A stretch of 49,437 nucleotides of DNA. It comes from a virus. Taxonomy: Duplodnaviria; Caudoviricetes. Within the stretch, counting starts at the first letter, position 1, and every line of letters begins with the position of its first letter. Made by a program: the position numbers and the translations under genes. The notes under the pieces were generated by a model. That model ran no database searches, had not been told where the DNA came from, and saw only the letters and a program-made list of their open reading frames with translations. The stretch lies in IMG/VR virus record IMGVR_UViG_3300020045_001925, positions 1 through 49,437 of that record; one strand, given 5' to 3'. Shown here piece after piece: positions 1 through 49,437 of the stretch.

Positions 1-121
1 ACGCGGTGCAGGCTGGGGCGTGGCGTTCGTCTTGACCGACGACGATCCGTTTTTCTTTATTGATATTGATAATTGTCAATCAGGCGGTCAATGGTCACAA
101 TTGGCGACAAATCTTTGCGCG
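1..121. repeat. Terminal overlap (identical to 49317-49437); circular assembly
   Basis: 121 identical bases at both ends; the primase ORF reads in frame across the junction. Confidence 0.97.
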
Positions 122-2182
122 CGCTTCGCCGGTGCTGCTGTCGAGGTGTCGCAATCCGGTACAGGTCTGCATATCATCGGTTCAATCAGCGACGTACCGG
201 ACCATGCGTGCAAGAATATTCCGCTTAATCTTGAGTGCTACACGGAAAAGCGTTTCATCGCGCTGACCGGTAGTCACGCACAGGGTAATGTGACTACACG
301 GCACGACGCAGCGTTCGAGGCATGTGTGGCGGAATTGTTCGTGTCGGGCGAGCGTGTCACACCAACATCATGGACTACCGCGCCGTGCGCTACGAGCAAT
401 CCAATCCTTGACGATGACAAGTTGCTTGAGAAAGCGCTAGCCAGCACCAGCGCGGCAAGTACGTTCGGCAACCGTGCATCATTTGCTGATTTGTGGAATT
501 GCAACGTGTCGGCACTCGCCACCGCTTATCCTGATGACGTGCGAGAATTTGACGCCAGTACCGCCGACGCTGCATTGGCCCAACATTTGGCATTCTGGAC
601 AGGAAACCATTGTGATCGTATCGAGCGATTGATGCGTAAGAGCGGTTTGGTGCGTAAGAAGTGGGATAAACATAAGTCCTACATGGCGCGCACCATTACG
701 GGCGCGACGGCGAAACAATCCACTTTTTACAGCGTCGGTGCGCCGATTGAAATAGCAGCGCCAGCCGAGACGCCGACGTTACGTTCTGGCTTTCAATTGA
801 TCGCCGCGACGCAATTGCTCGAATACTTTGCGGGCTGTGTATACGTATCAGACGCGCACCGCATTTTGACGCCTAACGGCGCAATGCTCAAGACGGAACA
901 ATTTAATGCCATGTTCGGTGGCTATACCTTCGCGCTGGACGGTGACGGTGAGAAAACCACACGCAAAGCATGGGAAGCGTTCACCGAGTCGCAATGTGTG
1001 TCGTTCCCCAAAGTTGATGGTTGTATCTTTCGCCCCATCGCGCCGCCTCACGCCATTATCACAGAGGACGGTCGGCGCTTGGTCAACACTTATATACCGG
1101 TCAAAACCGCGTCGGTGCCAGGTAATGTCGAGCCGTTCTTGATCCATTTGCGCAAAGTGCTACCGAACGAGCGCGACCAAACTATTTTATTGTCGTATAT
1201 GGCGGCGTGCATTCAGCACAAAGGTTATAAAATCCAATGGGCCCCATTACTGCAAGGTTGTGAGGGTAACGGCAAAACACTATTCACCCGTTGCGTGATG
1301 CACGCTATCGGCAAACGTTATACCCACATGCCGAGCGCCAAGGAGATCGACGAGAAATTTAACGCGTGGCTATTCGATAACCTATTTATCGGCGTTGAGG
1401 ACATTTATGTTCCCGACTCGAAGCTTGAAATTCTCGAAGTATTGAAACCGATGATTACCGGTAAAGACTTAGCGTGTCGGGCCATGCAGCAAGATCAAGT
1501 CATGCGCGAGCTGTGCGCTAATTTCATGTTCAATTCGAACCACCGTAACGCGATTAAAAAGACGCTGAATGACCGACGCTTTGCAGTGATGTACACCGCC
1601 CAGCAGCATGCTGCTGACTTAGTGCGCGACGGTATGGATGGCAAATATTTCCCCGACTTATACACATGGCTCGACGGTGGCGGGTATGCCCACATTACGC
1701 ATTATCTTGAAAATTACGCGATTCCTGTGGAGTTTAACCCGACGCTAGGCTGTCAGCGCGCGCCGTTCACTAGCACAACAGCCGAAGCGGTCGAGGCGTC
1801 ATTGGGCAGTATTGAACAAGAGATTATTGAAGCAATCGATGAAGGCCGCGCCGGATTCTGCGGTGGCTGGGTGTCATCGTACGCGCTGGATAAACTCATT
1901 GTGCAATTGCGGGCCGAACGTCAAATCCCACGTGGTAAACGCCGCGAGTTGATGAAATCACTAGGCTACGACTATCACCCAGCGCTCAAAGATGGACGTG
2001 TCAATAATCCGATACTGGGCGAGGGTGCTGCTGGTGCTGGCAAACCGCGCCTTTATATCAAGGAAGGCCATATCGCGGGCAATTTACATGGCGGCGCAGA
2101 CGTGGCGCGTCATTACCAGGCGGCACAAGGCGACCCGCTGGCGGTTATGGAGGTAAGTAATGTGCCACGCACGGCGAGTTAA
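20..2182 (+). CDS. Primase-polymerase / SF3 helicase (3' part; true start 49123 across the circular join, ~791 aa)
   Basis: AEP-like motifs FIDID and SQSGTGLHI; Walker A GCEGNGKT, Walker B IGVED, motif C FNSN, DRRF arginine finger. Confidence 0.9.
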   Translation: MAFVLTDDDPFFFIDIDNCQSGGQWSQLATNLCARFAGAAVEVSQSGTGLHIIGSISDVPDHACKNIPLNLECYTEKRFIALTGSHAQGNVTTRHDAAFEACVAELFVSGERVTPTSWTTAPCATSNPILDDDKLLEKALASTSAASTFGNRASFADLWNCNVSALATAYPDDVREFDASTADAALAQHLAFWTGNHCDRIERLMRKSGLVRKKWDKHKSYMARTITGATAKQSTFYSVGAPIEIAAPAETPTLRSGFQLIAATQLLEYFAGCVYVSDAHRILTPNGAMLKTEQFNAMFGGYTFALDGDGEKTTRKAWEAFTESQCVSFPKVDGCIFRPIAPPHAIITEDGRRLVNTYIPVKTASVPGNVEPFLIHLRKVLPNERDQTILLSYMAACIQHKGYKIQWAPLLQGCEGNGKTLFTRCVMHAIGKRYTHMPSAKEIDEKFNAWLFDNLFIGVEDIYVPDSKLEILEVLKPMITGKDLACRAMQQDQVMRELCANFMFNSNHRNAIKKTLNDRRFAVMYTAQQHAADLVRDGMDGKYFPDLYTWLDGGGYAHITHYLENYAIPVEFNPTLGCQRAPFTSTTAEAVEASLGSIEQEIIEAIDEGRAGFCGGWVSSYALDKLIVQLRAERQIPRGKRRELMKSLGYDYHPALKDGRVNNPILGEGAAGAGKPRLYIKEGHIAGNLHGGADVARHYQAAQGDPLAVMEVSNVPRTAS

Positions 2183-2345
2183 TGATCAATATCACTGTGA
2201 ACGCTGCGGCTATCAATGGGACGTTACGGATCAGGACGCGCCGGCGTGTCGCAGCGAACATGACGTTGCGATTGAACAAATTAAGGATGTGTTTAAATGC
2301 CACGGTTTAGACTATTCAGCAGCGGCGCGCCGCATCCCGAGCTAG
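2160..2345 (+). CDS. Small putative zinc-binding protein
   Basis: CERC plus further Cys; GGAGG SD upstream; overlaps end of primase. Confidence 0.55.
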   Translation: MCHARRVNDQYHCERCGYQWDVTDQDAPACRSEHDVAIEQIKDVFKCHGLDYSAAARRIPS

Positions 2346-2485
2346 CGCACATTAAATTTCCCATCGATGTTGATGGGTTCTATAACCGTACGGGTCAAGT
2401 GTGCGTTCGGTTCGGCACCAACATTTTCATACCAGAATTGGGAGAGTGCGAGGAAGTATTGACAACTTCGTCAACTGCTGTATGA
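2297..2485 (+). CDS. Hypothetical protein
   Basis: AAGGA SD upstream; co-oriented with neighbours. Confidence 0.5.
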   Translation: MPRFRLFSSGAPHPELAHIKFPIDVDGFYNRTGQVCVRFGTNIFIPELGECEEVLTTSSTAV

Positions 2486-2486
2486 T
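2459..2486 (+). promoter_or_regulatory. Sigma70-like promoter with TTGAC-N6-GTCAA palindrome
   Basis: TTGACA-16-TATGAT; TTGACaacttcGTCAA. Confidence 0.7.
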
Positions 2487-2501
2487 TGAGCTTGTTACCA
2501 C

Positions 2502-2993
2502 ATGGAGTTATACGAAATGATTACGTTACAGCAGCAGATTGAAGCACAAGAACAAGCAGTTAGAACTATCGACCCGCGGCGTTTAGGCATGGCCGAATCA
2601 ATCCTCACCAGCCTACAGCGACTGCAAGCGGCTGAGGGGCAAGATTCGGTTACCAACAAAACCGAAGCAGAAAAATCGCGCGGTTACGTCGCTCTTGGTT
2701 CTGGAGCTTATCGTTTGCAACAGTGCGAAAATGCAAGTCTAGTAATTTGCTTCCGTAGACCTGATGAAATAGGACTTCCCGTCGGCCATCGTGCGGATGA
2801 GATTGATTTAACGCCGATTCAAAGCGAGGATATTATTGTCATGCTGAAATTCGTGAGTGCGGAGGGTTTAGATAGCCTAGAAACGCACTTGCGAGAAATT
2901 CGCTTAGATAATTTCCCAGATACCGTGATCGCCAAGCATGGCGAACCGGCAATCCCCGAAACCATGCTTGCAGCAGCCAAAGGCGGTGCGTGA
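2502..2993 (+). CDS. Hypothetical protein (start probably 2517)
   Basis: 163-aa ORF; GGAG SD at 2504-2507 fits ATG 2517. Confidence 0.7.
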   Translation: MELYEMITLQQQIEAQEQAVRTIDPRRLGMAESILTSLQRLQAAEGQDSVTNKTEAEKSRGYVALGSGAYRLQQCENASLVICFRRPDEIGLPVGHRADEIDLTPIQSEDIIVMLKFVSAEGLDSLETHLREIRLDNFPDTVIAKHGEPAIPETMLAAAKGGA

Positions 2994-3421
2994 TGAACCG
3001 CATTATTGCACTACTGGAAAAGAAGCCGCACACGATCCCTGAGTTGAGTCGCGCTATGGGTTACGCGGGTCGAGGCGGTGCGGGTCGGATACTTAAAACA
3101 TTGGTCGCTCAGAAGATTGTGGGCGTGGTCGATTGGACTTATTCGGGCGTGGCGCTCGTTCCGACTTATGGCCTATCGTCACACTCGCTATCGCGGAAAG
3201 ATTGGCGCGCAAGTAAGCGCCTCCCCAAGACGAAGAAGATGTTAGCCGCCGACGCAATGGTGAAATATTCCAAGACGATCCACCCAATGGACGATGTGAA
3301 TAATATTGTGGTGACAGCGGCTCGGAAAATGCCGGACAAAGTAAAGCAAGCTTTTAAAAACGGTGCGTCATTCGTCTGCTTGGACGGTGTGCATTATCGG
3401 AGAGGTGATCGAGTATGTTGA
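2990..3421 (+). CDS. Putative winged-HTH DNA-binding protein
   Basis: N-terminal HTIPELSRAMG...RILKTLVAQKIV pattern; basic protein. Confidence 0.5.
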   Translation: MMNRIIALLEKKPHTIPELSRAMGYAGRGGAGRILKTLVAQKIVGVVDWTYSGVALVPTYGLSSHSLSRKDWRASKRLPKTKKMLAADAMVKYSKTIHPMDDVNNIVVTAARKMPDKVKQAFKNGASFVCLDGVHYRRGDRVC

Positions 3422-3753
3422 ATCAACCAGTATATAAAGAGGATGTAACACTTACTCAAATTTTATTAGATGGGATCGGTCGCGGATTTGAGTACTCACA
3501 AATTATTGATGAAGCTGGTCGATCTGGTTTCATTATTGACAATGCGCTTATTGAAATTGTTTCACGCGACTTTAATGCCCGAATGATTAACGACATTCAA
3601 TCCATTGATGAGCGCGAGGCGTTTGAAAGTGAAATTTCGCACCATATTGATAATACAAACTTTAGTTGTGATGGTGACGAGTGCTTTATTGACGATGAAA
3701 TGGCGGCAGCTTGGGCTGGTTGGCAAGCGCGCGCCGCACTGGTGCCGAAATGA
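3415..3753 (+). CDS. Hypothetical protein
   Basis: GGAGAGG SD; EREAFE...AWAGWQARA motif common in phage accessory proteins. Confidence 0.7.
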   Translation: MLNQPVYKEDVTLTQILLDGIGRGFEYSQIIDEAGRSGFIIDNALIEIVSRDFNARMINDIQSIDEREAFESEISHHIDNTNFSCDGDECFIDDEMAAAWAGWQARAALVPK

Positions 3754-3847
3754 TTAAGCTCATCACGATGGCGTTGCGGGCGGTGAAGTGCGCTGCGGAG
3801 TTTTGCGGCGGGATTGCATTGTGGATATTGAACCGGAAGTGACCAAG

Positions 3848-3871
3848 CGCCCCACACGGGGCGTTTTTTTT
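3848..3871 (+). terminator. Rho-independent terminator
   Basis: CGCCCC-ACAC-GGGGCG followed by T8, between convergent genes. Confidence 0.85.
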
Positions 3872-4868
3872 ATAGTGACGTTGTAACGAGACCGAACGCC
3901 GCTTCGTAGCGTAACTGAGCGGCACGACCTATCAACACATCAATCACGCGCTTATCAGTCTGTAGCGCCGCGATACGTTCGAGGCGTGCGGCTCGCGCTT
4001 CCTGCCATGCTTTGTGCGCTTCCATTGCAGTTTTAAAACTACCGATAAACTGTGGTTTGCCTTCATACATGTCGCGAGCTTTGAACACTTTGTTGTACGT
4101 GTCATGCGCAACGCCGCACGGTTGGCGGGACAATAAGCGGTCACGAGGTTGTTTCATCAGATACGCTACTTCACGATCGCACACGACGGCCGTGTCTGGA
4201 CCATACTTTTTCTGATGCGGTAGTAACGCCACAGTGAGGTGCGGCTCGTAACCGTTCATATCGAGCCATTCCCTAAACTGGCGAAGTCCTTGCCATACCG
4301 TTCCTTTGCACGCGATGACACGCCATATCGTGCGCACACTATCATCTGAGCTTTTTAAAATTGGCAACTTTTTCAAAGGCGGCCGAGGCTCACGCGTTAC
4401 GGGTGCAGATTTAAGTTTATCAACATGGTATCGAATAAGGTCGTTAATGCGAGGGTCTTGATGATCATTGATGAACGATTCCAACTGACTAACAAAGTGT
4501 GATCGCCATGCTTTGTGCGCCTTAACATCAGTGTCAAATCTTCCTAGTAATACACTCTTGCCGTCCATTCTCACGCGGGCCATAAACTTCTTAGTGGCTC
4601 TGCAAAATGATACGCCAGGCATATGCTCACCTATTAATTTAGGCGGATTATTTATCAATTTATACAGCTTTTCAGCGATAAAAATCACAGTTTCAGGATT
4701 ATATTGCGTTTCATTGAGCGCAATTACTGGCAATTTATCGTGCCAGTACGGTGATGTTGGTCGTGTTAGCCACTGCTTGAACACATTTAATGAGCGCCAG
4801 TCGTATAAAACAGACTCGGCGTTAGGGTCTTGGAAAATCATTTCCCAAATTTTTTTCACATCTTTCAT
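3870..4868 (-). CDS. Tandem AP2-domain DNA-binding protein (degenerate HNH-AP2 type, internally duplicated)
   Basis: Two AP2-like repeats (PGVSF..KKFMARV..LGRFDT..AHKAW; CGVAH..KVFKAR..IGSFKT..AHKAW); GGAG SD before ATG 4868. Confidence 0.7.
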   Translation of the reverse strand: MKDVKKIWEMIFQDPNAESVLYDWRSLNVFKQWLTRPTSPYWHDKLPVIALNETQYNPETVIFIAEKLYKLINNPPKLIGEHMPGVSFCRATKKFMARVRMDGKSVLLGRFDTDVKAHKAWRSHFVSQLESFINDHQDPRINDLIRYHVDKLKSAPVTREPRPPLKKLPILKSSDDSVRTIWRVIACKGTVWQGLRQFREWLDMNGYEPHLTVALLPHQKKYGPDTAVVCDREVAYLMKQPRDRLLSRQPCGVAHDTYNKVFKARDMYEGKPQFIGSFKTAMEAHKAWQEARAARLERIAALQTDKRVIDVLIGRAAQLRYEAAFGLVTTSL

Positions 4869-4895
4869 TATCAATTCTCCACTGAGTGAATCAAT

Positions 4896-5067
4896 ACTGT
4901 ACACAAGACAGCAATATGGTGCAATACCCCTTCCCTTTAGCCTGTACACAACACATCGGGGGTGTAAAAATGGGTGTAGCAGCGGCGCGGGTTTGAGGTC
5001 AATTATCCAGAAACACGACAAATTGTCGCTATTCACGGCTGGATAGCGGGTGTGTCTTGTGTACAGT
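4896..5067. promoter_or_regulatory. Three CTGTACACAA(G/C)ACA sites and leftward promoter of the AP2 gene
   Basis: 15-bp perfect inverted repeat 4896-4910 / 5053-5067, third copy 4942-4955; TTGCAC-17-TACAGT on minus strand. Confidence 0.6.
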
Positions 5068-5157
5068 CTCTTCCCTTTCTATTCCTATTATAATATTTTT
5101 ATTAAGGTTAATTGGTTAAATAGTAATAAAGAGCAGTAAATACAAGGACTTGCAGGA
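5029..5157. other. AT-rich origin-like element, copy 1
   Basis: Shares CTATTCACGGCTGG, TATAATATTTTT, TAATTGG(T/G)TAAA and ACAAGGACTT..CAGGA in the same order with 22534-22650. Confidence 0.45.
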
Positions 5158-5280
5158 TACACCGAACGACTACCCAAAATTAAACGCCCTTGTCGAATGC
5201 AGGGTGTGTGGGTGCAGAGGGCGATGCTTGCCGAGGCGGTCAAACGTGTGGCATTATTGGGGCGTTATTGGGAGGGACTT

Positions 5281-5685
5281 ATGGCATTGACGGTAAAGAA
5301 GGAAAACTTCGCAAGGGCATTTGTGGAAACCTCGAATCAATCCGAGGCGTACCGTCGCGCCTACAACACGTCGAAGATGAAAACTGAGACGATTGCGAAA
5401 CGTGCGAGCGAATTGATGCAGGACGGGGAAGTCGCGGGTATGGTCGCCGAACTCAAGGCGGTACATGCCAAACGCCACGCCGTTACAGTGGACTCATTGA
5501 TCGCGGAGCTAGAGGAAGCCCGTAACGTAGCCTTGAGCGCCGAAACGCCTCAGAGCAGCGCTGCTGTGGCAGCAACGATGGGTAAGGCAAAACTGTGCGG
5601 CCTCGATAAGCAGTTGGTCGAGTTGAGTGGCGAAGTGTCAAACCGCGTAACACTTTCGGATTTCTATGGCAAGCCCGACGCTTAA
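5281..5685 (+). CDS. terS: Terminase small subunit
   Basis: LTxKKENFARAFVE..NQSEAYRRAY HTH-type N-terminus; GGAGG SD; directly upstream of terL. Confidence 0.85.
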   Translation: MALTVKKENFARAFVETSNQSEAYRRAYNTSKMKTETIAKRASELMQDGEVAGMVAELKAVHAKRHAVTVDSLIAELEEARNVALSAETPQSSAAVAATMGKAKLCGLDKQLVELSGEVSNRVTLSDFYGKPDA

Positions 5686-7057
5686 CCCAGCGCTGCGCGA
5701 ATTCTGGCAAACGCGAGAAATTGACGGCACGCCTGTTCGCTTTCGCACGTTGGTCGGTGGGCGTATGTCGAGCAAATCGCACGACGCGGCAGGCGTGGCT
5801 ATAGCGCGAGCCAATTTTCACACTGAGCGGTTTTTGTGCATGCGTATGTACCAGAACCGGATTGCCGATTCGGTCTATGCGTTGCTTAAGGACAAGATCA
5901 GCTACTTTGGCCTCGACAATCGGTTCAAGGTTTACGCTGACGCAATTGAGCACAAAACGAACGGCTCGATTTTTCGCTTCTACGGCATTGCTCGCAACAT
6001 CGACGAAATCAAATCGTTTGAAGGTGCTACGGTTGGCTGGATCGAGGAAGCGCACAATTTAACGCCCGAAATGTTCAGCACGATCCGTCCGACAATCATG
6101 CGTAACGAAGGCGCGGAGATGTGGTTCACGTTCAACCCGCGTGTCGCCACTGACTTTGCGTACAAGCGGTTGATCGTCAATCCGCCTACCGGATCGCTGG
6201 TTCGTCGCATCAACTACGATGAAAACCCGTTCCTCTCCGCCACGGCGCTGGCCGATATCGAATCGGCGTTTGCCGAAGACCCAGACGAAGCGACTCATAT
6301 TTATCTGGGCGTACCACTCGACAACGACGACTCCGTGGTCATCAAGCGTGGTTGGTTACAAGCGGCTATCGACGCCCACAAAACCGTCACGCCTTCCTCA
6401 GGATCGTGGCGCGGCGGCAAGACGGTCGGTTACGATGTGGCTGACTCGGGTGCGGATAAAAACGCCACAACGAGCATGGATGGATCGGTGTGTGTCGGGC
6501 TGGACGAATGGAAAGGCGGCGAGGACGAGTTAGGAAAGTCGGCAGCACGCACAAAATCGACCGCTGAGGCGCTCGGGGCGATGTTCGTAGGGTATGACAG
6601 CATCGGCGTAGGTGCGGGTACTGGCGCGCATTTAAACGCCCTTGGCTGGCGTCGTCACTTTAAGTTCAATGCCGGTGCGAAAGTGATCGACCCGAAACGC
6701 AAATACGGTAACACCAACGTCATCAACGAAGAATTTTTCACCAATTTGAAAGCCCAGGCCTGGTGGCTCGCTGCGGATCGTTTCCGCAACACGTATCTCG
6801 CCGTGACAAAAGGCCATAAATTCGCCGCTGATGAAATGATCAGCCTATCGTCAGAGTGCGATACGAAGTTGTTGGACAAATTGATTGACGAATTGTCCAC
6901 GCCGCAACGGGATTTTGACAACGCTGGGAAGGTGAAGGTTGAGTCGAAGAAGGATTTGGCAAAGCGTGAGATTGTTTCGCCAAACATTGCCGACTCATTC
7001 ATCATTGCGAACAGTCGTGGCATGCTGGCGAAACGTACTCTTGGGGAGATGCTCTAG
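5666..7057 (+). CDS. terL: Terminase large subunit (PBSX-like)
   Basis: Walker A GGRMSSKS, Walker B WIEEA, TFNP coupling motif, nuclease GYDVA..D and SPNIADS. Confidence 0.93.
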   Translation: MASPTLNPALREFWQTREIDGTPVRFRTLVGGRMSSKSHDAAGVAIARANFHTERFLCMRMYQNRIADSVYALLKDKISYFGLDNRFKVYADAIEHKTNGSIFRFYGIARNIDEIKSFEGATVGWIEEAHNLTPEMFSTIRPTIMRNEGAEMWFTFNPRVATDFAYKRLIVNPPTGSLVRRINYDENPFLSATALADIESAFAEDPDEATHIYLGVPLDNDDSVVIKRGWLQAAIDAHKTVTPSSGSWRGGKTVGYDVADSGADKNATTSMDGSVCVGLDEWKGGEDELGKSAARTKSTAEALGAMFVGYDSIGVGAGTGAHLNALGWRRHFKFNAGAKVIDPKRKYGNTNVINEEFFTNLKAQAWWLAADRFRNTYLAVTKGHKFAADEMISLSSECDTKLLDKLIDELSTPQRDFDNAGKVKVESKKDLAKREIVSPNIADSFIIANSRGMLAKRTLGEML

Positions 7058-7935
7058 GCGGTCAATATGCTAAACCACGTGGAAATATCATCATTCCACG
7101 TGAGCCATTCTGTAGCCCCATCGAATCCGGTAAGTCCGTGTCTATCAAACTTCTTGTGAAATAGTTTTTCAAGTGATTTCGGTACGTTGCCGTCATCATC
7201 CTGAACAATATGAATACACTCCCACGTAAAAGGGGTATTTAATTCCAGTTGTCGATGACGTTGCTCAATATTATTCGTGATACCAACTTTTACATATTTC
7301 CCACATGTGCTGCGTAACGCATAAAGATACCCCTTTTTGTTAGGACGATACCCATATTCACCGCACGATGGGCAACCTTTGCCCGCCAAATGATTGGACA
7401 CATCTTGAGTAAATATACCGTGTGTTTTACATTTGATTGATATTAACGATGTATTTCGCAAATCATCAGACACCGACGAGTAGTCATATTTATCACCATG
7501 AACAGATGTAGCGTGATCGGTAAAACTTTCAATTGTGCGTAGTCTATTACCCGCACATGACGGGCATCCCGACTTGCGATTTATATGACTCGCCAATGTG
7601 TGATTCCACTCACCGTGTGCGCTACATATTGTATTAACTCGAGTTGTTGATGCAGCATTCTCAGGCCACAGCGAATAGTCATATTTATCACCATGAATCA
7701 TTCTGGCCTGTTTGATTCGTTTGCTTATGGTTAATTTTTTAACCCCTGCACATTCAGGACACCCTGCGCCTCGATGATGATTATTCACTATGATTAAGAA
7801 TTCGCCGTGATGTGGGCAAATTACAGGTACTTTTGAATCCCATCGTATATGTTCAGGTAGCTTTGAGTAGTCGTAGCGGTCGCCATGCACTGATTTAAAC
7901 TGTGATATTCTCTCTGTCAACGACTTTGCTGCCAT
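7054..7935 (-). CDS. Homing-endonuclease-like protein: three DUF723-like zinc repeats plus GIY-YIG (T5orf172-like) domain
   Basis: HGD(R/K)YDYS..C..HG..H..GCPxC x3; GYLYAL..YVKVGITNNIEQR; AT-rich, antisense between terL and portal. Confidence 0.8.
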   Translation of the reverse strand: MAAKSLTERISQFKSVHGDRYDYSKLPEHIRWDSKVPVICPHHGEFLIIVNNHHRGAGCPECAGVKKLTISKRIKQARMIHGDKYDYSLWPENAASTTRVNTICSAHGEWNHTLASHINRKSGCPSCAGNRLRTIESFTDHATSVHGDKYDYSSVSDDLRNTSLISIKCKTHGIFTQDVSNHLAGKGCPSCGEYGYRPNKKGYLYALRSTCGKYVKVGITNNIEQRHRQLELNTPFTWECIHIVQDDDGNVPKSLEKLFHKKFDRHGLTGFDGATEWLTWNDDISTWFSILTA

Positions 7936-7992
7936 AATTTACTCCCAGTAGATATGAAAGCATTATAACATACTTATTGGGTAAGGGTTGAT

Positions 7993-9390
7993 ATGTCCAA
8001 ATCTAAATCAGTGAGTACATCAGACGGACTTGTTAATGTAATGTCCGGTCTCGGTACGGCACGAACCAAGCGTTATCACAATGCTTTTCAATATGTTAAT
8101 TTGAACGACTGGCAGCAGTTAGACAGTGCCTTTATGTCAAATTGGCTAGCGCGGCAAATTGTGGAAGTACCCGCCGAGGATATGACGCGCGAGTGGCGCA
8201 CGATTAAATCAGCCGACGCAGAGGCAATCCGTGTCGAAGAAGATCGTCACATGATCCCAAGCATGATCAATGACGCGCTATGTTGGGCGCGATTGTTTGG
8301 CGGCGCAGGTGTGTTGATGATCACAGGGCAGGACTTGACAAAACCGCTCAACGTGAAGCGCATCAAGAAGGGCGATCTGCAACGTGTAATCGTGTTCGAC
8401 CGCTACGATATGGCGGCGATGCTGATGAATACGTGGAATGTGTTGAGCGAGAACTACTTACGTCCCGAGTTTTACACGATCAAGGGCGGAGCGCAGCAAA
8501 TCCACTGGACGCACTTTGCTCGGTTCAACGGTGCGAAACTACCGCGCCGGCAAATGGCAATTACACAAGGTTGGGGCGATTCGGAGCTGCGTAAGTGTCT
8601 CGACGACATTATGGATATGGTCGCATCAAAGGACGGTATCGCCGAGCTGATGCAAGAGGCAAATGTGGACGTAATCACACGCACCGGGTTGGCTGATGAA
8701 ATGGCGAGCGACCAAGACACGGCGATCACGGATCGTTACGCGCTATTTGCTCAGATGAAAAGTGTTGTCAAATTGGCACTCTTGGACGGTGACGAAGCGT
8801 ACGACCGCAAGACGCTCAATCTGTCCGGTGTGGCGCCAATTATCGAACTGTTCATGACGTGGATCAGCGGCGCGGCGGATATTCCACTGACGCGCCTGTT
8901 CGGTACGAGCGCGAAGGGTTTGAACGCCACAGGTGAAGGTGACCAATCAAATTACTTTAACTCGATCCGCTCGAAGCAAACGACACAAGTTGATCCAGGT
9001 ATGCGTGTGTTGGACGAAGTGCTAGTACGGAGCGCATTGGGGTATTGGCCCGACGATTACAATTACGTTTGGAATCCCCTGGCGCAACCGAGCGCAACGG
9101 AAGTAGCCGCAGCACTCAAGCTCAACGCCGAACGCGACCAGTTGTATGTGGATATGGGCGCGGTGGAAGTGTCGCAGATTCAAGAGAACTTGCAAGCGGA
9201 TGATCTGTACCAGTTCGAGGATGGTGTGATCGAGGAACGCAAAGCAGCCGAGGCGGATTTTGAAATCGTCGACCCGCGCGCTACGCCTACTGAACCAACG
9301 ATTGATAGCGAGACATACTTGCTCGCATATCAACAAATGATCGACGCAGGTGTAACGCACGGGGCGGCTGTCGCTACTTTAGCGGGATGA
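7993..9390 (+). CDS. Portal protein (DUF1073-like)
   Basis: Position after terL; WARLFGG and IPLTRLFG motifs; 465 aa. Confidence 0.88.
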   Translation: MSKSKSVSTSDGLVNVMSGLGTARTKRYHNAFQYVNLNDWQQLDSAFMSNWLARQIVEVPAEDMTREWRTIKSADAEAIRVEEDRHMIPSMINDALCWARLFGGAGVLMITGQDLTKPLNVKRIKKGDLQRVIVFDRYDMAAMLMNTWNVLSENYLRPEFYTIKGGAQQIHWTHFARFNGAKLPRRQMAITQGWGDSELRKCLDDIMDMVASKDGIAELMQEANVDVITRTGLADEMASDQDTAITDRYALFAQMKSVVKLALLDGDEAYDRKTLNLSGVAPIIELFMTWISGAADIPLTRLFGTSAKGLNATGEGDQSNYFNSIRSKQTTQVDPGMRVLDEVLVRSALGYWPDDYNYVWNPLAQPSATEVAAALKLNAERDQLYVDMGAVEVSQIQENLQADDLYQFEDGVIEERKAAEADFEIVDPRATPTEPTIDSETYLLAYQQMIDAGVTHGAAVATLAG

Positions 9391-9864
9391 TCACTCACCT
9401 CCCAGCATCTTAATACGACGATCAAGCGTGTCGCGTGCTTCGATCAAGTCTTGCAAGTTATCCTTCACGCCACGTCGGCCCAAGCAAAGCAGTTTCTTAA
9501 GTGCGTGCTGTGTTGCACCGCTCGGGTCGTCTACGTTGAACAGTTCGCACACTTGGTACACGTCCACAGTGTCAAGCTTCGATACGTCTTTGTGATAATG
9601 CGAGTGTTTGCGCGGTTCGGGCATTGACGGAGCGTGACTGTTGGGCGCTGAGGCATCTTTAGGTGTGTGGCGCATGAATAGATCTAATCGGGTCAGCTCT
9701 CCGCATGTTCCGTCAATGTCATGATAAATAGTACCGACGTTAGGTACTCGTACCATTATTAACGACTTACCTGCGCGACTCAGCACTTGAGCATCGCGCC
9801 CGTCACGCGTAACAACTGGCTCGCCACGTAACGCAGCTTCTAAATTAAAAGGTCTTAGTACCAT
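9391..9864 (-). CDS. Hypothetical protein with DUF3310-like C-terminus
   Basis: PFNLEAALRGEPVVTRDGR N-terminus; HY..ALKKLL..G.RG.K...DL.EA C-terminus. Confidence 0.6.
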   Translation of the reverse strand: MVLRPFNLEAALRGEPVVTRDGRDAQVLSRAGKSLIMVRVPNVGTIYHDIDGTCGELTRLDLFMRHTPKDASAPNSHAPSMPEPRKHSHYHKDVSKLDTVDVYQVCELFNVDDPSGATQHALKKLLCLGRRGVKDNLQDLIEARDTLDRRIKMLGGE

Positions 9865-10366
9865 TACACATTCCTTTAGCTTCGATCAAGGCGCTCAAAG
9901 TGTGGCCTTGTGTTGATAATTGAATCAGTTCGTCAATCCATTGCAATGACTCGCGCAATGCGGTCAATTCGTCGTCAGTAGATCGGTATACGTTCTTAGC
10001 GTTGAACTGTTGACCGATTGATACAAGCGCATCGGCGGCACGTTCGAACACCACTTGCGAAGGTTTTACCGCCTCCTTGGTTCGCTCCGTGCCATAGTCA
10101 TGCAGTCGTTTAGCGAGACAGAACCCGAACGCATTCATTTCATTCAGTCGAATAAACCCATCCGTATCGAGCCATGGCGCGCTTGACTCAGTACCGACCA
10201 GTGCGGTCAACGCCTCATAAGCCGTAACAAGTAATTGAGTCGAGGCAACGGTATCCTGTGGCGCTACGGAGTGCTTGGTAATCATCGTATTAATTGCGCG
10301 CCAAGCGTCACCTCGGGTTAATTGTCGAGATTGCTTCGGTGCGGCGCGTCGTTGTTGGCGGTTCAT
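9845..10366 (-). CDS. Hypothetical protein
   Basis: 173 aa, MNRQQRRA start, coupled to neighbours. Confidence 0.7.
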   Translation of the reverse strand: MNRQQRRAAPKQSRQLTRGDAWRAINTMITKHSVAPQDTVASTQLLVTAYEALTALVGTESSAPWLDTDGFIRLNEMNAFGFCLAKRLHDYGTERTKEAVKPSQVVFERAADALVSIGQQFNAKNVYRSTDDELTALRESLQWIDELIQLSTQGHTLSALIEAKGMCNGTKTF

Positions 10367-10461
10367 GGATTACGTTCCCTACTCAAACGATCAAGCATGA
10401 CCACAATGTAAATGTTGAAACAGATTTGCGTGAGGATCACGCTGTATAGAATGGTGCTCAT
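10363..10461 (-). CDS. 32-aa hydrophobic microprotein
   Basis: MSTILYSVILTQICFNIYIVVML single TM; GGAG SD; ATGA overlaps at both ends. Confidence 0.45.
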   Translation of the reverse strand: MSTILYSVILTQICFNIYIVVMLDRLSRERNP

Positions 10462-10544
10462 CGTTGCTGCTCCAAGAAGTAACACACGCGGCGTCTGTTG
10501 CGCATGTTGCAAGAGGTCATGCTGGTTAATTTGCGGCGGGTCAT
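10458..10544 (-). CDS. 28-aa basic microprotein
   Basis: MTRRKLTSMTSCNMRNRRRVCYFLEQQR; AAGGA SD; abuts upstream stop and overlaps downstream start. Confidence 0.35.
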   Translation of the reverse strand: MTRRKLTSMTSCNMRNRRRVCYFLEQQR

Positions 10545-10712
10545 TTAATACCGTCCTTTCGTTACGCGGCGAACTGTCAAATTGGTGATTGGTTTGCATT
10601 GTGAATACGCGCCAATATCTTCAAGTTTGCCAATGATTGATAATTTGCTCGGTCTGATAATCTTTGAATCAGTTTCAAGCACGATCCGGCGCGTGTAGTG
10701 TGGGGCGCTCAT
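10545..10712 (-). CDS. 55-aa hypothetical protein
   Basis: MSAPHYTRR...KGRY; ATGA overlap with 10709 ORF. Confidence 0.45.
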   Translation of the reverse strand: MSAPHYTRRIVLETDSKIIRPSKLSIIGKLEDIGAYSQCKPITNLTVRRVTKGRY

Positions 10713-11104
10713 TTGTCGGCCTCTGCTTTGACGATGACGGCTCGTGATTGAGTCAGTACAACACGATGACGAATACGGTCATCTTTTGATAATTCCGAAC
10801 CCGCTTCACAATAGCAACATTCAAGAGCTTTCAACGCCGCCAGCAGTTCAGCGCATTCATGTTGAAGTTTGAGTTGTGAACTGAACAATCCACCCCTTGA
10901 AATATCAGTAATGTTGAGTTCGTCAGCCCTTTCAATTCGATCAAGTGGTACGTCTGACAGTATGTTCACACACGCCACGACGCGGCGGGCGTCGTCTTCT
11001 TTAACTAGCCCTGTCGAACCGCATATGATCGACTCATCATCATTGAAAAGATCAAACGCATACTCTTCGTCAGTTCGACCGTATCGTTCGTAGCTCCAAG
11101 CCAT
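10709..11104 (-). CDS. Hypothetical protein
   Basis: DARRVVACVN motif typical of phage accessory proteins; promoter at 11138-11166. Confidence 0.7.
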   Translation of the reverse strand: MAWSYERYGRTDEEYAFDLFNDDESIICGSTGLVKEDDARRVVACVNILSDVPLDRIERADELNITDISRGGLFSSQLKLQHECAELLAALKALECCYCEAGSELSKDDRIRHRVVLTQSRAVIVKAEADK

Positions 11105-11137
11105 GCCGTTCCCCTTCGTTGTGGTAAGATGAATTTA

Positions 11138-11166
11138 AATATATCACCCACTGGCGAGGCGGTCAA
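11138..11166 (-). promoter_or_regulatory. Promoter with TTGAC-N6-GCCA motif
   Basis: TTGACC-17-TATATT. Confidence 0.6.
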
Positions 11167-11946
11167 GTGAAACAAACAGGCATTGCGTACAATATGCAAC
11201 TACAGAAAATAGTGCGAGCGGTGAAGCGTGATATTGACGCTCAAATCGTACCGCTATTGAAAACGCTCGCGCCTCAGTACGTGCAGGACGGTTGGGCCGA
11301 TACGATCAATGTGGCTATTCAGCAATTACTCGCCAAGTGGACAAGCCCGCTCGCCCGCCACGCCGCGAACCAAATCGCCGCGTCATTCGTCAAAACGGCG
11401 CTTAAAGCCACGGATGCGCGGCAACGTCGTTCGCTCGGTGTGGAGCAATTTACCAACTCGGTGCAGATGAAAAGTACGCTTGAGGCCGCGACGTTGCAAA
11501 ACGCCCGACTCATTACGTCAATTCCCGCTCAATACTTAGAGCAAGTGTCAAATATTGTCATGGGGAACATGCGTACCGGATTGCGACCAAGCGCGATTGA
11601 AGCGGAGCTGATGGATCAATTCGGCGTTTCTAAACGTCGCGCTAAATTCATCGCGCGCGATCAGACCGCTAAGGTGCAAGGCGAATTGACCAAACAGCGC
11701 CAGATCGACGCGGGTTATCAATATTTCAAATGGGTTGATTCAGAGGATCAGCGAGTGCGTCACCGTCATCACGAAATCGCGCAAGCCGTGACGCCGTATG
11801 GTGTGGGGGTGTATCGCTGGACCAAGTTGCCGCTAAGTGATGACGGACAACCGATCCAGCCGGGTAGTGATTACAATTGTCGATGCATTGCCGTGAGCGT
11901 TGACGACGAAGATGTTGAGGAGTTTCAATCAAAGCGATCCACGTAG
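11167..11946 (+). CDS. Head morphogenesis protein (MuF / SPP1 gp7-like)
   Basis: RAKFIARDQT, W...DQRVRHRH, PGSDYNCRC motifs. Confidence 0.9.
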   Translation: MKQTGIAYNMQLQKIVRAVKRDIDAQIVPLLKTLAPQYVQDGWADTINVAIQQLLAKWTSPLARHAANQIAASFVKTALKATDARQRRSLGVEQFTNSVQMKSTLEAATLQNARLITSIPAQYLEQVSNIVMGNMRTGLRPSAIEAELMDQFGVSKRRAKFIARDQTAKVQGELTKQRQIDAGYQYFKWVDSEDQRVRHRHHEIAQAVTPYGVGVYRWTKLPLSDDGQPIQPGSDYNCRCIAVSVDDEDVEEFQSKRST

Positions 11947-12284
11947 ATTTGATACATGTAGCCAAGCCCCAAGTTTTCACACTGAGTCTGTGCGTCGATT
12001 GATAAAAAGCGATGATCGGCGTATCGGCGCGCTACAGCCATTCCCCAAGCGATTTGCGCTTCAACGGGTCGCCCTGTTGATATTCGCAGAAATTTATCAC
12101 GCACAATATGCAACGGTCGATTATCAACGATCATCAGTTGTTGCGCCGCTAGCACTTTTTGCGCCATTGCGAAGCAATCGACCGTTTCCTCAGCGTGCGA
12201 ACGTGGCGCGATGAAAAACACCAATGTGGCGATAACGAGCAACATACGAACCAGCGGGATTAGCATATCGAGCAGGGGTTTCAT
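11925..12284 (-). CDS. Hypothetical exported/membrane-anchored protein
   Basis: Hydrophobic N-terminus ending in SHA-E, signal-peptide-like. Confidence 0.6.
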   Translation of the reverse strand: MKPLLDMLIPLVRMLLVIATLVFFIAPRSHAEETVDCFAMAQKVLAAQQLMIVDNRPLHIVRDKFLRISTGRPVEAQIAWGMAVARRYADHRFLSIDAQTQCENLGLGYMYQIYVDRFD

Positions 12285-12574
12285 TTTGATTGCCCCATTT
12301 CTTCATCAATAAGTTTGCTTAAGTCTACACCGACCAAAAAATCCCAGTTGCCATCAGACCAGTATTGAATACAATAATTACTATCTTCGTCATATTGTTG
12401 CTTTAAAACCCATGAATACCGTCCCGCATCAGCCCGCAGCGCCTCGTTTTCAGCCCGCAGCGCCTCGTTTTCAGCGTGAAGTCGGCGCAGTTCTTTAGCA
12501 ATCATTAGCTTTCCGTTTCTACTAATACTTGCAGCATTCTCGAGAATCTTAGCAAGATCAATCGCGGCGTTCAT
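12281..12574 (-). CDS. Hypothetical coiled-coil protein
   Basis: ELRRLHAENEALRAENEALRADAGRY; ATGA coupling. Confidence 0.7.
   Translation of the reverse strand: MNAAIDLAKILENAASISRNGKLMIAKELRRLHAENEALRAENEALRADAGRYSWVLKQQYDEDSNYCIQYWSDGNWDFLVGVDLSKLIDEEMGQSK
12429..12475. repeat. 21-bp in-frame tandem duplication
   Basis: TCAGCCCGCAGCGCCTCGTTT x2, encoding ENEALRA twice. Confidence 0.9.
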
Positions 12575-12890
12575 TTGTTCAACTCCGTAACGTATTTTAA
12601 AACTTCGACAATCTGCGAATCGTTGGCGTTCGGTGCAATCGACCGCACCAACTTAATCAACTCGATCAGTTTATCATCATTGTGCGGGCGGTTCGGTACG
12701 TGAAGTTTTACGTCGTCGCGGCGAATGATGTCGTAATCACCAATGATCTTCACAAGGTCAATACTTCTCGGCACCATAGACATTCCCCACTTCCAGCCAG
12801 TCGGTGCAGTCTGAAACACGTCTTCCCAACACACGGGCCATTTCGTTAAATATGACTCAAGTTCGGCGATTGCTTCTGATTTAGTTTTCA
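12571..12890 (-). CDS. Hypothetical protein (start probably MKTKSEA)
   Basis: ORF track; ATGA coupling to downstream gene. Confidence 0.6.
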
Positions 12891-12931
12891 TTATGATTGA
12901 CACCTTTGGCAAGCGTGATATTATCGTAGCT

Positions 12932-14044
12932 ATGCGCATTTTAATTAATGATCGTTCGAGTTATCAAATCACCCATCGGGAAATTACGCCCGAGGGATTT
13001 TTGCGCGTTCCCGGACACGTCGCACGCTCCGGTATTCAGCATTATCTCGCCAGTGAGTTACAATTGCCCGGCGATCCGTCGCGTGTTGTTGCAGTGTACC
13101 GACCGCCCGAAGAAGTATTCAATGCTGATTCGCTTGCTTCATACGACGGCTCAGACATTACTCTAAATCACCCTGACGAACTTGTCAACACTTCCAACTA
13201 TAAAAAAGTTTCGGTAGGTGTTGTTGTCGGCCCGGGTGTGCAAGACGGCGACTTCGTGCAGTGTAGCCACATCATCAAAGACGGTGAGGCGATTGCAGCG
13301 GTACAAGGCGGCAAGTGTGAACTTAGCGCGGGGTACACGTCCGAGTACGACGCAACGCCAGGTGTAACGCCCGACGGTCAGCCTTATGAATTTATCCAAC
13401 GTAGTATCAGCATCAACCACATCGCAATCGTTGACCGCGCGCGAGCCGGACGACAAGCGCGAATTTTTGATAACCAACCCGGAGGCAAACCAATGCCCGT
13501 AACAATCGTACTTGATAGCGGACGCAGCATTGACGTTGCCGACGCGGCAAATGCTCAAGTTGTAGCCGATGCGTTTGATCGTTTGAAAGCGGCACTCACA
13601 GTTGCAACAGGTTCAGCAGAAGGTGCTCAAGCCACAATCGACGGCCTGACTGAGAAAGTCGCGGCGTTGACTCTCGTGTCTAGCGATGCTGAAATCTCAA
13701 AACGTGTCGCATCAATCGCACAGGTTCAAACCGTAGCGCGCAAGATCGTTGGTGATTCGTTCACTTGCGCTAGCGTTGACACTGTGGAGATCATGCGCGC
13801 CGCGATGACCATCGCCAATCCGAAACGTGATTGGTCGAACAAGTCGGCCGACTATGTGAAATGTGCTTTTGACGCTGCTGAAGAAGAAGCCGAAGAAGAA
13901 AAAGAAGATGACAAAGCAGCTAAAGAACAGTTGAAAAACTTGTCTAAAGATGCAGCGTCTGACACTGTAACCAAAGATAGCGCGCCAGTTGTATCGCGCG
14001 CACAAGCTAATCTAGCTGCACGCACTGGTAAAGGGGCGAAATAA
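12932..14044 (+). CDS. Prohead protease/scaffold (DUF2213)
   Basis: TPEGFL, VYRPPEEVF, TLNHP, ELSAGY, NHIAIVDRARAG motifs; acidic coiled-coil C-terminus. Confidence 0.88.
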   Translation: MRILINDRSSYQITHREITPEGFLRVPGHVARSGIQHYLASELQLPGDPSRVVAVYRPPEEVFNADSLASYDGSDITLNHPDELVNTSNYKKVSVGVVVGPGVQDGDFVQCSHIIKDGEAIAAVQGGKCELSAGYTSEYDATPGVTPDGQPYEFIQRSISINHIAIVDRARAGRQARIFDNQPGGKPMPVTIVLDSGRSIDVADAANAQVVADAFDRLKAALTVATGSAEGAQATIDGLTEKVAALTLVSSDAEISKRVASIAQVQTVARKIVGDSFTCASVDTVEIMRAAMTIANPKRDWSNKSADYVKCAFDAAEEEAEEEKEDDKAAKEQLKNLSKDAASDTVTKDSAPVVSRAQANLAARTGKGAK

Positions 14045-14544
14045 TGACAGGTATCGTACAAGCCTCTTATGGCTTAAACCACAATCCGGCATTTGTCGGT
14101 ATGGTCGCAGATGATCAAGTTGCCAACATCGTAGCGAAGTTGAACAACGACACTGTGACTATCCCATACGGCAAAGGCGTTGTTGCTGATGCTGCTGATC
14201 CGACGCAAGGCGCGAAGGCCGTTACATCGGCTGCGGTGGCTGCTGACTTCATCGGTGTTGCGGTACGCGAATTGAATCGTGCGTACAACACGCTCGATAC
14301 ATTCGGCGCACCGATTGACAAAGATTTCTCAGTCATGACCGTCGGTACAATTTGGGTCAAAGCTGCTGAAACCGTAACGGCACGCGCCCCAGCGTTCCTA
14401 CGTGTCGGCGCTAACTATCAAGGCGACTTCGCTGCTGCGGCTGGTACTGGTGCAACTGCATCCGTGGCTATCCCCGGCGCTAAATTCTTGACAGGCGGCA
14501 ACGTTGGCGACCTCGTTAAACTTTCAATCGTAGTGGGTGGCTAA
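14044..14544 (+). CDS. Head decoration / cement protein
   Basis: Between protease and capsid; IPYGKGVV, GTIWV patterns; Ala/Gly-rich. Confidence 0.75.
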   Translation: MTGIVQASYGLNHNPAFVGMVADDQVANIVAKLNNDTVTIPYGKGVVADAADPTQGAKAVTSAAVAADFIGVAVRELNRAYNTLDTFGAPIDKDFSVMTVGTIWVKAAETVTARAPAFLRVGANYQGDFAAAAGTGATASVAIPGAKFLTGGNVGDLVKLSIVVGG

Positions 14545-14545
14545 T

Positions 14546-15577
14546 ATGAGCGTTCGTAAATTCACAGTTGACGCGACGACTCTCGCGGGCAATAAATGGT
14601 TGGGTAAAGTTCTCGACGCCAACAACTCGCTCGACGTGCCATTGATGGTGCTCGATGCTGACGGCGGCGCGGCTTTCTACATTTCGCAACTTGCGGCACT
14701 TGAAACGCAAATCTACGAAGTACCATACGCCGACATTACGTATCTCGAAGACGTGAACGTGCTTGGCAATATCCCTGAATACGCAACGCATTGGAACTAT
14801 CGTTCCTATGACGGCGCGGCGATGGGTAAATTCATCAGCGCAAACGCGCAAGATTTGCCACGTGTTGCTCAGTCTGCCAAGTTGCACTCGGTTGAATTGG
14901 GTTATGCTGGCGTTGAATGCCATTACTCGCTTGATGAATTGCGCTCTACTTCGGCAATGAACATGCCGATTGACACGATGCAAGCCGAATTGGCTTACCG
15001 TGGCTCAGAAGAACATTCGCAACGTGTGGCCTATTTTGGCGATGCTGGTCGTCAAATGGACGGTTTGTTCAACAATCCGAACGTGACTAAGACAAGTGCA
15101 GTAGTCAATTACGCAACGTGTACTGGTCAAGAATTGTTCGACTTGCTGAACAATCCAGTATTTGCAGTTGTGAAAGCGTCTAAACGCTTTCACACGCCGA
15201 ACACTGTGTTGATGTTCCCTGACTTGTGGAAACGCGCCACGTCGCTGTTGATGACTGGTTACACGGATCGCACGGTCATGGAACACTTCATGATCAACAA
15301 CGCATACACGCAGTTGACTAAGCAACAAATCGACGTGAAGATTCGTTTCCAATTGACTGCTGCGGAATTGGCGGCAAATGGCGTGTCGAACAGCAACAAA
15401 GACCGTTATATGGTATACGACAAATCGGAACGCAATTTAGCAATCGCTAAACCGATCCCGTTCCGTATGCTCGCACCGCAAATGCTCGGCCTTGGTATCA
15501 CTGTTCCGGCTGAGTACAAGATTTCGGGTACAGAGTTCCGTTACCCACTTTGCGCGATGTACGTGGATATGTTGTAA
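14546..15577 (+). CDS. Major capsid protein (DUF2184 / encapsulin-like HK97 fold)
   Basis: ~343 aa; YSLDEL, AYFGD..MDGLFNNPNV, GTEFRYP..YVD; optimised codon usage. Confidence 0.9.
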   Translation: MSVRKFTVDATTLAGNKWLGKVLDANNSLDVPLMVLDADGGAAFYISQLAALETQIYEVPYADITYLEDVNVLGNIPEYATHWNYRSYDGAAMGKFISANAQDLPRVAQSAKLHSVELGYAGVECHYSLDELRSTSAMNMPIDTMQAELAYRGSEEHSQRVAYFGDAGRQMDGLFNNPNVTKTSAVVNYATCTGQELFDLLNNPVFAVVKASKRFHTPNTVLMFPDLWKRATSLLMTGYTDRTVMEHFMINNAYTQLTKQQIDVKIRFQLTAAELAANGVSNSNKDRYMVYDKSERNLAIAKPIPFRMLAPQMLGLGITVPAEYKISGTEFRYPLCAMYVDML

Positions 15578-15623
15578 TATTAAGCGGGGCTTCGCGCCCC
15601 GTTTCGTAACCACACTTGGAAAT

Positions 15624-15932
15624 ATGATGAAAACAATTTTACGTAATACCGCAGCTTGCAATATTTTGATCCCGTTCGTCGGTGAAGGTCTGGACGGTTT
15701 AGTTTCGCCGGGCAAAGAAATCACGGTTGGCGAAGAATCAATGGCGACTGATTTTGTTAAAAACTTGATCCAGTTGGGCGAGTTGGCTAATTTGGGCGAA
15801 GTGACCGAGGGCGAACCATCGCTTGACGAATTGCGCGCCAAGTGCGACGAGTTGGGTATCGAGCAGAACGCTCGCTGGTCACGCGCTAAGTTGCAGCTCG
15901 AAATCGACAAAGCCACACCAAAATCCGAATAA
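15624..15932 (+). CDS. Hypothetical head-region protein with C-terminal HeH/LEM-like motif
   Basis: LDELRAKCDELGIE..ARWSRAKLQLEI. Confidence 0.65.
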   Translation: MMKTILRNTAACNILIPFVGEGLDGLVSPGKEITVGEESMATDFVKNLIQLGELANLGEVTEGEPSLDELRAKCDELGIEQNARWSRAKLQLEIDKATPKSE

Positions 15933-15949
15933 TTACGGTACACGCCGTC

Positions 15950-15981
15950 AAGAGCCGCGTCGGTTGATTGCGGCTCTTTTT
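15950..15981 (+). terminator. Rho-independent terminator
   Basis: AAGAGCCGC...GCGGCTCTTTTT. Confidence 0.7.
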
Positions 15982-16000
15982 ACATGTGAGGAATGACATT

Positions 16001-16279
16001 ATGACCTGCATCACTATTGTGAAATATGCACTCGGCAATGATAACTACGAGTTCAAACCGGACGGCTTCAGCAGCGTTGTGAATATCCGTAACGACGGTC
16101 CCGGTCCCGCTACGGTTCAGATTCAAGTCGGCTCAGAGCTTGTGCTGGCGAACTATAACGAACCGAAAACGCTACTCCTGGGTGATACTGTACAGCAAGC
16201 AATCCCCGAGGCGTATCATCGCGGCTTGCTGATCGTCACGGCAAACACCGGTTCGATTACTGCGGAGTTGACAAAATGA
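16001..16279 (+). CDS. Hypothetical beta-rich virion protein
   Basis: GAGGA SD; ATGA-coupled to next gene. Confidence 0.65.
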   Translation: MTCITIVKYALGNDNYEFKPDGFSSVVNIRNDGPGPATVQIQVGSELVLANYNEPKTLLLGDTVQQAIPEAYHRGLLIVTANTGSITAELTK

Positions 16280-17958
16280 GCGGCAATTGGAATCAGAAAT
16301 ACGAGGGGTCGTCAGGTGGATCAGGCGACTTAATTCCGGTACTAAGTAGTTCGCGAAAAGGTGTAATTAAAAAGAAATCATCAAAATTGATCTATGACTT
16401 TGCAAGCCCACTTGCAACAGGTCAGGCCGTCACAGCAATCACGAAATCTGCATCAAGCGATTATCCGCGATGGGCTATTGAAAATTTAAAATGCGACTTA
16501 ACAAGTGCGTCAGCTCAATTACGAATCCAGAACCAAGCATGGACACTTGATCCGACGGACATGCTGCTGGCTATTGATGTATATATTCCGTTCATCGTTG
16601 TTAGTCCAATGTCTATCAATGTGACCATATTCAATTCATCAAATTACTCGGGTGTATATACAGAATATACATTTGACTCAGGATATCTGCGTCAAGGATG
16701 GAACAGCCTTCGCATGTGGGGTGGCGATACAACGGGGTCAACAGGCACAGGAACTCTGGCAGCGGGGGCTGGTAAGTCAAATATTGGAGGCGGTTGTAAC
16801 CATACTGCTGCAATCGGGTATTGTGAAATTCTTATTCAGAATATGAACGGAAAATCCGTATACATTGATCAAGCAAGACGTGGCGCAAAATTCACCCCCG
16901 CAATTGTGATGGGATTTGATGCAACGGGTAATAATTCATCGGATGATGTATTTGTAAAAACTGGAGGAGTAGCTGCAGCAATGCGGGAGAGGGGTGTTAC
17001 TGGATATTTCACATCCACACAAATATACGATCTTCAATACGGCGGAAGTGCCGACGATGTTCGCAAAGACACACTGTACACCGACTATGGGTGGGATTGC
17101 ATTAATCACTCGTGGTCGCATGGTGCAACACATCCTGGAGGTTCACGCACTGTCACCGCATCACGTACCTCAAATGTGGTGACTTTAACTTATGCAGTCG
17201 GTCAGCTTGAATTGCCGACGGGTAGTGTGTTTTATCAGACCGTTTCAGGCGCAACGCCGGCAGATGTGAACGGTCGTTTCCGCAGCGTGATTACTTCGTC
17301 AACGACTGCAACGTATACTGCTGCGGGTGTGGATGGTGCCGCTACAGGAACGATCAAAGCTTCAACACTTATTCAAGACGTTGTAACTGGTACTGATTCA
17401 GTATCACAAATGATTATTGATATGGAAGTCGGTGCAATCAATAAAGCATCCAGAATGAGGGGATTTTATAGAGGACTTTCTCTAGGGGCGTGGCCTAATA
17501 ATTCGTGCGGCGATATTGTGGCTACAAAAACAGCGTGTGATAAAGCAGGCGTGAATTATTTCCGATCTGCTAAGGGTAGAACTGTTAAGTTGTCAGAATT
17601 TGGCGTCGATAACCAATATAATTTTGGGTCTATTGAAATGGGGAGCGGTGTCGCAGCCACTACGGTGACAACTTTAAAAAATGCGTTACTTGGTGCTATT
17701 GGTCGCGGCGAGCATCTTTGGACATTTGGACATCACGTGCTAGATGAGACAACACTCGGAACGTCTGTCGATTTAGAATATCCTCCGTCATCGGGTGGTA
17801 ATCCGGCACCCCCAACAACATCGCTACCCTCCGGCTGGTGGTATCTTGGTTCAATCAAACGATTCATTGATGAAGCAGTATTACCCGCTGTTCAGAGTGA
17901 CGGACTATTAATACTAACCCCATCCGAGTGGGAAAATAATTTAAGGAACGTGAAATGA
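16276..17958 (+). CDS. Putative polysaccharide deacetylase (CE4/NodB-like) domain protein, probably virion-associated
   Basis: IVMGFDA, GWDCINHSWSH, AWPN, WTFGHH motifs in CE4 order; inserted beta-sandwich; more AT-rich than flanks. Confidence 0.65.
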   Translation: MSGNWNQKYEGSSGGSGDLIPVLSSSRKGVIKKKSSKLIYDFASPLATGQAVTAITKSASSDYPRWAIENLKCDLTSASAQLRIQNQAWTLDPTDMLLAIDVYIPFIVVSPMSINVTIFNSSNYSGVYTEYTFDSGYLRQGWNSLRMWGGDTTGSTGTGTLAAGAGKSNIGGGCNHTAAIGYCEILIQNMNGKSVYIDQARRGAKFTPAIVMGFDATGNNSSDDVFVKTGGVAAAMRERGVTGYFTSTQIYDLQYGGSADDVRKDTLYTDYGWDCINHSWSHGATHPGGSRTVTASRTSNVVTLTYAVGQLELPTGSVFYQTVSGATPADVNGRFRSVITSSTTATYTAAGVDGAATGTIKASTLIQDVVTGTDSVSQMIIDMEVGAINKASRMRGFYRGLSLGAWPNNSCGDIVATKTACDKAGVNYFRSAKGRTVKLSEFGVDNQYNFGSIEMGSGVAATTVTTLKNALLGAIGRGEHLWTFGHHVLDETTLGTSVDLEYPPSSGGNPAPPTTSLPSGWWYLGSIKRFIDEAVLPAVQSDGLLILTPSEWENNLRNVK

Positions 17959-18140
17959 TTGCGTCCGTTAATATCATATCCCCTATTTTGTACAATGGTG
18001 AATGGAAAATGATTGGTGAGGTTGCGAATATAGATGCAGATGTGGCTACCGATTTGGAAAAATCAGGCATGGTCGAGATCGTATCTATAAATGGAGTTAT
18101 TGCTACATGGGGATCGTGTTGTAGTAATCATAGTTCATAA
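17955..18140 (+). CDS. Hypothetical protein
   Basis: ATGA coupling; AAGGA SD. Confidence 0.55.
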   Translation: MIASVNIISPILYNGEWKMIGEVANIDADVATDLEKSGMVEIVSINGVIATWGSCCSNHSS

Positions 18141-18146
18141 TCAACC

Positions 18147-18320
18147 TTAACCCGCTTCGGCGGGTTTTTTGTTGGCCGCTAATTCAATCGCGGCACGTAT
18201 TCCCTCGCTTACTTCACCGTTACCAATGCGCCGCGCTTGCCGCGCGTGCCATGCTGTCAAACGCACACTATAGGCATCCATTGGCACGTCTTGGCGCGCC
18301 TCTTGAATATGTTTTTTCAT
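18147..18320 (-). CDS. 57-aa ribbon-helix-helix-like DNA-binding protein (not in ORF track)
   Basis: MKKHIQEARQDVPMDAYSVRLTAWHARQARRIGNGEVSEGIRAAIELAANKKPAEAG; YSVRL strand, then helix-G-helix. Confidence 0.6.
   Translation of the reverse strand: MKKHIQEARQDVPMDAYSVRLTAWHARQARRIGNGEVSEGIRAAIELAANKKPAEAG
18148..18170 (+). terminator. Rho-independent terminator
   Basis: AACCCGC-TTCG-GCGGGTT followed by T-run. Confidence 0.85.
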
Positions 18321-18354
18321 CCCTGATTACACCTTTCAACGAGTGACACGCAAG

Positions 18355-18377
18355 CGTACTACGTCTTACGTCTTACG
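18355..18377. repeat. Tandem heptads, candidate operator
   Basis: CGTACTA CGTCTTA CGTCTTA CG between divergent genes. Confidence 0.55.
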
Positions 18378-18417
18378 AAATAGTATCTCTTTGTCTTTTG
18401 TGAAAGGAGACACATAA

Positions 18418-19350
18418 ATGACTGAAATGACGTTAGACGCACACGAACACCGTTCGGAGCGCCGCTTTGACATTCTGAAAAATTTAATCACCGATGAGGG
18501 TCGTACCATGGAAAAAGATCACGTGAAAGTTGAAAACATTTTTAAAGGCCCAAGCGATGCGGGCGGCGGCGGTATGGCGGCAGTTTTGCCCGCACTCTTG
18601 GCGGGTCGTCACGATGGTGGACTGGCTGGCGGCTTGGGTGGCCTCGCGGCTGGCGGCTTGGGCGGTTTAGTGCTCGGCTCGTTGCTCAATCGCGGAGGTC
18701 TGTTAGGCGGTGGTGCTGATGACGGCTCTGAAACGCGCTTACAAGCCACGATTGAAAACACCACATTGCTGAACGGTTTAGGCGACATTAAAGCGGCTGT
18801 AGCATTGACCGCCGCGCAGACTGAGAACGTTATCGGCGCGCAAACTGTGGCGTTACAATCAACACTCAGCAACCTGGCACTTGGTCAATTGACCGCAACA
18901 AGTCAAGTCAAAGACACTGTGAACCAAGGTACGTTGTTGACCTTACAAGCGACCAATGTGGCTTCGGATCGTGCTGCGGCAAGTGCTGCCGCGTTGGCGG
19001 CTCAAACTGCTGCGGGATTCAATGAAACTCAAGCCTTAATCAACTCAATCAACACGCAGAATATTAGCCGTGAATTGAGCGACACTAAAGCGGCATTGAT
19101 CGAAGAGCGTTCCGACCATCGCCTAGCAAGTGCCGGCATCACGATCACAAATAACAACAACGCCACGGCCAATGCGCTTGCTGCTCAATCGCAACAACAG
19201 CAACAATTGCAAGCCATTATCCAGCTTGGCGCTGCTGTGCAAAACTTGGCAAATGATGTGCAAGTAGTGCGCCAAGGGCAAACAATTTTCAATTCAGGCA
19301 CTATGGCGGCATCCGGTACACAAGCTGCGGCAAATACTCGCGTCAACTAA
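18418..19350 (+). CDS. Glycine-zipper / coiled-coil protein
   Basis: GGLAGGLGGLAAGGLGGLVLGSLL then long Ala/Gln/Thr/Asn-rich helical region; AAGGAG SD. Confidence 0.8.
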   Translation: MTEMTLDAHEHRSERRFDILKNLITDEGRTMEKDHVKVENIFKGPSDAGGGGMAAVLPALLAGRHDGGLAGGLGGLAAGGLGGLVLGSLLNRGGLLGGGADDGSETRLQATIENTTLLNGLGDIKAAVALTAAQTENVIGAQTVALQSTLSNLALGQLTATSQVKDTVNQGTLLTLQATNVASDRAAASAAALAAQTAAGFNETQALINSINTQNISRELSDTKAALIEERSDHRLASAGITITNNNNATANALAAQSQQQQQLQAIIQLGAAVQNLANDVQVVRQGQTIFNSGTMAASGTQAAANTRVN

Positions 19351-19367
19351 GCGCACGTAGCAAACGA

Positions 19368-19399
19368 AACGCCCTTCGGTCATACTGAGGGGCGTTATT
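19368..19399 (+). terminator. Stem-loop / probable terminator
   Basis: AACGCCCTTCGG-TCATA-CTGAGGGGCGTT followed by ATT. Confidence 0.55.
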
Positions 19400-19401
19400 A
19401 C

Positions 19402-19725
19402 TTGAGGGTTCAGAATATGCTCGGTTTATCGAAAGCTGATATTGCTAAATTTGCCACGCAATGGATCGCGGAGAATCCCGCCGATGCGGTGCGAATGGTT
19501 TTGACCGCGCCCGCAGTGTGTGATTACTTGACACGGACGTTAAGTGACGACGAACTAGAATGGTTGTCGTATGATGTGCAAACCCGACCGCTCGGCCTGA
19601 TTGAATTCATTGCGTCGAAGTCGGGTCGCTTTGCCGTTGAGCGGACATTTTTAGAATATCGCGCCGAAGTCGAGACGCGACAACGAAAGCCGCGCTCACT
19701 CGAAATCAGTCAATCTGTGCGGTAA
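19402..19725 (+). CDS. Hypothetical protein (start probably ATG MLGLSK)
   Basis: ORF track; GAGGG SD. Confidence 0.6.
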   Translation: MRVQNMLGLSKADIAKFATQWIAENPADAVRMVLTAPAVCDYLTRTLSDDELEWLSYDVQTRPLGLIEFIASKSGRFAVERTFLEYRAEVETRQRKPRSLEISQSVR

Positions 19726-20005
19726 TTTGAATCGACGTGGCGACTGGCGCGACAACACTGATCTGAATCTCTTCGATCAACGGCGCGCCGGGCGTAACGT
19801 GTGTGGCAATCACTGTGACGATACCCGTCTCGCCGTGTCGCGGCGTTACAACACATCCCGTTTCGGTCGGCGTAATGTCAACCGTCGTGTGTTGCGGGTA
19901 AACTTCCCACGTCACAGCGCTGCCTTGAATTGGGTCACCTTGGGCATCGAGTACGGCGGCGACAAGCGATAAAAGTTTGTTGTTTTGAAGCATGGTTGAA
20001 GTCAT
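19706..20005 (-). CDS. Ig-like domain protein
   Basis: VLDAQGDPI..VTW..G.VTVIAT Big-type pattern; GGAG SD. Confidence 0.6.
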   Translation of the reverse strand: MTSTMLQNNKLLSLVAAVLDAQGDPIQGSAVTWEVYPQHTTVDITPTETGCVVTPRHGETGIVTVIATHVTPGAPLIEEIQISVVAPVATSIQITAQID

Positions 20006-20034
20006 GTGAATATCTCCATAATGAGACTGTATAA

Positions 20035-20214
20035 TCACATGGGTAACGTATGACAATCAGTATACAATCGCGTCATGAATTCAACGCCAGCCGCCATATA
20101 GATTCGCATGACGATTTGATACGCGGCGCTGTTGTGTGGAATCACCGTGGCAATATCCATACTGCGGTTACGTAGAACCATCAGTTCCGATTCGTTCAAT
20201 TGTGATACATTCAT
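20035..20214 (-). CDS. 59-aa hypothetical protein (not in ORF track)
   Basis: MNVSQLNESELMVLRNRS...; GGAG SD; promoter at 20244-20271. Confidence 0.5.
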   Translation of the reverse strand: MNVSQLNESELMVLRNRSMDIATVIPHNSAAYQIVMRIYMAAGVEFMTRLYTDCHTLPM

Positions 20215-20270
20215 GATATGAGCTCCAATTGGTAACTTTTATCAATATAGATCAAATGGCGAACTAGTCA

Positions 20271-20681
20271 ATGGAAATCACAACAGAAATTATCACGCTA
20301 TTTCGTACCGAGATGACGGCCTTCGCCGACGTGACAAAATATCCCGATGACTTGGTACAGACGGCGCTTGAAGAGTCGTTGATGGAAACGGGCGGCAAAG
20401 GCTGGGGCGGCTACGACTCACCAACCAATTTTAAGCGCAAGGGCATGTTCTACTTTGCCGCACATTGGCTCGCTACGTTCTACCCGCATGGGCTTGGTAC
20501 GGGTTCGGTCAACTCTGAAGCGCGTTTGAACGTGCAGAGCAAAGGGATCGGCGACGAGAATATCTCGTATCGAGTTCCGGCGATGATGGACGTGGGTACA
20601 GATTGGCTAACATTCACAGTGTACGGGCAAATGTTTTACCGCTTGAAGAAGCGCGCAGGAATGGGCGCTCGGGCAGTTTGA
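20271..20681 (+). CDS. Head-tail adaptor (DUF4054-like)
   Basis: FR.EM.AF.D..KYPD, AAHWL, IGDENISY, T.YGQMFY.L motifs. Confidence 0.8.
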   Translation: MEITTEIITLFRTEMTAFADVTKYPDDLVQTALEESLMETGGKGWGGYDSPTNFKRKGMFYFAAHWLATFYPHGLGTGSVNSEARLNVQSKGIGDENISYRVPAMMDVGTDWLTFTVYGQMFYRLKKRAGMGARAV

Positions 20682-20689
20682 TGGGGTGT

Positions 20690-21690
20690 TGGATATATCA
20701 AGGGCACTGCTCGGAGTCGAACCGAGTTCAAGCGCTTATAGACCTCATGCGGATTCGCGTATTCCGCACCTACAGCGCCCTTGATATAAACGTGTTCTTT
20801 CGCACCGTCATGCTGACGCTTGTGGCAAAATCCTTTAGAGATAGTGTTGATCCACAGCTTACCAACATTTAATCACCAAGATTGAACAGAATATAACCGC
20901 AACATGCTCTGTCTACAGGTGGCTGCCGATATGAAAATATCGCTGCGGGTTTGTCTTGGCGATTAAATGTTGGTGCTCGTCTTTCCGAGCTGTCAGTTGG
21001 TAGCCGGTGCTGATCTCCGGCTTTGCTCGCTTTGTGTCTCTGGTAGATTTACGTCGCGAATCGTATCGAGCATTGGGTAAAGCTGGATTCAACAGCACCC
21101 ACAAACCATTGCGCATCAGCCTGCGCATTCACCAACATTGAAAGATGCTGCTCGGAATCGAACCGAGTTTCTCGAGCTTGGCCTCGCACAAAAGCTATAA
21201 GTGCGTCAGCATCTTTCAATGTTGGTGCTGGTTACGACTCCAGCGCCATCGTTTCGTCATGGCCGCGTTTCGTTATACGGTCGGATCTATGAATCGCACA
21301 ACATCACTTGATACCAACATTTGAACATCTACGAACCCAAGGTGGAGAGGGAATTACCATAGATGTTCAAATGTTGGTGCTCGTCTTTCCGAACCGTCGA
21401 GAGTATTCGGCTGGCAAATAGCAGACATATACCAAAAATATGCGCCACAAGCCCGAGCTTGCCGTGATCGGTTGAGAGTAACACTCTACTCGAGAATGCC
21501 AATAAATAATGAGACATTCCCTCCAGCCGTTCAGCAAGAGCCAGATAATGAATAATTCCATCTGGTTCTCCATGTATGTGCCGTCTTTCCGAGCTGTCAG
21601 TATGTTCAAGACCTTTCGGTTTTATATCCTTCGGCGTACCAGCCACACGTCCGAGAGGGGAAGTTTTCACTCACAGTCTCTCGGCACTCA
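20690..21690 (-). ncRNA. ~1 kb structured RNA array with tRNA-like modules
   Basis: No credible ORF; long inverted repeats 20694-20788, 20861-20974, 21130-21227, 21313-21378; mismatches become G-U pairs only on the minus strand; two T-arms; dedicated promoter. Confidence 0.7.
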
Positions 21691-21696
21691 TTAATT

Positions 21697-21724
21697 ATTT
21701 TACATGACCTGACGTTCTAGTCAA
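21697..21724 (-). promoter_or_regulatory. Promoter of the RNA array
   Basis: TTGACT-16-TAAAAT; includes TTGACtagaacGTCAG motif. Confidence 0.7.
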
Positions 21725-21819
21725 GCACTTAGGGCAAATATTTTTAACGCAGCCCAAATGGATCGCCCCGCATCGGACGCATTCGCACGATACTGGTTTA
21801 CGTTGTTTTTGGAAGCGCA

Positions 21820-22386
21820 TTACACAGTCCTCACCGGCATGACTACAGCGGTCAATAAATCACCGTCATTTGTAGTCACGCTAATCATTTGCGATTCGTC
21901 GCGCCCGCGTGATTCAAATTTAGCCACGAACTTTCCGTCGCCGCGCATAATGTCCGCCATAGCTAGTGTCACGGCGGTGATAAGCTCTAGGTTCAAATGA
22001 ACCGCCTCGGCCTTGCACGGTACGTTTGGATTAATTGCGCGCGTGATATTACCGTATGGCTCTGACAGCGTTTTAACGGCGTGTGAGTCGATCATCACGT
22101 CTTGACCGTCAATGAGTAACGCAGGGTTCGCCTCGTCGTCATAGTTGAGCAGCACGCCCTCAAGTGATGCTTTGCACAAGATCACATCAGTGCCGACCGG
22201 AACGAACATCAACGCAACATCGTGTTTCGTGAGGGCAACGCGGATTGCAGTTGTTCCGACTGACGCTTCGAAGACCACGTCTGTCTCGTTCGGTCGTGCG
22301 ATGTGGACGCCAGCTAGGAATGGTTTGGCGTGTTCGTATGGCGCATAATTGCACAACGCGCGGAGAAGGCGGGCGGTGTTGATCAT
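21820..22386 (-). CDS. Diverged DNA sliding-clamp (beta)-like protein
   Basis: PFLAGVHI..FEASVGT..YGNITRAI..VVMPVR resembles clamp R.YL.GV..ATDG..YP..IP..LMP.R pattern. Confidence 0.55.
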   Translation of the reverse strand: MINTARLLRALCNYAPYEHAKPFLAGVHIARPNETDVVFEASVGTTAIRVALTKHDVALMFVPVGTDVILCKASLEGVLLNYDDEANPALLIDGQDVMIDSHAVKTLSEPYGNITRAINPNVPCKAEAVHLNLELITAVTLAMADIMRGDGKFVAKFESRGRDESQMISVTTNDGDLLTAVVMPVRTV

Positions 22387-22416
22387 TTTGTGAAGCTCCG
22401 TGAAGTGATGAATCGT

Positions 22417-22444
22417 ATTCTACACCACTTGGCGAACCAGTCAA
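22417..22444 (-). promoter_or_regulatory. Promoter with TTGAC-N6-GCCAA motif
   Basis: TTGACT-16-TAGAAT. Confidence 0.7.
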
Positions 22445-22533
22445 GCGTTTTATTGGGGTACGTTTTGGGGTGAGTTAAGTCGATGATTCAATTGACAAAA
22501 ACGGCACTTTACACAAATACCGTAGCATTTTCT

Positions 22534-22650
22534 CTATTCACGGCTGGCGTGTGTGTATAGCTCTCTATCCCTATTCTTATATCAATATAATATTTTTGGG
22601 TAATTGGGTAAAAGAATATAATATAGAGACAAAACAAGGACTTAACAGGA
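22534..22650. other. AT-rich origin-like element, copy 2
   Basis: Colinear shared blocks with 5029-5157. Confidence 0.45.
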
Positions 22651-22657
22651 AACCCCG

Positions 22658-23278
22658 ATGCTCACCCTTATTGATTTTCAGAAAGCGATGGACGAGGTAA
22701 CGGAAGGAATTAAGAAACTCGGCGGCGGCAAAGCTGTGACTGTAGGCATTCACGAAGATGCTGGAGCGGTGGAAGGCGGCGAGCTGACAATGGCACAACT
22801 TGGCGCGGTTCATGAATTTGGCGCGCAAATCAATCATCCGGGCGGTACGAGTTACGGCTACGCGAGCAGAGCGGCGGCTGAACGTGGCGAAGTGCGGTTC
22901 TTGGGAAAGGGTGGCAAAGGTCGTGGTCGGCAGGCTGAATTTTTCGGATATGCTCAACCGGGCGTTACCGAAGCGCACATTATCGACATTCCCGCCCGCC
23001 CGTGGCTCGTTCCCGGCGCTGAGTCTGGATCGCAGCAATACCTCCGCGTCATTGAGTCGGGATTAGCCAAGCAAGACGACTTTGATTCGATTCTTGCTAA
23101 AGTCGGCGTCAAGGCCGAAGATGCTGTAAAATTGTTCATGACGAATTTGAGTTCACCGCCGAACGCGCCGTCTACAATCGCTGCGAAGGGCAGTGATAAT
23201 CCATTGATTGATTCTGGCGCGATGCGTGCGTCCGTCACGTCGGTGGTACAGTCTGGAAAACTTGAGGAAGGTTTATGA
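22658..23278 (+). CDS. Neck / tail completion protein
   Basis: AVHEFGA, IPARPWL, NAPSTIAAKGSDNPLIDSG motifs. Confidence 0.8.
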   Translation: MLTLIDFQKAMDEVTEGIKKLGGGKAVTVGIHEDAGAVEGGELTMAQLGAVHEFGAQINHPGGTSYGYASRAAAERGEVRFLGKGGKGRGRQAEFFGYAQPGVTEAHIIDIPARPWLVPGAESGSQQYLRVIESGLAKQDDFDSILAKVGVKAEDAVKLFMTNLSSPPNAPSTIAAKGSDNPLIDSGAMRASVTSVVQSGKLEEGL

Positions 23279-23628
23279 GCTTATCAATGATCGACCACGT
23301 TGATGACGTGTTCCAGTCCGTACCGGCGACTCGTATCGTCGCGGGCGGTGCGTGGGTCGATGGTATTTGGGTTCCGGGCGCTGACGTTTCGACACCGTAC
23401 ACTGTGAACATTCAGCCCGCTACGGATCAAGAATTACAATTTTTGAATCAGGGCGCTGAACGGTTTGTCGATGTGCGTCGCGTCTATATCAACGACGGTG
23501 ACATGCAGAACATTAACGAGACGGGCGATTGGGAATTCTTAGGCAAACGCTGGAAGTCGATTAAGTGCGACAACCGCTACTGGCGCAACTATTGCAAAGT
23601 GTTCGTGGGGCGCTACGATGACCAATGA
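23275..23628 (+). CDS. Head-closure / neck protein
   Basis: Position; GGAWVDG.W, NIQP patterns. Confidence 0.65.
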   Translation: MSLSMIDHVDDVFQSVPATRIVAGGAWVDGIWVPGADVSTPYTVNIQPATDQELQFLNQGAERFVDVRRVYINDGDMQNINETGDWEFLGKRWKSIKCDNRYWRNYCKVFVGRYDDQ

Positions 23629-24136
23629 GGAATTATTCGCAATCCTGCGCAATGTGGTCATGACCGTTACGGGCATTCCTGAGTGCATCATGGCGGATCA
23701 GAACGTGAAAGCCCCATTAGGGCCATACGCCACGATTCGCCCGCGTCAGTCGATTGCAGAGCGTGGACAGGCCAACATTTACGATAAAGACATTGCGGGC
23801 GATAAAGTCCACACGAATGCGAAAGCGCAAGTTGTCGCAACGTGCAGTATCAATTTTTATCGTGGTGACGCAATGCGGTACGCTGAAATGTTGAAGCAAT
23901 GCAACAAGCGCCCCGATATTTCAATGGCGTTATTCAGAGCTAAAATTGGCTGGCTCGGTACGGACGCGGTGAATAATCTCACAAGTTTGCAATCGTCAAA
24001 CTGGGAACAACGCTCGAATATCAACGTGCGAATCATGTACGAAGTGGACAACATTGCTGAGATTAACAACATTCTGCACTTCGCTTTAGAAATTCAAGAT
24101 GAGAAAGCAAGGGTACTTGCTACTATTTCCAAATGA
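23618..24136 (+). CDS. Tail terminator / neck protein
   Basis: Directly before sheath; DQN..AP.GPYAT, WEQR patterns. Confidence 0.65.
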   Translation: MTNEELFAILRNVVMTVTGIPECIMADQNVKAPLGPYATIRPRQSIAERGQANIYDKDIAGDKVHTNAKAQVVATCSINFYRGDAMRYAEMLKQCNKRPDISMALFRAKIGWLGTDAVNNLTSLQSSNWEQRSNINVRIMYEVDNIAEINNILHFALEIQDEKARVLATISK

Positions 24137-24176
24137 AGCATGATAAACTCACCGTAACTATTAATGGGGCTGTGCA

Positions 24177-25319
24177 ATGAGCTATCCCGCGACAAATATT
24201 ATTCAAATCAATACCCGTATTTCGCCGATGGGCTTAGGCACGGCTAACTTTGCCTCGGCGGTACTGTTCGCGCCTAAAGCGGACGCAATTGCTGGATTTG
24301 CCGAAGATACGTACCGCGAATACTTTTCGCTCAAATCGTTGGGCGCAGATTTCGCTCCGACGACCGAAACGTACAAAGCGGCAGAACGATACCTCGGCGG
24401 CATTCCTGCAACGCGTAGCTTGAAAGTGTGGGTTCGTGCAACAGCCGATACAACTTGGCCTGAAACGCTGATCAAAGCGTCAAATGTTATGTGGTGGTAT
24501 TGGTCGTTCTTCACCAAAGCGGTTTATGCGTCAATCCCTGACGTGTTGGCGATTGCTCAATGGTGCGAATCAAATGGCTCGATGTTCGTCAACAATCAGA
24601 CTGGTGCGAATGCTGTTGCGATTCGTGACACGGCGGTGAATACTGACGTTGCTACACAATTGACAACGCTCGGTTATCGTCACGCTATCACCATTTGTCA
24701 CGCTACTGACCCATACGCGGGCAATGCACTGGCTAAACACTTTGCCGCTGTGAACTACTCAGCGCAGAACTCCACAATTACGGGCGAGTTTAAAAAATCC
24801 CCTGGCGTTGCGGCAGAAGATATTCCCGATACCGAATACAGCTCAATGATGAAAGCCACGAAAAAAGCGGCATTCTACACCGTCATTGACAATCAAGGCT
24901 CAGTCGATTCGGGTCGCTGGTTGAATACCATCACGCACAGCACGTACGGCGAATTCTTCGATGATGTTGTGAATCTTGATGCAATGATTAACGCGCTCAC
25001 TGTTGGCTTATACAACATGGTGGCGAATCAAACGACCAAGCTACGCCAAACGCCTCCGGGTCAAGCGATGCTGGTCGGTGCAGCGCGTCGTGTCGGTGAA
25101 CAATACGTTGGTAACGCTTATCTCGGCCCACGTAATTATATGGACCCAGATGACGGTATTACGAAATACACTGCGGGTTATGAAATATTGACCAAACCCG
25201 AGGACATTCTGGACTTGTCCGACGCGGATCGTAATGCCCGCAAGTCAGCACCGATTCGTATGCGCCTATTCCGCGCAGGTGCCGTCCATATTTGCCAGTG
25301 TGATATTGACGTATATTGA
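24177..25319 (+). CDS. Tail sheath protein (DUF3383-like)
   Basis: 380 aa; FKKSPGV, FFDDVVNLD, RNARKS, AGAVH C-terminus. Confidence 0.85.
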   Translation: MSYPATNIIQINTRISPMGLGTANFASAVLFAPKADAIAGFAEDTYREYFSLKSLGADFAPTTETYKAAERYLGGIPATRSLKVWVRATADTTWPETLIKASNVMWWYWSFFTKAVYASIPDVLAIAQWCESNGSMFVNNQTGANAVAIRDTAVNTDVATQLTTLGYRHAITICHATDPYAGNALAKHFAAVNYSAQNSTITGEFKKSPGVAAEDIPDTEYSSMMKATKKAAFYTVIDNQGSVDSGRWLNTITHSTYGEFFDDVVNLDAMINALTVGLYNMVANQTTKLRQTPPGQAMLVGAARRVGEQYVGNAYLGPRNYMDPDDGITKYTAGYEILTKPEDILDLSDADRNARKSAPIRMRLFRAGAVHICQCDIDVY

Positions 25320-25337
25320 GATTGAGGAAACTGATGA

Positions 25338-25748
25338 ATGTTAAATAATTTCAGCACTGATTTGAACGTTGTGGTCATCAATGGTCGGCAGATTACCGAC
25401 TGGGGCGAGGCCGCAACGCCTTTTACCGATGATCCTATCGACCCGAGAAGCGTGTTGCGCCGTGGTCAAGGTGGTAACGCGGTTCGTTTGGATCGCAAGA
25501 ATCCCGGTCGTCAAGTCACGATCTATTTGAACCCCGGCAGTCCTGACAGCGCGTTTATGCAAGGTCTAATGTCGAGTAACGCCAATATCAACTTGCAGCG
25601 CACTCAGATCGGCACGCTTGAGACCGCTATCGGTATCGAGGGCGTATTGGTCAACGACGCTTCAAATGGCCGTGGCGGTACGACAATCACTGACGACCAG
25701 TACATCATGCAATTCAACGGCTGGACTGCGATGAAAGGCGGTAAATGA
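25338..25748 (+). CDS. Tail tube protein
   Basis: 136 aa directly after sheath. Confidence 0.8.
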   Translation: MLNNFSTDLNVVVINGRQITDWGEAATPFTDDPIDPRSVLRRGQGGNAVRLDRKNPGRQVTIYLNPGSPDSAFMQGLMSSNANINLQRTQIGTLETAIGIEGVLVNDASNGRGGTTITDDQYIMQFNGWTAMKGGK

Positions 25749-26152
25749 TGGAACAGGTTAAATCGTTCACTATCGGCAACGCCACGTATAACGCAGGCCG
25801 CGCCAGTGCGGTGAATCAGGATAAATTGCTTAGTCTGATCACTGGCTCGGTAATGGAGCGTGCGCTGAGTATGCAGGCGCTTGGCGGCGTGGTGGATGAT
25901 GCTGTACTTGTGCCGATGTTCATGGGAATGGATCAAGGTTATAAGTCGCAAATCACAACGCTCATCATGGGTGCAATTGTGATCAACGGTACGACGCAAC
26001 GAGTATCTGTTGCGGACTTCGATGGTCGAATGGTTGAGTACAACACACTATTATCACAATTACTGCAATGGAATCTTGCTGATTTTTTTACATGGTTGAG
26101 CAGCGTCCTAAGCGGCGCAGCTCAGGCGCAGCAAGCGTCCCAAGTGCTGTAA
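25745..26152 (+). CDS. Tail assembly chaperone
   Basis: Between tube and tape measure; NLADFF followed by slippery T7. Confidence 0.75.
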   Translation: MMEQVKSFTIGNATYNAGRASAVNQDKLLSLITGSVMERALSMQALGGVVDDAVLVPMFMGMDQGYKSQITTLIMGAIVINGTTQRVSVADFDGRMVEYNTLLSQLLQWNLADFFTWLSSVLSGAAQAQQASQVL

Positions 26153-26316
26153 ATTGGTATTTAATGCGCCCATGTGTGGGTATACCGGACATTTGCCCAC
26201 CACTGTGTACTTGGGCGCAATTGACCGACGGTACGTACAGCTTGGGCGATGTTGAGCGGTTTAATCAAACCATTCAGGAATTATTTGAAGCAGATGAGAA
26301 AGCCCGGTCAAATTGA
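26092..26316 (+). CDS. Tail chaperone -1 frameshift extension
   Basis: -1 frame opens at T TTT TTT (26083-26089); W.LMRP..L.DGTYSL.DV motif. Confidence 0.65.
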   Translation: MVEQRPKRRSSGAASVPSAVNWYLMRPCVGIPDICPPLCTWAQLTDGTYSLGDVERFNQTIQELFEADEKARSN

Positions 26317-26345
26317 TGCGGGCTTTTTAATTATGAGGTAATCAA

Positions 26346-27653
26346 ATGTCGCGGGTTTTAAGCTCATTTTTAATCGGTATTGGTTGGGACACAACGCAAC
26401 TCGAAAAGGGTACACGCAAGATCGAGAGCAGCTTGGACGGCGTCAAATCCACCGCGCTATCCACTGGTGCCGAACTGCTCAAAGTATTCGGATCAATCGG
26501 TGCGGCGGCGTTGGCGGTCGGCGCGGGTATCGGTGCCAACGCGATCAGTATTGACCAGTTGAATCTCAAGCTTAACAAAATGGCGACGTCGAAAACCGAT
26601 ATGATGGGATTGGGTACGGCGTTCAAATTGTTAGGTGGCAATGCCGAGGATGCCGTGACGGAACTTGACCGCATCGAGCAGATGATGGCCAACTTCCGCA
26701 TTAAGGGTGAAACCGGCGCGCTCGGTCAAATGGCGTTCATTCCTGATGCTGTGAGTAAAGATATTCTGTCCGCTAAAACGGGTATGGAATTTTACACACG
26801 ATTGCAAAAAGTGTCGGTCGGTTTGTCGAAAGATCAACAACGTGTGTTGCAAGAATCACTCGGTTTATCCGATGCTAGCATGAAGCTTTTGACAAAAGGT
26901 ACGGGCGAATTTAACGAACGTCTCCAAATTGCCAAAGATTTAAATTATCAATCCGACGCGCTAAACGACTCTGCGCGCAAATATAACGAGCAGTGGGAAA
27001 CCACGAAAACACTTGTCGGCTCGGTTATTGATCAGATCACGGAAAAGATGTTGCCGGGGCTGAACAGCGCGCTCGGTGTGCTCAATGAGTTTATTCAGAA
27101 AAATAAAGCAACAATTGATAAAGTTGGCGATTTCGTAACAAAAAATGCCGGCCCGCTCATCGTTCCCAAAGCGATTGCGGCGGCGGTCGGCGCTGGCGTG
27201 GATAAAGTAACAGAATCGCAAGTCGTCAAAGACGCTGCGGCGAATGCCAACAAAATGACGCCAGTCATCAAAGCGAAAGAAGCCGTCACGAAGGTGGACG
27301 AACTGCGCAAACGCGCCGACGTATTGTGGAGTCAGCATCCACAAGGCGCTGCGCCGTCCACTGACGTTCGAGGCGGGTCGGGTTATAGCCCACAAGTACA
27401 GCCACCGATCCAACCGGAACGATACGGACCAATGACAATGAGCGCCGCACCGTCACGTAATATCGCGCGCGACAAGCTGGCGGAGAAAATCGGTGATAAA
27501 ATAGCAACAACGAAACAAGACACTCAGCCGCGATTCATTAACGAAGTCAATGTGAATTTAGACGGGCGTGTCATTGATCAACAAATCACTGAACAATCGG
27601 CGCGGCGTGATAAGGCGGCGATTGACGATTTACGGAGTACAACAGCGCGATGA
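26346..27653 (+). CDS. Tape measure protein (short, 435 aa)
   Basis: VLSSFLIGIGWD N-terminus, helical Ala/Leu-rich, position. Confidence 0.8.
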   Translation: MSRVLSSFLIGIGWDTTQLEKGTRKIESSLDGVKSTALSTGAELLKVFGSIGAAALAVGAGIGANAISIDQLNLKLNKMATSKTDMMGLGTAFKLLGGNAEDAVTELDRIEQMMANFRIKGETGALGQMAFIPDAVSKDILSAKTGMEFYTRLQKVSVGLSKDQQRVLQESLGLSDASMKLLTKGTGEFNERLQIAKDLNYQSDALNDSARKYNEQWETTKTLVGSVIDQITEKMLPGLNSALGVLNEFIQKNKATIDKVGDFVTKNAGPLIVPKAIAAAVGAGVDKVTESQVVKDAAANANKMTPVIKAKEAVTKVDELRKRADVLWSQHPQGAAPSTDVRGGSGYSPQVQPPIQPERYGPMTMSAAPSRNIARDKLAEKIGDKIATTKQDTQPRFINEVNVNLDGRVIDQQITEQSARRDKAAIDDLRSTTAR

Positions 27654-28309
27654 GTATTCTTAGTGTATTTATGAAAAAGTCGCCAACGATTGGCGGCTAT
27701 TCGTTCGACGCGGTGCTGGAAGATCATTTGACGCTCAGTGTAGAATTAACATCTTATCCTGTTGAGTCAGGCGCGCGTGTGAACGATCACCGGATCGTCA
27801 ATCCCGTTAAATGGGTGATGATGGGCGCAATCAGTAATAACGAATTGAAAACGAGTATTACGGATTTTATCGGCGGAGCTGTGTCGAATCTCACAAAGAA
27901 CCCGTACGTGGCAATGGCTGCGGGCTTGTCGGCAGGTTTCTTGGCGGGCAGTAGCGACACGCGGTCAAGTAGCACGCTTGAATTCTTGATTAAATTGATG
28001 ATGATCGAAGACCCGTTTGATGTTGACGCGGGCGATATTCAGCTCAAGAATATGGTAATCACACGGCTCTCGCGCGCTAAAGACCCCGAAAATGAAAACG
28101 CGTTAATCTTTGTTGCAGAGTTGCAAGAACTAATCACGATTGATCGTTTACCGTTGTTGGGTCAACCGCAACAATATCAACTCCGCCCCGGCGACGTAGC
28201 GCAATCGGGCATTGCTGGAATGATTAAAAAAGGCCAAGCGGCGGTCAAGTCGGCGGTGAGTGGCGCGGTATCGAGCGCGACGAATAAAGTTCTCAAGAGT
28301 GTGTTCTGA
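27650..28309 (+). CDS. Baseplate / tube initiator (Dit-like)
   Basis: FDAVLED..LTSYPVESGA..NDH motif. Confidence 0.75.
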   Translation: MSILSVFMKKSPTIGGYSFDAVLEDHLTLSVELTSYPVESGARVNDHRIVNPVKWVMMGAISNNELKTSITDFIGGAVSNLTKNPYVAMAAGLSAGFLAGSSDTRSSSTLEFLIKLMMIEDPFDVDAGDIQLKNMVITRLSRAKDPENENALIFVAELQELITIDRLPLLGQPQQYQLRPGDVAQSGIAGMIKKGQAAVKSAVSGAVSSATNKVLKSVF

Positions 28310-28605
28310 TGATCGAAATTCCGCTCAAAGGTGGCGCTGAAAACGCGCATCAACAATTTAGCGCAACGCTTGATGGTGTATTCCTCAATTTCACTTTGAA
28401 TTACGTGTCATATCTTGACGCGCCTGCTTGGTCGATGGACATTCACCGCGACGGATTGTTGATTGTCGCGGGTGCTATGCTCGTATCGGGTGCAGATGTG
28501 ATCGCGTCGTATCGCGCAGGTATTGGACATTTGATCTTTAGCGGCGCAGAGGTTACGCTGGACAATCTCGGCATGGCGAATAACCTTGTGTGGGTAGCTG
28601 AATGA
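28309..28605 (+). CDS. Baseplate protein
   Basis: MIEIPL..QQF..L..WSMDI..L.SG.D pattern; position. Confidence 0.7.
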   Translation: MIEIPLKGGAENAHQQFSATLDGVFLNFTLNYVSYLDAPAWSMDIHRDGLLIVAGAMLVSGADVIASYRAGIGHLIFSGAEVTLDNLGMANNLVWVAE

Positions 28606-30044
28606 ATTTCGGGCGCATGTGGCAAGTTGAAATTGACGGCGAGGTATTCGTTGCGGCTAAAGACGTGCCACAGTTGCGCGTTGAATTTGATGTGACGGTG
28701 GCACACGGTAACACGATTTCATTCGCTGACATTCGGATCACCAATTTGGCGAAAGTATCGACGATCCGTCAAGGCGCGCATATTTCACTGAGCGCCGGCT
28801 ACAAAGATTCGTATGATGTGATCTTCACCGGCAATGTGACCAACTCGCTCAAAGAGCGCAATGGTACGGATATAATCACACGTTTGCTGTGTCGGTCGGG
28901 CGAGCCGTATTCGGGTCGTCTATCATGCACCGCCTCATACGGTAAGAACGTGCGCGTGGTTGATGTGATCAAGAGCCTTGCTGCGGCATGGCCTCGCCAA
29001 CTTGAAATGGATGAATCACAGTTCGACAACGCGCCGCGCATGACTTCGGGTTACAGTGTGAACGGGGATATTCCGTCAGCGCTCAATGAATTGAAATATG
29101 CATTTAAATTTGAATGGACGCAGCACAACGGCAAGTTAATTGTGAACAAGCGCACATATCCGCGCAAAACAGGTATCACAGAGGTGAACCAATTTACCGG
29201 AATGGTCGGAATGCCCGAGGTCAGTTTGGGATCGGACGGTTTGGGCGTGTTTGTGGTTACGGCGCTCGATCCGCATTTTGCCGTATGGGGGCGCATTAAC
29301 GTCACATCGGAGTTTGCTACATTTAACACCGGCAACTTATTCATTTCAGCAAACTCGGGCGATGCTTCGGCAAACGGTGAATACAATATCATGGCGCTAC
29401 GGCATCGCGGTGATTCGCACGGTTCGCAGTGGACGACTGAAATCGAAGGTATCAGACCGGGCATTGTTACTGAGCAACGCCCAGCATCGGCCGCACCGCT
29501 TGATACTGTGCCGAAGCCAGTAACGCCCGATAATGGTACGCTCGTGTGGGGAATGAATGTTGACCAAGATTTCCGTAATAAAACGCGCGAGATTGCAACT
29601 AAATTAGGTTTCGATCCGAATTGGCTTATGGCGGTAATGGCGTTTGAAACGGGGCGCAGTTTTAGCCCTTCGGAGAAAAACCCAGCGGGCAGCGCGACGG
29701 GATTGATTCAATTCACTGAATCGACGGCACGTGGGCTAGGTACGACTACGCGTGACTTAGCGCGTATGACTGCGGTACAGCAACTTGATTACGTGTACGA
29801 GTATTTCAAACCGAGCAAGAGTAAGATCAATAATCTTGGCGATTGTTACATGTGCGTTCTGTGGCCTCGCGGCATGGGAAAACCCGACACATATATAATG
29901 TGGGTCAAAGACGATCCGGTTACGGGGAAATATTACAATGCGAATGCGGGTCTGGACACGTCAAAAGACGGTACGATCACAAGGGGCGAGGCTGTGGCGC
30001 GAGTGAATCGGCAATTGAAAGACGGTAGGAACTCCGCCAAATAG
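28602..30044 (+). CDS. Baseplate hub fused to lysozyme-like (transglycosylase) domain
   Basis: LSAGY..IFTG hub motifs; C-terminal LMAVMAFETG..SATGLIQF. Confidence 0.8.
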   Translation: MNFGRMWQVEIDGEVFVAAKDVPQLRVEFDVTVAHGNTISFADIRITNLAKVSTIRQGAHISLSAGYKDSYDVIFTGNVTNSLKERNGTDIITRLLCRSGEPYSGRLSCTASYGKNVRVVDVIKSLAAAWPRQLEMDESQFDNAPRMTSGYSVNGDIPSALNELKYAFKFEWTQHNGKLIVNKRTYPRKTGITEVNQFTGMVGMPEVSLGSDGLGVFVVTALDPHFAVWGRINVTSEFATFNTGNLFISANSGDASANGEYNIMALRHRGDSHGSQWTTEIEGIRPGIVTEQRPASAAPLDTVPKPVTPDNGTLVWGMNVDQDFRNKTREIATKLGFDPNWLMAVMAFETGRSFSPSEKNPAGSATGLIQFTESTARGLGTTTRDLARMTAVQQLDYVYEYFKPSKSKINNLGDCYMCVLWPRGMGKPDTYIMWVKDDPVTGKYYNANAGLDTSKDGTITRGEAVARVNRQLKDGRNSAK

Positions 30045-30068
30045 AAAAGACCCGCCGAAGCGGGTCTT
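30045..30068 (-). terminator. Rho-independent terminator (minus strand)
   Basis: AAGACCCGC-TTCG-GCGGGTCTTTT. Confidence 0.75.
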
Positions 30069-30097
30069 AATTCACCGTCACCACACAGAGGAATCCC
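30045..30097 (-). ncRNA. Candidate ~50-nt antisense sRNA
   Basis: Extended -10 TGcCATACT (30102-30110), GAUUCCUCUGUGUGGUGAC seed, C(UUCG)G terminator with U-run on minus strand; no minus ORF. Confidence 0.5.
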
Positions 30098-30124
30098 CGT
30101 TAGTATGGCACAAGAGTTTAAAAT

Positions 30125-30832
30125 ATGAAAGTAATCAACGAAGATAATCCATATCGTGAGACATTCTTTGAAATGATGAAAGAGGTCTACACTTGCTCGC
30201 CTGGTTATATTCTCAGTTTTGACCCGTTGACTCAGCGCGCACAAGTACAGATCGGCATCATGCGCGTGGATGGGCGCGACGAGTCACGCTTCGAGCCGCC
30301 AATTGTGGTTGAAGTACCTGTGAGTTTTCCGGGTGATGATTGGTCACTGGAATATCAGATTGACCCGGGATGTGAAGGGCTTATTCATTTTTCGCAGCGC
30401 TGCATCGACGGTTGGCTCAATACAGGCGGGATTGCGGATAATCCTATCGGACGCTTTCACTCGATTCAAGATGCTTTCTTTGTACCGGGCGTGCGGTCAC
30501 TCCCCAACGTGACAACCGATTTCAAGAATGACGGCGTGCGGTTACGCGATAAAATTGGCACGCAGACCGTGTGGCTCAAGAAGGATGGTTCGATCCATGC
30601 CGAGAATCCGAAGGTGCATGTTATACTGGGTGCAGATGGCGTTATCAACATGAACAATGGTGTGGGTAATATCACAATGGCGGCGAACGGGACCGTGACT
30701 ATCAACGGCGTGACAATCGATACTGCGGGCAATATTACTGCGACCAACGTAACTGCTGGCGGTAAATCATTACGCACTCACGTTCATGGTGGCGTAATGG
30801 CGGGTGGTGCAAATACAGGTGCTCCGGTATGA
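30125..30832 (+). CDS. Baseplate central spike (gp138/gpV-like)
   Basis: VPVSFP..GCEGL..FSQRCID.W, RFHSIQDA, beta-helix repeats, C-terminal THVH metal site. Confidence 0.88.
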   Translation: MKVINEDNPYRETFFEMMKEVYTCSPGYILSFDPLTQRAQVQIGIMRVDGRDESRFEPPIVVEVPVSFPGDDWSLEYQIDPGCEGLIHFSQRCIDGWLNTGGIADNPIGRFHSIQDAFFVPGVRSLPNVTTDFKNDGVRLRDKIGTQTVWLKKDGSIHAENPKVHVILGADGVINMNNGVGNITMAANGTVTINGVTIDTAGNITATNVTAGGKSLRTHVHGGVMAGGANTGAPV

Positions 30833-31185
30833 CGGTGCGCCGACTCGACCCTGATACGCTCGACATCGTGACAACTCGTACATTGGGTCAATTTGCCACA
30901 GAGCGGGAAGAAATCGCCCAGACGGTGAACACTCGTCTTGCACTGTTCTTGGGCGAGTATTTCCGAGATGTGACGGACGGTACGCCGTGGTACGAAGTGA
31001 TCCTTGGCAAAGGCGCGAGCGCTGACATCGCCGATGCAACGCTGCGAAACAGAATTGTGAATTCTCCCGGCGTGATTCGCCTTACTTCATATTCATCAGA
31101 TTACGACTTGACGACACGCAAATTAAGCGTGACGGCAGGCATTATGACAAAATACGGTATTGACGAGATCACATATAATGGCTGA
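30829..31185 (+). CDS. Baseplate wedge protein (gp25-like)
   Basis: AQTVNTRL.LF.GE.F.D...GTPW. Confidence 0.75.
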   Translation: MTVRRLDPDTLDIVTTRTLGQFATEREEIAQTVNTRLALFLGEYFRDVTDGTPWYEVILGKGASADIADATLRNRIVNSPGVIRLTSYSSDYDLTTRKLSVTAGIMTKYGIDEITYNG

Positions 31186-32392
31186 ACTTACCGACAAAGG
31201 TTATTTACTCAAGACGCAGAATGAATATTTTGCCGACGAGCGTGCGCTGTATTTGGGCATTGACCCTGAATGGAATCTCGACCCATCGACCCCTGACGGT
31301 TTGAAAATGGCGAGCGATGCTGAGATGTTTGGCGCGCTCGATGAAACGTTGCAACAAGCGTACAACTCGAAAGACCCGAACAAGGCCACAGGTATTGACC
31401 TTGATATCATCGGCGCGTTGACCGGATCGAAGCGTAGCGCGGGTACGGCGTCCACTGTGACACTTAGTTTATCTGGTGTAGCGGGTACATTGATCAGCGC
31501 GGGGAAGCGCGTTGAGGACGTACATACGGGTTACCGATGGATTATTCAGCAAGCCGTAACGCTTGATAGTTCGGGTAACGCCACAATTCAGGCAATGTGT
31601 GAAGTTACGGGACAAGTCCAAGCAACGCCGGGCGCATTGAGCAATATTCTCGATACTGTTGGGGGCTGGACTGGTGTAACGAATATTGCCGCCGCAACAC
31701 TCGGCACGGATGAGCAATCTGATTCAAACTATCGCATCGAGCGCGCAACGGCGGTAGGGCGTCCGGGCAATAATCAAGTCGATTCGCTATACGGTGAAAT
31801 TTACGCCGTTGACGGTGTGCGCCGTTGTCGCGTGTATGAGAATGATACCGGTAGCGCATCGGTGAGCGCCGATAATCCTAATGGTCTCCCTGCTAATTCC
31901 ATATCGGTCATTGTTGACGGCGGCACCGACGAAGCGGTCGCAATGGCGATTTATTTGAAAAAGAATCCCGGCGTCAAATATAATCAGTCTGGTACAGCCG
32001 TTGTGGTGTTAGTCACTTCGCCAAAATATCCTACGAATGTCGAAAATATCAAATACGCCCGCCCGCTATATGTGGATATGGTCATCGTTATGACGTTGAA
32101 AAATGACGGTACGCTACCCTCTAACGTAGAAGATTTGATTCGTGACGCATTCATTGAATTCACGATGGGCGATTTGATTCCGGCAGAATATGGTTTCAAA
32201 GTGGCGGGTTTTGATATCGGCGAAGATGTACCGTATTCGACTATGTTCACGCCAGTGAATCAGGTGATTGGTTCGTACGGTAATAGTTACGTGCAGACCA
32301 TGACGGTCAACGGCGGCACTGCACTTGTGGATATCCCTTTTAATTCGTTGGCTCGGTTCACGTCGGCAAATATCACGGTTAACGTCGTATGA
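31178..32392 (+). CDS. Baseplate J-like protein
   Basis: ATGIDLD, G.DEQSD..YR, VYENDT motifs. Confidence 0.85.
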   Translation: MAELTDKGYLLKTQNEYFADERALYLGIDPEWNLDPSTPDGLKMASDAEMFGALDETLQQAYNSKDPNKATGIDLDIIGALTGSKRSAGTASTVTLSLSGVAGTLISAGKRVEDVHTGYRWIIQQAVTLDSSGNATIQAMCEVTGQVQATPGALSNILDTVGGWTGVTNIAAATLGTDEQSDSNYRIERATAVGRPGNNQVDSLYGEIYAVDGVRRCRVYENDTGSASVSADNPNGLPANSISVIVDGGTDEAVAMAIYLKKNPGVKYNQSGTAVVVLVTSPKYPTNVENIKYARPLYVDMVIVMTLKNDGTLPSNVEDLIRDAFIEFTMGDLIPAEYGFKVAGFDIGEDVPYSTMFTPVNQVIGSYGNSYVQTMTVNGGTALVDIPFNSLARFTSANITVNVV

Positions 32393-33036
32393 TGAATGCC
32401 CCTGATCGGATTTACGCACAATATCGAAATAAGCCAAAGGCCGTAAAATGGTTCAACATTGTGCCGCAACTGGTTCAGCCGTTGGTTGATACTGCGGCTC
32501 ATGTGCGTAATATGTATGACATTGACGCGATGCAGGGAGAACAACTAAATATCATCGGACGGGTTGTCGTCATACCTCGCGGGTTCTTAGGCACGACATT
32601 GCTGACGGTGTCCGAGTTTGCGCTACTTGACGGCGCTGAATTTGGCGATGATCAAGCTGTGTTTAGCGCAACATCGATTGATACAGATATGCAGATGTCC
32701 GATGATCTGTATCGGATTGCGATACGCGCCAAGATTGCCAAGAATAATTCAGACGCAACGATTGATTCGATCCTCGACGGTGTGAATCAGTTAATTCCAC
32801 ACGTTAACGCGGTGAGGTTGATTGACCCCGAGAACATGACGTTCAGTATCGAGTTTTACGGTAATATCAGTGAGTTAGAGCGATGGGCGCTCATTCACGG
32901 TAAAATGATCGCAAAACCGCAAGGAGTGCGCTTTACCGGATTTCTGGAAGGCGCGGGATATGTTGAATGTGGTGACCCAGAACAACAATTTGGCGACAGC
33001 GCAGCGCAGTGCGTCGGCCTCACAGGAGTGATTTAA
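32389..33036 (+). CDS. Baseplate wedge protein (DUF2612-like)
   Basis: QYRNKPK, GEQLNIIGR.V, DDLYR..I.AKIAKN, KPQGV. Confidence 0.8.
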   Translation: MMNAPDRIYAQYRNKPKAVKWFNIVPQLVQPLVDTAAHVRNMYDIDAMQGEQLNIIGRVVVIPRGFLGTTLLTVSEFALLDGAEFGDDQAVFSATSIDTDMQMSDDLYRIAIRAKIAKNNSDATIDSILDGVNQLIPHVNAVRLIDPENMTFSIEFYGNISELERWALIHGKMIAKPQGVRFTGFLEGAGYVECGDPEQQFGDSAAQCVGLTGVI

Positions 33037-34811
33037 TGTCGTTAAAACGTTTTGAAAAATATCCCGGTCGATTTGATGGGGCTACATCGGGTCATCCTCA
33101 AGGTGCGTTTAAAAATCGTACATCGCCTACAACTTTCGATGGTTCGTATCTCGAACGTGACTGGGCCAATGATTGGGACGGGTTCTTCGGCTCATTGTTA
33201 ACGTCGGCAGGAATTACACCGAACGGCAATGTGGATGCAGTCGGCGCTAGTCAATACTACGACGCGCTTTTGTCTATAACAACCCCTAATGTGGCAGATT
33301 ACGATGCTCTTAGAGATTCTGTAGTCAAAACTGCGGCTTATTATATTACGGGGGTGTTGGTCACATCGGCCCCGTCTGGTATTGCTGGCTCATTTTTATA
33401 CGATGCCACCGACACAACAACACCAGACAATGGCGGGACGGTGATCGTGGGCGTTGGCGGTCGGCGGTATAAGCGTGCCGATATGTCGAGCATCACGCCT
33501 GAAATGTTTGAAGCAAAGGGTGACGGTGTTACCGACGATACCGTGAAGTTATTTAATTGTTACGCCTCCGTGCCAGAAGGCTCAACGATTTACTTTGACC
33601 CAACGGCTAGTTATTTGCTGTCATCGGCGTTTGTACTCAATCGCAATGTGAAACTTGATCTGGGTACGCGTGATGGCGGGGCGGTGATTAAATTCATCGG
33701 CGGCGGCTCTTATTTTGCTGCGCCCTATAATTACTGCATGATTGCAAAACACAGCTCAACACCTTTAGCTGGTTACACAGGTGACGCTTCTCGCTCTGAA
33801 ATCGTTGGCGGTAAGATTATGGGCGACCCTAGTTTACCAGCAGGTCAACGTGGCTTCCTTGGTGCGTGTCCTACCTACATCAAATTTACGCGGTTTAGTA
33901 ACTTCCCAGATGATGGATGCACCATCGGAGCGTCAACAGTCGAGGGAGTGATTGGTAATGCTAATGGCTCTACACTGGAAATTTGCGCAGCAAACGGCAA
34001 TGGTGGCAATGGCTTTGTTACTGATGGTAATGATGCAAACGCTTGTGTGCTGACTCGATGCAATGCCAGTGGCAATGGTTTGTTTGGATTCTATGACCGT
34101 AGCTTATTGGGAAATACCTTCCTACAGTGCGAGACAGATGCAAATACTACAGGTGGCTATGCTGGGCGCAAAGATGTACCACAAAGATCAACTTATATCG
34201 GTTGTTATGCGGAAGGTAATCAGCCTATCTTGTATGACGTAAACAAACAAGCTTTACGGATTAATCCGCAAGGTGCGACAGGTGCAACGTCTGCAAGTGA
34301 TGGTGTAGCGTTGACTGTTATTCCGACGGGTGAGCTATATCACAGCAAGAGAAATGTATTTGCTGATAACGAAAACATCGCAAACGCTGGCGGCACTGGT
34401 GCATATCCCGGAAAATATGCCGCTTTGGATCAGAACGGTTTGCGTTTCCGTGGGGCTGCTGGCGACCCTTTATTGTCGCTGAATAAAACGTCAAATTATT
34501 ATAATTGGAGCTGTGACGCCACTAATGTGCATCAAATTGTCATCACAGACCCCGGCATTGGTAATCTGAAACCGTTTAGATCGGTATTTCCTTTCGGTAT
34601 TGTAATTGGCACAGGGTCGGGTATCGGTAGCGGTATATCCGCCATTGTGGGGTCTGGCACAGCAGCGCCGACAACTGGCGACTATCGACAAGGTGCTATT
34701 TTTCTAAACACAGTGACCGTTGCCATTGGTTTCATCGGTTGGGTGTGCGTTACGTCTAGTGTCGGCGGAAATGGCGGCACTTGGAAAACTTTCGGCGCAA
34801 TTAGCGCATAA
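33036..34811 (+). CDS. Tailspike / tail fibre with beta-helix (depolymerase-like)
   Basis: N-terminal anchor YPG..GAFKN, DNGGTVI, FEAKGDGVTDDT, Asn/Gly beta-helix repeats, APTTG..GWVC..GTWK C-terminus. Confidence 0.85.
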   Translation: MSLKRFEKYPGRFDGATSGHPQGAFKNRTSPTTFDGSYLERDWANDWDGFFGSLLTSAGITPNGNVDAVGASQYYDALLSITTPNVADYDALRDSVVKTAAYYITGVLVTSAPSGIAGSFLYDATDTTTPDNGGTVIVGVGGRRYKRADMSSITPEMFEAKGDGVTDDTVKLFNCYASVPEGSTIYFDPTASYLLSSAFVLNRNVKLDLGTRDGGAVIKFIGGGSYFAAPYNYCMIAKHSSTPLAGYTGDASRSEIVGGKIMGDPSLPAGQRGFLGACPTYIKFTRFSNFPDDGCTIGASTVEGVIGNANGSTLEICAANGNGGNGFVTDGNDANACVLTRCNASGNGLFGFYDRSLLGNTFLQCETDANTTGGYAGRKDVPQRSTYIGCYAEGNQPILYDVNKQALRINPQGATGATSASDGVALTVIPTGELYHSKRNVFADNENIANAGGTGAYPGKYAALDQNGLRFRGAAGDPLLSLNKTSNYYNWSCDATNVHQIVITDPGIGNLKPFRSVFPFGIVIGTGSGIGSGISAIVGSGTAAPTTGDYRQGAIFLNTVTVAIGFIGWVCVTSSVGGNGGTWKTFGAISA

Positions 34812-34823
34812 CTGGGGTAAATA

Positions 34824-35000
34824 ATGACATTTATTGACATCATCGGCACGGCTGCTCAAATTGTTGGGACAGCTTCCACAATTGCAGCGATATTGCCTCA
34901 AGCGAACCGCGCAGTACCTATTTTACGTGTACTGCGCGGTATTCTTGACTTTTTAGCGCTCAATGTGGGCAATGCTAGAAACGAGACAAAGCCTGGTTGA
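34824..35000 (+). CDS. 58-aa amphipathic lysis-associated (holin-like) protein (not in ORF track)
   Basis: MTFIDIIGTAAQIVGTASTIAAILPQANRAVPILRVLRGILDFLALNVGNARNETKPG; GGGG SD; adjacent to endolysin. Confidence 0.6.
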   Translation: MTFIDIIGTAAQIVGTASTIAAILPQANRAVPILRVLRGILDFLALNVGNARNETKPG

Positions 35001-35472
35001 TTGTGATTTTACCCATGCACAGGTCGCGTTCCACTATTCTTCGAGTGTAAACACCTGTGCATGATCGATCTTTTGAACAATCCTTTCCCGCTACGTAGCG
35101 CCATTTCGTAAACTCTCCGCACGCCTCGTTATACTTCCCTTGCTGCAAATATTTCCAAAGTGTGGATTTCGTAGCATTCGTTGCGCCTACGTTATAAACC
35201 CAATCGAGTGTTGCAAGATGCACATTGTCCGGTAACTCGTTCGGTAGTTTGGTCAATGGCTCGTTGTGAGTCAATAGTGATTTGATCAATTGTGAGTCGC
35301 ATTGCTCGCGGGTGGCCGCATCTCCACGCTTTACACCTTTGGTTTCCCCGTAACATATTGTCCAGACGTTCCCCGCGTCAGGATATGCCTTCGTGCTGAA
35401 CCCTTCAAACTGGGTCGTTAGTGCTACCGCCATGACGAGCACGCCCCCGCCTAAAATGTTTCGCTTTTGCAT
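34975..35472 (-). CDS. SAR endolysin (T4-lysozyme-like, GH24)
   Basis: E-x8-D-x5-T triad (FEGFSTKAYPDAGNVWT); Gly-rich hydrophobic N-terminus; GAGGT SD before ATG 35472. Confidence 0.92.
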   Translation of the reverse strand: MQKRNILGGGVLVMAVALTTQFEGFSTKAYPDAGNVWTICYGETKGVKRGDAATREQCDSQLIKSLLTHNEPLTKLPNELPDNVHLATLDWVYNVGATNATKSTLWKYLQQGKYNEACGEFTKWRYVAGKDCSKDRSCTGVYTRRIVERDLCMGKITINQALSRF

Positions 35473-35525
35473 ACTTACCTCTTTGTGTAAAATGACCATT
35501 ATCAACCAACTAAGGTGCAACCGTC

Positions 35526-35696
35526 ATGAATAAATTATCAACAAGGGTTGGAATTAAAGACATCGGTGGCCGCGGTATGCCTGCTAAGAATGCATCGGGA
35601 ACGGCGACGGGTGACATTGGCGGTCGTGGTCTACCGGCTAAGAATTCCCAAGGCGACACGTTAATGGCTCGCATGGGTATCGGGCGCAAAAAATGA
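35526..35696 (+). CDS. 56-aa peptide with two DIGGRGxPAKN repeats (not in ORF track)
   Basis: AAGGTG SD; repeats differ mainly at synonymous positions; stop overlaps next ATG. Confidence 0.7.
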   Translation: MNKLSTRVGIKDIGGRGMPAKNASGTATGDIGGRGLPAKNSQGDTLMARMGIGRKK

Positions 35697-36148
35697 TAAT
35701 GAACGCGATATTGGTGACACTATGCCTGAGCGTGGTATACCGCCCGTCATGGGTGACCGCAGGGTACGTGTCGCTGACTATCGCGTTCGACTATCTCACA
35801 TCAAATTATCTCGGCAGCCATTATTACAGCTACGCCGCATTTATTGACCTACTTGTGATTTTATTGATCTACGCACAGCGTCCGACACGACGTGGATTAA
35901 GATTGATGATGTTAAGTTGTGTTTCAATTACAAACAACAGTATAGGTTGGGTAATTTGGAATGCAGGGTATCCGCCAGTCGTTTACAATATGCTGTCATA
36001 CGCCCTATACGGGGCAGCTATTTACATGATCTGCATGAAGGATACAGACGATGTGGCGCTTTATAGAATATCTAGGTTACGCGCTGTCATTCGTGGTGAT
36101 GCTGATTCAAGGTTTAGCAATGTTCAAAGAGGTGCGAAAGCGCTATGA
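35693..36148 (+). CDS. Multi-pass membrane protein
   Basis: Four to five hydrophobic segments; ATGA coupling at both ends. Confidence 0.75.
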   Translation: MIMNAILVTLCLSVVYRPSWVTAGYVSLTIAFDYLTSNYLGSHYYSYAAFIDLLVILLIYAQRPTRRGLRLMMLSCVSITNNSIGWVIWNAGYPPVVYNMLSYALYGAAIYMICMKDTDDVALYRISRLRAVIRGDADSRFSNVQRGAKAL

Positions 36149-36236
36149 GTTTTACAGACGGAAGATTAGGTTCAGCAGTGGCAACGGGAACGACCGGAAC
36201 GGGTCTAGCGACATGGATGCAGATGATCCCGAATGA
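36051..36236 (+). CDS. Overlapping single-TM protein (antiholin/holin-like)
   Basis: AAGGA SD; TM FIEYLGYALSFVVMLIQGLAMF then basic KEVRKRYEFYRRKIR. Confidence 0.4.
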   Translation: MWRFIEYLGYALSFVVMLIQGLAMFKEVRKRYEFYRRKIRFSSGNGNDRNGSSDMDADDPE

Positions 36237-36387
36237 CATCGGTAAATTTGGCGTGCTGATGGGCGCTATTTTATCGACGGTGCTGATCGTTTCCCACATC
36301 CTAAAAACGCGCCAAGACGTTCGAGAAGGCGCGTTACGTGAAGAATTATTACGCGCCAAGATCGACGCGTTTAACAACGAGGATTAA
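36145..36387 (+). CDS. Putative holin
   Basis: 80 aa, one or two hydrophobic segments, charged C-terminus, near endolysin. Confidence 0.55.
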   Translation: MSFTDGRLGSAVATGTTGTGLATWMQMIPNDIGKFGVLMGAILSTVLIVSHILKTRQDVREGALREELLRAKIDAFNNED

Positions 36388-38519
36388 TTGGTCAACGGCA
36401 GCACCAGCTTCAGCGCCTCGTCGATGTACCATTGATAATTCAAGTCTGACCAATCAAACGAATCAGCATCAGCGCAATCCGTTACGCGATACCCTGAACA
36501 AATATTCTCATATCGCGTTTCATGCGTTGATTTGTTACCCGTGTGAATACGAATATCCCACGGTGTACCGACGCTATCCAGTTCGCCAGGCTGACCCGCA
36601 ATTTCACGCATTACCGCATTGTAAAAATCATCGGTCAATTTGGCGCGTCGTTTCCAGCTTCCTTGTGTCCCTGTCGGCGGTGAGATTTTGACCATGTTGC
36701 CGCCGTTGCGACTCACAAAATAACGTGTCGTGTTTTGCAGCTCTAATTCCACATTGAAGTCAGTCCAACGCATGATTAATTGCGACGCTCTCGGCACTTT
36801 GGCGCGACACATAAAGTCGAACGGGTCTTTGTGGTTACGGATAAACGCCTCGACCGATTCACCGCGTACCAGTGCGGCCTCCGCAGCGCGCGCTACGACC
36901 TGGGCGCTCGGGTCTTGGTGCCAAAGTGTTTTGTACTCGTACGCGCCTTTGCGCTTCACTTTGCCGCTATCGTAAACAGCCGTGTAATTATTGACGTCAC
37001 GAATTGCCATAAGATCATAATGTGCAAACTCAAGCGACAGCTTAGTGATGCTTTCCCACCATTTGCAAACTTGTTGCACATGACTCAAATATTGACGCGG
37101 GCAGCGATATGTCACGCCGTCCGTATTGATCTGGATCACGGATAAGTTCGGCACTTTGACCAGTTGTTCAGCGAGCATGCACAGCATTAATTGACCGTTG
37201 ATTGTGGTCATCATCGTATATTGCGGGTCAAATAGCGGGCTGAACGCGTTATTTGAATTACCGTACGACGCGTTCAATGCCTCTTTCAGCGCAGCATTTT
37301 CTGGCGTGCCTTTTTTGAACGTGGATCGCTGATTGAAAATGTCGTGATACGTGTCGCAGAATTGTTGGCCCAAATGCTCAGGGTACATTTTGTTGACAAT
37401 TGCCGTCATCGGGTAAAAAGATGTGACGTCTGCGTCCTCAATTACAAAGTCATCGTCGCTTCGCACAATTTGCGATTCAATCGACCCGTGAATGCCGCCG
37501 ACGCCAAATACGTAGGTGAACCCGTCGATTGTGCAATTTAGATCAGAAAATACACCCTTCGTTGTGAGTTTCCCAATATCATTAATATCCCTTACGGCGA
37601 TGGTCTTGGATTTGAATAGTTCAAGAATGCGGTTAAATTCTGGATGCTCGAACTTGATGTACGGAAAGATCACATCGGCGAATACGATAGATAGGCGCGG
37701 CGTTTGGCGCGGTACGCGCTTGCCAGCACCGTCGCGGGTGTAGCATTGAATACCTGACTTTTCCATTTGACTGACAAGGATATTCATACCGATTTTGGTA
37801 TTGGAAAAGTTGAGCATATTCGTGCCGTATTTTTCCGACAGCGACTCGCGTAGATGAATCTCGGAAAGTGACCGCACGTAGAATTTAAGCGTTTCAACCA
37901 CGTCATGGCGGTTATAACTGAGCAGTACGTCCATTTGTTCACTGGTGAGAACCGTGCCGACGGGGAACGGTAAATCCCGCACGTTACGCGATCGCATGAC
38001 GATTTCAAGCGCTTTGAGCGATGTATGTTTGGCCTTATTATCAAAATGCCAAATCTTGAATAAATCCAACTGCGCGAATATTTGATCCTTATCCCAAATC
38101 GTCGTGCCGAATTTATCTTGCGATTTGATGATGCTCATCGCGTAGCGGTAAATGTCGCCAGCGGTGCAGTACGGATTAGCAAGAATCCAATGGACAACTG
38201 GGTAATCGAAGCCGTTATTATTGAAACCCACACCGCGCGCGCCTCCGCGACCAAGCCCGTAAATGAATTCAATGAACCGAACGTTGTCTTGCACACGATC
38301 CGATATTTCAAATACTTGCTCCATGCCCGTTGCGGCGTGAATGAATGTGGCTGTAAAGCAGTTTGGGAATGTTTCAAGGTCATACCCCCAATCACGCACG
38401 TCAAGCGGCGCAGCGATTGAAAAGGCGTGAGACGTGCCGCAATGTGGGCAATCTTCTAAATCAGACGGGTAAGTTCTATCGCACCCGTTAATGGGATCAC
38501 ATTGTGATAAAAAGCGCAT
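36384..38519 (-). CDS. DNA polymerase (family B-like) with 3'-5' exonuclease
   Basis: YDLET, GFNNNGFDYP, YNRHDV exo motifs; DVTSFYP, KEALNASYG, INTDG pol motifs. Confidence 0.92.
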   Translation of the reverse strand: MRFLSQCDPINGCDRTYPSDLEDCPHCGTSHAFSIAAPLDVRDWGYDLETFPNCFTATFIHAATGMEQVFEISDRVQDNVRFIEFIYGLGRGGARGVGFNNNGFDYPVVHWILANPYCTAGDIYRYAMSIIKSQDKFGTTIWDKDQIFAQLDLFKIWHFDNKAKHTSLKALEIVMRSRNVRDLPFPVGTVLTSEQMDVLLSYNRHDVVETLKFYVRSLSEIHLRESLSEKYGTNMLNFSNTKIGMNILVSQMEKSGIQCYTRDGAGKRVPRQTPRLSIVFADVIFPYIKFEHPEFNRILELFKSKTIAVRDINDIGKLTTKGVFSDLNCTIDGFTYVFGVGGIHGSIESQIVRSDDDFVIEDADVTSFYPMTAIVNKMYPEHLGQQFCDTYHDIFNQRSTFKKGTPENAALKEALNASYGNSNNAFSPLFDPQYTMMTTINGQLMLCMLAEQLVKVPNLSVIQINTDGVTYRCPRQYLSHVQQVCKWWESITKLSLEFAHYDLMAIRDVNNYTAVYDSGKVKRKGAYEYKTLWHQDPSAQVVARAAEAALVRGESVEAFIRNHKDPFDFMCRAKVPRASQLIMRWTDFNVELELQNTTRYFVSRNGGNMVKISPPTGTQGSWKRRAKLTDDFYNAVMREIAGQPGELDSVGTPWDIRIHTGNKSTHETRYENICSGYRVTDCADADSFDWSDLNYQWYIDEALKLVLPLTN

Positions 38520-38536
38520 GAGTGGTGACTCGCAAT

Positions 38537-38559
38537 GAAAACCCCGCTACGTAGCGGGG
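38537..38559 (-). terminator. Terminator after SSB gene
   Basis: CCCCGCTA-CG-TAGCGGGG with T-run on minus strand. Confidence 0.6.
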
Positions 38560-38568
38560 CGGTTATGG

Positions 38569-39414
38569 TTAGATTTGTTGCAGTGTGGCTAAATGCGCCT
38601 CAGTCCAGCCCGGCATAGCGAGCAATGCGCTACGTTTGTACGGTACGCCGTTCACCATATACGATGGTTCAACGGGCGCAACTGGTGGAGGCATTACCAA
38701 GTCGTGCGCTGGTGGCGGCGGTGCGCTCGGTGTTGGCGTTAGAGCAGGTGCAGCAGGCGGTGGTGCGCTCGGTGTAGGAGCTGCTACAGCCGTATCGATC
38801 AACGCATTCTGTGGCAATACCGCTGCGACTGTGCCAAATGCTGCGGCTGCGTCTGGTGCCGATGCGCTAACAATCAATTGTCCGGCGCGGGTCAGTTCCA
38901 CAAGTACCGGATTGATATACATGCCGGGTGAATCTTTCGAGCCGTTCGCCTTAGTGTTGAACGAGAGGCGGATGTAATCACCGGGTTTAATTTCGTTTTC
39001 GTCTTTAATCACTTCGTGCGGCTGGTATTTGCCAGCGTGATAAGTAGGGGTCGGGAAGCAAGACGATGCGAACAGTACCCAGTGACCCGGATAACCTTCA
39101 CGGTCGCATGGTTTATTGCCGCGCTTGTTCGGTTCGGTTGAGTCGCCGTCCGTGATTTTCCAAGCGAAAGCGCGTGCGGCATGTTCACCGCGAGGCCATT
39201 CTGTTACGGCTTGAGCTTGAATCGCAGCGCCCCATGGTGTTTGATTCCAGTGAGTCGTGCCGTTTTTGGGAATAGCGATACCGATGGTCGACGAAAAACG
39301 CAACGTACCGTCAGCGAATGTTTTTTGCTGGTTAGTTTTGTCATCCATGTCCTTGTTCATTTTCATCGGATGACCCGCAACGAGACGACCTACAGGGGTA
39401 AGAATATCAGCCAT
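38569..39414 (-). CDS. Single-stranded DNA-binding protein (DUF2815-like)
   Basis: TPVGRL, WKITDGD, GYPGHW, PGDYIR, PGMYIN; Pro-rich tail. Confidence 0.75.
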   Translation of the reverse strand: MADILTPVGRLVAGHPMKMNKDMDDKTNQQKTFADGTLRFSSTIGIAIPKNGTTHWNQTPWGAAIQAQAVTEWPRGEHAARAFAWKITDGDSTEPNKRGNKPCDREGYPGHWVLFASSCFPTPTYHAGKYQPHEVIKDENEIKPGDYIRLSFNTKANGSKDSPGMYINPVLVELTRAGQLIVSASAPDAAAAFGTVAAVLPQNALIDTAVAAPTPSAPPPAAPALTPTPSAPPPPAHDLVMPPPVAPVEPSYMVNGVPYKRSALLAMPGWTEAHLATLQQI

Positions 39415-39416
39415 AA

Positions 39417-40571
39417 TTATTTAACTTCCTTTTGTGTGAATGTGGTGTTGGCAAGTTGCCCATCGTTTTCAACCAGTTTGAAACCAGTCGAAGGAATTTC
39501 AGTATATTGAGCAATGACGGACTTGTCAATACCTTTTTTGCGAGCTTGTGACGGGGTGTCCAAAGTCACAGGTTTACGAATATCAACGCCTAATAAATCG
39601 CCCATCATGATAATTTCATCAACCGGCACGTCAGCGATCCATCGTTCCCGACCTTTACCCGCCGCAATGCCAAAAAATGCTACAGGTTGACCGTTCTTGA
39701 TTTCATGAATCGCTTGTTCTTCGAGGCCGCTCAATCGTGCTTCGATCATTGACGCAGCGCGACGTAGTAGCTTCAATTCCACGCCGAGCGTATCGCCCGT
39801 TAAATTATGCGTAACGAGTTGACCCGCATAATCCACGCCCTCATACGCAACGCGCAAGACCGTGTCACAGTGAGCCCGAGCGGAGCACGTCTTGCAATGG
39901 CTCGACACGACACACTCCGGCGCGTCTTGCATCGCCGCTTTGACGCCATCGCACACTTGATAATAAAGCGCCAAGTGCTCAGCGTGACCATACGTCCAAG
40001 TGCGTACCGTGCCTTCATGATGAAACCCGCGAGGCTGAACGATCCGCAAGTCAAAATTAATGTCGGTATTGAGTGGGAAGTGAGTGTTACGAATACCTTC
40101 CGCATACAGCACCAGCGACCAATTACCGACCGCCTCGACCAAGCGATAACCCGCTTTAAAATCCCACACAACAACCGTGTTGGTCGTCGGGTTGTAAAGC
40201 CACGCATCCGCATAACCGTACCACTCCGGCACGATGTGACTCAAGTCGATACGGTCTTCGACGTGTAGGTCGGTCGGTGCGATGTGGTTATCAACGCAGT
40301 ACTGAAACACCTCCTCTACATAATCGGCGGCGACATCCCTCAATTCTTGAGTGATTACGATACCGTCTTTCGATAATGTACCGACCGGATAACTTACTAA
40401 GCGATCACATTCTGGGCGCATGAACCATTCAGCCACTTCATGACAAGCGCGACCTTCCAGCACCGACTCGGATATTTCACCCGGCAAGCGTGGATAAAGT
40501 TGTTGCGCTTGAAACGAGCCACCGCACTTCATCCAATGATTCGCGTCTGATACTTTGGGGAGTGCTTTCAT
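39417..40571 (-). CDS. Cas4-like PD-(D/E)XK exonuclease (DUF2800-like)
   Basis: W.KC.GS, EGRACH, GYADA, WDFKAG, HCKTC..RAHC. Confidence 0.82.
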   Translation of the reverse strand: MKALPKVSDANHWMKCGGSFQAQQLYPRLPGEISESVLEGRACHEVAEWFMRPECDRLVSYPVGTLSKDGIVITQELRDVAADYVEEVFQYCVDNHIAPTDLHVEDRIDLSHIVPEWYGYADAWLYNPTTNTVVVWDFKAGYRLVEAVGNWSLVLYAEGIRNTHFPLNTDINFDLRIVQPRGFHHEGTVRTWTYGHAEHLALYYQVCDGVKAAMQDAPECVVSSHCKTCSARAHCDTVLRVAYEGVDYAGQLVTHNLTGDTLGVELKLLRRAASMIEARLSGLEEQAIHEIKNGQPVAFFGIAAGKGRERWIADVPVDEIIMMGDLLGVDIRKPVTLDTPSQARKKGIDKSVIAQYTEIPSTGFKLVENDGQLANTTFTQKEVK

Positions 40572-40882
40572 AATTCGGCGCCTACTTCGGCGGCGGCACG
40601 AACGATCGCGCGACGTGTTGATTCAACCATATCATCACCAAATGGTTCAGAGGCGTAAAACGTATTATCTTCAATCGAGCATCGGATTCGTCTGTCGTCA
40701 ATATCAAAAGTTAGATCAATTTTTAAATCCATCAATAATGCGAAAGCATCATCGGTATTGGTTAGCGGGTCCCATGGTTTCGGCCCTCCCGCAGTTGTGA
40801 TCAAACCGCCGTACGGGCGATAGGTATACGCATACCCCATAACCTTCGCCGCCAGTTCTAGTAACTCGATATCCGTTCTCAT
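40568..40882 (-). CDS. Hypothetical protein
   Basis: ELLELAAK..WDPLT..DDAF.L..RRAIVRAAAE family pattern. Confidence 0.75.
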   Translation of the reverse strand: MRTDIELLELAAKVMGYAYTYRPYGGLITTAGGPKPWDPLTNTDDAFALLMDLKIDLTFDIDDRRIRCSIEDNTFYASEPFGDDMVESTRRAIVRAAAEVGAEL

Positions 40883-41550
40883 ACCAACACCGCCAAATCT
40901 GCGACAACTTGTGGAATTAAGTCAGGACGTTGGTTCAATTGTTGAATAGCGGTCAGGCCGTGTTTTGCCAACACTTCGTTGATCGCTGCGATTTGAATTT
41001 TACCGTGGTGACTTGTGAGCCATTTCATCAAACCCGCAAAATCCGTCACAACCGGAGCAACTGGCGGCAGTGGCGGCTCGATTGCGGCGAGCGATGCAGG
41101 TAGGTCAATTGCGAATGGTGGCGGCAATACGGTCGGCTCGGCGGTGACTGCGACGGGAGGTAACGGATCGGCAGCCGCAATGTCCTCAGCCGTGTAACCG
41201 TCATCGCTGTACGCAGCAACCGGAATATTCATCAATGTGGTCAATTCTGCGGTGACTTCTTCAATGCGAGCCGACCATTGTTCATCCGTTAAATCTTTGG
41301 GCTTGCGGCGTAACGTCCACGAACCATCTTTGTTCGTTGCGCGGCTGCCTGAATGAATACGTTCATCCCACGGTAGAGTCGGGACATCTGGTGCTGGCTG
41401 CTCGGTGATGATTGGTGTAGTGCTGGTCGGCGCTGTAAATACGAGTGCAGCGGGCGTGTCGATGTTCGCCATTTCTGCGAATGCCTTTGCAAACGCAGCG
41501 AGCGCCACGACGTTATCCGTACTGCACGTTACTGTAATATTTTTGTCCAT
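40879..41550 (-). CDS. Hypothetical replication-module protein
   Basis: LPWDERIHS..NKDGSW motif; AAGGA SD. Confidence 0.75.
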   Translation of the reverse strand: MDKNITVTCSTDNVVALAAFAKAFAEMANIDTPAALVFTAPTSTTPIITEQPAPDVPTLPWDERIHSGSRATNKDGSWTLRRKPKDLTDEQWSARIEEVTAELTTLMNIPVAAYSDDGYTAEDIAAADPLPPVAVTAEPTVLPPPFAIDLPASLAAIEPPLPPVAPVVTDFAGLMKWLTSHHGKIQIAAINEVLAKHGLTAIQQLNQRPDLIPQVVADLAVLV

Positions 41551-41589
41551 GATTTGATTCCTTAATGAGTGGTTGATTTGATACGGTGC

Positions 41590-41633
41590 TTGACCGTGAA
41601 GCCATTATGATTGATACTTGGCGAAGTTGTCAA
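41590..41633. promoter_or_regulatory. Overlapping divergent promoters, each with TTGAC-N6-GCCA motif
   Basis: Plus TTGACC-17-GATACT; minus TTGACA-18-CATAAT. Confidence 0.6.
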
Positions 41634-41646
41634 TAGGGAAATTTAA

Positions 41647-43353
41647 ATGAACGTAAATTTAAGACCGTATCAATCCGAAGGGAAGCGGGAGATTTTAAAC
41701 CACTGGCAAAACGGCGTGAAGAATGTTTTAGCAGTGTTTCCAACAGGTGCGGGTAAGACCGTCCTGATGGCGAGCATCATCGCTGATGAACCGTACGCCA
41801 CTTGTGCGATTGCACATCGCCAGGAGTTAGTCGGGCAGATTAGTATGGCGCTGGCGCGTAACGAGATTCGCCACCGTATCATCGGCACACAGCTTGTCGT
41901 TAAAACAATCGTGCGTAAGCACATGAAAAAGCTTGGTAAAAGTTTCTACGACCCATCATCACGTCACGCTGTGGCGGGTGTCGATACGCTGGTGCGCCGT
42001 GGCGATCAATTGGCGTCGTGGCTACCTACTGTGAAATTATGGGTGATTGACGAGGCGCATCATGTTTTAAAGACGAACAAGTGGGGCGATGCTGTAACAA
42101 TGTTCCCCAATGCTCGAGGCCTGGGCGTTACAGCCACACCTTACCGCGCTGACGGTAATGGTCTGGGTCGTCATCACGACGGATGGTTCGACACGATGGT
42201 GATCGGTCCGACAATGCGCGATTTGATTCGTATGGGTCATTTGACCGATTACAAACTATACGCGCCGCCTTCTAGTTTTGATCGTTCGTCGTTGAAAAAA
42301 AGCGAAACAACTGGCGATTTCACGGCGTCCAGTTCTTCGCAAGCGGTAGCCACGTCGAGCCTTGTCACGCATACGGACGGCAAGATCGTGGGCGATGTGG
42401 TCGCCACGTATAAAAAGCTGCTCGACGGATTGCTCACAATTGTATTTGCACCCGATTCAGGTGTGGCGAAAGAATTGGAACTTCAATACAACGCGCAAGG
42501 TGTTCCGGCTAAGTATGTGTGGGGCAATATGCCCGACGATGACCGCGAACAAGCTTTGATCGACTTTGAAGAAAAACGCATATTAGTATTAATTAACATA
42601 GCGTTATTTGACGAGGGGCTCGATTTACCCGTACTTGAAGCGGTACAAGACGTTGCGGCGACGGCCTCTCGCGGTCGATTCATTCAACGCGTGGGACGCA
42701 TGCTTCGGCTGATGCAAGGTAAACAGTTCGGAAAATATGTGGATCATGTGGGGAATATTGCGCAGCATTCCACAGTGGTTCACTACCCTAATGGTGAAAC
42801 TAAGATCGAAGTAGCGCATGCCGAATTAACGCTCGACCGCAGGGAGCGGAAAAGCGCAGGCAAATCAGACGTTGCACCCGTTCGAGTGTGTATCAAATGC
42901 ACCAGTGTGTTTGAGCGATTTATGGACGCTTGCCCGTTCTGCGGCGAACCGATACCAGCACCATCACAACGCACGAGCATTGAATTTGTAGACGGTGATT
43001 TGTTCGAGCTGGACGCGTCGACACTGGCGCAACTGCGCGGCGAAGTGGCACAAGTGGATTTGCCCGTTGCGGAGTATCGCGCCATGCTTGCCGCGAAGCA
43101 CACGCCTCACCTCGGCATTCTGGCACACACAAAGCGTCACGTAGAGCGCCAGGCCGCTGTAGCCACACTGCGCGAGACGATGGCTCAGTGGGCGGGATAT
43201 GAGCGCCACGATGGTCTAAGCGATTCAGAAATTTATCGCAAGTTTTACATTCGATTCGGTGTGGACATGATCGGCGCGCAGATTCTCAAGACCGCTGAGG
43301 TCGACGAATTGAATCACAAGATAATGCTTGACCGACTCGCCATTAGCGCATAG
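41647..43353 (+). CDS. Superfamily 2 (DEAH) helicase with zinc finger
   Basis: LRPYQ, PTGAGKT, DEAH, TATP, QRVGR; CIKC..CPFC. Confidence 0.92.
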   Translation: MNVNLRPYQSEGKREILNHWQNGVKNVLAVFPTGAGKTVLMASIIADEPYATCAIAHRQELVGQISMALARNEIRHRIIGTQLVVKTIVRKHMKKLGKSFYDPSSRHAVAGVDTLVRRGDQLASWLPTVKLWVIDEAHHVLKTNKWGDAVTMFPNARGLGVTATPYRADGNGLGRHHDGWFDTMVIGPTMRDLIRMGHLTDYKLYAPPSSFDRSSLKKSETTGDFTASSSSQAVATSSLVTHTDGKIVGDVVATYKKLLDGLLTIVFAPDSGVAKELELQYNAQGVPAKYVWGNMPDDDREQALIDFEEKRILVLINIALFDEGLDLPVLEAVQDVAATASRGRFIQRVGRMLRLMQGKQFGKYVDHVGNIAQHSTVVHYPNGETKIEVAHAELTLDRRERKSAGKSDVAPVRVCIKCTSVFERFMDACPFCGEPIPAPSQRTSIEFVDGDLFELDASTLAQLRGEVAQVDLPVAEYRAMLAAKHTPHLGILAHTKRHVERQAAVATLRETMAQWAGYERHDGLSDSEIYRKFYIRFGVDMIGAQILKTAEVDELNHKIMLDRLAISA

Positions 43354-43356
43354 AAT
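43328..43356 (+). promoter_or_regulatory. Promoter with TTGAC-N6-GCCA motif
   Basis: TTGACC-17-TAGAAT. Confidence 0.7.
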
Positions 43357-43390
43357 AGGATGTATCAACTCACCACACGGAGCAACTGAA

Positions 43391-43921
43391 ATGGATTTCA
43401 TCATACCTACTCGCTTTTTAAAGGCAGCATCGTTGGCAGTGGCGAAAAAAGATAGTCGTCAATATTTACATGGCGTTCATTTCAATAACACAAACGGCAA
43501 ATTGCGAATCGAATCGACTGATGGTTGTCAGTTATTTATCGTAACGCTTGATGATGAAAACGACGCGCCGGACGTTAAATTTATCATCCCTGAAACGGCT
43601 TTGAAACAATTGCCAAAAACACCCTCACTACAAGTTAGTTTCGACCCGGTCACTAATAAAGTGACGGTCGGTATTGTCACGGTTTCAGCTATCGACGGTA
43701 AGTTCCCCGACGTGAACCGAATCATTCCGACAAATAACGCGTCAAATGAACTAGCCGATTTTGATTGGGATCGCGTCGCACTCGGTCAAAAAGTGTTGCG
43801 TTTGGTTGATGGTAAAACCAGCAATGTTTACAAACTGCAATTCGACGGCGTGAACATTGGGCGAATGACTAATCGTACCGGAAAAGCCGCGTTTTATATC
43901 ATGCCATTAATTATTAAATAA
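43391..43921 (+). CDS. DNA polymerase III beta-clamp-like protein (partial fold)
   Basis: DSRQYLHGVHF, ESTDG, IDGKFPDVNRIIP, IMP C-terminus. Confidence 0.75.
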   Translation: MDFIIPTRFLKAASLAVAKKDSRQYLHGVHFNNTNGKLRIESTDGCQLFIVTLDDENDAPDVKFIIPETALKQLPKTPSLQVSFDPVTNKVTVGIVTVSAIDGKFPDVNRIIPTNNASNELADFDWDRVALGQKVLRLVDGKTSNVYKLQFDGVNIGRMTNRTGKAAFYIMPLIIK

Positions 43922-43949
43922 AAGGAGTCGCCCCGTAATGGGGCATTTT
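43921..43949 (+). repeat. SD plus hairpin element, repeated at 45010-45038
   Basis: AAAGGAG(T/C)CGCCCCG(T/C)AATGGGGC(A/G)TTTT. Confidence 0.75.
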
Positions 43950-43951
43950 AT

Positions 43952-44725
43952 ATGACCGAATTAGTCAAGTCGATCAGTATCGACAACATGCTGAATCAAC
44001 GCCGCGCCATCGGGGAGAAATTGACCGAGGCGAAGCGGTTATATGATGAAGCGCACGACATTGCAAAGCGTATGGGGCTGGAAAGTGGCGTACCGACTTG
44101 TGCGTATGGTGATCGTTATCGGCGCGACTTGGGAATTGAGCGCGCCGACTATTTATCGCTGGTGCTGGCGCAAATTGATGCCCAAGCGTGGAATCATCTA
44201 ATGAAGGAAAGTGGGTTACGCACATTCATGGACAGCGCGGCACGCGACCAATGGGATAAAGCGATCCGCGCCAGCAATACCCCCACATTGAACGCCGAGA
44301 ACGTGAAGCATACGTTTGCCGATCTTTACGATCAGCGCGGCACGATGTTTGAGCGTGGCGTTGTGGCAGCGTTTCAATCCCTGTCATGGGATTACAAAAC
44401 GAATCACCCTTGCAGATTCGGCAAAAAGATCATTATTGAACATTTCGGCGGTTGGGAATGGTCGCCCAATAGTTCACGTTGTGACAAGATCGACGACCTA
44501 GAGCGCGTGTTTCACGTGCTGGACGGTAAACCCGAGCCAGATCATCGTAACGGGTGGTATGTGAAATTTTGCGGAGCAAAGCGCGAGGGAGATAGTGATT
44601 ATCTTGCCGGAAAACGATTCAAAAATGGAAACGCTCATTTCACTTTTAAGCGGCATGACTTGGTTGAAAAATTAAATGAAATTATTGCGCGTCATTATCC
44701 CAACATTTTACCAAGTAGAGTTTGA
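43952..44725 (+). CDS. DUF4942-like protein
   Basis: MFERGV..F.SLSWDYKTN.P..FGKKII, DDLERVF..LDGKP, FKNGNAH. Confidence 0.75.
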   Translation: MTELVKSISIDNMLNQRRAIGEKLTEAKRLYDEAHDIAKRMGLESGVPTCAYGDRYRRDLGIERADYLSLVLAQIDAQAWNHLMKESGLRTFMDSAARDQWDKAIRASNTPTLNAENVKHTFADLYDQRGTMFERGVVAAFQSLSWDYKTNHPCRFGKKIIIEHFGGWEWSPNSSRCDKIDDLERVFHVLDGKPEPDHRNGWYVKFCGAKREGDSDYLAGKRFKNGNAHFTFKRHDLVEKLNEIIARHYPNILPSRV

Positions 44726-44749
44726 CGAATCCGTCAAATGCTGTATAAT
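44722..44749 (+). promoter_or_regulatory. Strong promoter with TTGAC-N6-GTCAA palindrome
   Basis: TTGACG-16-TATAAT. Confidence 0.78.
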
Positions 44750-44787
44750 TCAACTTATCGAATCACTACACAGCAACGGAAAACAAA

Positions 44788-45006
44788 ATGCACAACGTTA
44801 AATTTCACTCAGAACGCGCCACCGAAGATCAAATCATTACCGCAATCTTTGACGCTTGCCGCGCAAATGAAGCACGCGAAACAAAGACGGTGCGCGGTGA
44901 TATGACTGTTCAGTTTCATAAATCACAAGGTCTAGTTCTTGCAATCGTTGTAAATAAAGACCTTCAACGATGCGGTTCAGCACTTGTTGACCAATTTGAT
45001 CGCTAA
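44788..45006 (+). CDS. Hypothetical protein
   Basis: Directly after promoter. Confidence 0.65.
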   Translation: MHNVKFHSERATEDQIITAIFDACRANEARETKTVRGDMTVQFHKSQGLVLAIVVNKDLQRCGSALVDQFDR

Positions 45007-45043
45007 CTGAAAGGAGCCGCCCCGCAATGGGGCGTTTTGACCG

Positions 45044-45229
45044 ATGAAAGAATCTGACATTGTTTATGAAAACGGTAAGTTTTGGGTTTACCGCGACACT
45101 GTGAAACAACAGTACACCGTTTTCGAATCAGGTATTACACACTCAACGTCCGTATGTGCATTCACCCTCGACACGGATGGTTTGTCATTTGCAAAAGCAA
45201 CATGTGATTACAAGGCCAACCGACTATGA
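45044..45229 (+). CDS. Hypothetical protein
   Basis: MKESDIVYENGKFWV..G.THS family pattern; ATGA coupling. Confidence 0.65.
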   Translation: MKESDIVYENGKFWVYRDTVKQQYTVFESGITHSTSVCAFTLDTDGLSFAKATCDYKANRL

Positions 45230-45741
45230 GCGGAAAATATGCAGGAACGACCACCGATGACGCACATCGAGACTATTGGCGAACCCCGCCAAGTATTTTT
45301 AATCCTTTGAATGCAATTTTTAATTTCGAACTAGACCTTGCTGCATCAGATTCCAACCATTTGTGCGAATTTTACTTTTCGGAAAATGATAACGCGCTTG
45401 ATAAGACATTGATTCATGTTATCGGCACGGGGGCTATTTGGTGTAACCCTCCGTATTCCGACATCATGCCTTGGGTCAATAAATGCATTGAACTAAGCGA
45501 AGGTCGTAATGTGGTGATGTTGATACCGGCTGACACAAGCGTTAAATGGTTTGCAAAAGCGTTCGAAAATTGTTGCGAGTGTATTTTTTTGGAAGGTAGG
45601 GTGTCATTTATACATGCTGAATCAGGTATTCCAAAATCTGGAAACAATAAAGGAAGTGTTCTTTTTGTTTTCAATTCGTCACGAGCTGGGCGAATTGTCC
45701 GAATGATTCACCGAGATAAACTGTCGGGGCTATTAAAATGA
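45226..45741 (+). CDS. Phage N6-adenine DNA methyltransferase (Dam-like)
   Basis: WRTP, LDLAAS, WCNPPYS, TSVKWF. Confidence 0.88.
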   Translation: MSGKYAGTTTDDAHRDYWRTPPSIFNPLNAIFNFELDLAASDSNHLCEFYFSENDNALDKTLIHVIGTGAIWCNPPYSDIMPWVNKCIELSEGRNVVMLIPADTSVKWFAKAFENCCECIFLEGRVSFIHAESGIPKSGNNKGSVLFVFNSSRAGRIVRMIHRDKLSGLLK

Positions 45742-45962
45742 AACTTCACATATTATTCGCATGTGGCGAGCCTATCGCCGTTAGCAAAGTGCCATTCGTA
45801 TTGCCCGAATACGGGAATAAATCCACATTGGAGCAGCGCGTATACGAGCCGACCGTGACGGTGCGTGAGGCGCTGGAATGGGTCGATAAGGACTTGCCGT
45901 CAAGCGGCATTTATGGTGATGACGGGTACACTGTTGCGGATTTGCAAGCGAGTAAACCATGA
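45738..45962 (+). CDS. Hypothetical protein
   Basis: ATGA coupling at both ends. Confidence 0.6.
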   Translation: MKLHILFACGEPIAVSKVPFVLPEYGNKSTLEQRVYEPTVTVREALEWVDKDLPSSGIYGDDGYTVADLQASKP

Positions 45963-46435
45963 ACCTCAACCAATGGGCAATCCGTCACGGTGTGTCACAT
46001 GTGGCCTTGGCTGACTTGCGGGCAATGATGGGTATCAGTACCGACTTACCCGCTGCGGAGCACAAGGAAGGCAGTGAGGCGCATGTTCAACAAGCGATAC
46101 GCCTCGAAGCGTCACGGCTCGGGCTGCGGGTGTGGCGCAACAATGTTGGCGCGTGCAAGGACGCCACGGGGCGAATGATTCGCTACGGACTGTGCAATGA
46201 CTCAGCGCAATTGAATAAACATGTCAAGAGTGGCGACTTGATCGGCATTCGCCCCGTAGTGATTCAATCGTCACATGTTGGGCAGATCATTGGGCAATTT
46301 GTCAGCCGCGAGGTTAAGGCGTCAAACTGGCGATACACTGGCAGCGAGCGGGAAGTGGCGCAACTGGCGTGGATCAATTTAATCGTGTCGCTCGGCGGCG
46401 ATGCGTGCTTTGCAAATGCGGAGGGTACGTTGTGA
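45959..46435 (+). CDS. VRR-NUC domain nuclease
   Basis: SEAHVQ, WRNNVG, SGDLIG, REVK, Q..W...GG. Confidence 0.8.
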   Translation: MNLNQWAIRHGVSHVALADLRAMMGISTDLPAAEHKEGSEAHVQQAIRLEASRLGLRVWRNNVGACKDATGRMIRYGLCNDSAQLNKHVKSGDLIGIRPVVIQSSHVGQIIGQFVSREVKASNWRYTGSEREVAQLAWINLIVSLGGDACFANAEGTL

Positions 46436-46486
46436 TTAGTGTGGGAAAACGTGTATAATACTATTTTGAGCTTTGGAATCCCATAA

Positions 46487-46957
46487 ATGTTACATCGCAA
46501 TGCACGAGATTTGACTGGATTGAAAGTAGGCATGCTCACGGTATTAAGGAATAACGGTCGTACTTCGGACGGTCACTTGGCTTGGGATTGTCTGTGTGAA
46601 TGCGGCAAACAAAAATTAATATCGTCGAATAGTTTAGTCAGGAAAAACCCTGTCAAATCCTGTGGGTGTATGAACGCGATTACCGCAAGAGTTAAATTGA
46701 AATCCCTGTCGTGGAATAAAGATAAAACTTACACCATACGAAATGGCGGTCACGAATATGCAACAAGACACGCATGGGCAAATGCTGCAATACGTGTATT
46801 TGGGAACAAATGTGAAATATGCGGATGGTGTGCTGCGAGGTGTGATGTACACCATAAGATTTCACGATGCGATGGGGGAACACACACTTTAGGAAACGCC
46901 CAAGTATTATGTCCAAATCATCATCGAGAAATTCATGAAATATCTATCACTGTTTAG
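46487..46957 (+). CDS. HNH endonuclease
   Basis: DLTG..GMLTV..W.C.CECG N-terminus; CEICG..DVHH..GGT..N..LCPNHH. Confidence 0.88.
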   Translation: MLHRNARDLTGLKVGMLTVLRNNGRTSDGHLAWDCLCECGKQKLISSNSLVRKNPVKSCGCMNAITARVKLKSLSWNKDKTYTIRNGGHEYATRHAWANAAIRVFGNKCEICGWCAARCDVHHKISRCDGGTHTLGNAQVLCPNHHREIHEISITV

Positions 46958-48248
46958 CGGAATCGACGCAGCATCCGTAGCATGGTTACCATTAGGGTGG
47001 GAATGTGTAGGATTAGCCGAAATAGAACCATTTCCCAACGCTGTACTTTCGTATCATTACCCCAATATTCGCAATTTCGGTAACGTAATGGGCGACACAT
47101 TTATTCAAGACGTAGCGTCTACGTTACCAGACATAGTAATAGGAGGAAGTCCTTGTCAATCATTCAGCGTGGCGGGGTTGCGCCAATCACTAAATGACAG
47201 TCGCGGGGAATTATCTCTACGATACATTCAAATAATAGAGGCATTGGATGCAGCTCGAATTAGTAATGGACTGGAACCCGTCATCGTTGTTTACGAAAAC
47301 GTACCCGGTATGCTCAACACCAACGACAACGCGTTCGGATGCTTTCTTGGCGCTCTTTCCGGAGAAGATGATGCGCTCGAACCGCCAGGGGGTAAATGGT
47401 CGAACGCTGGTGCTGTGTTTGGACCCCAAAGGACAATCGCTTGGGTCGTCAAAGACGCCCAATATTTCGGAGTGGCCCAACGACGCCGTCGTGTGTTCCT
47501 TGTCGCAAGTGCTCGAAAAGACTTCGATCCCACAACGGTTCTTTTTGAGTCCGAAGGCGTGCGCCGGGATATTGCGCCGCGCCGAGAGTCGGTGCAAAGT
47601 GTTACCTACCCAGTTGCACCGTGCCTTACTAGCAGCGGTCGAGGCGTCGAGCGAATCGGAGAAACACGAGGTCAAGACCCTGTAGTGGCGGTACAAACTT
47701 TTGACCGTCAATCTAGCGGCGAGTATGGATCAGCAGCCATTGTGGATGCAATGGCTGCTCGGGATTACAAGTCCGCAAGTGACTTGATCGCCTACGGAAT
47801 CCCCGGTAACTGGATCGGGCGCGAGCCGAAGAATGGCGGCAATGCCGTTGCGCCAATGGTCGATATTGCACCGTGTCAGACCAAGACGGACGTGCACGGT
47901 GTGGCTTTTACCCCGTTTGAAGTCGCAGGTACGATGAAATCATGTAATCAATCTGGCGGGTTTAGTAATTCTATCGACCATGCTGCGGGCGGTTACATGG
48001 CGCTACAGGGTGAAATGCAAGTTCGCAAATTAACACCCGTAGAGTGTGAGCGCTTACAAGGGTTCCCCGATACGTATACCGCGATCCCTTGGCGCGGCAA
48101 ATCCGCCGAAGATTGTCCGGATGGTCCACGGTATAAAGCGCTTGGAAATAGTATGGCAGTTCCGTGTATTACTTGGATCGGACAGCGCATACTTGACCAC
48201 CGCGCCAGAGTGTCGCATAATGACGATTTAGACAGGAGTATTACATGA
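46935..48248 (+). CDS. DNA cytosine-5 methyltransferase
   Basis: Motifs I FSGI, IV GSPCQ, VI ENV, VIII QRRRR, IX RKLTPVECERLQGFP, X GNS. Confidence 0.93.
   Translation: MKYLSLFSGIDAASVAWLPLGWECVGLAEIEPFPNAVLSYHYPNIRNFGNVMGDTFIQDVASTLPDIVIGGSPCQSFSVAGLRQSLNDSRGELSLRYIQIIEALDAARISNGLEPVIVVYENVPGMLNTNDNAFGCFLGALSGEDDALEPPGGKWSNAGAVFGPQRTIAWVVKDAQYFGVAQRRRRVFLVASARKDFDPTTVLFESEGVRRDIAPRRESVQSVTYPVAPCLTSSGRGVERIGETRGQDPVVAVQTFDRQSSGEYGSAAIVDAMAARDYKSASDLIAYGIPGNWIGREPKNGGNAVAPMVDIAPCQTKTDVHGVAFTPFEVAGTMKSCNQSGGFSNSIDHAAGGYMALQGEMQVRKLTPVECERLQGFPDTYTAIPWRGKSAEDCPDGPRYKALGNSMAVPCITWIGQRILDHRARVSHNDDLDRSIT
47248..47685 (+). CDS. Overprinted alternative-frame ORF inside the methylase (beta-subunit-like)
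   Basis: SLSQVLE..PQRFFLSPKACAGILRRA..LP..L..AL; GAGG upstream of ATG. Confidence 0.5.
   Translation: MQLELVMDWNPSSLFTKTYPVCSTPTTTRSDAFLALFPEKMMRSNRQGVNGRTLVLCLDPKGQSLGSSKTPNISEWPNDAVVCSLSQVLEKTSIPQRFFLSPKACAGILRRAESRCKVLPTQLHRALLAAVEASSESEKHEVKTL
48193..48221 (+). promoter_or_regulatory. Promoter with TTGAC-N6-GCCA motif
   Basis: TTGACC-17-CATAAT just upstream of TetR-like gene. Confidence 0.6.
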
Positions 48249-48535
48249 CACCGAAAGCATCACATGAGGCTATTTTGGACGCAGCGATGCATTTTGCTGC
48301 ACTTGATGGCTATAACAATCTTCGCCGTGATCCTATTGCGCTACGTGCCGGCGTGGCGAATGGTTCAGTCACCAATCTGGCGGGCAATATGCAAGGTTTG
48401 CAAGATCAAGTTATGCGCCGCGCCGTAGCGACTGAACATTTGGGTATCGTTGCGCAAGGTTTGGCGCATGGCGACCCCATTGCACAGCAAGCGCCGGACG
48501 AATTAAAGCGCAAAGCCCTCGCCAATCTGTTATAA
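48245..48535 (+). CDS. TetR-like HTH transcriptional regulator
   Basis: AILDAAMHFAALDGYNNLRRDPIALRAGVANGSV matches TetR N-terminal HTH; AGGAG SD. Confidence 0.75.
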   Translation: MTPKASHEAILDAAMHFAALDGYNNLRRDPIALRAGVANGSVTNLAGNMQGLQDQVMRRAVATEHLGIVAQGLAHGDPIAQQAPDELKRKALANLL

Positions 48536-48555
48536 CCGCACACCACGCACCGCAC
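48535..48555 (+). repeat. 21-bp direct repeat (second copy 49092-49112)
   Basis: ACCGCACACCACGCACCGCAC on both sides of ORF 48571-49092. Confidence 0.9.
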
Positions 48556-48570
48556 TAGGGATCGACATAA

Positions 48571-49092
48571 ATGAAAATTGAGCAAAGCACGGTACGCAAA
48601 TTATTAATAAGCGGCGTTGACCAGCTTGACCCATTAACTGTGATTATTGAAGAATTTAAGCTTGGTGAGTGTCGAGTAATTATCACTTGTTATGGCGATT
48701 CATGGACTGCGTACTGGGGCAGCATGGGCGGTACACTGGCTGAGTTTTTCGCACGGACAAGCCCCTGCTACTTGGTCGGATGCTTTGCCCCAGCATTGCA
48801 AAGCATCATCAGTGACGCCGAAGGCTTGCCGTCATTCCTACGCAAAGAAATCATTAATCAGCGTAGAAAAAAGGATATTGATAAACGAACAGCGCGAGAG
48901 CTGTTTGATAACGTTTGGGATATGGGGTCTCCCAACGAGGATAAATCTTTAATGGATGACATTTTCGGTAATGAATGGTGGTTTACCGATTTCCCTACAA
49001 TCACCAATCCAAACTATGAATACTTGACGCGAATTGTTGAGGCGGTTCAAGCCGCAGTTAAAGAGACACATGAAATAACACCCATTGTCTGA
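48571..49092 (+). CDS. Hypothetical protein
   Basis: LDPLTV..G..IITCYG.SWTAYWGSMG family pattern. Confidence 0.75.
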   Translation: MKIEQSTVRKLLISGVDQLDPLTVIIEEFKLGECRVIITCYGDSWTAYWGSMGGTLAEFFARTSPCYLVGCFAPALQSIISDAEGLPSFLRKEIINQRRKKDIDKRTARELFDNVWDMGSPNEDKSLMDDIFGNEWWFTDFPTITNPNYEYLTRIVEAVQAAVKETHEITPIV

Positions 49093-49122
49093 CCGCACAC
49101 CACGCACCGCACAGAGGCAATC

Positions 49123-49437
49123 ATGCATCAATTACCACCCGCGTTAGCGGCTATGGGCGATTTTGCCCAATTTATGATCTACAAACTCGTTCCGTCTACT
49201 TCCCGCCCCGGTAAAACTGATAAATTCCCATGCAATGTGGTCACAGGTGATGTTGTCGGCGCGCATGACTCACGACATTGGGTCAGCGCCGATACGGCAT
49301 GCATCGAAGCGACCCGACGCGGTGCAGGCTGGGGCGTGGCGTTCGTCTTGACCGACGACGATCCGTTTTTCTTTATTGATATTGATAATTGTCAATCAGG
49401 CGGTCAATGGTCACAATTGGCGACAAATCTTTGCGCG
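49123..49437 (+). CDS. Primase-helicase, 5' part (continues into ORF at 20)
   Basis: MHQLPPALAAMGDFAQFMIYKL..GKTDKFP; GAGG SD; in frame with 20..2182 across the overlap. Confidence 0.88.
   Translation, partial: MHQLPPALAAMGDFAQFMIYKLVPSTSRPGKTDKFPCNVVTGDVVGAHDSRHWVSADTACIEATRRGAGWGVAFVLTDDDPFFFIDIDNCQSGGQWSQLATNLCA
49317..49437. repeat. Terminal overlap (identical to 1-121)
   Basis: Direct comparison. Confidence 0.97.

Follow-up and report, generated by a model that had tools for sequence, protein, structure and literature searches.

What, if anything, is encoded on the minus strand of the short gap that separates the baseplate hub gene from the spike gene in the phage genome described here? 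An original prediction, made from the letters of the DNA, proposed that this gap specifies a trans-acting small RNA (sRNA) complementary to the ribosome-binding sites of early and replication genes. We followed up that proposal over the whole stretch of DNA (49,437 nt, referred to here as the window), whose gene matches are to myophages of the Jedunavirus/Yokohamavirus group, and over a set of related genomes.

Genome context

The virus record is complete, with end repeats of 121 bases each (positions 1-121 and 49317-49437), and the closest named relatives of its DNA polymerase are those of the Edwardsiella phages PEi21 and MSW-3 (60%). Neither a tyrosine integrase nor a resolvase was found in the complete genome. 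The structural genes lie on the plus strand, where they are broken up by small minus-strand cassettes, and sigma-70-like promoters with the motif TTGAC-N6-GYCA, which occurs 14 times in the window, stand ahead of non-structural genes (Table 1); a few of the 14 are a quasi-palindrome read in reverse. The gene labels on which the original prediction was built hold: the primase label of the gene starting at 49123, a primase-helicase of 791 codons that crosses the end-repeat junction, is borne out by PHROG, the clamp-like gene at 43391 has a beta-clamp domain above the Pfam cut-off, and the DNA polymerase is confirmed, with its gene start at 38519.

The quasi-palindromic motif overlaps the -35 of the early promoters and is kept family-wide, and a TetR-like gene (48245-48535, below the Pfam cut-off) is a candidate for the protein that binds it. 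Downstream of the early-type promoters at 21724 and 13188 on the minus strand there is no convincing gene start nearby, and they may serve further non-coding RNAs or long leaders. The DNA polymerase match of five relatives (G005, G007, G009, G017 and G018) breaks near residue 520 into two parts separated by 0.5-0.9 kb, which is likely to reflect an intron or an inserted endonuclease.

The antisense unit in the hub-spike gap

The gap between the hub and spike genes is 80 bases long and carries a minus-strand unit, and we conclude that this antisense unit is a real element. The UUCG hairpin, the U-run, which is interrupted, and the extended -10 were all found on the minus strand where they had been predicted to lie. 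In the window lineage, which includes the closest relative, G001, the promoter has neither a good -35 nor the TTGAC-N6-GYCA motif and consists of the extended -10 alone; its TG and hexamer are those of the -10 of the regulator/primase promoter in phage KB2. The RNA is predicted to fold into two hairpins, the terminator and a weak 5' hairpin formed by the seed, with a loop GUGGUG (30084-30079) that is the complement of CACCAC. A partly folded seed and an interrupted U-tail are poor features for Hfq. At 18150-18170 another minus-strand cassette is closed by a hairpin nearly identical to this terminator.

The statement in the original prediction that the minus strand has no open reading frame is literally incorrect, as a TTG frame of 103 codons (30244-29933) crosses the element, but we did not accept this frame as a gene because it begins upstream of the -10 and passes through the terminator, and because its start, stop and downstream frame all differ in G001. 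The unit thus has, as far as can be predicted from sequence, what is expected of an sRNA gene, namely its own promoter, weak in the window lineage, and an intrinsic terminator, with no protein in between. A CsrB-like sponge on the plus strand was also considered and rejected, the rsmX match being to the terminator only. Four public RNA runs, matched with the antisense unit of L068, a relative among the Klebsiella phages, gave unstranded contigs, two of which cover the gap and the genes evenly and are thus neutral as to a discrete transcript.

Table 1. Positions of the unit, its flanking genes, predicted targets and promoter motifs (energies in kcal/mol)
Feature	Position	Strand	Basis or remark
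Baseplate hub, C-terminal lytic-transglycosylase-like domain; upstream flank	28602..30044	+	PHROG 196, annotated homologues
Baseplate spike; downstream flank	30125..30832	+	Annotated homologues
7-codon minigene, stop overlapping spike start	30105..30128	+	Sequence
Predicted extended -10 promoter element	30102..30110	-	Sequence; TG 30110-30109, hexamer 30107-30102
Predicted small RNA, ~55 nt	30041..30095	-	+1 inferred 7 nt past -10
Seed, ~27 bases	30069..30095	-	Anti-Shine-Dalgarno part 30092-30087 first, then G/U-rich part
Intrinsic-terminator-like hairpin, UUCG loop, interrupted U-run	30041..30068 (hairpin 30068-30047)	-	Overlaps hub stop codon
Primase-helicase leader and SD (start 49123)	49096..49122	+	Rank 1/69, -22.1
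Gene 48571 leader	48539..48563	+	-19.0
Clamp-domain gene 43391 leader and SD	43370..43382	+	-18.0
Gene 41550-40879 leader, first in exonuclease/SSB operon	41554..41588	-	-17.1; not in original prediction
Gene 11104-10709 leader	11110..11135	-	-16.3; not in original prediction
Gene 44788 leader	44763..44773	+	-15.4
Gene 2517 leader and SD	2492..2507	+	-13.8; 16-base run
ssDNA-binding protein (SSB) gene leader (start 39414)	39427..39454	-	-12.4 (G001, -17.2); not in original prediction
DNA polymerase start, weaker target of 8 bases	38522..38529	-	-9.3 (G001, -13.7); kept in G001
Gene 22386 leader, weak target	22396..22408	-	Rank 10 by plain duplex
TTGAC-N6-GYCA motifs	2459, 41590, 43328, 44722, 48193	+	Sequence
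TTGAC-N6-GYCA motifs	44737, 41633, 39529, 22444, 21724, 20271, 13188, 11166, 2474	-	Sequence
Long units of relatives	L001:1-520 minus (KB2); L035:1930-2500; L028:24500-24875; L037; G004, G016

Conservation and distribution of the unit

Between 30046 and 30095, 48 of 50 bases are identical in G001, to be compared with 189 of 461 (41%) four-fold degenerate sites in the four flanking genes, the proteins of which are 63-80% identical. The identity stops at 30095, seven bases past the -10, and resumes across the -10 itself. One change within the -10 of G001 is toward consensus, and the same change destroys the ATG of the plus-strand minigene (ATA in G001); the sole change in the seed stem replaces a U-G by a U-A pair and keeps the pairing. 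Judged by this comparison, the hub-spike unit is under purifying selection.

Near-complete genomes with varied gaps were chosen by hand from 160 loci obtained with a spike alignment and from GenBank matches, with gene starts taken from our own gene-calling script. An antisense unit closed by a terminator is present at the hub-spike gap in 18 of 21 of these genomes, a count that is not a prevalence because the genomes were hand-picked and that includes 17 units found by script and one, the hairpin unit of MSW-3, set manually. The unit is opened by a TTGAC-N6-GYCA, that is, early-type, promoter pointing antisense in 16 of the 18, the exceptions being the window and G001, and in the same 16 it ends in a hairpin with a U-run. 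Units are short in MSW-3, G003, G010, G011, G013 and G015, and long (200-500 bases) and free of ORFs in KB2, PEAT2, KsaM-C1, AAM22, G004-G007 and G016, where several tRNA-like arms precede the same type of final segment. These arms, which we take to be c4-like, have a conserved scaffold and variable loops. No antisense unit was found at the hub-spike gap of G014 and CASP1, and Vibrio phage 24 has no unit that ends in a detectable terminator; the gap itself is missing from PhiPLPE and from three Vibrio phages, and many prophage-type relatives have a terminator at the locus in the opposite orientation.

Rfam covariance models, including C4, GcvB and IsrK, gave no match at gathering score in the window, KB2 or L004, and on five loci only sub-threshold, terminator-driven matches (E up to 1) were obtained. 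ARAGORN found nothing in five loci of relatives. An exact-pattern scan returned two matches from viral contigs, namely G001 and a chance match within a gene of an unrelated contig, and none from metagenome contigs.

The comparison of relatives also bears on a reading in cis, according to which the segment acts on the late mRNA. It would then be either a plus-strand leader that brings ribosomes to a minigene translated in coupling with the spike gene, or a cis-antisense RNA by which the hub-spike transcript is cleaved or modulated. The window and G001 do have an in-frame minigene that ends on the spike start (13 and 7 nt past the SD), and a late mRNA running through the gap would by construction be a perfect complement of the predicted small RNA. 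However, 16 of the 18 genomes lack a coupled minigene and have the segment 74-545 nt away from the spike start, the start codon differs between the two genomes that have one, and action in cis has no need for the covariation with distant early leaders described below. The minigene, which the original prediction had named among the readings that would refute it, therefore cannot explain the family, since it occurs in 2 of 18 genomes only, and may be a second use of the segment in the window lineage; as an account of the unit we regard action in cis as rather improbable.

Pairing with early start regions in the window

All leader matches listed in the original prediction exist (49105-49122, 43370-43382, 2496-2507, 44763-44773, 48548-48563, 22396-22408 and 38522-38529). 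Their length, on which that prediction had relied, is no evidence by itself, as, with G-U pairs counted, 54 other sites in the window pair over at least 12 bases, of which no more than 3 are listed leaders. Longest-run complementarity was also dropped as a measure since, in a cross test by Watson-Crick run, the window's own leaders were not the best set for its seed. Because run length is within chance, a signal emerges only when pairing energy is calculated on start regions.

For this calculation the seed was taken as the 32 bases preceding the hairpin, and 69 start regions were classed as early-first (11, by promoter motif), structural (24, by homology) or other (34). By plain duplex energy, early-first regions of the window out-pair structural ones (p 0.029), and the real seed pairs better with them than does each of 100 shuffled seeds, a control that the original prediction had itself proposed. 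None of 2,166 other 32-nt windows (1,240 non-coding and 926 coding, those overlapping early leaders being masked) matches the seed's pairing with the 11 promoter-first leaders. With structure counted, the mean energy is -10.3 kcal/mol for early and -4.0 kcal/mol for structural regions (p 0.005), and the best ten of the 69 are those of primase-helicase, the cis spike leader, 48571, the clamp-domain gene, 41550, 11104, 44788, 2517, SSB and 10712; nine of these ten belong to early or replication genes and the remaining one is the spike leader in cis. Five of the 11 promoter-first leaders pair weakly, and the matches at the DNA polymerase start and at 22396, although present, are weak once structure is counted, ranking 14th of 69 and outside the best 16, respectively. 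The order of targets shifts in G001, where SSB and polymerase improve and the primase leader drops to -10.4 kcal/mol, and where one of the best targets is the structural gene that follows the capsid gene. Across the family, 12 of 18 genomes have early leaders that pair better with the seed than structural ones do, and better with it than with shuffled seeds, so that imperfect complementarity to unlinked start regions, as expected of a trans-acting sRNA, goes beyond chance in these; the enrichment is absent in the other six (G003, G005, G006, G007, G016 and AAM22).

Two leaders stand apart as observations in their own right. That of the SSB gene (39529-39414, minus) is long, nearly unchanged in G001 and forms a hairpin in other relatives, and is possibly an autoregulatory site. 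That of gene 15627, which is structural and follows the major capsid gene, shows complementarity to the seed not only in the window but also in G001, and this pairing could possibly tune stoichiometry.

An identical 21-base C/A-rich repeat (48535-48555 and 49092-49112) lies in the leaders of 48571 and primase-helicase, and as both carry it, the two best targets are not independent. Such duplication of leaders within these genomes, together with the resemblance of the plus strand of the gap to an early leader, might suggest that the gap preserves such a leader in inverted form as a relic, or holds a DNA-level binding site common to leaders, with no function as RNA. We consider this very unlikely, given that the segment stays at a single locus, flanked by promoter and terminator, across deep lineages, that its conservation is far above that of neutral sites, and that the orientation is always opposite to the sense leader of its own transcription unit, complement of the SD included.

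The seed, being G/U-rich with an anti-SD part, could also be directed mainly at host mRNAs with C/A-rich leaders, as is GcvB, with the match to phage leaders a by-product. Among 102 E. coli start regions, six reach -12.4 kcal/mol, the level of the SSB leader, and one reaches -19.4 kcal/mol, though E. coli may not be the phage's host. The phages' own early leaders nevertheless beat this 102-region sample in 8 of 12 lineages, and host targeting does not account for the covariation with phage leaders in phages whose hosts are related, which makes it an improbable main function.

Covariation of seed and leaders across lineages

If the unit acts on early leaders, seed and leaders should change together, and a check for this in related phages had been suggested with the original prediction. 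Leader types differ by lineage, being CACCAC in the window, CAACAC in MSW-3 and AACAGAGAG in KB2 and KsaM-C1, and the seeds differ too. In a 12 x 12 matrix with one genome per seed type, from which six near-duplicates were excluded and row and column effects were removed, a seed pairs with the early leaders of its own genome at an advantage of 1.6 kcal/mol (p ~1e-5, 100,000 permutations), whereas structural leaders in the same matrix give p 0.90. The effect persists when the SD is removed from the targets (4/50,000), when each genome is left out in turn (<=1/20,000 each) and when the four genomes initially inspected by eye are omitted (19/20,000). The lineages are related to one another, and in 7-lineage subsets, which lessen this relatedness but do not remove it, only 2 and 3 of 5,040 orders do as well. 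Three neighbouring control segments show no covariation (16,254, 15,257 and 2,286 of 20,000). The check was thus positive, with negative controls, and seed and targets do change together, as expected of an sRNA and its targets.

Within the long units, the peak of anti-leader pairing is at the 3' end in KB2, PEAT2, KsaM-C1, G004 and G008, and no clear peak was seen anywhere in the units of G005, G006, G007 and G016. On a portal tree, from which G003 is absent, the genomes that fail the enrichment test are nested within those that pass, which suggests that the seed match may have decayed or switched targets there.

Lineage-specific matching of seed and leader is also what an immunity determinant would show. 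By the same pairing, the RNA could persist in an infected or carrier cell and block early translation of incoming kin phages, in the manner of c4, which blocks ribosome-binding sites and sets the heteroimmunity of P1 and P7 (PMC12197685). The quasi-palindromic motif of the early promoters would suit such a role, as would the presence of a TetR-like gene. We think exclusion unlikely, as against it stand the complete genome with no tyrosine integrase or resolvase, the targeting of many early genes rather than of a single antirepressor, and the finding that seeds also pair fairly well with the leaders of other lineages.

Proposed mechanism

Taken together, the data are best explained by a conserved, antisense-facing non-coding unit that probably gives rise to an RNA of about 55 nt, which is predicted to pair in trans with the shared C/A-rich leaders and SD sequences of early and replication genes and would so lower their translation. 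Conservation, genome-wide rank and covariation speak for the original idea of one trans-acting RNA against shared early leaders and SDs; the weakly pairing promoter-first leaders, the genomes that show no enrichment and the different best targets of G001 speak against it in its full extent. As judged from these comparisons, the hub-spike unit is a conserved, co-evolving candidate regulator.

According to this model, the host sigma-70 polymerase would transcribe the unit, the loop GUGGUG would make the first contact with CACCAC in a leader, and pairing would then spread across the SD and block 30S loading. As the RNA accumulates, early protein synthesis would be damped at the early-to-late transition, the role that RegB has in T4; the effect may be the shut-off of the original prediction or a milder tuning. 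In relatives with long units, the segment would lie at the 3' terminus of a longer, structured transcript, from which it would be freed by processing or within which it would act. Late read-through of the opposite strand, giving a perfect complement, could titrate or destroy the RNA. The early-type promoter that the unit has in most relatives fits delayed negative feedback.

Comparison with known systems

GcvB of enterobacteria regulates many mRNAs by means of a G/U-rich seed that binds their C/A-rich translation enhancers. The comparison with it made in the original prediction is apt as to working principle, but it does not extend to homology, there being no Rfam match: GcvB is host-encoded, Hfq-dependent and about four times longer, and the seed described here covers the SD too and varies by lineage. 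Whereas GcvB acts on host amino-acid-transport genes, our view of the host side is that of 102 E. coli genes. P22 sar and P4 CI RNA are small phage RNAs that pair in trans with their own mRNA, and RNAs of the c4/CI type have a multi-arm, tRNA-like fold and are processed by RNase P. They and c4 belong to temperate phages with an immunity region and act on one antirepressor operon, whereas the predicted RNA of the window lies in the baseplate operon of an integrase-free phage, is 55 nt long with no Rfam match, has some nine predicted targets that are dispersed, unlinked leaders of early and replication genes, and folds into two hairpins, tRNA-like arms being confined to the upstream part of relatives' long units. 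The likeness to c4 is that of a small phage RNA directed, via loop sequences and with phage-specific matching, at the ribosome-binding regions of its own mRNA; trans pairing of this phage-specific kind is described for P1 and P7, and the same source mentions the AgvB sponge (PMC12197685).

The T4 RegB endoribonuclease, itself the product of an early-promoter gene, is described as inactivating many early mRNAs at the Shine-Dalgarno sequence (PMC3014915); RegB is a protein nuclease that cuts GGAG, whereas the unit described here is a predicted base-pairing RNA. Cluster K mycobacteriophages have a shared, SD-containing leader motif, SAS, before non-structural genes, with one copy in the opposite orientation and without a gene start in four K1 genomes (PMC3203893). 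SAS is a strict 13-bp repeat of temperate actinophages for which the sections available propose neither a function nor an RNA (PMC3203893), and the motif found here is loose and C/A-rich. Multi-target trans-acting sRNAs during phage infection have been reported for mobile elements, namely SviR of the Vibrio satellite PLE (bioRxiv 10.1101/2022.04.08.487710) and VpdS and PreS (PMC12197685), but these are RNAs of satellites or temperate phages that act on helper-phage or host genes, and in the parts of these sources at hand none is described as the mirror of one shared early leader. A published description of a phage RNA that mirrors early leaders was not found in a search that covered few subscription papers and had the 38 uncharacterised phage sRNAs in the supplement of PMC12197685 outside its scope.

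Implications

The hypothesis can be tested now, because the unit is present in cultured Klebsiella, Edwardsiella and Pectobacterium phages (KB2, MSW-3, PEAT2 and KsaM-C1), and the seed swaps between lineages provide built-in specificity controls. To our knowledge, the shut-down of early protein synthesis in virulent phages is understood for few cases, all of them involving proteins. We hold it possible, though we would stop just short of calling it probable, that in the virulent phages of this family the change from early to late expression is driven by one sRNA in co-evolution with a leader code common to the early mRNAs. Such an sRNA would be the RNA equivalent of T4 RegB, placed antisense in a late operon so that late transcription can neutralise it. 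It is possible, too, that such RNAs form a widespread, as yet undescribed class of phage master regulators. If this is true, it would account for the conserved C/A-rich leaders ahead of early phage genes, and perhaps also for the single SAS copy that cluster K phages carry in inverted orientation, and an antisense RNA acting on a whole regulon whose members co-evolve with it would represent a new layer of control of the lytic cycle.

Follow-up and report, generated by a model that had tools for sequence, protein, structure and literature searches.

A four-gene unit of a basic peptide, a candidate membrane receptor and a holin-like protein in viruses of Gram-negative bacteria

Introduction

Communication between phages is known in the form of arbitrium, or of lysis inhibition with a signal that is DNA-like (T4) or unknown (N4). 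Arbitrium (AimP-AimR-AimX), found in temperate Bacillus phages, is described as relying on a secreted precursor, on uptake by Opp and on the control of lysogeny by a TPR receptor in the cytoplasm (PMC11945551). In T4, which has the holin T and the antiholins RI and RIII, periplasmic RI is thought to relay the superinfection signal to the holin; published accounts give DNA in the periplasm as the signal and soluble RI as the sensor (PMC6832632, PMC12642591). Lysis inhibition in N4 involves the pinholin gp63, which has a cytoplasmic receiver domain, the regulator gp62 and the SAR endolysin gp61; its signal and its sensor are unknown (PMC12642591).

Here we examine a complete virus record of 49,437 bp (the window, meaning this whole stretch of DNA), whose kin are dwarf myoviruses (jedunaviruses, MSW-3, PEAT2 and phiPLPE). 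It contains a unit of four genes: a basic peptide A, a five-helix membrane protein B, a nested one-helix protein C and a holin-like protein D. As in arbitrium, a short phage peptide with repeated cores lies beside a candidate receptor, and its precursor may be processed. In contrast to arbitrium, the peptide has no export signal, the candidate receptor is a membrane protein, the hosts are Gram-negative, the proposed output is at a holin, and the motif code is largely shared. A sequence-only reading of this DNA had pointed out that the unit contains neither a signal peptide nor an AimR-like protein, and we find the same; where arbitrium has a TPR (RRNPP) receptor, the neighbour of the peptide here is a 151-aa membrane protein without a Pfam or NCBIfam match.

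The likeness to T4 lies in a probably strictly lytic myophage and in the proposed relay of a superinfection signal from the periplasm to a holin. In our unit, however, a dedicated peptide motif would serve as the signal and a five-helix membrane protein as the sensor, D lacks the large soluble domain of holin T, and none of A, B, C and D matched the RI, RIII or T-type families. No report of lysis delayed by superinfection in these phage genera was found in the literature searched. N4 resembles our unit in combining a SAR endolysin with a pinholin-type timer and an extra membrane regulator, and differs in the receiver domain of gp63; no N4-like record carrying B was present among the matches listed. 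In Agr and Com quorum sensing, a peptide gene lies beside a multi-helix membrane sensor with an outward-facing site; in contrast, B has no kinase domain, the unit has no processing exporter and its neighbours are holin-like. For membrane peptide sensors in general (AgrC, LytS 5TM, MASE), fold searches of B gave generic helical bundles. By hydropathy and alignment, D resembles the phage 21 pinholin S21: it has two helices, the first weakly hydrophobic and rich in Gly, Ala and Thr and the second strong, followed by a charged tail, and its partner is a SAR-like lysozyme. It differs in that 34 members gave no Pfam holin match and only weak PHROG holin matches. The lysis suppressors of CSP1, set apart by their description, look unrelated (PMC13577005).

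The unit would act like lysis inhibition, yet belongs to none of the families compared. The available part of a group description of these phages mentions no such unit (PMC3391216), none was described in the literature searched (subscription journals and preprint supplements lay outside its coverage), and a search for the motif gave one unrelated paper. If our preferred reading is true, a genetically defined peptide and membrane receptor coupled to a holin would be a third kind of phage communication.

Layout of the unit and its peptide gene

The features of the window that bear on the unit are collected in Table 1. The sequence-only reading had proposed an operon of three genes, divergent from an endolysin. 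Its peptide sequence was exactly as we obtain it, the ATGA overlaps that it described are present at the A/B (35693-35696) and B/D (36145-36148) junctions, and the endolysin is indeed divergent. It overlooked gene C, which is nested in the +1 frame across the B/D junction.

Table 1. Positions of the four-gene unit and associated features in the window
Feature	Position	Strand	Remarks
Gene A, 56-aa basic peptide	35526..35696	+	11 K/R, 3 D/E, two motif copies, each after Asp
Motif copy 1 in gene A, D-I-G-G-R-G core	35559..35591	+	Codon comparison
Motif copy 2 in gene A, D-I-G-G-R-G core	35613..35645	+	Codon comparison
Gene B, 151-aa five-helix membrane protein, candidate receptor	35693..36148	+	phrog_15451 (unknown function)
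Gene C, 61-aa single-helix membrane protein, unannotated	36051..36236	+	+1 frame across B end/D start
Gene D, 80-aa holin-like protein	36145..36387	+	phrog_13707
Phage lysozyme with SAR-like N-terminus	34975..35472	-	PF00959, phrog_7; divergent from unit
DUF2213 head protease/scaffold, candidate processing enzyme for A	12893..14044	+	Motif absent from the window's copy
Candidate sigma-70-type promoter of unit	35466..35493	+	TTTGCA, 16 nt, TAAAAT

The two 11-aa repeats of A had been noted to differ mostly at silent sites, and this is borne out: five codons are identical, five synonymous and one non-synonymous. Against the orthologue in the close relative L002, 27 of the 56 codons are identical, 19 synonymous and 10 non-synonymous, and 24 of the 41 nucleotide differences fall at third positions. 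Judged from its codons, gene A is a real coding sequence under selection.

Among divergent phages the peptide is conserved, selected and tied to B. The 11-aa repeat did not hold up as the core; what is conserved is a G-G-x-G-[KR] motif of about eight residues, typically x-G-G-[RN]-G-K-[QT]-R. In 101 copies, the first two glycines are present in 100 and 101 and the third in 93, followed by Lys or Arg in 86 and by Arg two positions further in 82. The window's clade and the jedunaviruses have variant motifs. We therefore rejected the idea of a private peptide code that co-varies with its receptor, since the motif, although it varies by lineage, is close to universal and its G-G-x-G positions are fixed in at least 93 of 101 copies.

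Of 77 non-redundant B loci, 76 have 200 bases upstream, and in 66 of these a motif peptide lies directly upstream of B (phiPLPE is counted as positive though a frameshift separates its motif copies). These peptides are 17-56 aa long and carry one copy of the motif (33), two (31) or three (2). When loci were picked by a DNA pattern of B only, 24 of 25 had a motif peptide. When they were picked by the motif only, B lay right behind in 15 of 65, and most of the others look like chance frames. Neither the window peptide nor 66 relatives showed an N-terminal secretion signal or a hydrophobic or amphipathic stretch (highest 8-residue hydropathy 1.49), and an Atlas look-alike search with A returned leads below 0.8 only.

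Three records contain frameshifts: phiPLPE (L007) in A, at an A run, RCIP0033 (L037) in the middle of B, and KpTDp1 (L013) in the tail of B. These are sequencing errors or natural mutants, and the latter could have a lysis phenotype.

Proteins B, C and D

The relatives of B form 706 clusters at 50% identity, and the best 150 listed are 93-200 aa long, save for one 571-aa record with multiple matches. They belong to no named Pfam or NCBIfam family; of 144 members, one matches MASE8 (E 5e-4) and one Exosortase_EpsH (E 6e-5). The 151 residues of the window's B have no Pfam match and hold no kinase or other output domain. Where the earlier estimate was four to five transmembrane segments, an AlphaFold2 model from 144 sequences (pLDDT 87) predicts five helices rather than four. 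Foldseek with this model returned nothing at E<=0.001, and the best VIA-align hit, at Z 10.7 (rmsd 3.3, 115 aligned), was a designed helical bundle and lies below the bar for bundles. An earlier low-confidence model (pLDDT 66) gave generic fold matches only, and Atlas look-alikes were limited to unnamed viral clusters.

Conserved residues of B include G41, Y44, Y45, D52, N82, G85, W89, P95, Y98 and Y106. Only G85 and Y98 are invariant among the 144 sequences, which argues against an enzyme. Lys and Arg cluster in the loops 16-21, 60-73 and 114-120. According to the positive-inside rule, loops rich in Lys and Arg mark the cytoplasmic side, and from this charge bias alone we infer that these three loops are cytoplasmic. 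The regions 32-45 and 85-99, on the opposite side, are acidic. Of 15 columns conserved at 75% or more, 8 fall in these two outer regions; the three cytoplasmic segments tested contain no such column. The conserved acidic and aromatic residues cluster on the predicted periplasmic face. In a protein encoded beside a basic peptide, an outward side with residues of this kind points to a possible receptor. The proposal that B is the cognate receptor of A is thereby supported by the model as far as a receptor-like layout is concerned.

Gene C begins just past the last helix of B and extends into D. In a fixed-anchor test of 69 complete loci, the +1 frame was open for at least 35 codons in 63 and hydrophobic in 62, whereas the +2 frame was open in 3 and hydrophobic in none. 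The six loci that read as closed are anchor artefacts, C starting there just behind a stop. A start codon for C was found in 48 distinct sequences listed, with a purine-rich site before it in most, and the window's C has its own Shine-Dalgarno-like site. A programmed frameshift from B to C was considered and set aside, as C has its own start and a ribosome-binding-like site in 48 loci. This conserved nested gene is missing from the annotations of all relatives' records examined. One entry (P0066) is a B-C fusion protein, natural or artefactual. Homology between C and D was not detectable (hhalign probability 10.7%).

In D, the first helix is only weakly hydrophobic and rich in Gly and Thr, the second is strong, and the tail is charged. 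Its matches to holin families are weak (5 of 34 members to the holin phrog_4237, best E 9.6e-7), and in one relative's record it is annotated as a holin. B and C are translationally interlocked with D in every locus whose surroundings are complete.

The motif in the head scaffold

A is absent upstream of B in 10 of the 76 loci, of which nine have the motif elsewhere or have a motif-bearing close relative, mostly in DUF2213. Six of the ten have the motif in their own genome's DUF2213 head protease/scaffold. For Rostov M3 the record is incomplete, and its relative CP-T1 shares its layout and has the scaffold motif; in L043 the peptide directly follows D but is encoded on the other strand. L278 has, upstream of B, a short peptide with one N-terminal membrane helix and a variant motif at its end. 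The charges of this peptide would put the motif in the cytoplasm, which counts against an outward-sensing model. The 6.5-kb fragment L025 is the sole locus of the ten without an account. The L278 peptide has the form of a tethered ligand.

Among 41 near-complete DUF2213 genomes, six have the motif in the scaffold. B is present in 6 of these 6 and in 8 of 34 motif-free genomes, one truncated scaffold having been dropped (p=0.0008), and in the 14 B-bearing genomes A is absent from 5 of 6 with the scaffold motif and present in 8 of 8 without it (p=0.003); because the loci are phylogenetically related, both p-values overstate the support. In PEAT2 the motif occurs in A as well as in the scaffold, as one and the same variant. 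When mapped on the tree of B, the scaffold-motif state requires 4 changes (bootstrap 3-4), at least 2 of them forced. In further scaffold relatives, counted by eye, the motif occurs at the same spot in 12 of 120, once in tandem. These comparisons show that the motif has been exchanged between gene A and the head scaffold.

The scaffold motif is flanked by two Asp residues with a spacing of about 9-14. Of the motif copies in gene A, 18 of 20 follow Asp in 13 DUF2213 genomes, as opposed to 0 of 19 in 13 genomes in which no DUF2213 was found; three further copies that the counting pattern missed (in L002 and the window) also follow Asp. This restriction to DUF2213 phages suggests release by the head protease. 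In the scaffold half, Asp makes up 7 of 30 conserved columns, compared with 10% of its residues. We infer from these sequences that the head protease would cleave after Asp and free the core, while common descent from a scaffold segment would also produce the Asp pattern. Asp-specific cleavage by DUF2213 was not found in the literature searched, and the PDB relatives of the capsid protein revealed no cleavage sites. In prophages without B, a looser basic Gly/Lys stretch occupies the same scaffold position, so an ordinary linker may have been the origin of the scaffold motif.

The portal protein begins with the exact motif, followed by Asp, in two complete genomes that are nearly identical (L112 and L150; G020 and G021). 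These genomes contain no B, C or D, which counts against a model of signalling from motif to B. The portal motif is a matter of chance, a decoy, or the sign of an undetected receptor.

Lysis neighbourhood, promoter and range

The endolysin adjacency noted earlier holds in the window and fails as a general rule. An endolysin lies within ~1.7 kb in 10 of 18 non-duplicate B-pattern loci (28 of 58 neighbours, plus one further, were submitted for this count), and in 4_L372X, phiA005 and phiPLPE it is not adjacent to the unit. The endolysins beside the unit belong to four PHROG families, three of them other than the window's, and a separate holin is present in several relatives. In PEi21, the gene in the slot of the window's lysozyme is annotated 'putative SAR endolysin'. 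The varied endolysins, the non-adjacency and the separate holins indicate that the unit travels as a cassette among lysis systems. Its role may be to regulate lysis rather than to time it single-handedly.

Taken alone, the candidate promoter of the window is not significant, with 4 such sites found and 3.0 expected, and TG is absent at the right spacing from its -10. A TG-extended -10 lies within 70 nt of the A start in 27 of 65 loci, compared with a mean of 1.8 and a maximum of 5 in shuffles. It is therefore probable that the unit is transcribed from a promoter of its own.

The myoviruses that carry B have head modules of at least two kinds, and one record with B has a podovirus-like head-closure gene. 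The named hosts of B phages are Proteobacteria, and cultured phages with the unit infect Klebsiella, Edwardsiella, Pectobacterium, Aeromonas and Vibrio. None of 11 proviruses, which may represent few lineages, contained B, as opposed to 14 of 30 other DUF2213 records, and two exact-pattern scans, which divergent members could escape, found none in bacterial genome contigs. This absence from proviruses and bacterial genomes fits a strictly lytic strategy. CP-T1 is reported to be temperate but to lack known lysogeny genes (PMC3391216). The CP-T1 record (L038) has B-C-D and the scaffold motif, and its 'lysogeny' might be a long lysis delay.

Discussion

Our preferred reading, to which we assign a probability of about one half, is that B binds a peptide signal coming from other infections and that lysis is then delayed via C and D. 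The operon would be driven by its own host-type promoter, placing B, C and D in the inner membrane during infection. In the window's phage, the DUF2213 protease would cut A after Asp and free two cores; in relatives it would cut the same core out of the scaffold. Since A has no export signal, the core would spread to other cells through lysis or inside superinfecting virions, and passage of a ~1.3 kDa peptide across the outer membrane is accounted for only by virion carriage. The core would then bind the acidic, aromatic outer pocket of B, and B-C would restrain D, so that the SAR endolysin remains tethered for longer. By analogy with lysis inhibition in T4 and N4, the direction of the effect is probably a delay. 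More tentatively, and with odds somewhat against it, we may be looking at peptide communication among virulent phages of Gram-negative bacteria, with a protease-cut or multi-copy motif and a five-helix receptor wired to a holin.

The Asp sites also lend themselves to a different arrangement, an internal assembly checkpoint in which the protease frees the motif in the cytoplasm as proheads mature and B reads it from inside, licensing lysis. It would make sense of the scaffold motif between Asp residues, the motif after Asp only in DUF2213 phages, the missing export signal of A, and the membrane-anchored L278 variant, which would face the cytoplasm. We regard this checkpoint as unlikely, because the highly conserved columns of B all lie outside its cytoplasmic loops, which share the basic character of the peptide, and 13 non-DUF2213 genomes have the motif without an Asp site and presumably co-expressed with B, where it would say little on assembly. 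The predicted outward-facing pocket of B would also suit superinfection exclusion or kin recognition, with B and C sensing the motif on material brought in by a related phage and blocking or aborting its entry, and with D as a mere neighbour. A near-universal motif, present on a head protein, and a probable promoter of the unit's own would fit that role; the translational interlock of B and C with holin-like D, and their frequent position within lysis cassettes, make it quite improbable.

Polar residues inside the helices of B (H32 66%, D52 87%, S78 62%, N82 91%) and the single exosortase match raise the question of whether B, as a membrane enzyme or an exporter of the AgrB or exosortase type, might process A or carry it out of the cell, with the active product working elsewhere. 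Only two positions are invariant, no catalytic set is kept, the window's B has Phe at 32, and B is retained where the motif lies within the scaffold, so an enzymatic role seems very doubtful. The least probable account, in our judgement, is that A serves simply as a cationic toxin or aid to lysis and B as its immunity protein, without any signalling. A is short, basic and near lysis genes, but it has no hydrophobic or amphipathic stretch, its conservation is restricted to a glycine-rich motif, and this motif can relocate to the scaffold; the immunity role that the sequence-only reading had offered for B as an alternative is a poor fit.

If lysis delay by a peptide signal is the true function, the near-universal motif would allow unrelated phages to overhear one another, and the delay signal of lytic phages would be open to study by synthetic peptides and four small deletions. 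Among the phages with the unit are jedunaviruses under study for therapy, a use in which the yield and the time of lysis are important.

Several further genes of the window were observed in passing. A 58-aa cationic, amphipathic-looking ORF (34824-35000, + strand; phrog_9685) is convergent with the endolysin. No spanin pair was found in this slot, a lipobox scan yielding no credible lipoprotein, and the close relative L002 has spanin-like genes in the slot of the phrog_9685 ORF. The phiKT protein gp28 is said to be a spanin replacement, and by analogy the phrog_9685 ORF may replace spanins in the same way. In the head region, a 310-aa Gly/Ala/Gln-rich protein without a Pfam match is inserted (18418-19350, + strand), and the capsid genes are followed by a 560-aa protein (16276-17958, + strand), also without a Pfam match, a stretch of which presumably resembles a polysaccharide deacetylase motif.
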